Below are positions 1 through 49,221 of a DNA stretch of 49,221 bases, one piece after another. A program made the translations under genes and the position numbers. Under the pieces are notes generated by a model. The model had not been told where the DNA came from, ran no database searches, and saw only the letters and a program-made list of their open reading frames with translations. Each line of letters begins with the position of its first letter. Positions within the stretch are counted from its first letter, which is position 1. Source of the DNA: a virus (Duplodnaviria > Caudoviricetes); IMG/VR virus record IMGVR_UViG_3300025288_000032, positions 1-49,221 of that record. One strand, given 5' to 3'.

Positions 1-768
1 GTGCTCTACGAACCCCTCAAGCAAGAATTCCCCGAGCTCCCACCCACACTCCCAACATGGCGTACCATCTACAACATCCTCCAAAAACACAAGGGAATAA
101 TTACTACCACCCTCCTCGACACGCTAGAACCCGGCGAAATTTCCGACGCCGGGCACGCCAAAACCGTCCTTGGAATTCGGGAGGATGTACAGAAAATATT
201 CCCGGAACTGGCCAAGCAATGTAAGATTGCCCATGTAGGCCCTTCCACAAGCAACCCTGAACGAAAGATTCCTTCCGTTCCCCTCCCCGCGCCGGCTGTT
301 ACAGAAATTCTCTCGTGCCTCAATGCCTTGGGCATTTCCGGAAGCGCTATCCAAAGCCGCTCCTACAGCCGCCCCGGCCGGGTTTCCGGCCTACGGGGCC
401 ACATGCGTGCCCACATGCTCCGGGTTTCCCTCGGCATTGACGCATCTGGCTCCACGCAATTCCTTCTCCCCATCCTCGTCGGCGCGGCTGAATGGCTTTC
501 AACCGAAAAAATTGAAGTCGAACTTTGGGCTTGGGCAACAGACGCAGCAAGAATCTACGACCCCCACACCATCCCCGACTCCATCGGCTTTGGGACGCAA
601 GTCCAAAGCCTCTATAGCAAAATCTCCCCCACAACCACCGACGCCCTCATCATCCTAACCGATGGCGAAATAGTCGACGCCGCCCCGGCATGGCCTGGAC
701 CCACTATCTGGGTAGGCCCCGACGCCATCAAGAAACTCCCCGGCGAACACGTGGTAATTCCATCATGA
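1..768 (+). CDS. VWA-domain protein (DUF2201/MoxR-associated-like C-terminal part), probably 5'-truncated by the window edge
   Basis: MIDAS motif GIDASGST, downstream G-F-G-T and ILTDGE; frame is open from base 1. Confidence 0.75.
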   Translation: MLYEPLKQEFPELPPTLPTWRTIYNILQKHKGIITTTLLDTLEPGEISDAGHAKTVLGIREDVQKIFPELAKQCKIAHVGPSTSNPERKIPSVPLPAPAVTEILSCLNALGISGSAIQSRSYSRPGRVSGLRGHMRAHMLRVSLGIDASGSTQFLLPILVGAAEWLSTEKIEVELWAWATDAARIYDPHTIPDSIGFGTQVQSLYSKISPTTTDALIILTDGEIVDAAPAWPGPTIWVGPDAIKKLPGEHVVIPS

Positions 769-980
769 AAATTGTACAGATATTTAATACTAGTACTAGT
801 TTCAAATCGATTGATGGTAGATTAACTATCATGTCACGAGGCTTCATAATAATCTCAGAGAAAAAACTCGTAGTTCGCCCAGGCAAAGTAACATTTCCCA
901 ACGGGAATTCCCACGTCTTCAAAGGAAAGGCACTATTTAGTCACCAAATCCTTCTTGACTCAATATATGAACCGATATGA
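765..980 (+). CDS. Small array protein 1 (MKIVQIF..., 71 aa)
   Basis: ATG at 765 overlaps the VWA stop (ATGA); shares motif pattern with the following ORFs. Start revised from the track's 690. Confidence 0.75.
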   Translation: MKIVQIFNTSTSFKSIDGRLTIMSRGFIIISEKKLVVRPGKVTFPNGNSHVFKGKALFSHQILLDSIYEPI

Positions 981-1189
981 AAATCTCCAAGCTATCAGGT
1001 AATCACAGCCTACTTCGCCTGGGCGGGAATAAATTAGCTATTACGGTTTATGGCATTTTCCTATGGGAACCGAAAATAGACTTCATACAGCTCAACGTAT
1101 CATATGCCAACGGGAATTCCATCGACCATCTAGACAAAACAGAAAGTAAATATCAAATCCTAATCGATGAACTTAGGGAACCCATATGA
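977..1189 (+). CDS. Small array protein 2 (70 aa)
   Basis: ATGA overlap; MKI start; VSYANGNS...QILIDELREPI resembles protein 1. Confidence 0.78.
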   Translation: MKISKLSGNHSLLRLGGNKLAITVYGIFLWEPKIDFIQLNVSYANGNSIDHLDKTESKYQILIDELREPI

Positions 1190-1407
1190 AAATTATCCAG
1201 CGCGGTGGCGCACCCTGCGAGCTTCGTAGCCTCAACCCCATACCTACTGGCATCAGAATATATCCGGCCGGTATTATACTCTATGACGAAAAAATAGACC
1301 TCATCCATTTCAAAGTATCGTATCCCAATAGAACGTTCAGTAACTTTTCAATCCATACCATATTCAAATATAAGCTTTTTCCAAATGAACTTCATAAACC
1401 ATCATGA
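1186..1407 (+). CDS. Small array protein 3 (73 aa)
   Basis: ATGA overlap; GIILYDEKIDLIHFKVSYPN aligns with protein 2 GIFLWEPKIDFIQLNVSYAN. Confidence 0.78.
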   Translation: MKIIQRGGAPCELRSLNPIPTGIRIYPAGIILYDEKIDLIHFKVSYPNRTFSNFSIHTIFKYKLFPNELHKPS

Positions 1408-1619
1408 AAATCAGGAGCGCACGAAGAACTCGCGTCCAAAATAATCATCCCACCATATTCCTACGCTTCAGCCCCGTAGAAATTAGTTGGCAAAGCTCAA
1501 AGAGCACCCATGCTATGGCCAAAGTTACCCGGCCGAGCGGAATGCACCATACCATATCCAAGCTCATAAGCCGAATCCGTCAAATCATGCCGGACAGCCT
1601 TGAAGAATCCAAAGAATGA
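1404..1619 (+). CDS. Small array protein 4 (71 aa)
   Basis: ATGA overlap; MKI start; KVTRPSG...QIMPDSL matches the family pattern. Confidence 0.72.
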   Translation: MKIRSARRTRVQNNHPTIFLRFSPVEISWQSSKSTHAMAKVTRPSGMHHTISKLISRIRQIMPDSLEESKE

Positions 1620-1837
1620 AAATTGACCTTTCCACCTTTTTTGGGGCTAGTACAAGCAATGCCTTTCACTTTTCCAAATTGCAGATAACCTTTTATGGCA
1701 TAGAATTCGATTCCTCATATGAACCTAGATTCTACAAAATAACCCGTGACATCGGCGACGTAACCCATACCTACACAAGCCGGCTCTTTGTCTATTCTCT
1801 CTATTCATCGGAAATAATCGACCCGCTCGAATTATGA
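1616..1837 (+). CDS. Small array protein 5 (73 aa)
   Basis: ATGA overlap; KLQITFYGI matches protein 2 KLAITVYGI. Confidence 0.75.
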   Translation: MKIDLSTFFGASTSNAFHFSKLQITFYGIEFDSSYEPRFYKITRDIGDVTHTYTSRLFVYSLYSSEIIDPLEL

Positions 1838-1841
1838 AATC

Positions 1842-2057
1842 ATGAAAGTCCATCTTACTTCAGATAAATCAATTCTTTGCAAGAATTCCACCCTGCAAAA
1901 CAAAAGTGAGCTTTGTATTTCTTCCTCCAACATCTTCTTCAACACTCCCAGTTCCCAGGTTCTCATTACATACGACAATGGTGATTCTAATATCAACAAA
2001 GTCCTATTCTTCAACGGGAACTTTTCAGTTAACGTTATCTACAGCCCCATAAAATGA
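1842..2057 (+). CDS. Small array protein 6 (71 aa)
   Basis: MKV start; IFF...QVLITYDNG matches protein 8 ILF...QALLTFDDG. Confidence 0.72.
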   Translation: MKVHLTSDKSILCKNSTLQNKSELCISSSNIFFNTPSSQVLITYDNGDSNINKVLFFNGNFSVNVIYSPIK

Positions 2058-2281
2058 AAATCCACCTCAACTACCGTCAAGATCCCTCTACCATGAAAAA
2101 GCCCGAAATGGAATTTCGGCCCGAAGCCCTTGGATTCTATCTTCTAAAAACGAATAATGAATGCCTGATAATCACGCAAGACGGCCAAAAAATAATCTAT
2201 CACCCGCCCCTGATGAAACCAGGCTATTGTAAACTTCAAGCAACCATAATCTATCGTGCCTTCAAGGGGGAAACCCCATGA
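2054..2281 (+). CDS. Small array protein 7 (75 aa)
   Basis: ATGA overlap; MKIHL start; LIITQDG motif. Confidence 0.72.
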   Translation: MKIHLNYRQDPSTMKKPEMEFRPEALGFYLLKTNNECLIITQDGQKIIYHPPLMKPGYCKLQATIIYRAFKGETP

Positions 2282-2496
2282 AAATCTATGCCCTTAAAGG
2301 CTTAGGCGTTCGCCTTAAAAATGCGTCGACTTCACAGATTTTCTTAACCAAAACAGACATCCTCTTCACCTGCGATTCCCGGCAAGCATTACTAACTTTC
2401 GACGACGGGCATTCCGAGAATTACACAACTCCAAGCCTACTCAATGGGGGCATCTCCTACTTTCTCCTCCACGAACCCATTATGGACAAAAAATGA
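2278..2496 (+). CDS. Small array protein 8 (72 aa)
   Basis: ATGA overlap; MKI start; C-terminal LHEPI. Confidence 0.75.
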   Translation: MKIYALKGLGVRLKNASTSQIFLTKTDILFTCDSRQALLTFDDGHSENYTTPSLLNGGISYFLLHEPIMDKK

Positions 2497-2729
2497 AAAT
2501 TTTCCATCAATCTTTCCCCCTATGGGGAACCCACAATTTCAATCATAACATAGAGATCACAGACAAAGACATTTTAATTCGAGATAGTATTCTTAAAGAC
2601 GCCGCTAAGGACAAAAGTCATCTTATAACACCATATGGAATCGACGTAGAACTCAGCCATAATCAATCTATCTGGTCACTTCACAACGATAGCATTCTAC
2701 TTGCCCGCAAAAATGAAAATTATCTATAA
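2493..2729 (+). CDS. Small array protein 9 (78 aa)
   Basis: ATGA overlap; HNI...ITPYGIDVE...IWSL...SILLARK pattern shared with proteins 10 and 11. Confidence 0.75.
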   Translation: MKIFHQSFPLWGTHNFNHNIEITDKDILIRDSILKDAAKDKSHLITPYGIDVELSHNQSIWSLHNDSILLARKNENYL

Positions 2730-2934
2730 AGCCCATCCCGTAATAAACAGCAACCTTGTAGGCCACAACATAAACTTTTCAAATGATGCCCTTACAATTT
2801 GGGACACCGCAAATACCGATGAAAACCAAAACGTTTCCTATCAAATATCCCCTTCAGGAGTTGAAACAAAAATGAGATTCATGCACACATTCTGGACACT
2901 CCGCGTTTGGAGCATATCCATTGCCCACAAATAA
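2713..2934 (+). CDS. Small array protein 10 (MKIIYK..., 73 aa)
   Basis: Start revised to ATG 2713; YQISPSGVE...FWTL...SISIAHK. Confidence 0.75.
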   Translation: MKIIYKAHPVINSNLVGHNINFSNDALTIWDTANTDENQNVSYQISPSGVETKMRFMHTFWTLRVWSISIAHK

Positions 2935-2951
2935 ATGTAATAAATCCCAAA

Positions 2952-3191
2952 ATGAAAGTTTCTCGTAAGCCCCCTTCCATATCTGGGACGTATATCTCAA
3001 GCAGAAGGATAGTCTTTGCGACTACTGTCCTTTCCATCCTCGATCCTAGCCAAGAAAGAGAAGGCTGCCATGGCGCCTACCAAACGTCCCCCGCCGGGGT
3101 TGAAGTAAAAGTCCCTCTACAGTCATCATTCTGGGAATTCAAGGCCAACAGCATCTTAATTATCCGCAAAATCCGCGAAGAAAGGAACTAA
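2952..3191 (+). CDS. Small array protein 11 (MKVSRK..., 79 aa)
   Basis: Start revised to ATG 2952; YQTSPAGVE...FWEF...SILIIRK is clearly paralogous to protein 10. Confidence 0.75.
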   Translation: MKVSRKPPSISGTYISSRRIVFATTVLSILDPSQEREGCHGAYQTSPAGVEVKVPLQSSFWEFKANSILIIRKIREERN

Positions 3192-3196
3192 GCCCC

Positions 3197-3352
3197 ATGT
3201 TTTACATAGTCGTCACAAACGATCGAATCATCCTCTACACCGCGTCTTTGCCTATGGCCACGCAAAAAGCGAAAACTATCCCGAACGCCAGAATCTTCGA
3301 AGTCACTGAGCTTCGGGGCCTTGAAAACCCGCGAAAGGAAAATATCAAATGA
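3197..3352 (+). CDS. Hypothetical 51-aa protein (MFYIVVTNDRIILY...), not in the ORF track
   Basis: Read manually; AAAGGAA upstream; fills the gap and ends in an ATGA overlap. Confidence 0.55.
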   Translation: MFYIVVTNDRIILYTASLPMATQKAKTIPNARIFEVTELRGLENPRKENIK

Positions 3353-3504
3353 GCCAGATGTGTTCTTTCTCCCCTTCCTATTGCCCCTGTGGCTCGCAAA
3401 TATCTGCTTCTATGTTTCCTTCGCCCTTAGATGGTGGCTTTTCATTGGGTAATTTACCTTGCCTTCGGGACGACTTGATTCAAGCAGATACAGGAGACAT
3501 TGAA

Positions 3505-3729
3505 ATGACAGAAGAACTTACCCGCTTCGTAATGACCATTCGCGGACGTGACGTTGAAGTTATGATTCTTTCGTGGGAGCCTTTTCAGCGCGGTGATTGC
3601 TACCCGGATGAGGGGGGAACTGGTGAGTGGATTCTTCTCGACCCGGAAATGGGGGGGTACGATTCTCTCACCCGCGCCGAGAAGCAAAAGATCAATGACG
3701 ACTGTTTTAGTGTCATGGAGGGGGTATGA
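3505..3729 (+). CDS. Hypothetical protein (MTEELTRF...), paralog of the next gene
   Basis: AGGAG RBS before ATG 3505 (track start 3349); RGRDVEVMIL...EWILLDP...LT..E...I...CF. Confidence 0.68.
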   Translation: MTEELTRFVMTIRGRDVEVMILSWEPFQRGDCYPDEGGTGEWILLDPEMGGYDSLTRAEKQKINDDCFSVMEGV

Positions 3730-3923
3730 TGACTCACAGCTTTCCACTGGAACTGCGCGGTCTCGATGTAAAAATTGTCATTCTTGGTCTTCCAGACGAA
3801 TGGATCGTCGTTGATCCTGATACGGGTGAGCAATTGAAAAACCTTCAAGCAGCGCTCACTCAGAATGAAATAGAACTTATCGACGAGTTCTGTTTCGCCC
3901 TCATGGCTCGGGTATTACACTAA
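3726..3923 (+). CDS. Hypothetical protein, paralog of the previous gene
   Basis: GGAGG RBS, ATGA overlap; RGLDVKIVIL...EWIVVDP...LT..E...I...CF. Confidence 0.72.
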   Translation: MMTHSFPLELRGLDVKIVILGLPDEWIVVDPDTGEQLKNLQAALTQNEIELIDEFCFALMARVLH

Positions 3924-4132
3924 TGGAAATCTATTTGCATAAAGGAATGTGGCGCGCTGAAGTAGCAGGAATCACGCTAGTGCAGGCATGCGACGTGGAA
4001 GTACGAGGTCATGGGTCTTTGGTAAAGCCCATACTTGGCGTATTCGCCCTGCCTGGTGGAGGATCGGTGTTGGCACAGGATTTATCGATACTCGAACAAC
4101 GAATCTTACGAATGGGAGGAGTAACAACATGA
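3923..4132 (+). CDS. Hypothetical protein
   Basis: TAATG stop-start coupling with the upstream gene. Confidence 0.6.
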   Translation: MEIYLHKGMWRAEVAGITLVQACDVEVRGHGSLVKPILGVFALPGGGSVLAQDLSILEQRILRMGGVTT

Positions 4133-4169
4133 TGAGCTGTGATTGTCGCTTGTGAATACCTTGGAGGAA

Positions 4170-4748
4170 ATGATCATGGAATATTGCACTGCTCGCGTAA
4201 TCGCTCAGCGTAAGGCGCTTGTTGAACGTCTCGTTGACCTCGATGAGAATGACGGCCGCAGGCGGCTGATGGGTCGCCCACTGGAACTTGCAGAAAAGGT
4301 GCTGGCTCGGCTCCCGGAGCGTTACTACGCTCTCTGGGAGCTACAGAATACCTACGCCCACATTTGGGCTGCGGACCTGTCCACAGCAGTGGCCAAGGCT
4401 GAGGCGGGAGTCGATCCCTCCAACTACTCCGAATGGAGTGGGGAGACACAGTGGATAATCTGTGGTGCCTACGATACCATCACTGGTGACCACTCCAGCA
4501 GTAGTGTCACCATCGAGCCGGAGGAGCCTCACTGCTCCTCACCCGAGGGACACGACTGGTGCGCACCCTACAGCGTCGTTGGCCACAGAGGATTGGTCTG
4601 CCGGGAGGTTTGCCGTCACTGCGGAGCCTACAGGATCACCAATACTCGGGCACAAAACCCTGAGACGGGCGAGCAGGGGCTGGAGCGTACCTCCTACGAG
4701 ACGGCGGACGCCTACAGCTTGTCATACGTCGAGGAGGAGAATGACTAA
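4170..4748 (+). CDS. Hypothetical protein with a Cys/His cluster (possible Zn-binding)
   Basis: GGAGG near ATG 4170/4176 (track start 4143); HC...HDWC...CRHCG. Confidence 0.68.
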   Translation: MIMEYCTARVIAQRKALVERLVDLDENDGRRRLMGRPLELAEKVLARLPERYYALWELQNTYAHIWAADLSTAVAKAEAGVDPSNYSEWSGETQWIICGAYDTITGDHSSSSVTIEPEEPHCSSPEGHDWCAPYSVVGHRGLVCREVCRHCGAYRITNTRAQNPETGEQGLERTSYETADAYSLSYVEEEND

Positions 4749-4785
4749 CGAACAGCAACTTGGATATTGCAGCGGAGAACACAAA

Positions 4786-5286
4786 ATGACACAGTTCAGA
4801 AAGAAACCTGTAGTGGTCGAAGCATTTCAAATGACCAGAGAGAGACGGCATTCAAATGACGATTGGCCGGAGTGGATGCACGAAGCCTGGAACAAGAAAC
4901 GCGAAGCGCCGGGCTCTCTCTTTCCGACAGAGAAAGGCAAAGCTGGTGGCACGTTGTCAATCGCAACGTTGGAAGGCCAACATCTGGTATCGTGGGATGA
5001 TTGGATCATTCGTGGCATCGCGGGGGAACTGTACCCTTGCAAGCCTGAAATCTTCGCGGCAACGTATGAGAAGGTTGAAGACATTGAAAGTTGGGAAAAG
5101 CTGAAACTCATAAAATCAGTACATATCTGTGACTGGAGAGAAAATGACGACGGCAACTGGGAAACCGAATGTGGGCAGATGTTCGCGTTCGAAACAGGCA
5201 CACCCACGGACAACAAGATGAAGTTTTGCTACTGCTGTGGTAAACCGTTGCGCTCGATTCCCCAACATGCGAAGGATGCGAAATGA
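4786..5286 (+). CDS. Phage conserved RKKPVVVEA-type domain fused to a C-terminal Cys-rich Zn-ribbon-like domain
   Basis: FRKKPVVVEAFQ...TLEG...DWIIRG..GELYPCKPEIF..TYE, a pattern common in phage hypotheticals; GGAG RBS; alternative start 4741. Confidence 0.75.
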   Translation: MTQFRKKPVVVEAFQMTRERRHSNDDWPEWMHEAWNKKREAPGSLFPTEKGKAGGTLSIATLEGQHLVSWDDWIIRGIAGELYPCKPEIFAATYEKVEDIESWEKLKLIKSVHICDWRENDDGNWETECGQMFAFETGTPTDNKMKFCYCCGKPLRSIPQHAKDAK

Positions 5287-5597
5287 AACAACTAACCAGC
5301 AACGATCTCACATACGCCCTGTATGAGGCAGCGCACGCTTCTGTATATCCTGCACCTAAGTATGCTCCGACGACGCTCTATTTCTTGGCAGCTCGCGAGA
5401 TTGAGCGGCTGATGCGTGAGAAAACAAAAGCCCAAATGTCTACTTGTAATTGGACCCAGAACGAGGACGGTAACTGGGAAACGGGATGTGGGCAGATGTT
5501 CGTTTTCGAAGCTGGCACACCCGAAGACAACAAGTTCGAATTCTGCTGCTACTGCGGCAACTCGCTGCAATCACTCGCCCAACTTGGAAGGATGTGA
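5283..5597 (+). CDS. Hypothetical protein with the same Cys-rich C-terminal domain
   Basis: ATGA overlap; CNW..NEDGNWETGCGQMF.FEAGTP.DNK..FC..CG. Confidence 0.75.
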   Translation: MKQLTSNDLTYALYEAAHASVYPAPKYAPTTLYFLAAREIERLMREKTKAQMSTCNWTQNEDGNWETGCGQMFVFEAGTPEDNKFEFCCYCGNSLQSLAQLGRM

Positions 5598-5599
5598 AC

Positions 5600-5965
5600 A
5601 TGGAAATCTTGTTTGATGAAGACATGGTAAAAGACGCGATCAACAACTCCGCTTCAAAGGCTATCGAAACTGCTTTTGCTGGGTACGAAACTCAACATGC
5701 AATCGCATCGATCATCACAACAGAAATCGCCGAAGGTTCGATCAAGCAAGCCATCGCGCAAGCTACGACACAAATCGACCTCGACGAATTCACGAGCACG
5801 CTCGCGAAGGAATTGCAAGACGCGGTCGTTAAGGCAACCATCAGGGTTCTCCGCGAAGGGCTGTGCTCGACGATTTGCAAACTCCGGGGCATCGGCGACT
5901 ACCAGAAGGAAGAGCGCGCGAAACTCTACGCCGAACTCTTTCTGGTAGAAAATTCTGCCAAATGA
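5600..5965 (+). CDS. Hypothetical helical protein (MEILFDED...)
   Basis: AAGGA upstream of ATG 5600; packs between its neighbours. Confidence 0.7.
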   Translation: MEILFDEDMVKDAINNSASKAIETAFAGYETQHAIASIITTEIAEGSIKQAIAQATTQIDLDEFTSTLAKELQDAVVKATIRVLREGLCSTICKLRGIGDYQKEERAKLYAELFLVENSAK

Positions 5966-6126
5966 AAATCCCATCTTTCATCCGTCCCGCATGCTTCGAG
6001 CGCCGACAATCCGAGAACCTACGTCACATTCCCTGGGCCGATGAATACACAAGCCTTCCCATCTACTGGCCTGACGTTGTGGTTCTACTTGTCGCGATTG
6101 CGGGGTTTCTCATATGGATATTTTAA
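5962..6126 (+). CDS. Small membrane protein (MKIPSF..., C-terminal TM helix)
   Basis: ATGA overlap; hydrophobic VVVLLVAIAGFLIWIF. Confidence 0.6.
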   Translation: MKIPSFIRPACFERRQSENLRHIPWADEYTSLPIYWPDVVVLLVAIAGFLIWIF

Positions 6127-7943
6127 CGATTGATTTTGAGACATACTACGACAAAGATTACAGCTTGTCGAAGCTCACTATTGCGCAGTACATTCGTAGC
6201 CCCCTGTTTGAGATTATTGGCGTATCGGTCAAGGTCAATCACTATCCCGCCGATTGGTATAGCGGGACCAACCCTGGTAAATACCTCAAGAAATTGAACT
6301 ACGACAGGCGAGCTATTCTGTGCCACAACACAGCTTTCGACGGTGCTATTCTGTCTTGGCTGTTCGACATTCGCCCCAAGCTGTGGCTCGATACATTGAG
6401 CATGGCTAGACCAATTCATGGCATTACAGTAGGCAAAGGGCTTGCCAAGTTAGCAATACATCATAAGTTAGGTAGAAAAGGTACTGAAGTAGTGAGTGCG
6501 CTAGGTAAGCACAGGGATGATTTCACGCGAGCAGAACTCGCTCAGTATGGATCATACTGCATAAACGATGTGAATCTGACTAAGGCGCTGTTCGATAAAC
6601 TGAAGGCAGGGTTTCCTATCAATGAGCTACTGATCATTGATCAAACGCTGCGTATGTACACCGAGCCTGTCCTAGAACTCGATGCGACGTTGCTAAAAAA
6701 ACATCTTGTGGAAATACGAGCGAATAAGCAGGCGTTACTCAATGGCCTTGATCGAGAAACATTCATGTCCAACAACAAGTTTGCGGAATATCTCAGCTCG
6801 CTAGGTGTGGAACCGCCGACTAAGCTCAGTCTGACAACTGGTAAAGAGACGTGGGCTTTTGCTAAAACGGACGAAGCGCTAACTGCTTTGTTGGACCACG
6901 AAGATGAACGTGTACAGGCCGCTGTAGCTACTCGATTGGGAGTGAAATCTACGTTGGAGGAGTCTCGTACCGAGGCACTCATTGAAGCAGAGAAGCATGG
7001 TTGCTTGCCTATCTTGCTCAACTACTATGGAGCGCATACGGGGCGTTTCAGTGGGGGAGATAAACTCAATCTCCAGAATCTACCGGTTCGTGGTAACAGT
7101 ACAATCAGGCGAGCTTTGAAGGCTCCTGAAGGGCATGTACTCATTTCTTGCGATTTATCGCAGATTGAAGCCCGGATTTTGGCGTGGGTAGCACGGCAAG
7201 ATGATCTGCTCAATGCGTTCAGGCAGAGACGAGACATCTACTCCGAATTTGCTTCTGAAATTTATGGTCGACAAATAACGAAGGAAGATGTTAAAGAACG
7301 CTTTGTTGGGAAGGTAAGTATCTTGGGGCTAGGATACGGTATGGGGCCTGAAAAGTTTCAGCATACCTTGGCAATTGGACAGGCTGGGATTAGCGTGAAG
7401 ATAGACTGCAATGAGGCTGAACATATCGTCCGGCTCTACCGACAAAAAATCTTGATGATTGTGCAATTTTGGCGGAAGTGTGATAATGCACTCAAAGATA
7501 TGCTGTACGGTGGCCACAACGAACTACATTCACAGATACACTACAATGACAAAGGCATTCGGTTACCCAATGGATTCTACATCCAATATCCAGCGTTACG
7601 GGAAACTGCCAATGGGTTCATGTACATTTCCAACGCCGCAGCTTATCGAAAATTGTCGACGCCTGATGACATTTCCTGGACGAAGCTGTATGGTAGTAAG
7701 GTAACAGAAAACATCGTACAGGCGCTTGCCGCATTGGTAATCCGAGAACAGATGGTTGTTGCAGGACAGCGATACAAAACAGTTTTGCAGATACACGATG
7801 AAATTATCATCTGTGTTCCTGAAAATACTGCGCTTGATGCGCAAACAGACCTCGAATCCCTGATGTCCATTCCTCCCAAGTGGGCACCTGATTTGCCGAT
7901 TGCGTGCGAATCCAGTGTAGCAGCAAATTACGGAGATATGTAA
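6114..7943 (+). CDS. Phage family A DNA polymerase with 3'-5' exonuclease
   Basis: Exo I IDFET, exo II HNTAFD, TGRFSG/NLQNLP, motif A DLSQIEAR, motif B KVSILGLGYG, motif C IHDE. Confidence 0.95.
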   Translation: MDILTIDFETYYDKDYSLSKLTIAQYIRSPLFEIIGVSVKVNHYPADWYSGTNPGKYLKKLNYDRRAILCHNTAFDGAILSWLFDIRPKLWLDTLSMARPIHGITVGKGLAKLAIHHKLGRKGTEVVSALGKHRDDFTRAELAQYGSYCINDVNLTKALFDKLKAGFPINELLIIDQTLRMYTEPVLELDATLLKKHLVEIRANKQALLNGLDRETFMSNNKFAEYLSSLGVEPPTKLSLTTGKETWAFAKTDEALTALLDHEDERVQAAVATRLGVKSTLEESRTEALIEAEKHGCLPILLNYYGAHTGRFSGGDKLNLQNLPVRGNSTIRRALKAPEGHVLISCDLSQIEARILAWVARQDDLLNAFRQRRDIYSEFASEIYGRQITKEDVKERFVGKVSILGLGYGMGPEKFQHTLAIGQAGISVKIDCNEAEHIVRLYRQKILMIVQFWRKCDNALKDMLYGGHNELHSQIHYNDKGIRLPNGFYIQYPALRETANGFMYISNAAAYRKLSTPDDISWTKLYGSKVTENIVQALAALVIREQMVVAGQRYKTVLQIHDEIIICVPENTALDAQTDLESLMSIPPKWAPDLPIACESSVAANYGDM

Positions 7944-7945
7944 AA

Positions 7946-8599
7946 ATGCAACTAACTCATTCGTATTCGGCTATCAAGATGTTCGAAAACTGTCCGCTGC
8001 GATACGATCGCCAACGGATCAAGAAAGAAGTAATCGACACAGGTGGTGAAGCCTCCAAATACGGCGAACGTATCCACGAACATCTTGAAACTCGAATGAA
8101 TGGCGGGAACTTGGATGCGGAAGCGACCCAATATGAGCCCTTGTGTAAGGTAATTGAAGAACTAGCAGTACAAGGTACTTTACATGTTGAGCATAAACTA
8201 ACATTAACAGAAAACCTTACGCCAACAGGATGGTGGGATGCCGATGCGTGGTTACGCAGCAAACTCGACATCCTCATTGTCGTAGGCGACAATGCCTTGG
8301 TATTGGATTGGAAAACAGGAAAGCGTAACGCGGACCAATTTCAGTTACAATTATTTGCTGCCCAGGTATTCAAACATTTTCCCGAAGTGCAACAAGTGGA
8401 CACAGCGTTTGTTTGGTTGAAGTCGATGGAGCTAGACAGTAGGCACTATGTACGAGAAGACATGCCAGAAGTTTGGGCAGAGATCATGAACCGCATTCGA
8501 CGCATTTACGACGCCTACGAACACGATAATTGGCCGGCTCGACCGTCTGGGTTGTGCCGTTTTTGTCCATGCCGAAACGATTGCGAGTATGCAAAATGA
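7946..8599 (+). CDS. PD-(D/E)XK exonuclease (Cas4/RecB-like, probable Fe-S cluster)
   Basis: SYS...ENCP, G...H, KLD, LDWKTGK, QL.L, C-terminal CRFCPCRNDC. Confidence 0.88.
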   Translation: MQLTHSYSAIKMFENCPLRYDRQRIKKEVIDTGGEASKYGERIHEHLETRMNGGNLDAEATQYEPLCKVIEELAVQGTLHVEHKLTLTENLTPTGWWDADAWLRSKLDILIVVGDNALVLDWKTGKRNADQFQLQLFAAQVFKHFPEVQQVDTAFVWLKSMELDSRHYVREDMPEVWAEIMNRIRRIYDAYEHDNWPARPSGLCRFCPCRNDCEYAK

Positions 8600-8892
8600 C
8601 TCCTGAAGGTATAGTAAAACGAATGCTTGTGCGGATGCTCAAGAAATATGACGTTTGGTATTTTTTTCCGGCATCCAATGGCTTCGGTAGCGCAGGAATT
8701 CCCGACATCATCGCTATCGTGTCTGGTAGATTCGTAGGAATCGAAGCTAAAGCGGATCGAACCAGAAAACCAACTGCGCTTCAGTTGAAATGCGCAAAAG
8801 ACATTCGTGCGGCAGGTGGAAACTGGTTTCTGGTATTCGATAAAAATTCTTGTGCTCTAGTAGAGCAGTACATACAAGATGCTTGTAATTGA
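8596..8892 (+). CDS. VRR-NUC domain nuclease (putative junction resolvase)
   Basis: MTPEG.VK, GIPDII, FVGIEAK, PTALQ; ATGA overlap. Confidence 0.88.
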   Translation: MTPEGIVKRMLVRMLKKYDVWYFFPASNGFGSAGIPDIIAIVSGRFVGIEAKADRTRKPTALQLKCAKDIRAAGGNWFLVFDKNSCALVEQYIQDACN

Positions 8893-10432
8893 CAAAGCTA
8901 GAACACTAGCACTCAAACTAAACGACCCGAATCGGGTACTGTCGGCCATTCCCACGGCTACGCTGGTAGAGCTAAGCGGTACACCTATCGTCATGGCCCC
9001 GCATCGACTCGATGAAGTCAAGGTGCTTCGTAATCTTGGAGTCTGCGCACCCAGTCCCATTCTGCATTACTACGATTGGCCGGGTTCGCTTATCCCGTAT
9101 CGACATCAGCGAGAGACAGCGGCTTTCCTGACTTTGAATCAACGATGCCTCGTACTCAATGAAATCGGTATGGGCAAAACCATGACAGCCTTATGGGCTG
9201 CCGATTACTTGATCAAAACCGGAAAGATCGAGAAAGTATTGATCATGTCTCCGCTCAGTACCTTGGAGCGCGTATGGGGAGACAACATCTTTACGAATCT
9301 GTTGGATCGTAAATTCGTAGTACTGCATGGTAGCGCGGCAAAGCGACGCTTATTACTACGTACCGAAGCTGATTTCTACATCGTCAATTACGATGGATTC
9401 CCTACTATCGAGAATGACTGCCACGACATGTTCGATCTGGTAATCCTGGATGAAGCAGCTACATATCGCCATATATCGACCCAACGGTTCAAGTTGTTCA
9501 GTCGATGGTTGAAACCACAACCCAAGTTGTGGCTGTGGCTGATGACGGGTACGCCGATACCGGATAGCCCGCTCGACGCATGGGCACTCGCGAAGCTGAT
9601 AGACTCGCCCGCACTTATTAAAACATTCACAGCATTCAGAAACCAGGTAATGATCAAGATTGGGCAATGGAAATTCGTGCCGCGACCTGAAGCTACAGAG
9701 ATCGTAGAGAAAATTCTACAACCCGCTGTACGGTTCACACGGGACGAATGCCTCGATTTACCGGAAACGATTGTTCAGACTCGGCAGGTCAATCTGACTT
9801 CCGAGCAGAAGAAACACTATGACCAGATGTTGCGGCACTTCATAATCGAGTGGTCGAAGGAAGGAACCATCACAGCGGTGAACGAAGCTGTGAAGATGCA
9901 GAAACTGGTGCAGATTGCTTGTGGCGTAGTCTATAGTGATGATAAGCAAGGTATTACGCTCGATTGTATGCCGCGTATCAATCTGGTAAAGGAATTGATC
10001 GAGGAAGCTGGTGAAAAGGTAATCCTGTTTGTGCCGCTGACAGGAGTTTTGCACATGCTAGAAAAAGAGCTATGCAAACACTGGGTGGTCGGTGTCGTCA
10101 ATGGAGAGGTACCAAGTGCAGAGCGCAATGAAATTTTTCGGGATTTCCAAAGCCAGAAGAATCCGCATATTCTGCTCGCGCATCCTGGCACGATGTCACA
10201 TGGCTTGACATTGACCGCTGCTTCGACCATCATCTGGTACGGCCCAATTACCAGCAATGAGACCTACGTTCAGGCCAACGGCCGTATCGAGCGAATTGGC
10301 AAGAAGCATGTTTCAAATGTCATTCATATCGAAGCTACCGAGCTTGAACATAAGATTTATAACCGCTTAAAAAATAAGCAGAAGTTGCAAGGTGTACTAC
10401 TGGACCTAATCCAACAACGATCCCAGGAGTAA
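8879..10432 (+). CDS. SNF2-like superfamily 2 helicase
   Basis: PYRHQ, EIGMGKT, VILDEAA, MTGTP, HGLTLT, QANGRIERIG. Confidence 0.9.
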   Translation: MLVIDKARTLALKLNDPNRVLSAIPTATLVELSGTPIVMAPHRLDEVKVLRNLGVCAPSPILHYYDWPGSLIPYRHQRETAAFLTLNQRCLVLNEIGMGKTMTALWAADYLIKTGKIEKVLIMSPLSTLERVWGDNIFTNLLDRKFVVLHGSAAKRRLLLRTEADFYIVNYDGFPTIENDCHDMFDLVILDEAATYRHISTQRFKLFSRWLKPQPKLWLWLMTGTPIPDSPLDAWALAKLIDSPALIKTFTAFRNQVMIKIGQWKFVPRPEATEIVEKILQPAVRFTRDECLDLPETIVQTRQVNLTSEQKKHYDQMLRHFIIEWSKEGTITAVNEAVKMQKLVQIACGVVYSDDKQGITLDCMPRINLVKELIEEAGEKVILFVPLTGVLHMLEKELCKHWVVGVVNGEVPSAERNEIFRDFQSQKNPHILLAHPGTMSHGLTLTAASTIIWYGPITSNETYVQANGRIERIGKKHVSNVIHIEATELEHKIYNRLKNKQKLQGVLLDLIQQRSQE

Positions 10433-10434
10433 TC

Positions 10435-10845
10435 ATGAAGCCCACTGTAAGCGACATCATCCGAGTCTACGTAACGTTGCGCAACCAGAAGAACACCATT
10501 GAAGCTGAAATGAAAGAACAGCTTGTCGACTTGAAAACCAAGATGGGGAAACTGGAAGCGGCTCTCAAAGTGCAAATGGAGCAACAAGGGCTGACTAGCC
10601 TCAAGTCAGACTATGGCACTGCCTTTATGGTTACCGTGGATTACGCAACTGTCGGTGACTGGGATGCCGTGTTGAAGTTCGTTCGTGATAATGAGGCGTA
10701 TGATATGCTGGAAAGACGGGTAAGCAAAACCGCAGTACGTGGTTACATCGAAGCTAACAAGGCAGTTCCTCCAGGTGTCACGTATGGCACCAGGTTGGAA
10801 GTGAATATACGCAAAAGCAGTATTAACCAAGGAGCCTCACAATGA
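10435..10845 (+). CDS. Conserved phage replication-module protein (coiled-coil N-terminus)
   Basis: AGGAG RBS; position between helicase and SSB-like gene; ends in a PPGV motif. Confidence 0.75.
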   Translation: MKPTVSDIIRVYVTLRNQKNTIEAEMKEQLVDLKTKMGKLEAALKVQMEQQGLTSLKSDYGTAFMVTVDYATVGDWDAVLKFVRDNEAYDMLERRVSKTAVRGYIEANKAVPPGVTYGTRLEVNIRKSSINQGASQ

Positions 10846-11816
10846 GCAACATCGTTCCTGTCAATGTTCAAATTCCTGCTCACCTCGCTGGACGAGTAGG
10901 TGTTCCTTCTGTTCTCGGCGCTGCGCTGACTGGTGGGTTGTCGTCCGGGCAGTCGTTTCCCCGTATCTCCATCAAGGGTAGTCGTTTTCGTATTGTTGAA
11001 GGCGATACTGAAACGCTGCTCGACTCAACCACCTTGGAAGTGGTGATCGTTGGTGCCAATCCTCGCCTGTCCAAGACGTGGTATGCCACGCAGTGGGACG
11101 CCAACGCGGAGCCTAGTGCTCCTGATTGCTTCTCGCTGGACGGTATCACGCCTAGTCTGGAAGCCACCGATCCTCAGAACGACCTGTGCGTAACGTGCCC
11201 GCATAATGCCTGGGGTTCCAAAGTAACGCCTACTGGGCAGCAAGTCAAAGCCTGCTCGGACAACAAGAGACTGGCTATCGTGGCCGCCGATGATCCGGAA
11301 GGTACGATCTATCTGCTATCGGTTACTCCTGCGGCTCTTAAAGGGCTGAATCAGTACCAGAAAGAACTGTCGGTACGCGGCATTCCGCCCGAGATTATCA
11401 AGACTCGGGTATCCTTCGATACTGATGCATCATTTCCGAAGCTGAAATTTACCTTCGGTGGATTTCTCAGTGCTGAGGTTCAAGCGATTGTCGACCACCT
11501 GTTCGGTACCGATCAAGTCAAGGAAATTACCGGAGAAAACAGGGATGACAAAGTTGTAGAAGTACCAGCGAAAAAGGTTGCTGCGGAGCCGGTGAAAGAG
11601 GTTGCTGCGAAGCCGGCGAAAGAGGTTGCTGCGAAGCCGGCGAAAGAGGTTGCTGCGAAGCCGGCGAAAGAGGTTGCTGCGAAGACTCGCGGGTTCAATT
11701 CGACGAAAGAGGTTGCTGCGAAGCCAAATTTAACACCAGAGGCAACATCTTTGGCTGATGAGATTGCGGCACTTATCGGGTCGGTGGATGCTGATGATAG
11801 TCAAACCGCAGCTTGA
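10842..11816 (+). CDS. Putative ssDNA-binding/annealing protein with low-complexity tail
   Basis: AAGGAG RBS; PRISIKG.RF, PDCFSLDG, C..CPHN..GS, KAC; acidic C-terminus. Function inferred from context. Confidence 0.65.
   Translation: MSNIVPVNVQIPAHLAGRVGVPSVLGAALTGGLSSGQSFPRISIKGSRFRIVEGDTETLLDSTTLEVVIVGANPRLSKTWYATQWDANAEPSAPDCFSLDGITPSLEATDPQNDLCVTCPHNAWGSKVTPTGQQVKACSDNKRLAIVAADDPEGTIYLLSVTPAALKGLNQYQKELSVRGIPPEIIKTRVSFDTDASFPKLKFTFGGFLSAEVQAIVDHLFGTDQVKEITGENRDDKVVEVPAKKVAAEPVKEVAAKPAKEVAAKPAKEVAAKPAKEVAAKTRGFNSTKEVAAKPNLTPEATSLADEIAALIGSVDADDSQTAA
11568..11725 (+). repeat. 24-bp tandem coding repeat (KEVAAKPA, about 5 copies plus one displaced copy)
   Basis: gaaagaggttgctgcgaagccggc units seen directly. 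Confidence 0.92.
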
Positions 11817-12084
11817 TTTTACCAAAGTTGAGGCACTCAGAAAGCACATGTTGTTAACAAAAGGAACCATGGCTGGGTTACTAGGTGTGTCTCGGGTAAC
11901 TTACTATGACTGGCTGGCAGGAAAACATCTAATTCGAAGTAAGCATGACGAAAGAGTACGGATGATGCTACGCCGGTTACTGGCGATAATTCAGAGTTAT
12001 GGGTGGCCTACTCCAAAAGTAGTCTCGTTGGATAAACAGACGCGCAAAGCATTTTTGCTTGAGCTTTTGAAGCAGCAACAATAA
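11788..12084 (+). CDS. XRE/Cro-like HTH DNA-binding protein
   Basis: LRKHMLLTKGTMAGLLGVSRVTYYDW helix-turn-helix pattern; start uncertain (11788 or 11794). Confidence 0.8.
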   Translation: MLMIVKPQLDFTKVEALRKHMLLTKGTMAGLLGVSRVTYYDWLAGKHLIRSKHDERVRMMLRRLLAIIQSYGWPTPKVVSLDKQTRKAFLLELLKQQQ

Positions 12085-12087
12085 TGG

Positions 12088-12116
12088 GGCAGGGCGGGTA
12101 GTTTCCGCCCTGTTTC
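12088..12116 (+). terminator. Hairpin, possible weak intrinsic terminator before the primase
   Basis: cagggcgg-gtagttt-ccgccctg followed by ttt. Confidence 0.5.
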
Positions 12117-12128
12117 AATAGGGAAACT

Positions 12129-14936
12129 ATGAACACGTTGAGTTTCCTTCAGCGAGTTCTACCGTCGACGGGTTTTTACGCTTCCCTGACCATTAGTTCG
12201 AAGGGGCAACGTCAAAAATTCTTCAGTACCGTAGAAGAACTCGCAGTATCTGTAATCAGTTACGACCGAAGAGGCGACAATACTTATTACGCAATTTCGG
12301 CCTACAACGATAGAAGATCTCGGAAACAGGAGAATGTTCGTGTAACTAAAGTCATTGCCTTGGATGTCGATTGCGGAAGCGACAAACCCTTCCCAACGTG
12401 GAAAGAAGGCTTGGCAGCAACCGGTGCATTCATTGGACAATTGAATTTGCCCAAACCCATGATTGTTCATTCGGGCAATGGGTTGCACGTGTACTGGGTA
12501 CTGACTGAAGAGCTTGAGCCAATGCGATGGAAGCCTTTGGCCGAAGCACTGAAGAAGGCAGCCAAAGCCAGGGGATTCGAAATTGACCCAGCAGTGCCGG
12601 CGGACAACGCACGTGTGCTGCGTCCCATAGGAACTGCAAACCGTAAAAGCGGCACCACGGTTCGATTACTCGTCGATGCACTCCCAAGTACCACCGCGCA
12701 GTTATCTGCGTGCCTGGCGCCTTATATGGCGCCTAGAAGCGATTTAGCGCAGGCTCTTAGTTTTCCCCTAGCCAATGCCACAGTCGTAGCCGCAAAGTGC
12801 CCACAAATCAACTGGGCCATCAAGCATCAGAGCGAGGTCGAGGAACCATTCTGGTACGGGTTGCTTGGTATTGCTGCCTACTGTCAAGACGAAGCCGCAA
12901 CGGCCATCGCATGGAGCGACCAGCACCCGCAATACAACCAAGACGAAACGATCCACAAATTACAGCATTGGAAGCAAGCTGCAACTGGACCAACGACTTG
13001 CAAGAAATTCGAAGAATTGCGCCCCGCTGGTTGCAAAGGGTGCAAGTTCAAAAACAAGGTGGGTACTCCTGCCCGACTCGGTGTCCAATACCTCGATGTT
13101 GTATTGCCAACCGACATTCCCGATCACACTGCTAGCAGTATCCCCGTACCGAAACCGTTCAAGCGCACGGTTGATGGTATAAAAATGATTGTCGATGGAA
13201 CAGATATTGATATATGTAAATTCGATGTCTACCCAGTTTCCTACGGTAAAGACGAAACACTTGGATACGAAACGGTGTGCTTTCACTGGAATCGTTTGCA
13301 CGCCGGATGGCGAGAGCTTAAACTACGACAAGCTCTACTAACAGAAGGGCATCGCGATTTTGCGACGGCTATTGCCGACCAGGGTATCGTACTTCAGAAT
13401 CGAAATCAGACAGAATATTTCCAGCTTATGCTACGTTCATACATGGACGAATTGCGCCAAAAACGCGCGATGACAAATCTGTATGCCACGATGGGGTGGA
13501 AAGAGAATTTCTCCCGCTTCATTATTGGGGATACGATTTTGCGACGTAATGTCGATGGCTCCGTTAACGAAGACTTAGTCAGTCTGTCATCAGGCGCGAC
13601 CAAGCTGGGACATGAATTGTGGAACACATCCGGGTCACTCGAAGAGTGGATCAAATTTACATCGTTGGTTGCGAAAGCCGATTTGCGAGCCCACATGTTT
13701 GCGCTGACTGTTGGTTTTTCTGCGCCTCTATATGCATTCACAGGGCTTAAGGGGCTGATTATTTCGCTCTATGGCCCAACCGGTGGCGGTAAGACTTTGG
13801 CGCAGATGTGGATTCAATCTATTTTTGGTAACCCGGAAAGGCTGCACTTCGCTGCCAAGTTTACCCAGAATGCCTTATTTGGACGCATGGGATTGTATTC
13901 GCACATGCCCATGACCATCGATGAAGTGACGCTGATGAATAACAAGGATGTAGGTGACTTCATTTACTGGGTAAGCCAAGGGCGTGACAAGGCACGAATG
14001 ACCCAAGCTGCGGAAGAACGCGATGCCAAAATATGGGCTTTGCCAGTCGTGGTGTCTACCAATAAGTCCATCAACTCCAAACTGATTGCCGGTGGCATGG
14101 ATACTGATGCACAATTAGCACGTATCCTCGAACTCAACGTCCCCTCCAATTCGTTATTTACCAGAGATAGCACTGCCGGTCGCAAGATATATGAATTCGT
14201 CACTACTAATTATGGCCATGTCGGACGCGAATTTATCAAGCATCTGTTGGAACTCGGCAACTCAGGCATACGCGCAGCCATCGCGCAAGCTACCGAAGAT
14301 TTTCATCGAGAGTATTCTGCGCATTTCTCCGGCGAAGAGCGTTATTGGGAACAAGCCATTATTCTCGCCGATCTTGCCGGTAAACTGGCAAAAAGCTGGG
14401 GTCTCATCGCATTCGATCACAAAGCTGGTATTGAGTGGGTACTAGCATACATAGGTGTTGTCCGGCGTGCCATATCCGAATTCAAAATCGACGCATTCGA
14501 CACATTGACCGAATATTTGAACACACATGCAGAAGCTACTTTGATTGTTACACAAACAGGCGCTAACAAACCAATAGTGGATTTCAACCGCCTACCACGA
14601 GGGGAACTACGGGTGCGTTTTGAACTGTTTCGTAAAACAAGTGGCGAGGCTTTTACTCGTGGTACTGTCGTAATAGATCGCACTCATCTTAGACGCTGGC
14701 TCGCCCAGCAAGGCATAGACTACAAAGCCTTCCTAAATGACTTGCAGGACGAAGGTATCATTGTTCCAACGAAAAATAACAAGGCTTACCTTGGTAAAAA
14801 TTCACCGATCAAGTTAGGCCAATCTTATGTACTAAGTATAAACCTTACACATTCGAGGTTGCAAGGTATCCTGAATGACGCTGATCAAGCACTCGAAGAC
14901 CTGGCTTTCGGGCAACTCAAGATAGTAGATCAATAA
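12129..14936 (+). CDS. Primase-helicase (AEP/RepB-like primase, PriCT-like region, DUF927/SF3-type helicase)
   Basis: ALDVD, SGNGLHVYW, RVLRPIGT; Cys cluster C..F.....GC.GC; Walker A GPTGGGKT, Walker B MTIDE. Confidence 0.88.
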   Translation: MNTLSFLQRVLPSTGFYASLTISSKGQRQKFFSTVEELAVSVISYDRRGDNTYYAISAYNDRRSRKQENVRVTKVIALDVDCGSDKPFPTWKEGLAATGAFIGQLNLPKPMIVHSGNGLHVYWVLTEELEPMRWKPLAEALKKAAKARGFEIDPAVPADNARVLRPIGTANRKSGTTVRLLVDALPSTTAQLSACLAPYMAPRSDLAQALSFPLANATVVAAKCPQINWAIKHQSEVEEPFWYGLLGIAAYCQDEAATAIAWSDQHPQYNQDETIHKLQHWKQAATGPTTCKKFEELRPAGCKGCKFKNKVGTPARLGVQYLDVVLPTDIPDHTASSIPVPKPFKRTVDGIKMIVDGTDIDICKFDVYPVSYGKDETLGYETVCFHWNRLHAGWRELKLRQALLTEGHRDFATAIADQGIVLQNRNQTEYFQLMLRSYMDELRQKRAMTNLYATMGWKENFSRFIIGDTILRRNVDGSVNEDLVSLSSGATKLGHELWNTSGSLEEWIKFTSLVAKADLRAHMFALTVGFSAPLYAFTGLKGLIISLYGPTGGGKTLAQMWIQSIFGNPERLHFAAKFTQNALFGRMGLYSHMPMTIDEVTLMNNKDVGDFIYWVSQGRDKARMTQAAEERDAKIWALPVVVSTNKSINSKLIAGGMDTDAQLARILELNVPSNSLFTRDSTAGRKIYEFVTTNYGHVGREFIKHLLELGNSGIRAAIAQATEDFHREYSAHFSGEERYWEQAIILADLAGKLAKSWGLIAFDHKAGIEWVLAYIGVVRRAISEFKIDAFDTLTEYLNTHAEATLIVTQTGANKPIVDFNRLPRGELRVRFELFRKTSGEAFTRGTVVIDRTHLRRWLAQQGIDYKAFLNDLQDEGIIVPTKNNKAYLGKNSPIKLGQSYVLSINLTHSRLQGILNDADQALEDLAFGQLKIVDQ

Positions 14937-17900
14937 TGCGCTGAGTTTCCGGGCGCAGAGTTCTCGAAACCGACCGCAAAAATCGCTCAGTCGTGGTACG
15001 CTTGGCTTCTCGCAAAGCACGATTAGCCAGACTCTCGAAGTTACCGATTTCAAGGCCAGTACCTTTGGCAGCCTTGTTCCAGTCTCTGACCATCTGCACT
15101 ACTTCCCGTGCGTGTCTCTCATCCTTGGCAAGTTTAGCTCCAATGTATAGTCCACGATAAGTCGTGGTGATTTCCTTTTGATAGTCTCCGACCCGCTTGG
15201 CCATACGTACTACATCGTTTTCAGCAACAGCGGAAGCCGGATAAAAACTCAGAGCACGGGTCAGCATGGTACCCAGATGTAGGTCATTACTGACTACATA
15301 GCCTTTGCGATTAATAATGGCTCCTGCGTTGTTGTACGCCATCATGTCACCCAGAGCACGAAATGCCACGGCTGGCGACTCCCGTAGTACCTTGTTGAAA
15401 GACGTAGTATCGTCGATGACTCCTGCGGTTCCCAATCCCCATTTAGCAGCGTTTGCAGCGGTTACCAGCGCACCTTGCATGAACGAAGCAACTGGCCCCG
15501 CGATCTCGACTAGTTCACGTCCTACGTTTGCGCCTGCTAGAGCGATGCCCGTACCAGGGAAGACATTGGATAGCGAGACACGATCTGCCACGTTGGCGGG
15601 TGTAAAAGAATTGAGAAATCCGCGCATCAGAACGGGCGTCATACCAGGGGCAATGGCATCCAGGGCTTCTGCTAGAGTTCGTTCAGCACTCCCTTTCCAT
15701 AGCTTGCTAGGGCCAAGCCCAAGTGCTTGTGCGATAGTATCAATGATGTCTGCTAAGTCATCGGCGAATGGCAATCCCTTGAGCCCGGAAAAAAGCGCAA
15801 GAATACCTAGTGCCAGTAATTGTTCTTTTCTTGCTAACGCAGACAACATCAGGATACTATTAACGGGAAAGGTCTTAAATATGAATAAGAATTGCCGCAC
15901 ATCACCTCGAAATAAAGCCGGCCTGTTATGCAACGCATAGTCGCCCAATGTATTGTTGATCATGTCTACAGCGAATCTATCAGCCGCCTCGAATGCTGTA
16001 GCCTTGTCTTTACCTTCAGCCAAGGCGCGAGCGTAGGCCAGACGAAACGTAGCCAATCCTGTTGCCCGGCGACTGTGCTGTTCGGTAAAGTTGAACAGCG
16101 ACATCCACGTCTGGGCTGCGGCTTTGGTAGCACCAGAGCGAAACTTGCCGCGCGCGGAGCCCAGCAGCGCGTTAGTCAGTGCAGCTTGCATGGTGCCGCC
16201 ACCAACCTCTTTCTGCATGAACAAGGCTTCGGCTTCGGTAAAACCGGACGCAGCGAGTTTGTCAGGATCAGCCAACAGGTCGTCCCAGAATTTCACTTCG
16301 CTTTGTTTATTGGCTCTGGTAATGTTGGTAGCACGGCTTACTTCCACGGTGGATAGACCCCAACCGAATCCACCACCGAACGCATTTTTCTCGTTGTACC
16401 CAGCCAAAGCAGGCACCACGTTCGTTGCCAGCGCCATGTAATTCAGGAGTGCTGTAGCGAATGAGGCTCCCATGAAGGTAAAAGTCGTAGCTGTGCGAAT
16501 AACGGAGGCCGCGTCGCCCGATGCGAAATCTGTGTAGTCTACATTCTGCTGGGACTCCATGAAAGCCACGGCCCTGCGGCCGCGATCCTTGAATCGATTA
16601 CCCATGACAGGTGAATTTTTAGTCACGAACGTGTAATGGTAGTCATCGAACTCTCGCTTAATCGCGAATTTTTGAGCTTCTGACATGTTCGGGTTTTCTT
16701 TAGCCGTTTCCCATGCGGTTTTGCGCCGCTCATACTCAAGTTTATCCCCAAACCATAGGCGGATGGCTTCTGGGTTTTTGTCGTCGAACAAACGGTCGAG
16801 CCGATGGCGATTTCGCTTACGCGCTACAGTGGATGCGGTTGATTCAAGATGCTGTGACACATACTTGATGGTATTCGGGTCTTCGCCAGGAGTATTGGCA
16901 CGACGCAAACGAGTACGAGCCTTGGCGTTTTGTTTGGTTAAACCGACGATCAGATTCTTACGTTCTTCCGGAGTGATACTGATAGAAAAACGGGTGAGCG
17001 TGGCGATGATTTCATTGAGATTTGCTTCGGCAGCAACGGTAACAGTTTCGCGTGCCGTTTCAGCGTGTGCAACAAGTTTGACTTTTTTCACTACGAAGTC
17101 AGCGCCATCCAGCACTTCCAGTTCGAAGCCATTCTCTACATCATCGAATAAGCTCTGCACACGTTCTGCCATTGCCTCAGCCTGAGCACGTGTTTTTACT
17201 TGCGCGAACAGAAGATGCTGGCGGTACTGTTCCGATATTTTGTAGATGCGTCCCGTCTGGGGGTCAGTAGCCTGGATGCGCACTTGCCATGAGCCTTCAC
17301 GCCCGAACGGAACATAACCACCCGCGATAGAGCGCTTGGCAAACAACTCCGCATCTGTTTTGCTCAGTTCGAACAAGGCCAGATTCTGGACGGCTTGCTG
17401 CATAATGAAGCGATCTGGACCTGAATGCGGAATGTTGGACCCTTTCTTGAGGGCCTCAATACCTGCAAAAATATCGTCGGCTTTGGCATCGTCGAAAAAT
17501 TCCTGCACGTCCTGGTTACGATCGGTATCGCGACCTAGTACAGCAGCATTGAATTTTTTGGCAAACTCATCCGCAGTAGCTATCGAGGCTTGTTTAGTCA
17601 GGAGAACACCACTAGCGTCAATAGTGGAATCCTTGGATCGTAGCTCTAGATATTTATCTTCGATGGTTGTAATGAATGCACGGTCATTTTCAGTTAGTGC
17701 TCGGTCGAGGAATCGTTGCAGGACATGTTCCACATTGACACGTTCGCCTTTGGCCGCAGTGTAATTTGCCAACAGCATATCAAGGGCCGATTGATTCATC
17801 GTGTCACGTACTTCGTTGTACATGATCCACTCAGGGCTATCTTCAGTCAGTTCGGGTATGGCTGTAAAAACTTGCTCCACTTCGACAGTGCCAGACGGGT

Positions 17901-20900
17901 TATCGATAAGTTTCTGGTATTCGCGCTCGATAGCTCTGCGATCTTTGTCGCTTACTGCTTCGGAAAGCTCTTGATTTCGTTCCGCGCGTAGCGCATCTTT
18001 TTGCTCTTCGGTTATGGGCCGCGCTACATCGATTGTATAAATGATACCTTGCTTAAATTCCTCTAATGTATGCTTACCACGCGCTGCCAAGAGACTGAAT
18101 ACTTCCTGATTGACATTAGCTTCGCCGGCGTCGATGGTAATTAGAGAAGCCATTTTACGTAAATCCGCATCGGTCAAGCTGCCCAGTTTCACTCTACTAG
18201 TGACATTGAGCATTGCCGAGGTGCGATTGATCTGTTCCTTGGTAGCACCTTTGGTAAGCTGCCCGCTTAGTAATTCCACGGATGGAGACAGCACCGTGTT
18301 CATCATTTTGTTGTACTGAGCACGCAGTTGCGATGCTACTTTGCTCGTATCCCGAAAAATATCGTACAGGCGGCGATACCCTTGATTTTCTCGGGCTAAG
18401 AAATTCATCAACTTCAGTTCGTCGATCAAACGATTAGCGAAGTCACCAATATTTATGCCATTGTCTTTAGCTTCTTGGAATATGCTGGTGAGATCGAATA
18501 GTTTCGTGCTACGTTGCCCAAAGGCATTCGATGCTGCTACTCTATTGATTTCATCATAGTATTCCCCAGCTAATGCGAAGCGACCGGCGTTGTCTGGATC
18601 GGTGATACTCTCGATGTCACCTAATCGCTGAGCCAGTGTTCTATAGTCTACAAACGTACCTTTGGTAACACCGTTACGCACGTAGCGCCGAGATTGGCTA
18701 ACTAGATACCGAGCAGCATCGTCATCGAATTGAATACCCAGACTATTCAGGATATTCTTGATTGCATTCCAGAATCGCGAAATAATGTTCGTATCCAGGA
18801 TTCCTGCAAAATCGGCAAGATACTCCTCAGTAGCTTCCTGGCGACTTATCTTGCGAGCTTCCATGGCGGTGTTCACCGCAGCTTTGACCTTAGCACTGGA
18901 ATTGTAGACTGCATCGAGCGCAGTACGCAGTTCCTTTGGAGTCAGCAAACTACCAAAGCCGAAGTGCCCAAGCGACTCGTGTGCCAATGTAAATTTTAGT
19001 TGTTGCTCGGTAACGATACGGTCAGCAAAAATAATGACATTACCATTACCGAACGAGTAGCCTGTGGCGTTGGCTGTATCGAAATCTCCTTGCGGGCGAG
19101 CGGCAACGGCTTGTGCGTACAAACTGGGATTCTTCGCTTTGAAATCTGTTTGATTTCGATAAACGTATATTTTTGGGCGAATTTTCAGTCGCGACAAAAA
19201 CGCGATAGCTAGTAATTTTGTGCGACCTATTGAGACAGGTTTTGTAATGGGGGTGCCATCAGCATAATAATAACGACCGGTATTCTTGATATTCCAGTCG
19301 TCCAGCGAAAACGGAGCCTCGTAAGCGTCATCAGTTACATTGCTAGATTCGTCGATGAGCTTTTCTCGCTTGGCACGTACAGCGGGAGTTAGTTTTTCAG
19401 TAGCTACACGAAAGCTACCTTTGACGGTACCAGTGTAGGGCACGCCGGCCGCGTTGAAATAGGCAGATAGCTTGGTTCCGCTATGATCGAGGAACGATTC
19501 CAGTTTGGCAGCTAGCACAGCAGCCCATAGAGTACTCAGTTTTTTGATAACGCTTTGTTGCTGAGTTTTATTGAGCTTGTTCGGTTTGGTATTTTGTTCC
19601 TTGATATAGTCCGCCAGTATCGTTGCCGCGTTTGAGCGCGTATCCGTACCTTGCTTGGTACCAGGATTAGGAGTCTTGAGCTTGTTAGCCGTGGCAACAG
19701 GTAAATTCGCCGTGCGCAGTTGCCCAGAAGCGAGTAATTTCTTGGCCGCTTCGATTGGTAGCCCTTTGACTACGGTATTAAGTCCGGGTAACAACCCACG
19801 TCGTGTGACGTAATCGAACCACGGCTTGGAGTTACCTTTGTTTTCTCCGCGAGTGTATATCGCCTCAACTGCCAATAACGCATTAGCTTGCTTAAGTACG
19901 AGAGCATCTATGATATTTTGCTGCGCGTCGGAGAAAGTTGTATTTGTCAATAATTCACGGGCGCGTACAATTGCCGCCTTGGTGTTAGTTTCCTCATTGA
20001 CAAAATATGCGAATTCAATTACGACATCGATAGAATCGTGAAAATCCTGATTACGAATAGATGCCGCAGCCACAGAGAATTCAGTTTCAACCATTTGCAG
20101 CGGAGTCTCTTCGACTGTATCGAAAAGTTCCTCAGCCCTGCGTATGGTAGCTTTGTTACTGGCTACGATTTGACGCCACTCAGCACGTACAGATGCAGGC
20201 AATTTATCAAAAGTCGGAGCGCCTTCGGGTTTCATATCTTCCCACGCATCGGCGGGAGGAAGTGGCTCGACTTTTACTTGAGCTTTTTCTGCTTTTTTAG
20301 CGGCGACGGGCGCCGCTTGGGTTTTTGCTGCAACAGGTGCTACTTCCGCTGCCAGGATAGGCGCTAGTTCCTTAGCAGCGACGGGCGCTGTTTCTTTAGC
20401 GGCGACGGGCGCCGCTTCTTTAGCGGCAACGAGCGCTGCTTCTTTAGCGGCGACGGGCGCCGCTTGGGTTTTTGGGCGTTTGGATTCCTCTACCTGAATA
20501 GCGGATTTTTGCTTTTCTTTTTTCTCTTTGCCTTTGGTTTTGAGTTTGCTACCCTTTCCGGCAGTTTTTCGCTCGGTGGGTATTCCCGCTCCCACTCTTC
20601 CGCTAGTTTTGGGTTGTTTGCGTGCAACCACCGACGTTGTGCTTCGCTTTTGAACGGCACGTGGAGCCTCCTTCGGTACAATTTCGACTGCGGCAACACC
20701 TGCTTGACGTTTCAACCCGCGTTGTGTACGAAGTCTAACGACTGGCGGTTTGGCTGGGGCAACTACGATCTTTCTTTTCAACCCAGCTCCCTTGAGTGCA
20801 GCTATTGTCGGTTGCCCTTCTTGATTGAATATCGAAAGCTGAGTAGCAGTTGGCGAAACTTCAATAGGAGCAGCAGCTACTGAACGAGTACCAGGGATAC

Positions 20901-22923
20901 CACGACGCAGCGCTTCTCGCCGGCTAGGACGCGGAGCTTCTCGTCGCTTGAACAATTCAAGCTGTGTTGCCTGTGCTACTTTGTCTTGCTGTGTCGGCTC
21001 AACAGCAGCGACTTGTTGCGCTTGTTGTAGTATGAACAAGTCACGAGCATTCTGACTTTGCTGAGCCAGTTGCTCTGTTTGTCGTTGAATGAGTGCCTGT
21101 TGTTGAGCCTGTGCAGCTTCGAATTCTCGCTGGCGCCGCAAACGATCCCGAATAGCTTGTAACTGGTTACTTATTTGCGGGTTGAAGGGCGCTTGGGGAG
21201 CAGGACCGGAAAACTGAAGCGCCCCTTGAGCCGGGTTGAATACAGGCTGCGTTGGATTGACTACAGGCTGAATCGGATTGACTACAGGCTGAGCTTGACT
21301 TTGGTCAATAAAAGGAAATGCTGCCTGATTCTGCTGCAAGAATGGAAGCTCGCCCTGAGCCGGGTTGAATACAGGCTGCGTTGGATTGACTACAGGCTGA
21401 ATCGGACTGACTACAGGCTGAGCTTGACTTTGGTCAATAAAAGGAAATGCTACCTGATTCTGCCTTGGAAAAGGAAGTTCACCCTGGGCTGGATTGATTT
21501 CGGGAAGTATTGTTAAAGGAGATGCCTCGGACGCCGGAGCTCGCGGTTGCCTACGATAAGCCAATTCTTCCGCGGATAGCTCTCCAAAAATATTGAGTAC
21601 GCCTTGAGTACCTACTGGTTCAGGATTCTGAGCTGGATTAAGTAGATTAGCAGGTTGCCTACCTCGCAGATGCGCGATAGTGCCAAGCGGGCTACCAATA
21701 CCAGCTCCGGCAGCAAACGAGTTAATCAGCCGCTTGATATTTTCGGGAGCCTCGAAATCCTGATCCGACAAACCCAGCAGCAACGCTTCCTGCCCTAGCT
21801 CTTCAGTACCTTCAACAGTCCCTGCAACCGCGCCGCCTACTGCGCCACGTCGAAGTAGCTCTGCTCCCTTACGAGGAAGCGACGTTCCAGCACGTAACGC
21901 TGCTGGAGCACCTACGCCCTTAAATACACGAAGCGCCAATGCGTATTCCGGTAGTATGTCGAGAGCGGCGTAAACAGGTGCTCCGGACAAAGCCTTGAGG
22001 CGGGCTACTGTATCATCGGCATTAGCACCCTGGTCTCTCAATTCCCCATAGATGTCCCCCACGCCTATGCCGTAATCAGCTCCAAAAGATGCAGCAACAG
22101 CACCGGTAATGCCAGCAGCATTACGTAGCAATTTCTGCTCGGCGAAATTCAGACTTTCGTTTTTGAGGCGTTTGGTAAGTGCCGCTTTGACGCTTTGCTT
22201 CCACGCCGCCTTGCTAACCAAAGCGGCAAACGCGGCAAGCGCACCCCCAATAGGAGTACCGGAAGCAGCAGTACCAGCAACGAAACCTGTAACTGCCGCT
22301 GCAACAGACTCGATCAAATTCGGGCCTTGTTGTGCAAAATTCGCTACCAGCCAGTCAACGGCACCTTTACTGGAGTCGATATCGGTGAACTCACGTTCGA
22401 ATGGAGCGGTTTTACGTAGGTCTTCTACTTGTTGCTCGACAATTTTCCCGCCGGTTTCTTCAGCACCAACCGCCTGCAATGCACGGCCTGCCAGCAACTG
22501 CATGACATCGACCCCACGCCCAAAGTTACGCGTCGCAAGAGTTTCAAGCGACGGATCGCGTGCATTCTGGATAAGCTGTTTGTAGGACCGCATACCCAGA
22601 GGAATGAAATCGTTGTTTGTAGGAAATCCAGTAGGTCTACTATCGAGCAACGTTTCGGATTGCAGTAACGCTTGTGCGTCATCGTCTTTGAACGTTATCC
22701 CCTGAACATAGAATTCCTTGCGCGCACGATTGTATCCAATCGAAGGTTCTGGGGATGCCTCGGAAGTAGCGAACTGATTTCGCTGAGCAAGCTGAACACC
22801 CGCAGCAGCCAAACCTGCTAAATTATTAGCCGGTGTCGTAAGCGCATCCTGAAAACCAAACGGATTTCCTGATGCTTCAGGCGTGTCTTGAAAACCAAAC
22901 GGATTTACGATAGGAGACACCAT
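14917..22923 (-). CDS. Giant (2668 aa) internal virion/ejection protein with a putative zincin-like metallopeptidase motif
   Basis: Last gene of the structural arm, after an SLT-containing protein; LAHESLGH...EEYLA; helical C-terminal region. Confidence 0.8.
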   Translation of the reverse strand: MVSPIVNPFGFQDTPEASGNPFGFQDALTTPANNLAGLAAAGVQLAQRNQFATSEASPEPSIGYNRARKEFYVQGITFKDDDAQALLQSETLLDSRPTGFPTNNDFIPLGMRSYKQLIQNARDPSLETLATRNFGRGVDVMQLLAGRALQAVGAEETGGKIVEQQVEDLRKTAPFEREFTDIDSSKGAVDWLVANFAQQGPNLIESVAAAVTGFVAGTAASGTPIGGALAAFAALVSKAAWKQSVKAALTKRLKNESLNFAEQKLLRNAAGITGAVAASFGADYGIGVGDIYGELRDQGANADDTVARLKALSGAPVYAALDILPEYALALRVFKGVGAPAALRAGTSLPRKGAELLRRGAVGGAVAGTVEGTEELGQEALLLGLSDQDFEAPENIKRLINSFAAGAGIGSPLGTIAHLRGRQPANLLNPAQNPEPVGTQGVLNIFGELSAEELAYRRQPRAPASEASPLTILPEINPAQGELPFPRQNQVAFPFIDQSQAQPVVSPIQPVVNPTQPVFNPAQGELPFLQQNQAAFPFIDQSQAQPVVNPIQPVVNPTQPVFNPAQGALQFSGPAPQAPFNPQISNQLQAIRDRLRRQREFEAAQAQQQALIQRQTEQLAQQSQNARDLFILQQAQQVAAVEPTQQDKVAQATQLELFKRREAPRPSRREALRRGIPGTRSVAAAPIEVSPTATQLSIFNQEGQPTIAALKGAGLKRKIVVAPAKPPVVRLRTQRGLKRQAGVAAVEIVPKEAPRAVQKRSTTSVVARKQPKTSGRVGAGIPTERKTAGKGSKLKTKGKEKKEKQKSAIQVEESKRPKTQAAPVAAKEAALVAAKEAAPVAAKETAPVAAKELAPILAAEVAPVAAKTQAAPVAAKKAEKAQVKVEPLPPADAWEDMKPEGAPTFDKLPASVRAEWRQIVASNKATIRRAEELFDTVEETPLQMVETEFSVAAASIRNQDFHDSIDVVIEFAYFVNEETNTKAAIVRARELLTNTTFSDAQQNIIDALVLKQANALLAVEAIYTRGENKGNSKPWFDYVTRRGLLPGLNTVVKGLPIEAAKKLLASGQLRTANLPVATANKLKTPNPGTKQGTDTRSNAATILADYIKEQNTKPNKLNKTQQQSVIKKLSTLWAAVLAAKLESFLDHSGTKLSAYFNAAGVPYTGTVKGSFRVATEKLTPAVRAKREKLIDESSNVTDDAYEAPFSLDDWNIKNTGRYYYADGTPITKPVSIGRTKLLAIAFLSRLKIRPKIYVYRNQTDFKAKNPSLYAQAVAARPQGDFDTANATGYSFGNGNVIIFADRIVTEQQLKFTLAHESLGHFGFGSLLTPKELRTALDAVYNSSAKVKAAVNTAMEARKISRQEATEEYLADFAGILDTNIISRFWNAIKNILNSLGIQFDDDAARYLVSQSRRYVRNGVTKGTFVDYRTLAQRLGDIESITDPDNAGRFALAGEYYDEINRVAASNAFGQRSTKLFDLTSIFQEAKDNGINIGDFANRLIDELKLMNFLARENQGYRRLYDIFRDTSKVASQLRAQYNKMMNTVLSPSVELLSGQLTKGATKEQINRTSAMLNVTSRVKLGSLTDADLRKMASLITIDAGEANVNQEVFSLLAARGKHTLEEFKQGIIYTIDVARPITEEQKDALRAERNQELSEAVSDKDRRAIEREYQKLIDNPSGTVEVEQVFTAIPELTEDSPEWIMYNEVRDTMNQSALDMLLANYTAAKGERVNVEHVLQRFLDRALTENDRAFITTIEDKYLELRSKDSTIDASGVLLTKQASIATADEFAKKFNAAVLGRDTDRNQDVQEFFDDAKADDIFAGIEALKKGSNIPHSGPDRFIMQQAVQNLALFELSKTDAELFAKRSIAGGYVPFGREGSWQVRIQATDPQTGRIYKISEQYRQHLLFAQVKTRAQAEAMAERVQSLFDDVENGFELEVLDGADFVVKKVKLVAHAETARETVTVAAEANLNEIIATLTRFSISITPEERKNLIVGLTKQNAKARTRLRRANTPGEDPNTIKYVSQHLESTASTVARKRNRHRLDRLFDDKNPEAIRLWFGDKLEYERRKTAWETAKENPNMSEAQKFAIKREFDDYHYTFVTKNSPVMGNRFKDRGRRAVAFMESQQNVDYTDFASGDAASVIRTATTFTFMGASFATALLNYMALATNVVPALAGYNEKNAFGGGFGWGLSTVEVSRATNITRANKQSEVKFWDDLLADPDKLAASGFTEAEALFMQKEVGGGTMQAALTNALLGSARGKFRSGATKAAAQTWMSLFNFTEQHSRRATGLATFRLAYARALAEGKDKATAFEAADRFAVDMINNTLGDYALHNRPALFRGDVRQFLFIFKTFPVNSILMLSALARKEQLLALGILALFSGLKGLPFADDLADIIDTIAQALGLGPSKLWKGSAERTLAEALDAIAPGMTPVLMRGFLNSFTPANVADRVSLSNVFPGTGIALAGANVGRELVEIAGPVASFMQGALVTAANAAKWGLGTAGVIDDTTSFNKVLRESPAVAFRALGDMMAYNNAGAIINRKGYVVSNDLHLGTMLTRALSFYPASAVAENDVVRMAKRVGDYQKEITTTYRGLYIGAKLAKDERHAREVVQMVRDWNKAAKGTGLEIGNFESLANRALREAKRTTTERFLRSVSRTLRPETQRIIDLLS
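20295..20468 (-). repeat. 24-bp coding repeats (AAPVAAKE-like, about 7 copies)
   Basis: ttagcggcgacgggcgccgctt-type units seen directly. Confidence 0.85.
20490..20660 (-). CDS. Nested out-of-frame small basic protein (MPFKSEAQRRWLHANNPKLAEEWEREYP..., 56 aa)
   Basis: AAGGAGG 6 nt before the GTG start; resembles recurrent phage MPFKSxAQRR-type small proteins (from recall, not searched). Confidence 0.65.
   Translation of the reverse strand: MPFKSEAQRRWLHANNPKLAEEWEREYPPSEKLPERVANSKPKAKRKKKSKNPLFR
21225..21495 (-). repeat. 129-bp (43-aa) near-perfect tandem duplication in the giant gene
   Basis: ccgggttgaatacaggctgcg at 21231 and 21360. Confidence 0.92.
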
Positions 22924-22924
22924 A

Positions 22925-24742
22925 TTAGTAGCCTACATTCAGACCTGCGACAGGTTGTGCAACTGGCGGAAGCGTAATTGGACCAGCCGCAGATTCCTCG
23001 ATTGTACCCTCGGCTGGAATTACGAATACTTGGTTGCCGCGCTGTAGGTAAGCTATACCCTTGGTAGTGTCGATAGTTAATTTGCCATTCTGTTGTTTGG
23101 CCCGCTCTACAGCCAGATTGTATTCGCCTTGCACAATTGAATTCTGAATATCTCGCATGGCGTTGACTAGTGCATCGCCGTATCTCTGTTTGAGGGCTAG
23201 TTCATTTTCCATCGCAGCAGACTTGGCGTGTGCAGCACGAGCATTAGGGCTGAACTCTCTGAGTGCCATCGTAGCCAACATTGCCGGAGACACACCTTCC
23301 TTCACTTTCTTGCCATTGACAAAGTAGTTATACTTGCCATCTGTACGAGGCTGAATCCCTACCGGGGCTCCCAGGTATTGCGTCAGCACTCCGGCTAACC
23401 GGCGAGGATCGTTAGCCGCTGTGAGTTCACGTAGCCCCTGCATTCCTTGTAGATAGGTTTGCTTCTCTGCAACTTGTTGCTGCAATTGAAGCAATCCTGC
23501 GTCAATTTTACCAATCGAATCCCGCAACCGGTCAGCCGCTTGGATACCTCCAGCCGTACCGCTACGCATATACACTTGTGCCAATTGCCCCGCTTCGTTA
23601 CGCTGCCTTGTAAGAAAACTCATTTGTTGCTGCGCAACTTGTTGTAGCTGCTGCAATTCGAAAGGAATGGTTTGTGGATTGGCAAGGTAGAATTCAGCCA
23701 ATTGCTTGTTACGTGCCTGAGTCTGCGGAATTTCAAGCGGCGAGCTCGTTCTTGCCAGAATAGTGTCGGTTACCGCAGCTACACTAGTCTTGCTGGCTCC
23801 CTTATATTTTTGAATGGCCCGTGTGTAGTCGCCGTTATTTTGCTGGAGATATTGGGCAAACAACTGTGCTGCAAATGGAATGGCTGTATTCGGATCGAGC
23901 CGTTGCTTACGAGTCAAACCATGTACATCGGCAATTTGTGCAATACCCAGCCCAAATTTCTCTCCACGAGGAGACACCGCTTTTGGGTTAAACGACGATT
24001 CCGTACCAAGCAAGCGCTTGAATATTACGGCGTCAATACCGTTTTGCTGAGCACTCTGAGTAATCAGTGCATCGTATGGTGTAGTTGTAGCATCATATTT
24101 CTGCGTTTGTTTGGGAGCAGAAGGAGCAGCCTGAGCCACAGAAGGAGCAGCAGGAGCAGCAGAGGTGCTCAGAGGATATGTATACTGCGGATTAACCCGC
24201 TGATACTCCGCACGAGCGACAGGTATTGCTTGTTTATAGTAACTTGACTCCAAACGAGCTATTTCTTTTTTCGTAGCAGCGATCTGAGCCTTGTTACCTA
24301 CCGGCGTCGGTAAGTAAAACGGACCTTCTAGCTCTTTTAAGCGCATACGAGCTTGACCAAGCTGCGAAAAAAGACCTTCAGGATACTGCAATCCTGCTGA
24401 CTGCGCAGCAGGAGCAGCCTGAGCCACAGAAGGAGCAGAAGGAGCAGCCTGAGCCACAGAAGGAGCAGCAGGAGCAACAGGAGCAACAGAAGCAACAGGA
24501 GTAACAGGAGCATTAGCCAAAGGCAGTGCTTGCCCAGGGGCAATTCCTTGTGCAAACTGAGCTACATCCACAGGCTGAAACGAAGGTAACTGCAACCCAG
24601 CTAGATTCTGTTTCAAGTCAGCGATACGATTCTGTTCCTCGGTTGCTAGTTGATTTTGCCGAGCAACACGAATTGCTTCTTCAGCCTGTCGCTGACCTTG
24701 ACTAACGACGCCGGCATTACCAAGCAGTTGTCCGAAATCCAT
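22925..24742 (-). CDS. Internal virion/ejection protein with a lytic transglycosylase (SLT) domain
   Basis: LLGTESSFNPKAVS, GLGIAQI, AIQKYKG; Ala/Pro-rich repeats. Confidence 0.85.
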   Translation of the reverse strand: MDFGQLLGNAGVVSQGQRQAEEAIRVARQNQLATEEQNRIADLKQNLAGLQLPSFQPVDVAQFAQGIAPGQALPLANAPVTPVASVAPVAPAAPSVAQAAPSAPSVAQAAPAAQSAGLQYPEGLFSQLGQARMRLKELEGPFYLPTPVGNKAQIAATKKEIARLESSYYKQAIPVARAEYQRVNPQYTYPLSTSAAPAAPSVAQAAPSAPKQTQKYDATTTPYDALITQSAQQNGIDAVIFKRLLGTESSFNPKAVSPRGEKFGLGIAQIADVHGLTRKQRLDPNTAIPFAAQLFAQYLQQNNGDYTRAIQKYKGASKTSVAAVTDTILARTSSPLEIPQTQARNKQLAEFYLANPQTIPFELQQLQQVAQQQMSFLTRQRNEAGQLAQVYMRSGTAGGIQAADRLRDSIGKIDAGLLQLQQQVAEKQTYLQGMQGLRELTAANDPRRLAGVLTQYLGAPVGIQPRTDGKYNYFVNGKKVKEGVSPAMLATMALREFSPNARAAHAKSAAMENELALKQRYGDALVNAMRDIQNSIVQGEYNLAVERAKQQNGKLTIDTTKGIAYLQRGNQVFVIPAEGTIEESAAGPITLPPVAQPVAGLNVGY

Positions 24743-24747
24743 GAGAT

Positions 24748-26112
24748 TTACCTTCCGCGACTTCTAGCTTCTTCAGTACCAGTAAGGGAGCCAAACAAAC
24801 TCCCAATATCCAGCGCGCGCTGTCTTGCACGAAGAGCAGCATCGGCATTACTGGCACGCAAACCTGAGAAACTTCCTGTACTATTCGGATACTCCTTCGG
24901 CAATGCGTTCAAACCTGCCTGTATGGTGCTTAGCCGCCCAGAAATACCTTGCAGAAGCCCTTGATCGAACGCACTACCTGTATCTCGGGCAGTTGCCAAA
25001 TCGAAGCGTCGCGCTTCAGCCGTACGAACCGGCCCTTCGAGTCCGCGTAGTCCAGCTTGCTTGGCACGAGCACCGGCTGTTTGTGCTCGTCGAGCACGTT
25101 GCAAACCGAAATACTCAGGATCGAAGTATTTGGACTCGCCGATGAGATTTTGTGCTTGCTCCAAACGAAGCGCAAACAAGCCGGCATTATTTTGCTGAAG
25201 CGTACGCAATTCCTCGGTCTGCGCATCTAGCAAAGCTCGTTCTGCATCGGTAAGTCCGTCGCCCGCCAAAGCCGATCCAGCAAGATTGCCGGCAGCGCGA
25301 AGTGTCAGATCAGCCAGTGCTTTGGGATCGCTGAACTTAGCCGCAATCTCGCCAGGTACTCTCTTGAGTGCCTCAATGAATGACAGCGGCTTATTCGGCG
25401 CAGGAACCTGCCCACTCGGAGTAGCAGCAGCTTGGAAAGCACCCGACCCAGTAATCGTTTGCGTGCCGCCCGTAATGGGGTTGAGTGTAGTTAGTTGTAA
25501 CCCAGTAGACGGCGGCGCATATGCACCTAAACTATAATCAAGTGGAACTCCCGCTGCTGTTGCAGCATTTGCCCCAGCTTGGAAGAACCCCGGATTAGGA
25601 GCTTGAAAACCAACACCAGCCGTTGCCGGATTAAATCCACCCGTGGGGAATTGCACTCCCGAGGTAAGACTATAATCTAACCCATCAAATCCTGCTCCTG
25701 TCTCCGCGCCGCTAAGAGAGACTGGGAACGTCGTTGCCGGTGCTGCCCCGCCAAAACCTGTTGCCGCCTCACCAGCACCTAGATTCAATCCGGCAGGCGG
25801 TTGTCCAATTGCAGAAAACGTGGGTTGCGCAGCGGCAGCAGATGGGGCAGAAATAAAGCCACCAATCCCCCCGCCAATCCCCCCGGTCAAAGCGCCTTTG
25901 AGGAAACTACCTCCAAGTACCGCTTGCGAGGCACCCCCTAGTACCGTCCCAACAGCAGCAGACCCAAGTACGCTACCAACTGTTGCGGAGACTCCGAATG
26001 TGGCAGCACTAATGCCGAATGAAGTAGCAATGGAGCTGGCAATGACTGGTGCGGCAAAAGGAATTGCTATTGCTGCGGCTACCCCAATAATAGTTTTTAC
26101 GGCTTTGCTCAT
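24748..26112 (-). CDS. Ejection/DNA-transfer (pilot-like) protein, Gly/Ala-rich hydrophobic N-terminus
   Basis: AGGAGG RBS before ATG 26112; position ahead of the SLT protein. Confidence 0.72.
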   Translation of the reverse strand: MSKAVKTIIGVAAAIAIPFAAPVIASSIATSFGISAATFGVSATVGSVLGSAAVGTVLGGASQAVLGGSFLKGALTGGIGGGIGGFISAPSAAAAQPTFSAIGQPPAGLNLGAGEAATGFGGAAPATTFPVSLSGAETGAGFDGLDYSLTSGVQFPTGGFNPATAGVGFQAPNPGFFQAGANAATAAGVPLDYSLGAYAPPSTGLQLTTLNPITGGTQTITGSGAFQAAATPSGQVPAPNKPLSFIEALKRVPGEIAAKFSDPKALADLTLRAAGNLAGSALAGDGLTDAERALLDAQTEELRTLQQNNAGLFALRLEQAQNLIGESKYFDPEYFGLQRARRAQTAGARAKQAGLRGLEGPVRTAEARRFDLATARDTGSAFDQGLLQGISGRLSTIQAGLNALPKEYPNSTGSFSGLRASNADAALRARQRALDIGSLFGSLTGTEEARSRGR

Positions 26113-26372
26113 TCTACCCTCCTGCAACGCTCCAGAATTGCACGAATTAGTGTATCATCATCCTTCAACGCGAAGTAGTCAAGCAACAACGCTTTCACCT
26201 GCTCCGAAGACGCGGTTGTTGGTGCCAACGTTTCCCATCGAAGCTCTGGCGCCCCCGAAACTTCACTCACGCACGGCACCATCACCGGTATCTTCACCGT
26301 TTCAGGCACCGCGGGCAAGCTATTGCACCCGGCGAGCAGCAGAGAACAGAGCACCAATCGTCGCAAGTTCAT
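26109..26372 (-). CDS. o-spanin (Rz1-like lipoprotein)
   Basis: Lipobox LLAGC, Pro-rich segment, overlaps the i-spanin 3' end. Confidence 0.82.
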   Translation of the reverse strand: MNLRRLVLCSLLLAGCNSLPAVPETVKIPVMVPCVSEVSGAPELRWETLAPTTASSEQVKALLLDYFALKDDDTLIRAILERCRRVE

Positions 26373-26691
26373 CCTCGCACTTCCCTGGCACCGCCGGCGC
26401 CGGCACGCGCTCGACCGCCACAGTCACCTTGGCACGTTTTTGCTGAAGAATTTCTGCTTCCTTCAACGCCTTCTTCGCCCTTTCCTGAGCGCTCTTCGTC
26501 GCCTTCTCCAACTTCGTGACTTCCGCGTTTTGCTCCGTGAGCTTCGAGGCAAGCGTCGTGTACGCCGCAATCGCTTCCGCCTTTTTGGCCTGGCACGAGT
26601 TCAGCCGGTACGACTGCACACCAAGCGCGAGGCCCAGAGCGACCACAACGCCGACGGCCAGCGGCCAAGGCGAAAACGGAAGCGGGATCAT
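26320..26691 (-). CDS. i-spanin (Rz-like)
   Basis: N-terminal TM helix, coiled coil, C-terminal Cys. Confidence 0.82.
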   Translation of the reverse strand: MIPLPFSPWPLAVGVVVALGLALGVQSYRLNSCQAKKAEAIAAYTTLASKLTEQNAEVTKLEKATKSAQERAKKALKEAEILQQKRAKVTVAVERVPAPAVPGKCEDELATIGALFSAARRVQ

Positions 26692-26903
26692 TTCTCACTC
26701 AGCGGCATCGTCGTCACCACCCTCAGCACCGCCGTCACTACCGAGATCGTGAGCAGCACCACCGCAACCGTCGAGCTTCCGAACACCGACTGGAGCGATT
26801 CTCGCACGAGACCGCTTGCCGCTTCTAACGCACCGAACAACGCGAGCGCCAGCGAGAACCACATCGTTCTGCTTTTCAACGCACCTTTAACCCACTCATT
26901 CAT
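26688..26903 (-). CDS. Putative holin (2 TM)
   Basis: KSRTMWF...VLRVVTTMPLSEK; lies between endolysin and spanins. Confidence 0.75.
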   Translation of the reverse strand: MNEWVKGALKSRTMWFSLALALFGALEAASGLVRESLQSVFGSSTVAVVLLTISVVTAVLRVVTTMPLSEK

Positions 26904-27318
26904 CTTCTTCTCCTTGTCGAATCAACATCGTAACCCTCTGTGCCCGCGAAGGTGTCTGGTGTGCCCACTTGCTTTCCAACGCCGCTTCCGCCGCCCCTTC
27001 GTAATCGCCCTCGACGATTCGCCCAATCATCGTATGAAACCCCATCAACCCACTAACCCCTAGCTGGTACGCCATATTCAAAAGTCCCCTTCTCACCGGC
27101 TCAGGCAGAGCATCAAACGTCGGAAACGCCCGAGTTAGCTCTTCCTCAATCTTCCCCACCAAAAACTCAAGCCAAAACTCCCCCACCTCCTTCGGTATCT
27201 TTCCCTTCTTACCCGGATCAACCAGAAACCCATATCCAATCGTCCAGAACCCAAGGCTGTCCTTATACAACGAATCCCGCCAACCTTCGTCATTCTTAAG
27301 ATCATCAATAACGCTCAT
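26896..27318 (-). CDS. Endolysin, T4-lysozyme-like (GH24)
   Basis: DEG....YKDSLGFWTIGYG catalytic E-D-T triad; NMAYQLG; SKWAHQTPSRA. Confidence 0.93.
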   Translation of the reverse strand: MSVIDDLKNDEGWRDSLYKDSLGFWTIGYGFLVDPGKKGKIPKEVGEFWLEFLVGKIEEELTRAFPTFDALPEPVRRGLLNMAYQLGVSGLMGFHTMIGRIVEGDYEGAAEAALESKWAHQTPSRAQRVTMLIRQGEEDE

Positions 27319-27539
27319 CGCCCTTCATCCTCGATGTGGAAATGCCGATCTTCGGCGTCTTTCAAAATTTGCTGCACCTCATCACTCAACATGCGTCCGT
27401 ACTCGTACCGGAGGACAGCGATGTCGGGCGTGCTCCAGACCTTTCCCTCAAAATCCCGAATTATATATTCACCCTTGTCGTTGACAATTGTGTACTCACA
27501 GGAACCACCCACGAGAATCGTTCCCAGTTTCGTTGTCAT
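27315..27539 (-). CDS. Hypothetical protein (MTTKLG...)
   Basis: ATGA overlaps at both ends; start revised from 27590. Confidence 0.6.
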   Translation of the reverse strand: MTTKLGTILVGGSCEYTIVNDKGEYIIRDFEGKVWSTPDIAVLRYEYGRMLSDEVQQILKDAEDRHFHIEDEGR

Positions 27540-27817
27540 TTCGCGAACCAGGTAACAAAAGTCGAAATGGCAACAGCGAAGATGATCCATACTACTCGCT
27601 CCCAGATTCCAAGCCGGACCAGGCTGGTAGCCGCACTAGTGCGCAATTCCATAATTTTAGCCTCACAGTGTTCCATCCGCTCCCCCAGGCGCTTGTTTTC
27701 CTCCATCGTACTCACGAGCCTTTCGTCGAGGCGCGCAAGCGTCATGACCGCTTCAGCCAGCTTGTCAACTTTCGTCTCGATGCGCTGAACGTCGGCCCTT
27801 AGAAGTTCCATTGGCAT
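27536..27817 (-). CDS. Coiled-coil protein with C-terminal TM helix (lysis-associated, XhlA-like architecture)
   Basis: Heptad pattern then VVWIIFAVAISTFVTWF; upstream of endolysin. Confidence 0.65.
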   Translation of the reverse strand: MPMELLRADVQRIETKVDKLAEAVMTLARLDERLVSTMEENKRLGERMEHCEAKIMELRTSAATSLVRLGIWERVVWIIFAVAISTFVTWFAK

Positions 27818-27818
27818 A

Positions 27819-28418
27819 TCAAACCCCGCAACCCACCAGCGTTCGTTGTCGCGCTCCGCTACCCGTCGTTGAAAAAAACCCGCTCTCGGCCATCCCCACC
27901 AACGCTATTCCCCCCGAGCCTACCGCAAACGCAGCGGACGTGTGAACGGACACGTCCCCGTTTCCTCCCAGCACCACACCGCCGAGCGGCATCCAGCCGA
28001 CGTGACGCACGTAGATCGCGGTCGCGCCAAGCGCCATCCCCCCCAAGCCGACAACGGACACCGACGACGGCCCAGAGAATTCCGCAAGCGCAGCACCCGC
28101 GAAAATCGCCCCGCCGGCTGCCACCGGGTGTGCCCCACGCTGAGGCGTAGAGGCACCCACAAGCGCGATTCCGCCCGAGGCCGTAGCACTGACCCCAACG
28201 GCTGCCACCGCAGCCCCAGCGGTCGAAATACCACCCGCAGCGCCCGGCTGCACTCGTCGCACGAGCCCCGCGATCCCACCAAGCGCAACACCCCCGCTCG
28301 CCGCAGATTGCACTTTCCGCTCGGTCGTCGTCGAGCCTGCGAGCGACATTCCGCCCGAGCCGATGACGGACACACTCGATGTGCTCCCATCCGGCAGAAT
28401 CAAATAACGAGTTGACAT
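27819..28418 (-). CDS. Gly/Ala-rich repetitive putative virion protein
   Basis: Repeated SGG(I/V/M)xLxG units. Confidence 0.7.
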   Translation of the reverse strand: MSTRYLILPDGSTSSVSVIGSGGMSLAGSTTTERKVQSAASGGVALGGIAGLVRRVQPGAAGGISTAGAAVAAVGVSATASGGIALVGASTPQRGAHPVAAGGAIFAGAALAEFSGPSSVSVVGLGGMALGATAIYVRHVGWMPLGGVVLGGNGDVSVHTSAAFAVGSGGIALVGMAESGFFSTTGSGARQRTLVGCGV

Positions 28419-29156
28419 TTACGGGGCGAAGACCTGCCAGGGGTTGATGTGAAGTGCTCGCATCTCCGAATCATCCAGAATTCGGTTCCAGGCTAAAACC
28501 ACAACGAGATCGTCGGTGTAACTGTACGCGCCCAAATTAACGTCTGCGAGAGCCCCAAGCGCAAGATACTCCGTCCCGTCGGACGAGAACGTTACCGTTC
28601 CGGTGATACTAGCCGATTGCGACACCCCATCTACATACAATTCGCGCACCACACTTGGCTTCCAGACACCGCCGAAACTGTGCATGTTTCCATCTATCGC
28701 GCCTGCCTTTACAGCAACCGTTCCGTTGGCCACGAACATTGCAAGTTGACCGGCAGAATAGCTACCGGAACTGCTCAAATTTGCAGAAAACAAAAACTGA
28801 TTCACCCCACCGCGAATCGAGAAAAATGGCTTGGACTGCCCCGCACTCGTTGGGTTTCCTATAGCGAAAATACTCACACCGCCGGCATGATCCAGCACAG
28901 CGGTCTGTTGACCGAATTGCAACTTGGACGTAGAAGCCGTCGACCAACGAGAAGCTCGGCCCAGCCGGACGACCGTATCCGTTTGCTCGATTGCCTGCGC
29001 TTGCAGCCAGCGGCCCGCAACGAAGCCGCCGCGTTGATGTGGCATGCAGGCAAATCTCAGCGACCTGGTAAGCGGATTGCTCCAGTCGATCCCCCGCACG
29101 AACTGCGGCTGATTGGTCCAAGACACACGCTGTTTGACTATCGGCATGAATATCAA
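28419..29156 (-). CDS. LamG/concanavalin A-like domain protein (putative receptor or glycan binding)
   Basis: IDWSNPLT, LYVDGV, WNRILDDSE...NPWQ. Confidence 0.75.
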   Translation of the reverse strand: MIFMPIVKQRVSWTNQPQFVRGIDWSNPLTRSLRFACMPHQRGGFVAGRWLQAQAIEQTDTVVRLGRASRWSTASTSKLQFGQQTAVLDHAGGVSIFAIGNPTSAGQSKPFFSIRGGVNQFLFSANLSSSGSYSAGQLAMFVANGTVAVKAGAIDGNMHSFGGVWKPSVVRELYVDGVSQSASITGTVTFSSDGTEYLALGALADVNLGAYSYTDDLVVVLAWNRILDDSEMRALHINPWQVFAP

Positions 29157-29602
29157 ACCGAAGTGAAGACGACCTCGCTCGTGTAGAGCGCGCCGCTGGT
29201 CAGCGCCACGCCAAGGTCGTTCTTGCAGACGATCTTGAACTGATCCGGGCAGTAGCCGAGGGCATTCGTCACGGAAAATGTGCCCTGCTGGATCGTAGTG
29301 GTGCTGTTCATCGGAACCGTTCCAAGCACTCTCAAATTCGGCTCATCCGTAGCCGCCGTGCCGGATTCAGGCCCACTCCGAAAGTTCGTCCCATCGAGAG
29401 ACTCCTTGACGAACACCACCACTTGCTTGTTCCCCGCCGGCACGTTCGTCGTCGCGCACGCTACTTCCACGATAACGTCCTGCGGTTCATTGATCGAGGC
29501 ATTGTATGCACTCGATACGCAGTATGTCGCCGATGCGAGAGTTGGAAACGATGCGGACGTGAGCGACGTTCGCGCTGACAGTGTTTGCCTGGTCGTGGCC
29601 AT
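29153..29602 (-). CDS. Putative virion structural protein (beta-rich)
   Basis: Coupled ORF, Thr/Ser/Val-rich. Confidence 0.68.
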   Translation of the reverse strand: MATTRQTLSARTSLTSASFPTLASATYCVSSAYNASINEPQDVIVEVACATTNVPAGNKQVVVFVKESLDGTNFRSGPESGTAATDEPNLRVLGTVPMNSTTTIQQGTFSVTNALGYCPDQFKIVCKNDLGVALTSGALYTSEVVFTSV

Positions 29603-29603
29603 G

Positions 29604-30005
29604 TCAATCCGCCGTGATCTTCGGCGTCAGCAGATACTGATCGCCGTTGTTTGCCGGCGTGAAATTCGTCGTCGCCTCCGAGTACATTAAAATCCCACTT
29701 ACCGCCTGCGTCACGAAATACCCGTAAATCGTCGGATTTGTCGTCAAGGGGCCCGTGAAAGTCCATATTTGCTGGGCATAACTCGCCTCGACGGGAGAGG
29801 TTCCCGTATATGCCCACGACACCCCAGATAGAGCTTTCTGCACATAGCCCCCGCCTGTCGCAGCCGTGTACGTCGCCGCCACATCCGTTTCAGCCGGAGT
29901 GATGTTCAGCACAAACAGATCGAGCTTCTGATCCTGGCCTGCGGTAGTATTCAGAAACGCCTTGAGCGCCAGAGCTTCGCCTACTGCCGGAACATTGAGT
30001 GCCAT
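29604..30005 (-). CDS. Putative virion structural protein
   Basis: GAGGAG RBS; TGGGY..K.L...W...TIYGYFV pattern seen in phage tail-associated proteins. Confidence 0.72.
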   Translation of the reverse strand: MALNVPAVGEALALKAFLNTTAGQDQKLDLFVLNITPAETDVAATYTAATGGGYVQKALSGVSWAYTGTSPVEASYAQQIWTFTGPLTTNPTIYGYFVTQAVSGILMYSEATTNFTPANNGDQYLLTPKITAD

Positions 30006-30014
30006 GATCTCTCC

Positions 30015-30317
30015 TCAGAAATAGCCAAACTGAACACCAAGCTCTTTGCCCGGCCGTCTTGCAACGGGAATCTCTGCGAGTTTCGCCATTCGCAAATTTC
30101 CCGCCAGCGTCGAAATCGCCATTAGATTCGTGCCGTCGTCCTGCACAAGCATGACATCTGCAATGCCCTCATCATTGATTTCCCGGATGATGCCGATACG
30201 CTCTTCCGACACGACCCACATCCCTTTGCGCATCTCGCCAAAGAACTTCGGCGCATGCGCACTGACGTGCCCCGCAACAACGACCTTCCTGCGCTTGAAG
30301 AAATCGAGAAATCCCAT
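30015..30317 (-). CDS. Hypothetical protein
   Basis: TAATG coupling with the upstream gene. Confidence 0.68.
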   Translation of the reverse strand: MGFLDFFKRRKVVVAGHVSAHAPKFFGEMRKGMWVVSEERIGIIREINDEGIADVMLVQDDGTNLMAISTLAGNLRMAKLAEIPVARRPGKELGVQFGYF

Positions 30318-30667
30318 TACTCCACCTCGTAAGTTACATCAACAGCAGTCGTCACCGGAGAACTCAGAATCAACGTCAGAGCTTCTCCCGTGGCCGTCTC
30401 AAACCAACCGCGCTCAGCATAGGGCAAAACGAACCCACCATTCGCCGCAACCGGCTTCGCAGATGTAATTGCCGTGCTGTTCGATCCAAGCGACACCGAG
30501 ACATTCCCCGCCGCAATCACGCACATCGACAGCACTCGAATGATCATTCCAGGCTGTGCAGCAACAATCGGTGTTCCCGTCAAAGAGGAAGTCAAAAATG
30601 CCCGCGAAATCAACCATTGGGCATGTAAATTTCCAGACGCGATGCGCGGATTGATCGTTACTGCCAT
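30317..30667 (-). CDS. Putative virion structural protein
   Basis: Beta-rich; GWFETATGEALTL motif. Confidence 0.68.
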   Translation of the reverse strand: MAVTINPRIASGNLHAQWLISRAFLTSSLTGTPIVAAQPGMIIRVLSMCVIAAGNVSVSLGSNSTAITSAKPVAANGGFVLPYAERGWFETATGEALTLILSSPVTTAVDVTYEVE

Positions 30668-30668
30668 C

Positions 30669-30917
30669 TCAAATCACCTTCACCGTTGCGCCGGCCGCGG
30701 CATCCAGCAACGTCCGCGCCTCTGCGGGCGTCTTGCCCGCGGCAACGAGCGCATCGAGCGCCACCTTCTCCTCGATCATCACCGGCATCGGCGGCGGAGG
30801 CGGCGGAATGTCTGCGCCCGTAAAGACCCGAATCACTAGACCATCGAACCAGACGTACTTCGGCCCCAGCAATGCCATGACGGTGTCGTAGTCCCTGATG
30901 CCGTAGAGTTTGATCAT
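30669..30917 (-). CDS. Hypothetical protein (Pro run; possible fibre chaperone)
   Basis: ATGA overlap with the upstream gene. Confidence 0.6.
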   Translation of the reverse strand: MIKLYGIRDYDTVMALLGPKYVWFDGLVIRVFTGADIPPPPPPMPVMIEEKVALDALVAAGKTPAEARTLLDAAAGATVKVI

Positions 30918-31669
30918 GACGGCAGCACCTCCACATGCAAACTCCGGGCGGCGGACCAGTCGGCGGCGGAGTCGACGCTTTTGGACAGCACGAGGGTCAA
31001 AGTCGTATCAATGGAGGTGTCGATCGAGGTCGAATACGAAGCCGCCAGATCAACTGTAATAGACCCAAAATAGAACCATCCACTCCAGTGTTGGCGATCT
31101 TCCCTGCCCATATTTTGCATTGCCCCGATAAGACGTGTATAGACAGTCGTAGTCGGGCTAATCGTACCAATCAAGCCGAACCCGTTAAGCTTAACGGTGT
31201 AGCCCTTAGTAGTCGCGCTCGAATTGTTGTCCCCAATGAGCTCCACCCGCAGAAGCCCATTCTTCCCAAGTGCTCCCCCCGGCAGCAAAACCGATGCAGC
31301 CGTCACATCCCCAGTAACCCCAACGAATGCCCCAGGCCCAGCAGCGACGATTGGCGTCGGATTGGCCGGAATGTCGAACGAATCGATGCCGGGGACGTAG
31401 ATGTTGTTGTAGATCGTGCCGATGGTCGTGTTCGTGCTCGACATCACGACCCAGTAGAAACCCGCAACCGAACCCGCATAGGCTGCTCCCGCCGGCAGGA
31501 ATGTCCAGACGCCGCCATCCAGCGTCGTCGCGTAGGCGATGCCAAGCGTCAGCGCCCCGTTCGCCGCAACGCTACCGCTCGGAGCCAGGCAAATCGGAAT
31601 GCCGACACTAAGGAGGATGTATGAAGAGTTCACCTTTCCACCAAGACGAGAATTCACAGAAACTGTCAT
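30914..31669 (-). CDS. Putative tail/virion protein
   Basis: GGAG before ATG 31669 (track start 31717); Gly/Thr/Ser-rich beta content, LPGGALGKNG. Confidence 0.68.
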   Translation of the reverse strand: MTVSVNSRLGGKVNSSYILLSVGIPICLAPSGSVAANGALTLGIAYATTLDGGVWTFLPAGAAYAGSVAGFYWVVMSSTNTTIGTIYNNIYVPGIDSFDIPANPTPIVAAGPGAFVGVTGDVTAASVLLPGGALGKNGLLRVELIGDNNSSATTKGYTVKLNGFGLIGTISPTTTVYTRLIGAMQNMGREDRQHWSGWFYFGSITVDLAASYSTSIDTSIDTTLTLVLSKSVDSAADWSAARSLHVEVLPS

Positions 31670-31754
31670 CAGACGTTGCTCCGAGAAACTATTGCAAACC
31701 TTGTCACTTGTTGGCACATACTAAATTCGCGCATCGTGGTCTCCATGATGTAGT

Positions 31755-31789
31755 GGAAAGCCCCGTCCTTTAGAGCGGGGAACAGTTAT
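31755..31789. mobile_element. IS200/IS605-family-like terminal palindrome (orphan end)
   Basis: ggaaagccccgtcctttagagcggggaacagtta resembles IS200/IS605-type end hairpins; no tnpA or tnpB in the window. Confidence 0.5.
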
Positions 31790-31791
31790 TT

Positions 31792-32106
31792 TTAAGTCTC
31801 CATCGTAACTGTGATCGTCGCGCCAATGCCAGAAATCGCAGTCACATTCGCCCGCGTATGCTTCCACCGAGCGCTAGACACGAATCCATCCGTAACTGTT
31901 GCAATTCCTAAAGCAAGCGAAACTGTGCCGAGAACCATGTAATTTACTCCATCATTCGACACCTCGATGTTCGTCGTGGCGGTTCCCGTACCAGAAGTAG
32001 TCGATCCAGTAACCTGAAACGACGTACTGTCATCGAAAACATAATGCACATCGTCAATGACTGGTGCTCCGCTTCCTGTAATCGTTACTGCATTGAGTAG
32101 AATCAT
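31792..32106 (-). CDS. Putative virion structural protein
   Basis: GGAGG RBS; IEVSNDGVN...RANVTAISG jelly-roll-like pattern. Confidence 0.72.
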   Translation of the reverse strand: MILLNAVTITGSGAPVIDDVHYVFDDSTSFQVTGSTTSGTGTATTNIEVSNDGVNYMVLGTVSLALGIATVTDGFVSSARWKHTRANVTAISGIGATITVTMET

Positions 32107-32115
32107 AGGAACCTC

Positions 32116-32547
32116 CTAAAGAGCCATCCTAACATAAGCACATGATTTATTGAATCCGAAACGATGCAAATACAACTTGGTATGTCGTTCGGGTACATAG
32201 GCATCTAGGTACCTCACTTCGTTGCTTTTGAGCCATTCGAGAATGATGTGCCAGTACGCAGCTTTGAAGCGTAACAACCCTCGTCCAGCCATTGCTATGA
32301 CATCGGCACATTTACGTCCATTTGTCATATTAAACTGAATTCCTATGGCACATGCAGGTTTGTTGTTCTCAAACCCAACGAAGATAGCTACCAACCCAGT
32401 AACAGCAAGCAAGTAAATATCCTTGACGCTCATCTCGTCTTTGGCAATCTCGTTGCTCTCGCAAGCAGCACTGAAATATGGCTCCAAAACCGGCCACAAT
32501 TCAGTAACCCGTTCAGGAGTCAACATTTCAATGGACAATATAGTCAC
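32116..32547 (-). CDS. Putative GNAT-fold virion assembly protein
   Basis: C-terminal LYLHRFGF motif; position typical before ejection proteins. Confidence 0.6.
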   Translation of the reverse strand: MTILSIEMLTPERVTELWPVLEPYFSAACESNEIAKDEMSVKDIYLLAVTGLVAIFVGFENNKPACAIGIQFNMTNGRKCADVIAMAGRGLLRFKAAYWHIILEWLKSNEVRYLDAYVPERHTKLYLHRFGFNKSCAYVRMAL

Positions 32548-33053
32548 TTATATTTCTCAACAAGGTTATCGAAAAATTCCTTACCCTTCATTTTAACCAC
32601 ATTCGCAGGTACCACATATTCACCCTCGTGCGCTTTGACTGGCCCAGTTTGCGGTACTTCCCCACCCTCTGCCAATGAAGGTACAGGCTGGGTTCCACCA
32701 CCCGATTTCACGGCACGCGCTGCAAGGAGAAGAACAAACACCAATCCCTGGTCGTATTGAAGCGGCAAATCCTGCTCTGTGGCAATGCCATTTTGAATGG
32801 CAAACTTCCGGACATTGGGGTACATCTCCGGATTCTGAGCCGCAACCGTAGCCAACTGAATGACCATATTCAGTTCCTGCGGTGTCAATTCGCCGGTCTG
32901 CATTACCTGCTGGATTGCCACTCGAATAGCTTCTACTGCTTGTGGATTCTGAGCAGCAAACTGATTGATCTGCGCCTCCAACGCTTGAGGAGATTCCGCA
33001 CCGCCCTGGCTAACTGTTTGTTCGCTAACTCCAGCAAAATTTGGCATGCTCAC
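32544..33053 (-). CDS. Hypothetical virion-associated protein
   Basis: Coupled ORF; AEGGEV...HEGEYVVPA motif. Confidence 0.7.
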   Translation of the reverse strand: MSMPNFAGVSEQTVSQGGAESPQALEAQINQFAAQNPQAVEAIRVAIQQVMQTGELTPQELNMVIQLATVAAQNPEMYPNVRKFAIQNGIATEQDLPLQYDQGLVFVLLLAARAVKSGGGTQPVPSLAEGGEVPQTGPVKAHEGEYVVPANVVKMKGKEFFDNLVEKYK

Positions 33054-33406
33054 CCCCTCAATTGATTGATCAGTGTATTTACGGTTGCCTGCAAGTTAGC
33101 TACGTCATTACTAAGTTGCTGAACGTCCTGAATCAGCTTGCCATGATCTTCGAGGCTTGGCACGATGACTCCCCCTATGGTAAATCCATTGCCTTGCGCA
33201 GTCACACGGGTCATGGTCTGCGCCGCTGGGTTGGGTAGCGTAACCTGCCCTGTAACGATTGCTCGTACATCGTTGGTTACTCCTCGGGCACCAGTGAGCA
33301 GTTCGATATTCTCCTTCATGGCAGTCAATGTATTGAATTGCCAGTCGTTCAAGCTCCCTTGCGGGATAGCCGGGATTGCTATAAATCGCGGGCCACGTGC
33401 AGCCAT
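33050..33406 (-). CDS. Hypothetical protein (C-terminal coiled coil; tail needle-like position)
   Basis: Coupled ORF immediately after the nozzle gene. Confidence 0.7.
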   Translation of the reverse strand: MAARGPRFIAIPAIPQGSLNDWQFNTLTAMKENIELLTGARGVTNDVRAIVTGQVTLPNPAAQTMTRVTAQGNGFTIGGVIVPSLEDHGKLIQDVQQLSNDVANLQATVNTLINQLRG

Positions 33407-35997
33407 TAGACTTCCTTCAAGCCAAGTGGTGTTTCCGCCAAGTAAATGGCTCGCACTCGTGCATTTCCCTCTACCTCGACCTCGAATGTATCACTACGAT
33501 ACCCAGTAGGCAACCGAAACATGCCAGAAGTTGCAACAGGTGTTTCAAGCAGCAGCTGTTTGTCTGTCCACAATCTGAAAATAATTGTGTCCGCAGCATA
33601 ATCCGCGACTACTCGGGCTGCACCGAGATTAATCATATCCTTGGTAGATATAACCTTGGATTTCCATTTCAGCGTCGTAGCCGGCTGCGCAGAGTTATCC
33701 CATTCGTAAATATCGCCGGTAGCGCCGCTAACGTAGTACACAATACCGTCGATGGCGTCATACCAGGACGCTGAAAAACTGTAATCGACATCCGTGAAAA
33801 AACCCCCTATCTTGGGATCATGCGTAAAAACGAACATTCCAGCGGAATGAGATGCAATATAGTCACCCCCGTAGTATTCCGCAATGACCGTTTTCGGATC
33901 GACATCGGCCTTCCAGGTACTATTGTTGTACAGCAACGCGGTAATGATGGCTTGCCCGCTACTAGGCGAATACACAGCAAGACCCTCGTGCGTCGAATAC
34001 ACGACACCATAACCCATCGTCACCATGCTGTTCTTGCTCAAGCACGGGTAATTAGCATTGATGCGGGCGGTCGCCATGCCATTGGCCGGGTCGCTTCCTG
34101 AAACGAGATACGGATATGCTTCAGTAGTCACCAATGCAGACCCGCTGATAACGGCAATGCCAACTATGCTATAGTCTAAATTGATTGCATATGCCGCAGG
34201 CCAGGCATGCGGGCGCGCCGGCTCTGAAAAATACAGGGTATTTCCAACGAAACCACACAGAACATTGTTCTGAATAACGGTCAGCCCTTTGAGTTCTGTG
34301 GGTGGTGGATCGTATTCGTCCGTACCAAGAATATCGAACAAATCACGAGATTCAAAATCATCCGTGAACGTATACACTCCACCATCTCCCCAGTACCGGG
34401 CAACACTGATTGGTGGATTTTCAGATATGTCATGATACAGAATACCAGCACCGACCAAGATTTCACTAAGGTTATAACTTGTTTGTGAATACTCAAATAT
34501 ATAGTCGTCGATTACATCTGTCACAATTCCATCAGTAATATCGAATGAAGATTCAGTGCAACCACTGATTTTGAAGCGATCCTCAATTGACAAATTATGC
34601 GGATACAATAATGTGACATGAGAAACATTAGCGGTGCGCTGTACCTTCGCCAATCCCGTAGGAAACCAGAGTGTATCGAGAAAGTAGTACTCAGTCCCTG
34701 ATGCCGCTGCCAGTGTCCGATATAGCTTCACACCCCGCACGAAGTTATTTCCAGCAGGCTTGGCTACTGGGATATTGGACACTGTAACAACTACACCTTC
34801 CTTGATAAACAGATTCTCGGACGGTTTGGCCGCAATCGACTCTTCATCCCACGGAGTAATCCACGTGAAAGTATAAGAACGAGCCTGTGTCAGCCCCCCA
34901 AGATTGATCTTGCCTTCGCTACTGAGAGTCGTAGATATCTGTGGACCGGGACTGAAATAAGTAAATGTCGTATCGTCAACTATTGTGATTTCTACATTGG
35001 TTGCATTCAGACTACGATTGTCCCGTCGCACAATCCCGCTCGTTGCCGCCGGCACTGTTGCAACAATATCGAACGCGTCTGTAGTGGCGTTGGACAATGT
35101 ATAATTACCATCTACGGCAGTACCCGATGTGAACTCCAGCGTAACCTGCGTGCCATTCACCAAGCCATGTGCAGTCATGGTTATGTGGATCGTCGTGTCC
35201 CCTGAATTTGTCCATGTAATAGTGCCTGCACGCGCCGCAGCAGTAGGAGCTGTGATAGCAAACGTGTTGTCGTCAACAATATTGACCGAATATGCACCAT
35301 CAATGCTTGCATGTGCACTGAATTGAAGGTTTGCCACCATGCCCGCCTGAAGCCCGTGATTTGCCACGCTGATGAGCATCGAAAGCGTCCCTAACGGTTG
35401 GTTGTAGGTACCAGTACGCGTAGATGGATTTTGTTTGTAATCACCAAGGCTGTAGCCAAACCCAGATACAGTTACCGGACTGTTGGCACGCAAATTATGC
35501 GGTGCTGAAGTCACTATGGTAACGACACTAGCTGCATCACGGGTATAGGACACCGTTGTTTTTTCGGTAAATGGGATAGCCGTAGCTACCAATTGCGCAC
35601 TATTGTCAGGCGGCGACAATCCCAGATCATAACTCGTTGCAGGGTATGGGCCAGCACCCGCCGTTGCCAACACGTAGTTACTGACTTTGGGGCTACCATC
35701 CCCGGTGTAGTAGAACCGTTGCTCGGCTTTATCAGTCTTGGAAGCTATGGCAATGTCTACATCAGTAAGCCACGAAAGCCACTTTTTTGCACCAGTAACA
35801 GGATCACGTAATGCAAACAGAGTTCCAATTGCACCAGTTCGACCTGTATTTGCAATAATGACAGGCTGAGAGTACGGAATCAAATCGCCCGAATAGAACT
35901 TGCAATTCGTCGCAACCTGCCCAGCAGTATTGGGGAGCAACTCCGGTGAAATCTTCGGAGCAATTCCAAGAAAGCCTACAATTTTGATCCCTGCCAT
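33406..35997 (-). CDS. Tail nozzle/stabilisation protein (T7 gp12 / P22 gp10-like role) with inserted beta-repeat domains
   Basis: PPP..LKGL...GFVGNTLYFSEP..PHAWP; size and position; repeated T..HGL..G..V units. Confidence 0.75.
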   Translation of the reverse strand: MAGIKIVGFLGIAPKISPELLPNTAGQVATNCKFYSGDLIPYSQPVIIANTGRTGAIGTLFALRDPVTGAKKWLSWLTDVDIAIASKTDKAEQRFYYTGDGSPKVSNYVLATAGAGPYPATSYDLGLSPPDNSAQLVATAIPFTEKTTVSYTRDAASVVTIVTSAPHNLRANSPVTVSGFGYSLGDYKQNPSTRTGTYNQPLGTLSMLISVANHGLQAGMVANLQFSAHASIDGAYSVNIVDDNTFAITAPTAAARAGTITWTNSGDTTIHITMTAHGLVNGTQVTLEFTSGTAVDGNYTLSNATTDAFDIVATVPAATSGIVRRDNRSLNATNVEITIVDDTTFTYFSPGPQISTTLSSEGKINLGGLTQARSYTFTWITPWDEESIAAKPSENLFIKEGVVVTVSNIPVAKPAGNNFVRGVKLYRTLAAASGTEYYFLDTLWFPTGLAKVQRTANVSHVTLLYPHNLSIEDRFKISGCTESSFDITDGIVTDVIDDYIFEYSQTSYNLSEILVGAGILYHDISENPPISVARYWGDGGVYTFTDDFESRDLFDILGTDEYDPPPTELKGLTVIQNNVLCGFVGNTLYFSEPARPHAWPAAYAINLDYSIVGIAVISGSALVTTEAYPYLVSGSDPANGMATARINANYPCLSKNSMVTMGYGVVYSTHEGLAVYSPSSGQAIITALLYNNSTWKADVDPKTVIAEYYGGDYIASHSAGMFVFTHDPKIGGFFTDVDYSFSASWYDAIDGIVYYVSGATGDIYEWDNSAQPATTLKWKSKVISTKDMINLGAARVVADYAADTIIFRLWTDKQLLLETPVATSGMFRLPTGYRSDTFEVEVEGNARVRAIYLAETPLGLKEV

Positions 35998-36006
35998 GGC
36001 AGTAAA

Positions 36007-36693
36007 TTAAGCAATCTCGTAAGTGATTTGTCCATCCAACAAAGCAGGAGGAGGCATATTCAGAGTAAGGACTGTAGCCCCACTATGAAACTCAGAAAAA
36101 AGAAGATAGGCGTACCCAGGAACGGTATAGCAAGCCACTTGTGCTCCAGCAGTATAAGTACCCTGGTCAAACACAACTACTCCATAAGCACCGTTAGCGG
36201 GTAAAACTGGTAAATCAAGTCGCATCCATCCAGTTCCACTATGCCCCAATAAATTAACTCCGAAGCGAACAGTACATTCTTTGCCTTTGACTACGTATCT
36301 ACCATTTTGCGATGTATAGGTACCAACTCCTGGAGTAGTAGCCCCAGAAATCGTAGGTGTGTAATCAATATATTTTCCTTCTACGATGTCACTGGCAACG
36401 TCTATCACAGATTGCGCAGTCACCCGTAACTCGACCAGGCTGCCAGCATCAAACGGTAGCGCTGACGTACCTTCCTGAGCCCGGACAACAGTCAGCACAT
36501 CGCCTACACGTGCTGTAACCTTCACAATTTCCAGCGCATTGACAGCTAATTGCACAGTCGCATAGAAGTAATCCCCCGAACCAAGACTCGGGAAAGCAGC
36601 ACCATCGCCGGTTTGAAGAACGAACGAAGTATCCAGAGCACTGACTGCTGCACTAAGAATTCCAGACGCATTATTTTTGAGTAGGATAGCCAT
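36007..36693 (-). CDS. Short tail fibre/spike protein 2
   Basis: N-terminal anchor domain shared with 36698..38788; YTPT.SG...G.Y...G..C.V tip pattern. Confidence 0.75.
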   Translation of the reverse strand: MAILLKNNASGILSAAVSALDTSFVLQTGDGAAFPSLGSGDYFYATVQLAVNALEIVKVTARVGDVLTVVRAQEGTSALPFDAGSLVELRVTAQSVIDVASDIVEGKYIDYTPTISGATTPGVGTYTSQNGRYVVKGKECTVRFGVNLLGHSGTGWMRLDLPVLPANGAYGVVVFDQGTYTAGAQVACYTVPGYAYLLFSEFHSGATVLTLNMPPPALLDGQITYEIA

Positions 36694-36697
36694 ATTG

Positions 36698-38788
36698 TTA
36701 CCAATCTCGTTTCACTACAATTCGAAGACGCCATGACGCTGGCGTAGCAAGCTGGGAGGTTCCGGAACTGTTCATCATGTATATCCCACCAGCGCCAATC
36801 ACGACCTTCGTTGAGTTTTCATTTGTTGCGCCAAACGTCAAGTGTTGGTTTCCGGTAACATTGATCGGCGGATGTACGCGCTGATACACGAGAAATCCAA
36901 GGTCAGGCACAGCGCATTCGAGCCAGAAATTCACAGTCTTGAACTGGGTACCAATCAAATCGGACACATCGACAGTCGTGCCAAGCGCGAACGCAATGGG
37001 TCCGCTGTCATAGCGCCCCTGAATCGCGTACCAGCGAATCGCCGTCACAACACCACCAGCCACAGTAACCTCGCCAACGAAAACATCATAGGCTTGGTTT
37101 GCCACTGTGCCGTCACCCACCTTCATCGTCGCTTCCTGGATGCTGTAGGTCCGCTGGCCGAGATTGGCACTATACGTCCCACCGAACTGATAGAACGGTG
37201 CAAGAGTCGTGGCGAATTCCGTCAACGTTCCGTCGGTATTCACCGTCACGCCCAGGTACATCGTTCCATTGATTATTAATCCAGCCCATGACGGGTTCGA
37301 TTTCGAGCCAATTCTATCGGACATCCTGAACGCGGCTGTAACCGAGATCGACCCCACAGCAGCCACTACTGTCCCACCAGTCGCCCCGCCAAATGCAGCA
37401 AATCCGCTTGAATCAACCGGGCCATCCAATACTGTTTGCCGCGCCGATGGAGAAACTGGCAGTGGTGTAGGTGAAAGTACACTAATTGCCTGCGCGACTC
37501 TCAACGGCGACATCAACCGAAGCGCACTTTCCGTGCCCGCCTCCATCTCCGCCTGTGTCGCGTCCGCCGGGCGCACGAAACCGGTCCCAATCGCAAACCA
37601 TTCTTTCGTCGTGCTATCCCGAATATTAACAAACGTTATTGTCTCGCCGGCCTGAAACGTCATCGACGTTCCGATTCCCGACCCCCACGAGATCGTATCC
37701 GCGCCTGAGACTATGATCGTGGCAGCAAACTGAAACATCAGGCTAATCGTGGTACCGGAAACGTAGGTATCCGCCAGCGGCAACGTCAGCGTCAGCCCGG
37801 CCGCCTGGACTTCGCCCCAATGATTGATGATCGTATCAAGCGAGATCGACGTGGCAATGCCAACGCCATTTACAGGCTTGAACTCAAGGCCCCCGTGATG
37901 CCGCACGGAGACCATGTAAAATTTAGTCGCGCTAAACACGATCGTCAGCAAATCCCCGACGATAATGTCCCCGAGCACACACGAATCCCCCGAACGATTG
38001 AAAAGACTCACAGCCCCCAAACCCGAAACCTTCACTGTCACAGGGCCCGTATTTACCGCCGTCGCCGCAAACTGGAACACCTGCCCATTCGCATACGCCG
38101 TGATGGCCGGCGTTACCGTAAGCTCGATGGCGTCCCCAGTCCCAGCCACTACAGCTAACATCGCAGCCCCAGCAGCGTCATCAATCACTTCCTGGACAGC
38201 CGCCTGCACATTCGTCGCTGCGATGCTCCCATAGGGTGTAAAACCCACAGCAGTGGCCCCAGCAGCCCCAGCAAGGTCATTAATCTCTTCCTGAATGGCA
38301 GTCTGTACATTCGTCGCTACGAGGTTCCCATAGGGCGTAAAACCCACAGCAGTAGCCCCAGCAGCCCCTGCAAGGTCATCAACTTCTTCCTGGATGGCAG
38401 CCTGCACATTCGTCGCTGCGATGTTCCCATAGGGCGTAAAAGCTATCCCTGTAGCCGGCGCAGTCGTCACGCTATCATTGATGGCATCCAGCACGGACTG
38501 TGCCGTTACCCGTAACTCGACCAGGCTACCTGCGGCAAAAGACAATGCCGAAGTACCTTCCTGGGCACGAACGACAGTCAGCACGTCACCTGTACGCACC
38601 GTAGCCTTCACAATCTCAAGATCACTGGAAAGAAGTGACTGAATCGTCGCATAGAAATACTCGCCCGAAGCAAGACTCGGGAAAGCAGCTCCTTCCCCAA
38701 CCTGAAGTACGATCGAGGGATCAGATGCACTGATCGGGGTAGATAGAAACCCGGAGGCATTGTTTTTAAGCACAATCGGCATGATCAA
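36698..38788 (-). CDS. Tail fibre protein 1
   Basis: Anchor domain LKNNASG...RAQEGT; 33-aa repeats; ATQAEMEAGT...MSPLRVAQAI fibre motif. Confidence 0.8.
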   Translation of the reverse strand: MIMPIVLKNNASGFLSTPISASDPSIVLQVGEGAAFPSLASGEYFYATIQSLLSSDLEIVKATVRTGDVLTVVRAQEGTSALSFAAGSLVELRVTAQSVLDAINDSVTTAPATGIAFTPYGNIAATNVQAAIQEEVDDLAGAAGATAVGFTPYGNLVATNVQTAIQEEINDLAGAAGATAVGFTPYGSIAATNVQAAVQEVIDDAAGAAMLAVVAGTGDAIELTVTPAITAYANGQVFQFAATAVNTGPVTVKVSGLGAVSLFNRSGDSCVLGDIIVGDLLTIVFSATKFYMVSVRHHGGLEFKPVNGVGIATSISLDTIINHWGEVQAAGLTLTLPLADTYVSGTTISLMFQFAATIIVSGADTISWGSGIGTSMTFQAGETITFVNIRDSTTKEWFAIGTGFVRPADATQAEMEAGTESALRLMSPLRVAQAISVLSPTPLPVSPSARQTVLDGPVDSSGFAAFGGATGGTVVAAVGSISVTAAFRMSDRIGSKSNPSWAGLIINGTMYLGVTVNTDGTLTEFATTLAPFYQFGGTYSANLGQRTYSIQEATMKVGDGTVANQAYDVFVGEVTVAGGVVTAIRWYAIQGRYDSGPIAFALGTTVDVSDLIGTQFKTVNFWLECAVPDLGFLVYQRVHPPINVTGNQHLTFGATNENSTKVVIGAGGIYMMNSSGTSQLATPASWRLRIVVKRDW
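38160..38455 (-). repeat. Three ~99-bp (33-aa) coding repeats in the tail fibre
   Basis: FTPYG(N/S)(I/L)xATNVQxAxQE three times. Confidence 0.88.
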
Positions 38789-39561
38789 GCCCCAAACGGT
38801 TGCATATGCACTTGCAGCATTCCACGAACATTCCCTAGATTTGCGCGAGCGCGACGTTCTGCAACCTGAAAAACGTACTGTTTTGCATGATACGCAGCCA
38901 GTTCACGATCCGACCAGGCAGCTTGCGGAAGCACAAGCAGATGTTGCAATGTCCCATGCATGATTACTTCTTCGAGTTCATTGAAAGTAAACTCATCCAT
39001 ACCAGTAGCGCCATGCGCCGGTTTAAGTGCCGTAAACATGCGGCACGTATAAGCCTTGGAATCATCCGGCAAAGGCAAAACGACATATCGCTCGGAAGTT
39101 ATCTGGCAAATAGCTTGTGGTGCGCTCGCAGCATCCAATGCCGCAGCATCGAGCGTCGCCCCACCACTTGCATTGAATTGCTTATCATCATACACATTGG
39201 TATTGTACTGATTGGATGAATCAAAATGCCACGCATCTTCGAGACTCATACCACTGAATAAATCGGCCCACTGCGGGTACAGTTCGATGGCATTTTCCAT
39301 TGTCAGGCGCTTCAAAGGCCGCCCATTGACCAGTGCCTCGAAGACTACATGGACATCAGCATTCGTCGGTTTGTTAAACGCATACTCACTGACTCCGGGC
39401 GACAAGTCGAAAAGCGGTATCTGGTAGCGCCAATACAATGTACGCTCGCATGTACGAATCGCCGCATCACGAATATACTGAACGATGGTAGCTTGCGGGC
39501 ATCCAGGAACGGACGCTTGTATACGCGGTACGAGAGTAGAAAAAACACGAGTACCCATCAA
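38785..39561 (-). CDS. Putative head-tail adaptor/tail tubular protein
   Basis: VPGCP...IR.AAI..CERT..WR motif; position after capsid. Confidence 0.68.
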   Translation of the reverse strand: MMGTRVFSTLVPRIQASVPGCPQATIVQYIRDAAIRTCERTLYWRYQIPLFDLSPGVSEYAFNKPTNADVHVVFEALVNGRPLKRLTMENAIELYPQWADLFSGMSLEDAWHFDSSNQYNTNVYDDKQFNASGGATLDAAALDAASAPQAICQITSERYVVLPLPDDSKAYTCRMFTALKPAHGATGMDEFTFNELEEVIMHGTLQHLLVLPQAAWSDRELAAYHAKQYVFQVAERRARANLGNVRGMLQVHMQPFGA

Positions 39562-40202
39562 ATCACCTGTTTCGAGTCTTCCCCGGCAGCTTTGATATCC
39601 GTAAGCGCACGCGACTGCAACGACACCCCAAAACCCTGCAAAAATGAATCCTGAAACAACTTAGCACGGTTGGAATTCACATGCTCATTATCAACAGATT
39701 CCGCCAAAAATACCACACCATCCACTACCGATGGGAAGTATGCATCGACGGGAAAAGTAACTACTTGAGAAAGTGTGTAGTCAGGTGGAGTCTGGACATA
39801 CTCCCCTATGAGCACAACTCCAGCCTCGGGCGCGGGATATACGAAAAACTGATTGGGATTGCGAACGTGTCGCATGAAATTCACTGGTTGCCCAGACGCC
39901 TCCTGCTGCCACCCAGGAGTCGTTTGATTCAATGTAGTGCGACTGACCTCCGTAACCGAATTGCCACCCTTGACCTGAAAAATTTCAACCAGTCGGATCG
40001 AATCTGCCGGACAGGTCTGCAATACTGTTCCCGGTACTGTTGCGATATCAGCGACAACCGCAAACAGATCGGGACGAATCAAGGCTATTCTCTTAAAAGT
40101 CTGATTGACGAAACCAAGCAGCAATTCATCACTGTAGCGATACGGCGTTTTTGTATCCTCAACCAACCACCGTACTTCATTAATGACGTTATTTGGTGTC
40201 AC
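39558..40202 (-). CDS. Putative head-tail adaptor
   Basis: RYSDELLL.FVN......RPD...FFVYPAP pattern. Confidence 0.7.
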   Translation of the reverse strand: MTPNNVINEVRWLVEDTKTPYRYSDELLLGFVNQTFKRIALIRPDLFAVVADIATVPGTVLQTCPADSIRLVEIFQVKGGNSVTEVSRTTLNQTTPGWQQEASGQPVNFMRHVRNPNQFFVYPAPEAGVVLIGEYVQTPPDYTLSQVVTFPVDAYFPSVVDGVVFLAESVDNEHVNSNRAKLFQDSFLQGFGVSLQSRALTDIKAAGEDSKQVI

Positions 40203-40444
40203 TTCGGCCAGCCTTTCGCGGCTTCCTGAGCCAGTTCAGGGGTAGTATATGCCGGAGCTTCAGGAACATCGTCAGTCGTCAAATTCAGAGTACCCTTCTT
40301 CCTGCGTGCCGCAGTTTTCGGCATGAATCGCTCAGGATAGGCAACCTCTTCAGAGACTAATTCACAAGCCGGATTCTCGGCCATGTACTTATTGTATTCG
40401 TAGATGAACCCATCCGCCTTCACACGAATATACTGCTTGGTCAT
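40199..40444 (-). CDS. Hypothetical protein
   Basis: Four-base stop-start overlaps at both ends. Confidence 0.72.
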   Translation of the reverse strand: MTKQYIRVKADGFIYEYNKYMAENPACELVSEEVAYPERFMPKTAARRKKGTLNLTTDDVPEAPAYTTPELAQEAAKGWPK

Positions 40445-40617
40445 TTTCGTAATCTCCGCAATGTTTGCGCCAATCGAGCGCGCTGCCCCAACTTACCCGG
40501 TTTTTTAGCAGCCGCAGCAAGCGCCGCTTCGGGAATCGTTGCTCCCTTTTTGACGCCCAACGTTTTACGCAAAGCACCAGGATGCTTGATTGCTGCCTTG
40601 ATGAAATGCTTAGCCAT
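40441..40617 (-). CDS. Small basic protein (MAKHFIKAAIKHPGALRKTLGV...RARLAQTLRRLRK, 58 aa), not in the ORF track
   Basis: Read manually; its stop overlaps the next ATG; K/A-rich. Confidence 0.78.
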   Translation of the reverse strand: MAKHFIKAAIKHPGALRKTLGVKKGATIPEAALAAAAKKPGKLGQRARLAQTLRRLRK

Positions 40618-40622
40618 GATGT

Positions 40623-40649
40623 AAAAAAGGGGGCCGAAGCCCCCTTTCC
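40623..40649 (-). terminator. Intrinsic terminator after the major capsid gene
   Basis: Minus strand aagggggc-ttcg-gccccctttttt. Confidence 0.88.
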
Positions 40650-40654
40650 CCCTA

Positions 40655-41563
40655 CTATGCCAACGTCACAACGGCAGTAGCCAGGGCATCACCCTTGACA
40701 ACCTGGTAGCCGTATACCTGGAGACCACGAATGATGTTGCCGAAAGTGGTCACAGACCGGATGGTTTCCACGTTCGTCATCTGCGATGCAAACGTAAAGC
40801 CCATCTTATGCCCAGCAATGAGGTTGTACTTCCCAGCCGCTACGCTCAGGTTATGGCTGACATACAGAGTGAAGCGGTCGATCATGCCCAGGCGACCATT
40901 GCGCATGATGGAAGTACTGTCACCGGACAAGGAGGCATCTTTCAGATCGGACTTCTTGATCAACCCCGCCATCTTTGCTGGAATAACAATGTATCGCCCA
41001 GCCTCGGGGACATTGGCTTCGTCCAGTACAGTACCGATATCTACCAGAAGTTCAAGCACGGTGAGCTTGGTCACTGCCACTGGCGCCACAGTAGTACCAA
41101 GATTGAACGAAGCAGATATTGCACCGGCAGTAGCCCCCTTGTTGGTAGCAGCGACACCAACCAGGATATCAGTCAGCACCCGCTCGTCGATCTTAATCTT
41201 CATACGCTCGGACGCGTCTTTCGTCCAGGCATCCATCAAGTTGATGTCCGCTTGAATCTTGTCCACGTCGTCTTCGATAGCCGCAAAATACTCACCCTTG
41301 TCGATGAGCAGTTGCAGCTTCGCCTTGGTGGGAGTCTCGACAGTCAGACTCTGCCCTTTTGCGTATGTATTGATGGTGATTTCCGGGGTAGTGCGGATAT
41401 TCACCGTATCGCCATACCGTCGAATTTCACCTTCATAGTCAGTATTCGAGATCGCTGCGAGCACAGTAGCATCGTAGAAATTCTCGACGAGTTTACCCGC
41501 CCAAATTTCGGGAATGAAGTTACCGCTTAGCTGAGGGTAAGTACCGGATACAGGAAAAGCCAT
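40655..41563 (-). CDS. Major capsid protein
   Basis: FIPEIWAGKL, DYEGEI...GDTVNI, LDEANVPEAGR, GLQVYG; AAGGAG RBS; followed by a terminator. Confidence 0.9.
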   Translation of the reverse strand: MAFPVSGTYPQLSGNFIPEIWAGKLVENFYDATVLAAISNTDYEGEIRRYGDTVNIRTTPEITINTYAKGQSLTVETPTKAKLQLLIDKGEYFAAIEDDVDKIQADINLMDAWTKDASERMKIKIDERVLTDILVGVAATNKGATAGAISASFNLGTTVAPVAVTKLTVLELLVDIGTVLDEANVPEAGRYIVIPAKMAGLIKKSDLKDASLSGDSTSIMRNGRLGMIDRFTLYVSHNLSVAAGKYNLIAGHKMGFTFASQMTNVETIRSVTTFGNIIRGLQVYGYQVVKGDALATAVVTLA

Positions 41564-41578
41564 GATGTAGCTCCTTAA

Positions 41579-42550
41579 TCAAGCATTGCGTTGGATGCGA
41601 TTCTCCCGCTGTGCAGCGAAAATATCGCGTTCGATACGAGAACGTTCCTGCTCCCGACCTTTGTACCTTCCGATACGAACATCATTGAAAAATTTCTGGA
41701 TGTCGGACGGAGTGTACATTTTACCCTGACTGGTAGTCGCAGAAGTTCCGGTGCTACGCGAGCGACCGGGAGAAATCTGTTTTTCCAACTCGGACGCGGG
41801 GGAAGTTCCAGCAGGATGAGCAGTAGACTCTAGCCAGATATGGAAGAAATTGGCAACCCGAGCTGCATCGAGTGCGTGCTGCGCGTCGTCAAGGTACGTT
41901 TGCCGAGCAATGCCAGTCAGCGGATCGACAGTCAACAACCAGGCTTGAAACTCCGGGTTATCGTTGATCTGCCGGAAATTCGGAACCGCAGCAACCAGGT
42001 CTGACCAGAACTTCTGTTCCGCAGTCAGTTGCTGGCGCTGTGTCACGGATGCAAGCTGTGGTACGACCTGCGTCTGCATCTGGTGCAATGTAGCTTCGAT
42101 ATTGGCAATACGCTTGGCAACGATTCCAAGTTCCTCTCGCGTCACTTTGCGCATTACATCCAACGACTCGCCATAATCCGCAACGTCCTGATCGGTTACA
42201 AGACGCTCGACCACTGCGGGTGCAGCGGTAGTTTGCGTAGCGGTCATCGAAGCGAACAACTGCTCCATTTCCTTGATACGCTGCTGCATTTCCCGATTTT
42301 GCTGATGCAAACGGGGAACTTCGGCATTGTACATGCCCTGAAGCGTCCTGTACTTCTGGGCAACTGTTTCTTCCGGCACCTCGTCAGCACTCGCTTTTTG
42401 CTCATCTGCGGGTACTGGAGCAACTTCAGATTCCTCGACAGGCGGAGTAATGACCTCATCTTCAACAGGCGGAGTAGTGCTATCGGCCGCAGCCTTGTAC
42501 AACTCCTGAACTGCCTCGGTCTGTTTGCGAATTTGCTCTGGAAGTGCCAT
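41579..42550 (-). CDS. Scaffolding protein
   Basis: Acidic N-terminus, KYRTLQGMY coiled coil, C-terminal IFAAQRENRI; directly before capsid. Confidence 0.78.
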   Translation of the reverse strand: MALPEQIRKQTEAVQELYKAAADSTTPPVEDEVITPPVEESEVAPVPADEQKASADEVPEETVAQKYRTLQGMYNAEVPRLHQQNREMQQRIKEMEQLFASMTATQTTAAPAVVERLVTDQDVADYGESLDVMRKVTREELGIVAKRIANIEATLHQMQTQVVPQLASVTQRQQLTAEQKFWSDLVAAVPNFRQINDNPEFQAWLLTVDPLTGIARQTYLDDAQHALDAARVANFFHIWLESTAHPAGTSPASELEKQISPGRSRSTGTSATTSQGKMYTPSDIQKFFNDVRIGRYKGREQERSRIERDIFAAQRENRIQRNA

Positions 42551-42597
42551 GTCAAACGCTCCTATCGGTATGCGTGATTAAAAGTCGGCGAGTTACA

Positions 42598-42813
42598 TCA
42601 TAACTTTGCCGCCAACGCAGGAGCTTCCTTAGCGAAACCTGTAATTTCGCCCAACACCTGGCAGCGCCCCTGAAATACTGCCGGGCTATTGACGGCACTA
42701 GGAAGTCGCCGAAGTTCCTGCAACTCCCATTGTACCAACCAATCTAGAAATTCCGGATACTGGCCTACGATGAGTGCAAGTGTTTTGACGATGCGAAGCT
42801 CGGGTTTGATCAT
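42598..42813 (-). CDS. Small conserved protein following portal
   Basis: ATGA overlap; FQGRCQVL motif. Confidence 0.72.
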   Translation of the reverse strand: MIKPELRIVKTLALIVGQYPEFLDWLVQWELQELRRLPSAVNSPAVFQGRCQVLGEITGFAKEAPALAAKL

Positions 42814-44843
42814 GCCGCCCTTCCACTCACACGACTCTGCACCACATTCGCTTCCATTCCACCCTTGGGAGAACCATCGGGTAGCTGCGGAGTTTGTTGT
42901 TGCGGTTGCTGTGCAACCACCTGGCTCCTGAATTTTTCTTTTTCTCTGGACGGCACAACCTCGTCCGAAGGCATTTGCAAGCCTCTTGCCACCTCGCGAA
43001 GGATAGTGGCACGTCCTTCCTTACCCATGATCTCGATGTCGATGGGATTAGCAGTCGCATTGAGAAACTCGATACGCCGAACATTGACGGTTTCCTTGAC
43101 CGCGAGATTAATCGCGCCTTTGGCTACCACCTCGACATCACCTTTGATCGACTCATCCTCGTCATAACGCATATTGTACACAAACTGGCGTTGTATGATG
43201 GGTTTCACCACATCCGCGTCAATGTGCATCACAACCTGCCGAATCCCCTTGCCTGCCGCTCCCATGAGCATGGACAACCCGGACGACGTTCGCCCGGCAC
43301 CTTGTACGTTCAAATCACCGTATACATAGGCTGGAATACCCGAATGGTCATCTGCCAGGCGACTGAATTTCTCATAAACCGCTACAAGCTCGGATGCACG
43401 CGAATCGGGTTGCGTGAAACGAATAGCTGGGGCACTCGACCCTACAGGGTCGTTGATCGTCTGCCAGATCTTCCACGGAGCGAGCTGCGTGATTTCCTCG
43501 TTGGCGGGCAGCCGCTCGATGTTGACCTCGACCTGCGGCCCGGAAGAAATCCCCATGTTATTGACCAGGGCGCGCGCGGCAGCGTTACACACGCCTTGCA
43601 AATCCTCGATGATCTCCGGAATACCCTTCCCCCAAAAAGCCCCTGGGCACTTGATGAAGGAAGTCTTGGTATAGGGTTTTTCACCCAGCGGATCGTAGTT
43701 GAGTACTGCCTTGATAACGAAGTTACCCACTGTCCAGACATTGGCATCGTACTCGCGCGCCTCGTCCGGAACTTCCTCTTCCGGCATTCCCCATTCCCGC
43801 AGCATCTTGCCGCTGACTTTCCCCCAGAACTCCAGAGCGTCGTACTCGGTCGTCGGCTTCAAGTACGAGTAGAATTTGCGCTCTTCTTCGTTCTTCTGAA
43901 TTTCCACCGGCTCATTGACCCAGGATTGCGCATTGCCGATATCCAGCAGCTTGCGGATGGCATCCTCGTCATACCCCGGTACCCCAATAAGATCGGACAA
44001 TTGCATCCGGCTCAGCGGGTGGAGTTCGAACAGATATCCTTCGTTGAGGTTACCGACCCCCGGCTCCGGGTATACGAAAAACGGATCAACCCGTTCGTAT
44101 TCCGGGCCAAGTCGCTCACCCGGCTCGACAACCGTTCTTCCATCCGCGTTGGTCTTCCATTCCAGGATACGCTGTCGGCGAACGACCGGCCCTTTGATGA
44201 AAGCCGCAGGAAATGTCACGAGGTCGGTAATGAAGTCGTTGAACGCCTGTTCCCAGCCGCCTTGAACGAACTGATCCTGAATCCTGAGTTTCATCCTGTC
44301 CGCGCGCGCTTGCGCCCGTTGCAGAATGGCAAACCGATAGTCCTGGCTAACCACCTCCCGAAGCTCGGCTATTTCCTCCTGTGTGGGAGCCTGACCGAAT
44401 GCCTCCACCATCTTGAGCACACGCTCGGCAAAAATATCCTGCACTTCCTTGGCCTGTGTCGGCCCAAGTTCTGGAATGGGAGTAGCCTGCAAGTCCCACG
44501 GAGGTGAACCTTCATCCAGCAGGATGTCGCGAAGCCAGGATTCTGCGGCGCGGCATTTAACCTCGGTGATCATCATGTAAATCTCGGATCCACCCTGCAC
44601 CCGAATCTGCTGTAGTTTGTCCGCTTCGTACTCGCCATTGCGCTGGCGCAACGCATGCAACATGATCTGCTCAATGGGGCTTTTGGCCGCCTTCGCCCGA
44701 TCCCAGCTACTTCGCAGATATGCAACCAGCCCAAGGATGACGGGCTGATCCTGTCGCTCCTGCAACTCGCGGTCATTGATCTCCTGTTCCTGCCGAGCAA
44801 GATCGGAATTCGATACGATTCGCAAAAGAGTCAGTCCAGCCAT
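42810..44843 (-). CDS. Portal protein
   Basis: 677 aa between terminase and scaffold; FWGKGIPE...Q..CNA..R...NM..SSGPQ; RTSSGLSML. Confidence 0.88.
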   Translation of the reverse strand: MAGLTLLRIVSNSDLARQEQEINDRELQERQDQPVILGLVAYLRSSWDRAKAAKSPIEQIMLHALRQRNGEYEADKLQQIRVQGGSEIYMMITEVKCRAAESWLRDILLDEGSPPWDLQATPIPELGPTQAKEVQDIFAERVLKMVEAFGQAPTQEEIAELREVVSQDYRFAILQRAQARADRMKLRIQDQFVQGGWEQAFNDFITDLVTFPAAFIKGPVVRRQRILEWKTNADGRTVVEPGERLGPEYERVDPFFVYPEPGVGNLNEGYLFELHPLSRMQLSDLIGVPGYDEDAIRKLLDIGNAQSWVNEPVEIQKNEEERKFYSYLKPTTEYDALEFWGKVSGKMLREWGMPEEEVPDEAREYDANVWTVGNFVIKAVLNYDPLGEKPYTKTSFIKCPGAFWGKGIPEIIEDLQGVCNAAARALVNNMGISSGPQVEVNIERLPANEEITQLAPWKIWQTINDPVGSSAPAIRFTQPDSRASELVAVYEKFSRLADDHSGIPAYVYGDLNVQGAGRTSSGLSMLMGAAGKGIRQVVMHIDADVVKPIIQRQFVYNMRYDEDESIKGDVEVVAKGAINLAVKETVNVRRIEFLNATANPIDIEIMGKEGRATILREVARGLQMPSDEVVPSREKEKFRSQVVAQQPQQQTPQLPDGSPKGGMEANVVQSRVSGRAA

Positions 44844-45106
44844 TTCCAGTAGTCTTCGCCCTCACTGGCAAGGTTTTCCATCACATTTTGCGGGTATCGA
44901 CCATCCTCGATGAGTTTTACTGCTTTTCGCAGAACCTCGGGACGAGTAATAGTCCGTTCCTTATTGAAATCTTTCTGGTTTTGCAGTGCCCACATATACA
45001 GAGAACCACCCGTAATAACACGCATAGGGGTGATCGAAAACGCTTCGTACTCCGCAGTAATTCCCGATTCGTCCATCTTGGGATTCGTAGAATACAATTT
45101 GGACAT
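44831..45106 (-). CDS. Hypothetical protein
   Basis: AGGAGG RBS; overlaps the portal start. Confidence 0.68.
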   Translation of the reverse strand: MSKLYSTNPKMDESGITAEYEAFSITPMRVITGGSLYMWALQNQKDFNKERTITRPEVLRKAVKLIEDGRYPQNVMENLASEGEDYWKWLD

Positions 45107-45127
45107 GGCACTACCCTCCTAAGCAGC

Positions 45128-45157
45128 CTTCTACCACGAAAAAGCGAGCTATGTCAA
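45128..45157 (-). promoter_or_regulatory. Putative sigma70-type promoter for the portal operon
   Basis: TTGACA-18 nt-TAGAAG with TG extension; lies just after a terminator. Confidence 0.45.
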
Positions 45158-45164
45158 GGGCTTG

Positions 45165-45202
45165 AAAAAAATCCCCCGGAGCATGGCTCGACGGGGGAAA
45201 AA
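45165..45202 (-). terminator. Intrinsic terminator after the terminase large subunit
   Basis: Minus strand tcccccg..gagc-cat-gctccggggga followed by T7. Confidence 0.65.
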
Positions 45203-45218
45203 GCCCAGCACAAGTATA

Positions 45219-46598
45219 TCACGTCCAACCAAGTGCGGGTGCTACCCTAATTTCCCGCCGCTGCTGCCCCAAGTAGCCATCTATGCCACAGACATGCAGA
45301 CACAAGTACTGCAATGCTTCTGCGCAATGCGAAAATTTATTCTTGTCGATATCCCCGTTGGGTTTGAACCGATACCCACCCATCATAGCGGACTTGAGCC
45401 AGGTGCATCGCGGGTCAATGAGAAATGCCGCGTCGCCATCCACCTGCCGCATGAGATACTCGTCCACGGCGTTCATGCGCGCAGAAATGCTGTTGGTCTT
45501 GGCCGGAATAACCCGAAGTCCTTCGGCTTTGATGATATCCACCGCCGAGCGCTCATCAGTCTGTGCCCGGCTCACCCCCGCCGGGTCGATTACCACGAGC
45601 ACGGGCGCCCCGGAAAAACGCTCGTAGAGCAGCGGCTTGAGCAGGGTACGAACGAATCGCTGTATCCCCATATCGAATGACACGCACTCGGCGAAGATGA
45701 GTACCCGCCCCCGTGCATCTTCCTGCCCGATGACCGCCGCCGGCGTTAGCCCCAGGTCGACGCCTACCACGATAGGGCGAACCCCGTTGATTATGGGTCG
45801 CAGGTGTTCCTTCGCCACGTGGTAGTCCAACCGAAAATACTTGAACACCGGTTGCCCCGCCCGTGTCAGACCGTACTCCCCGTCGATGTACACCCGAATG
45901 TAGTTTTCGGAGCGCCCACCCGGCTCGTAGTATCCCTCGGTCAGATTCTCGATGTTCTCGGCATAGGGACTGCGTCCGGAGGGCTGTTTGAACACTTCCC
46001 AACCGTTTTCGATGGGCGTAACACCATCCTTGGGATCGAGTTTCTCCATCTGGTAATACCACCACGTCTCCATCACCGGCGGGTTGGTATCTCCCCACAT
46101 GCCATACCACGTCGGCCCACCATCCTTGACAGCTGGAAACCGCCCTATGCGCTTGGACATGGCATCTATGATGTCCGGGTGGATGTCCCTGCACTCGTTG
46201 AACCACGTGAACGTCAGTTCCAGCGAACTCATGTTGGCAACGTCGTCGGCATCATCCAGCGCCCGGAACATGATCTCGCACTCCACGTCCCCCACCTTGA
46301 AAAAATAGGTCTTGGTGGTGCGCATGAACTCTCCGCACTGCCCCGGCGGAAACCAATCGAGAAAAGTCTTGATCGTGGTGTCCTGCAACTGGCGAGCCGT
46401 CTCCCGAACGACTGCTGCACGCGTTTTCCGAATCCCCTGCGGGTTGGGTTTCTGCATGGCCGCACGGCGCACGATCTCGAAACAGGAAGTTACGGATTTA
46501 CCGGAACCAACAGGGCCCATGAGCACGCGCATCCTGGCGTCGGACGCCATGAACTTCTTACCCGTGGGCGGCGGCGTGTAGTCGATTTTTAATGACAT
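45219..46598 (-). CDS. terL: Terminase large subunit
   Basis: Walker A GPVGSGKS, Walker B-like TWFNE, DTNPP, nuclease GVDLG, IDPAG, KNKFSHCAEALQY. Confidence 0.93.
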   Translation of the reverse strand: MSLKIDYTPPPTGKKFMASDARMRVLMGPVGSGKSVTSCFEIVRRAAMQKPNPQGIRKTRAAVVRETARQLQDTTIKTFLDWFPPGQCGEFMRTTKTYFFKVGDVECEIMFRALDDADDVANMSSLELTFTWFNECRDIHPDIIDAMSKRIGRFPAVKDGGPTWYGMWGDTNPPVMETWWYYQMEKLDPKDGVTPIENGWEVFKQPSGRSPYAENIENLTEGYYEPGGRSENYIRVYIDGEYGLTRAGQPVFKYFRLDYHVAKEHLRPIINGVRPIVVGVDLGLTPAAVIGQEDARGRVLIFAECVSFDMGIQRFVRTLLKPLLYERFSGAPVLVVIDPAGVSRAQTDERSAVDIIKAEGLRVIPAKTNSISARMNAVDEYLMRQVDGDAAFLIDPRCTWLKSAMMGGYRFKPNGDIDKNKFSHCAEALQYLCLHVCGIDGYLGQQRREIRVAPALGWT

Positions 46599-46610
46599 GC
46601 GGGTAGCTTG

Positions 46611-47060
46611 TCAATCGGCATCCGCGACCTGTGTAATGGTCCGCGCATCACGAGCATCGTTTCCTAAATTGATCGTGATACTCACACCGGGCGATTCGGC
46701 GGCTACCTCTCCCTTCGCTTCCAACCCGCTCCACTTTATGGTGGATTTTATCAGGTCGGCCTTGACGGCGGGGGGGACGATGGAATCGTGTATCAATAAC
46801 CACGAAGTCGTCAGCAACTCCTCAGCCTGAGCGCGTGCCTTGAGTCTGAACGTCAGACCCTTGTCCCGTATTTCGCCACGGTAGTGATCGACTTTCTTCA
46901 AAAACACCGGGTCGGCGCTATACACGACGATATCGCTAGCACTGATACGGTGCCGCTCGACAATTTCCTGGAGCGACTCACCACTGCCTTCGAGCGTAAG
47001 TGCCACGTCGAAAGCAAGCCTGTCATTCCACTTCGTGTGGTTCAGAGGCATGTTATCCAT
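46611..47060 (-). CDS. Putative terminase small subunit
   Basis: Directly upstream of terL; helical with C-terminal VSITINLG; start revised to ATG 47060. Confidence 0.65.
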   Translation of the reverse strand: MDNMPLNHTKWNDRLAFDVALTLEGSGESLQEIVERHRISASDIVVYSADPVFLKKVDHYRGEIRDKGLTFRLKARAQAEELLTTSWLLIHDSIVPPAVKADLIKSTIKWSGLEAKGEVAAESPGVSITINLGNDARDARTITQVADAD

Positions 47061-47066
47061 GATAAA

Positions 47067-47097
47067 ACTATAGCACAACGGGGCGCGCCGTTGTCAA
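47067..47097 (-). promoter_or_regulatory. Putative late-arm promoter (extended -10)
   Basis: TTGACA-19 nt-TATAGT with TGc extension. Confidence 0.55.
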
Positions 47098-47119
47098 GGG
47101 GGACTTTTGGGCTTCACCA

Positions 47120-47485
47120 TTGGCCGTTGGCATATTTCGTGGTTATTATATTGGCATATTTTTTGATTACGCCGTTGGCATATTTTTGGATTACGCCGTT
47201 GACATATTTTTGGATTACACCGTTGGCATATTTTTGGATTACGCCGTTGGCATATTGGCATATTTCGTGGTTAGCATATTGGCATATTTTTGGATTACGC
47301 CGTTGACATATTTTTGGATTACGCTGTTGACATATTGGCATATTTTTGGATTACGCCGTTGGCATATTTTTGGATTACGCCGTTGGCATATTTCGTGGTT
47401 AGCATATTGGCATATTTTTGGATTACACCGTTGACATATTTTTGGATTACTCCGTTGGCATATTGGCATATTTACATATTTCGTA
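47120..47485. repeat. Tandem 24-bp/8-bp repeat array (ggcatatttttggattacgccgtt)
   Basis: About 11 units interleaved with variants; core TTGGCATA/TTGACATA/TTAGCATA; no unique spacers. Confidence 0.93.
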
Positions 47486-47578
47486 ATTTTGGATTTTTGG
47501 ATCTCGGTTTATGAGGCTTACTACACTTACCGGGGGCCTCGTTTTTTCAAATCCATGTACCCCCCCCACCTGCCTATA

Positions 47579-47703
47579 CGCCGTTGGCATATCGCGCAGA
47601 CAACGCCGTTGGCATATCAAACAGATAATGCCGTTAGCATATCAAACAGATAATGCCGTTGGCATATCAAACAGATAATGCCATTGTCATATCGCGCAGA
47701 TAA
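47579..47703. repeat. Five 25-bp tandem repeats (ygccgttggcatatcaaacagataa)
   Basis: Seen directly; shares gccgttggcatat with the 24-bp array. Confidence 0.92.
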
Positions 47704-47731
47704 AAAAATGCCCGCGCCGAAGCGCGGGCAT
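47702..47731 (-). terminator. Intrinsic terminator after 47739..48038
   Basis: Minus strand atgcccgcgc-ttcg-gcgcgggcattttttt. Confidence 0.88.
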
Positions 47732-47738
47732 CAAGCTC

Positions 47739-48038
47739 TCAAGCCAACTTCGTGACACTGGCCTTTCGGCCGCCGGGCGCCGAAGCGCCCTTTGGCAGGA
47801 CAGCCAGATATGGCTGTCCGAACCGGTTGACCAGCAGCACAGATTCTGTACCGCTCGGTGCCTTAAACAACGAATACTTGTTCACCGAAAGGTGCAGTTT
47901 TTGCGACAACTTCTGAAGACACTCGCGAAGCTCTTGCGCGTTTTCCGAAGAAAACGCCCCATTCTCGTCCTTACGAAGGGAAATTTCTCCCTTCGTATTC
48001 TTCACCACAGAGACACGCCCTTCGAAAATCTTAGTCAT
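47739..48038 (-). CDS. Hypothetical basic protein
   Basis: AGGAG RBS; has its own terminator. Confidence 0.8.
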   Translation of the reverse strand: MTKIFEGRVSVVKNTKGEISLRKDENGAFSSENAQELRECLQKLSQKLHLSVNKYSLFKAPSGTESVLLVNRFGQPYLAVLPKGASAPGGRKASVTKLA

Positions 48039-48097
48039 GATTCACTCCTGAAAGAGCGGCACATGCCGCAATCACAGACTTGCACGCCAACGCGAAA

Positions 48098-48212
48098 ACG
48101 CCAAGCAGCGCCAAGCAACGCCAGCAGCGCCAAGCAACGCCAGCAGTACCAGCAGCGCCAGCAGTACCAGCAGTACCAGCAGTACCAGCAGTACCAGCAG
48201 CACCAGCAGCAC
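48098..48212. repeat. 9-bp low-complexity tandem repeat (ccagcagta and variants)
   Basis: Seen directly. Confidence 0.88.
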
Positions 48213-48812
48213 CCTTCTAACAAGACCTGCGGGGGGGTTGTTGCTAAAAACTCCATACGTCGGGGGCTTATGGCTCCTACACGCCCTTCGTACAGCCTCT
48301 CCATAGTCCCATAGCCACCTAAGCCTTAAAACCTCGCCACGAGGCTGTATTGGCCAGCAATGGGCATATCTCTGCTACCACAAAGGCTATCTACAGCCCC
48401 ATTATGGCCGTTTCACGGCTGTTCCACGGGCTTAGGAGGCGCGAACGGGCCGAAAAGGTATCCCTATAGCTACCCAAGGGCGAAAATCGCGCCACGGGGC
48501 TGTATTGCCCAGCACGGGGCATGCCGCTTTTACCGCAACTACATTGCCAATAGTCAAGGAATCGAGGCTCGCAAGTGCTTGATTCCAAACAACAATCGAA
48601 AATAATCACGAAAAATCACTGAAAAACCTTACGCCGTTTCGCGGTTTTGATTAAATTACTTTACAGTACAATGTCATAGAAATTTGCGGAAATTCGTTTG
48701 CAATCAACCACATCCCCCTGAAAAGGGCCCTAGGCTAAAAACTAAGAATAATATATATATATATAGTAAACATACTTTTTTTTAATAAGACACGTGGCGT
48801 AGACCAAAAAAT

Positions 48813-48846
48813 TATGACATTGTCATATTTTTATGACAGTGTCATA
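48813..48846. promoter_or_regulatory. Two tandem perfect palindromes TATGACA-N-TGTCATA (operator-like)
   Basis: 48813-48827 and 48832-48846, within an AT-rich non-coding region. Confidence 0.65.
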
Positions 48847-49221
48847 TGTAAAATATTATACTCTATACCAAACAGCAGTGTTAATCGCAAAAAACCACGA
48901 TTTTTTATATTATTTACCCCATTTTTACCCCTATCCCTCTTAAAAATCAACCACTTAAAACAATCTATTTATGACAAATGGTGCATAGTTTCAAAGGCTT
49001 CAAAATGCCCTTTCTTACGCGTTTTTTGATTCTTTTCTACGTACTTTACACCTGGTTCGCAGCCTCGCTATGCCATTGGCATCCCCACAAAATCACTAAC
49101 TTGACACTGTAACTTAACGCAAAAAACTATAAAACTAGCGCTGTTTCTGGGAAAGCGCCGGCCGACTTGACATTTTTGCCGCCGCGCCGCAGCCTGTTGC
49201 TGCCATCCCGGCACCCTTTGA

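Follow-up and report, generated by a model that had tools for sequence, protein, structure and literature searches.

The gene of a likely ejection protein in a podophage-like virus contains a second, complete gene in its +1 frame, and the position of this inner gene is a three-state locus, occupied by a small gene of one family (A), by one of an unrelated family (B) or by none; closely related phages differ in its state, and the exchanged stretch is delimited by the start and stop codons. The window (the whole stretch of DNA analysed, 49,221 nucleotides, which is an entire 49-kb virus record) carries these elements as follows.

14917..22923, minus strand: 2668-aa giant host gene, at the end of the virion operon
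20490..20660, minus strand: nested 56-codon gene (family A), GTG at 20660-20658 and TAG at 20492-20490
20673-20667, minus strand: Shine-Dalgarno (SD) AAGGAGG, then a 6-nt spacer (ctccac) and the nested GTG
20360..20760, minus strand: variable, predicted disordered host linker with the slot (charge/hydropathy index)

A preliminary description of the sequence had reported the SD, its 6-nt spacer and a minus-strand ORF of 56 aa lying wholly inside the giant ORF; all of this was confirmed, with the residues as quoted there. The nested ORF occupies the +1 frame of the giant ORF and spans host residues about 755-811; the host frame reads the bases of the SD as Lys-Glu, and the swapped stretch starts right after the SD. 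Among the 206 out-of-frame ATG, GTG and TTG codons of the giant gene, the nested GTG ranks first by SD duplex energy (-11.7 kcal/mol; the major capsid gene reaches -8.4 and the start of the giant itself -2.4), calculated with an anti-SD motif. No sigma-70 promoter was found inside 20200-21300. The encoded peptide is small and basic (6.8 kDa, pI about 10.4, 16 Lys and Arg, 7 Asp and Glu), and inspection of its sequence showed neither Cys nor a signal peptide. Its predicted structure consists of two short helices (6-15 and 17-26) followed by an extended basic tail (pLDDT 76, pTM 0.40); a Foldseek search with this model returned no match under E 5, and a PDB sequence search with the A and B profiles gave best E values of 0.085 (A) and 0.019 (B), both over short, chance-like stretches. 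Searches of PHROG, Pfam and NCBIfam with the 56-aa peptide matched no family. The small gene is a complete ORF with its own SD and start inside another ORF, its frame is conserved and under purifying selection, and we consider it very probably a real, translated gene.

The gene order of the window is podophage-like, with terminase, portal, capsid and tail fibres followed by three genes of 459, 605 and 2668 aa, the main features of which are:

24748..26127, minus strand: 459-aa unannotated protein, first of the 459/605/2668-aa triple
22925..24742, minus strand: 605-aa SLT transglycosylase protein, directly upstream of the giant (phrog_342, internal virion protein with endolysin domain)
18964..18981, minus strand: HESLGH, residues 1315-1320 of the giant, similar to zinc-peptidase motifs (motif only)
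15034..16512, minus strand: PLxRFG domain of the giant (NF032893, 117.2 bits against a cutoff of 100; host residues 2138-2630)

By analogy, this triple appears to resemble podophage ejection-protein triples, and the giant itself is likely an internal virion or ejection protein, judging from where its gene lies and from comparable proteins, among them phi24B gp47, reported as abundant in virions and proposed as an ejection protein (bioRxiv 10.64898/2026.04.10.717836). The giant shares 25% identity with Pseudomonas phage F116 gp60. No domain match was found behind its HESLGH motif, and the protein gave no match to an LPD, methylase or helicase domain. The host frame around the nested gene had been described as a low-complexity, Lys-rich linker; the slot lies in the most disorder-prone stretch of the N-terminal half, according to a simple charge/hydropathy index, and the host frame is hydrophilic there. 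In-frame tandem repeats flank the slot, one with a 129-nt unit (21208-21497) and one, just past the nested stop, with 4.4 copies of a 24-nt unit coding for Ala, Pro and Lys (20360-20465), and the giant's linker grows by duplication.

The slot was surveyed from the host side, so that the small ORF did not take part in the queries. A first search with host sequence only identified eight loci, of which one (L001, an IMG/VR contig) is 100% identical to the window over the region and may represent the same phage. Among the seven non-identical loci, five keep A in the same phase, while two have a 59-aa basic gene (family B) behind the same SD-GTG; conservation of the alternate frame and its SD in homologous giants, which the preliminary description had named as a check, was found in most of them. 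Family B corresponds to phrog_2423 (match E 1e-7), and six of 34 B sequences match DUF6496 weakly. Homology between A and B was not detected by hhalign, their profile alignment having a probability of 1.7%. In a second survey a profile of the giant's C-terminal 600 residues yielded 79 loci out of 129 confirmed. Twenty-nine of these, in which the host frame runs off the locus start without an A or B match, were left out because the slot may lie outside the covered stretch, and a few of them (L104, L114 and L147) could be empty alleles. The 50 informative loci comprise 35 with A, nine with B and six with none, all A and B matches being in the +1 frame; when only full-length hosts are considered (n=42), the numbers are 30, 6 and 6. 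In one of the six empty loci (L155) the host's whole N-terminal part is missing. Clustering of the hosts at 97% gives 28 A, 6 B, 5 empty and 1 mixed cluster, and at 90% the slot states are mixed in 2 of 33 clusters. No occupants other than these two families were seen in the 44 filled slots.

At the level of whole genomes, local profiles identified A only in the window, G011 and G015, B only in G006 and G007, and neither in G004 and G005, a pattern with which remote searches of 15 genomes agree, and which indicates that the slot is dispensable and has one occupant in every case seen. Neither A nor B was found moved elsewhere in the empty-slot genomes (0/5 for each, two of the genomes being complete), and local HMMs with working positive controls concur. 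For G004, a complete genome with neither A nor B, a filter for small basic genes gave no convincing other candidate, so that no such protein seems essential. Small basic genes other than A and B occur in varying sets in five of six related genomes, and the window has one of its own:

40441..40617, minus strand: gene for a separate 58-aa basic protein, directly behind that of the major capsid protein; it represents a third small basic family, unrelated to A and B

This gene has no PHROG match, and is present in two of the six related genomes (G006 and G007), where its homologs are 71-76% identical and lie near other small basic genes.

The exchange of alleles can be followed at the level of single bases. 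The loci L098 (B) and L102 (A) are 90.5% identical in DNA up to the start codon and 93.3% from the stop codon onward, and between the two codons they are unalignable by BLAST, the divergence beginning just after the start codon. In the empty locus L133 the stretch is missing in frame from the SD-coding Lys-Glu onward, and the two host parts are joined in frame. Unlike states were found in several groups of sister hosts (L098 with B and L102 with A; L107 with B and L103 with A; L119 with B and L133 empty; L125 with B, L127 empty and L124 with A). On a FastTree phylogeny of the host C-terminus B needs seven changes, six of which are forced by starred branches (shuffled mean 8.5), the method being weak on long branches and any tree being blurred where hosts recombine. 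The deep-branching hosts L106, L113 and L142 are empty, which fits gain as well as loss. We propose that the alleles would move by homologous recombination within the conserved host flanks, as a result of which the host frame would be kept.

The two frames of the slot differ strongly in selection. In A (28 nested sequences, first 26 codons) pN/pS is 0.39 in the small frame vs 1.92 in the host frame, with amino-acid identities of 0.60 and 0.40, respectively, and in B (8 sequences, 54 codons) it is 0.28 vs 2.02, with identities of 0.90 and 0.67; the pN/pS pairs are not independent of each other in either set. At position 3 of the small codons, which is position 1 of the host codons, T accounts for 2.3% in 34 nested genes vs 20.9% in 28 stand-alone ones, and this deficit persists where T makes no stop (30/829 vs 122/691). 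Likewise, the residues F, W, Y, C, L, I and M make up 3.9% of the host-phase frame in nested genes compared to 13.5% in stand-alone ones. In each of the 44 host-ascertained filled loci the host frame stays open across the slot. Host-phase stops, in contrast, are present in 27 of the 28 distinct A genes that stand alone; since an open host frame served to define nesting, the absence of stops from nested loci is partly circular. The host frame is constrained in openness and composition, not in sequence. Taken together, selection on the small frame and the host-phase deficit of T and hydrophobic residues indicate that the small protein is conserved, and that the slot serves the giant as a hydrophilic spacer which it reads through. 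Dual coding, as proposed in the preliminary description, is supported by this purifying selection and the open, hydrophilic host frame, as well as by the conserved SD and start and the existence of stand-alone homologs.

The likeness of the peptide to stand-alone small phage proteins, put forward earlier from recall, was borne out by 11 stand-alone homologs with E<=1e-3 among 32 candidates. A relative is encoded in 526 of 599 pattern-matched viral stretches, and the best 80 loci comprise 37 nested and 43 stand-alone copies, nesting in the +2 frame occurring in none. The hosts of nested A fall into seven BLAST clusters, including giants that are barely related to that of the window, and nesting is always in the +1 frame; a PLxRFG domain was found in two other nested-host clusters tested (L014 and L023), and four others are without it. 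One giant group shows three layouts, with A embedded (L062, L064), overlapping the giant's end (L058) or 12 nt downstream of it (L041). Stand-alone A is present in the cultured phages C75C1, 023Pt_psg01, Streptomyces FlowerPower and P-RSP2. For two of these four copies, those of P-RSP2 (L092:7001) and C75C1 (L089:7001), the gene is unannotated in the GenBank records. Stand-alone homologs match phrog_1375 weakly (E 1e-3 to 1e-6), the window peptide itself being without a match; this profile failed as a control, missing A in genomes that carry it, whereas the phrog_2423 profile worked. Pfam gave only four single weak matches against 63 A members, and the closest clusters in the ESM Atlas (0.94-0.95) consist of unnamed viral proteins, with DUF3008 at only 0.82. 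On this distribution, family A appears to be an old and widespread stand-alone family. The median SD energy over 38 nested loci is -8.7 kcal/mol. The nested A genes at 6001 of L036, L039, L062 and L064, which belong to a different giant group, have A-rich leaders and no SD, suggesting hosts that initiate translation without it, of which the Bacteroidota are an example. Another giant with nested A (L049:3504-11300) also contains a MutS domain I at residues 1666-1737.

A gene overprinted de novo was ruled out by the old, widespread stand-alone family, and the inner gene is, as far as the sequences tell, the conserved and older-looking partner, the host linker being the derived frame. Regarding the route to nesting, the loss of an upstream stop followed by read-through into the next gene would give this layout, and insertion into a pre-existing linker may equally have done so. 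In 44 of 68 stand-alone B genes the start codon falls within the final eight codons of a long ORF upstream, in the same phase as nesting, and this ORF was the portal in both cases scanned. A survey of spanin genes, in its available text, also proposes a route by loss of an upstream stop codon (PMC6139136). The earlier suggestion of a captured gene that is read through by the giant fits in so far as separate genes of the family are common and some giants do without the stretch; an AU test on the A-module tree (38 columns) did not separate one from several origins of nesting (p=0.11). Homology between the giant's N-terminal part and the roughly 790-aa gene before stand-alone B was rejected, as there is no BLAST match and that gene is the portal. 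L067 (2261-4525) and L069 contain a gene of 754 aa with weak similarity to the N-terminal part of the giant; it stops 89 codons past the start of nested A, and may be an intermediate between separate and fused layouts.

As to function, we favour with moderate confidence the reading that the nested product is a dispensable, probably abundant, head-internal basic protein, in which the helical module would act as a packaging leader and the tail would neutralise DNA. The placement in the head interior draws on the location in virion modules, the N-terminal fusions of A and B and the varying sets of other small basic genes. In most loci scanned, stand-alone A lies beside portal, terminase, tail fibre or sheath, or giant genes, and stand-alone A and B are mostly found in virion modules. 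Copies outside head modules are a B gene among tRNAs in phiCbK, a B gene after the endolysin in phage O4 and the A gene before the holin in Streptomyces FlowerPower, and several stand-alone A genes lie near polymerase, ligase or methylase genes. Longer homologs of A number 237 proteins; of the 120 that were listed, 113 begin with the A module, and only 17 have Pfam labels. The module is fused to MuF/SPP1-gp7 minor head protein, lysozyme and minor-head-like domains, and to further domains known by accession, which we take to be InPase, NUDIX, SET and ADP-ribosyltransferase. The family B module forms the N-terminus of the head maturation protease of an Acinetobacter phage (Obolenskvirus; L273:4001-5335). 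Acinetobacter phages also made up 77 of the 150 phage records matched by the B query. Iyer et al., in the accessible part of their survey, predict MuF and InPase proteins to be packaged, and MuF, InPase, NUDIX and ADP-ribosyltransferase (the last three by their presumed Pfam names) are among the domains so predicted there (PMC5512222). The phiCbK virion proteome, in its available description, comprises eight proteins, among which the B homolog gp80 is not named, and excluded the gel dye front.

Under the head-protein reading, ribosomes would start at the nested SD on late virion mRNA by internal initiation, and the strength of this SD suggests that the small protein is made in more copies than the giant. 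The giant would read the slot as a sequence-tolerant spacer between its N-terminal part and the part with the peptidase motif and the PLxRFG domain. The conserved 35-residue helical module would direct the nested protein into the prohead, where its Lys/Arg tail would neutralise packaged DNA. The protein would belong to a redundant panel of small basic head proteins, which in this proposal is why an unrelated B can replace A, and why A can be lost; that A and B have equal function is something we infer only, as the two are not detectably homologous. More tentatively, giant ejection-protein genes might hold an out-of-frame expression slot, whose SD and start are fixed within a linker that tolerates change; recombination would replace one small gene there by an unrelated one and leave the host frame intact. 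The occupants could be an undescribed class of head-packaging leaders, which many phages would in addition have fused to the fronts of enzymes for capsid loading and injection.

The main rival to a head-internal basic protein accepts the nested gene as real, and makes its product a peptide that, like the T4 internal proteins, is packaged and injected and then counters host defence or interacts with the host, the A, B and empty states being kept by frequency-dependent selection across hosts. We consider this unlikely, although non-homologous and non-essential alleles are indeed swapped among near-identical phages, and the small gene is encoded within a likely ejection protein. As far as the available text of their description goes, T4 Ip1-3 are small, non-essential, mutually non-homologous, variable in presence and packaged via an N-terminal signal (a packaging module that we presume for A and B), and each blocks one GmrSD variant (PMC12373910). 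They differ in being separate genes with one shared signal and shown targets, whereas A and B are nested and conserved across host phyla (PMC12373910). The strong conservation of A and B across phages of Streptomyces, cyanobacteria, Caulobacter and Pseudomonas is unlike that of target-specific inhibitors, just two occupants were seen among the 44 filled slots, and no signal is detectably common to A and B; an N-terminal capsid-targeting signal common to the alleles, as in the T4 proteins, was not found in a comparison of A with B, in which the profiles did not align. Somewhat less probable still is a non-virion late protein, either one that assists the giant or portal in assembly as chaperone or counter-ion, or one that binds nucleic acids and regulates late expression or lysis. 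Such a role would suit a protein co-translated with the giant, and it would suit the stand-alone A genes that immediately follow giants (L041, L045, L058) and the copies that adjoin lysis genes or tRNAs. A dedicated partner is, however, hard to reconcile with replacement by an unrelated gene, with loss in close relatives and with the module serving as N-terminal leader of unrelated enzymes.

Two further explanations concern the frame itself, and both appear very improbable. A programmed -1 frameshift at an A_AAA_AAG near the nested end would place the A module before the giant's C-terminal 1,860 residues, which would agree with its use as a leader on other proteins, and in the window the heptamer is in phase at codon 46. 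It is present, however, in 2 of 44 A genes and 0 of 15 B genes when these are nested, vs 3 of 28 and 8 of 60 when they stand alone, and nested stops are kept after 40-98 codons; a frameshift role was rejected because the slippery heptamer is not conserved. Equally improbable is a silent relic or chance frame, or a giant that in truth consists of two genes separated by the small one. The early end of the host in L067 and L069 and the host without N-terminal part in L155 could be read in this way, but the small frame is under purifying selection with conserved SDs, the host frame stays open in every filled locus where stand-alone A genes nearly always have stops, and empty alleles join both host parts in frame.

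Few cases of nested phage genes are known, and they are usually viewed as fixed, co-evolved pairs or as new overprinted genes. The arrangement described here is the embedded-gene layout of Rz/Rz1, yet it is neither a spanin nor a de novo overprinted gene. As in the lambda Rz/Rz1 spanins, a whole gene lies in the +1 frame of another and is usually missed by gene callers, and embedded, overlapped and separated architectures all occur (PMC6139136). The spanins form an obligate, interacting lysis pair, whereas here the inner gene is dispensable, amounts to about 2% of the host gene and is replaced by a non-homolog; moreover, in the accessible part of the spanin survey no family spans embedded and other architectures, whereas family A spans all three (PMC6139136). 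Nested A is without lipoprotein or lysis features, and identity with a two-component spanin was rejected, the 56 aa having no Cys or signal peptide and the host being a PLxRFG giant. The host gene resembles the polyvalent and PLxRFG giant virion proteins, which are very large, multi-part, last in their operon and endowed with a PLxRFG domain and a peptidase-like motif; it differs from them in that the searches revealed no LPD, methylase or helicase domain, and a nested gene is unmentioned for them in the available texts (PMC5512222; bioRxiv 10.64898/2026.04.10.717836). The A gene is absent from the F116 and Y7 giants. No description of this nested swap arrangement or of its function was found in the literature covered, most subscription journals and supplements lying outside that coverage.

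The present analysis contributes host-ascertained allele counts, base-level swap boundaries, mutual exclusion at the whole-genome level and a survey of fusions, and it places an old gene family inside giant virion genes of several phage groups, in a slot that is a three-allele locus with non-homologous occupants. Such a slot allows the origin and the exchange of overlaps to be studied in a natural experiment, and a conserved Lys/Gln/Glu-rich motif in many annotations of giant proteins would be the trace of an overlooked gene. Should the A module act as a packaging leader, this would give a function to a large unnamed viral family, as well as a short tag to load cargo into capsids. Apart from the slot, the region upstream of the terminase region (47123-47703) contains arrays of 24-25-nt repeats with a common GCCGTTGGCATAT core, which are candidate origin iterons or packaging or regulatory sites.
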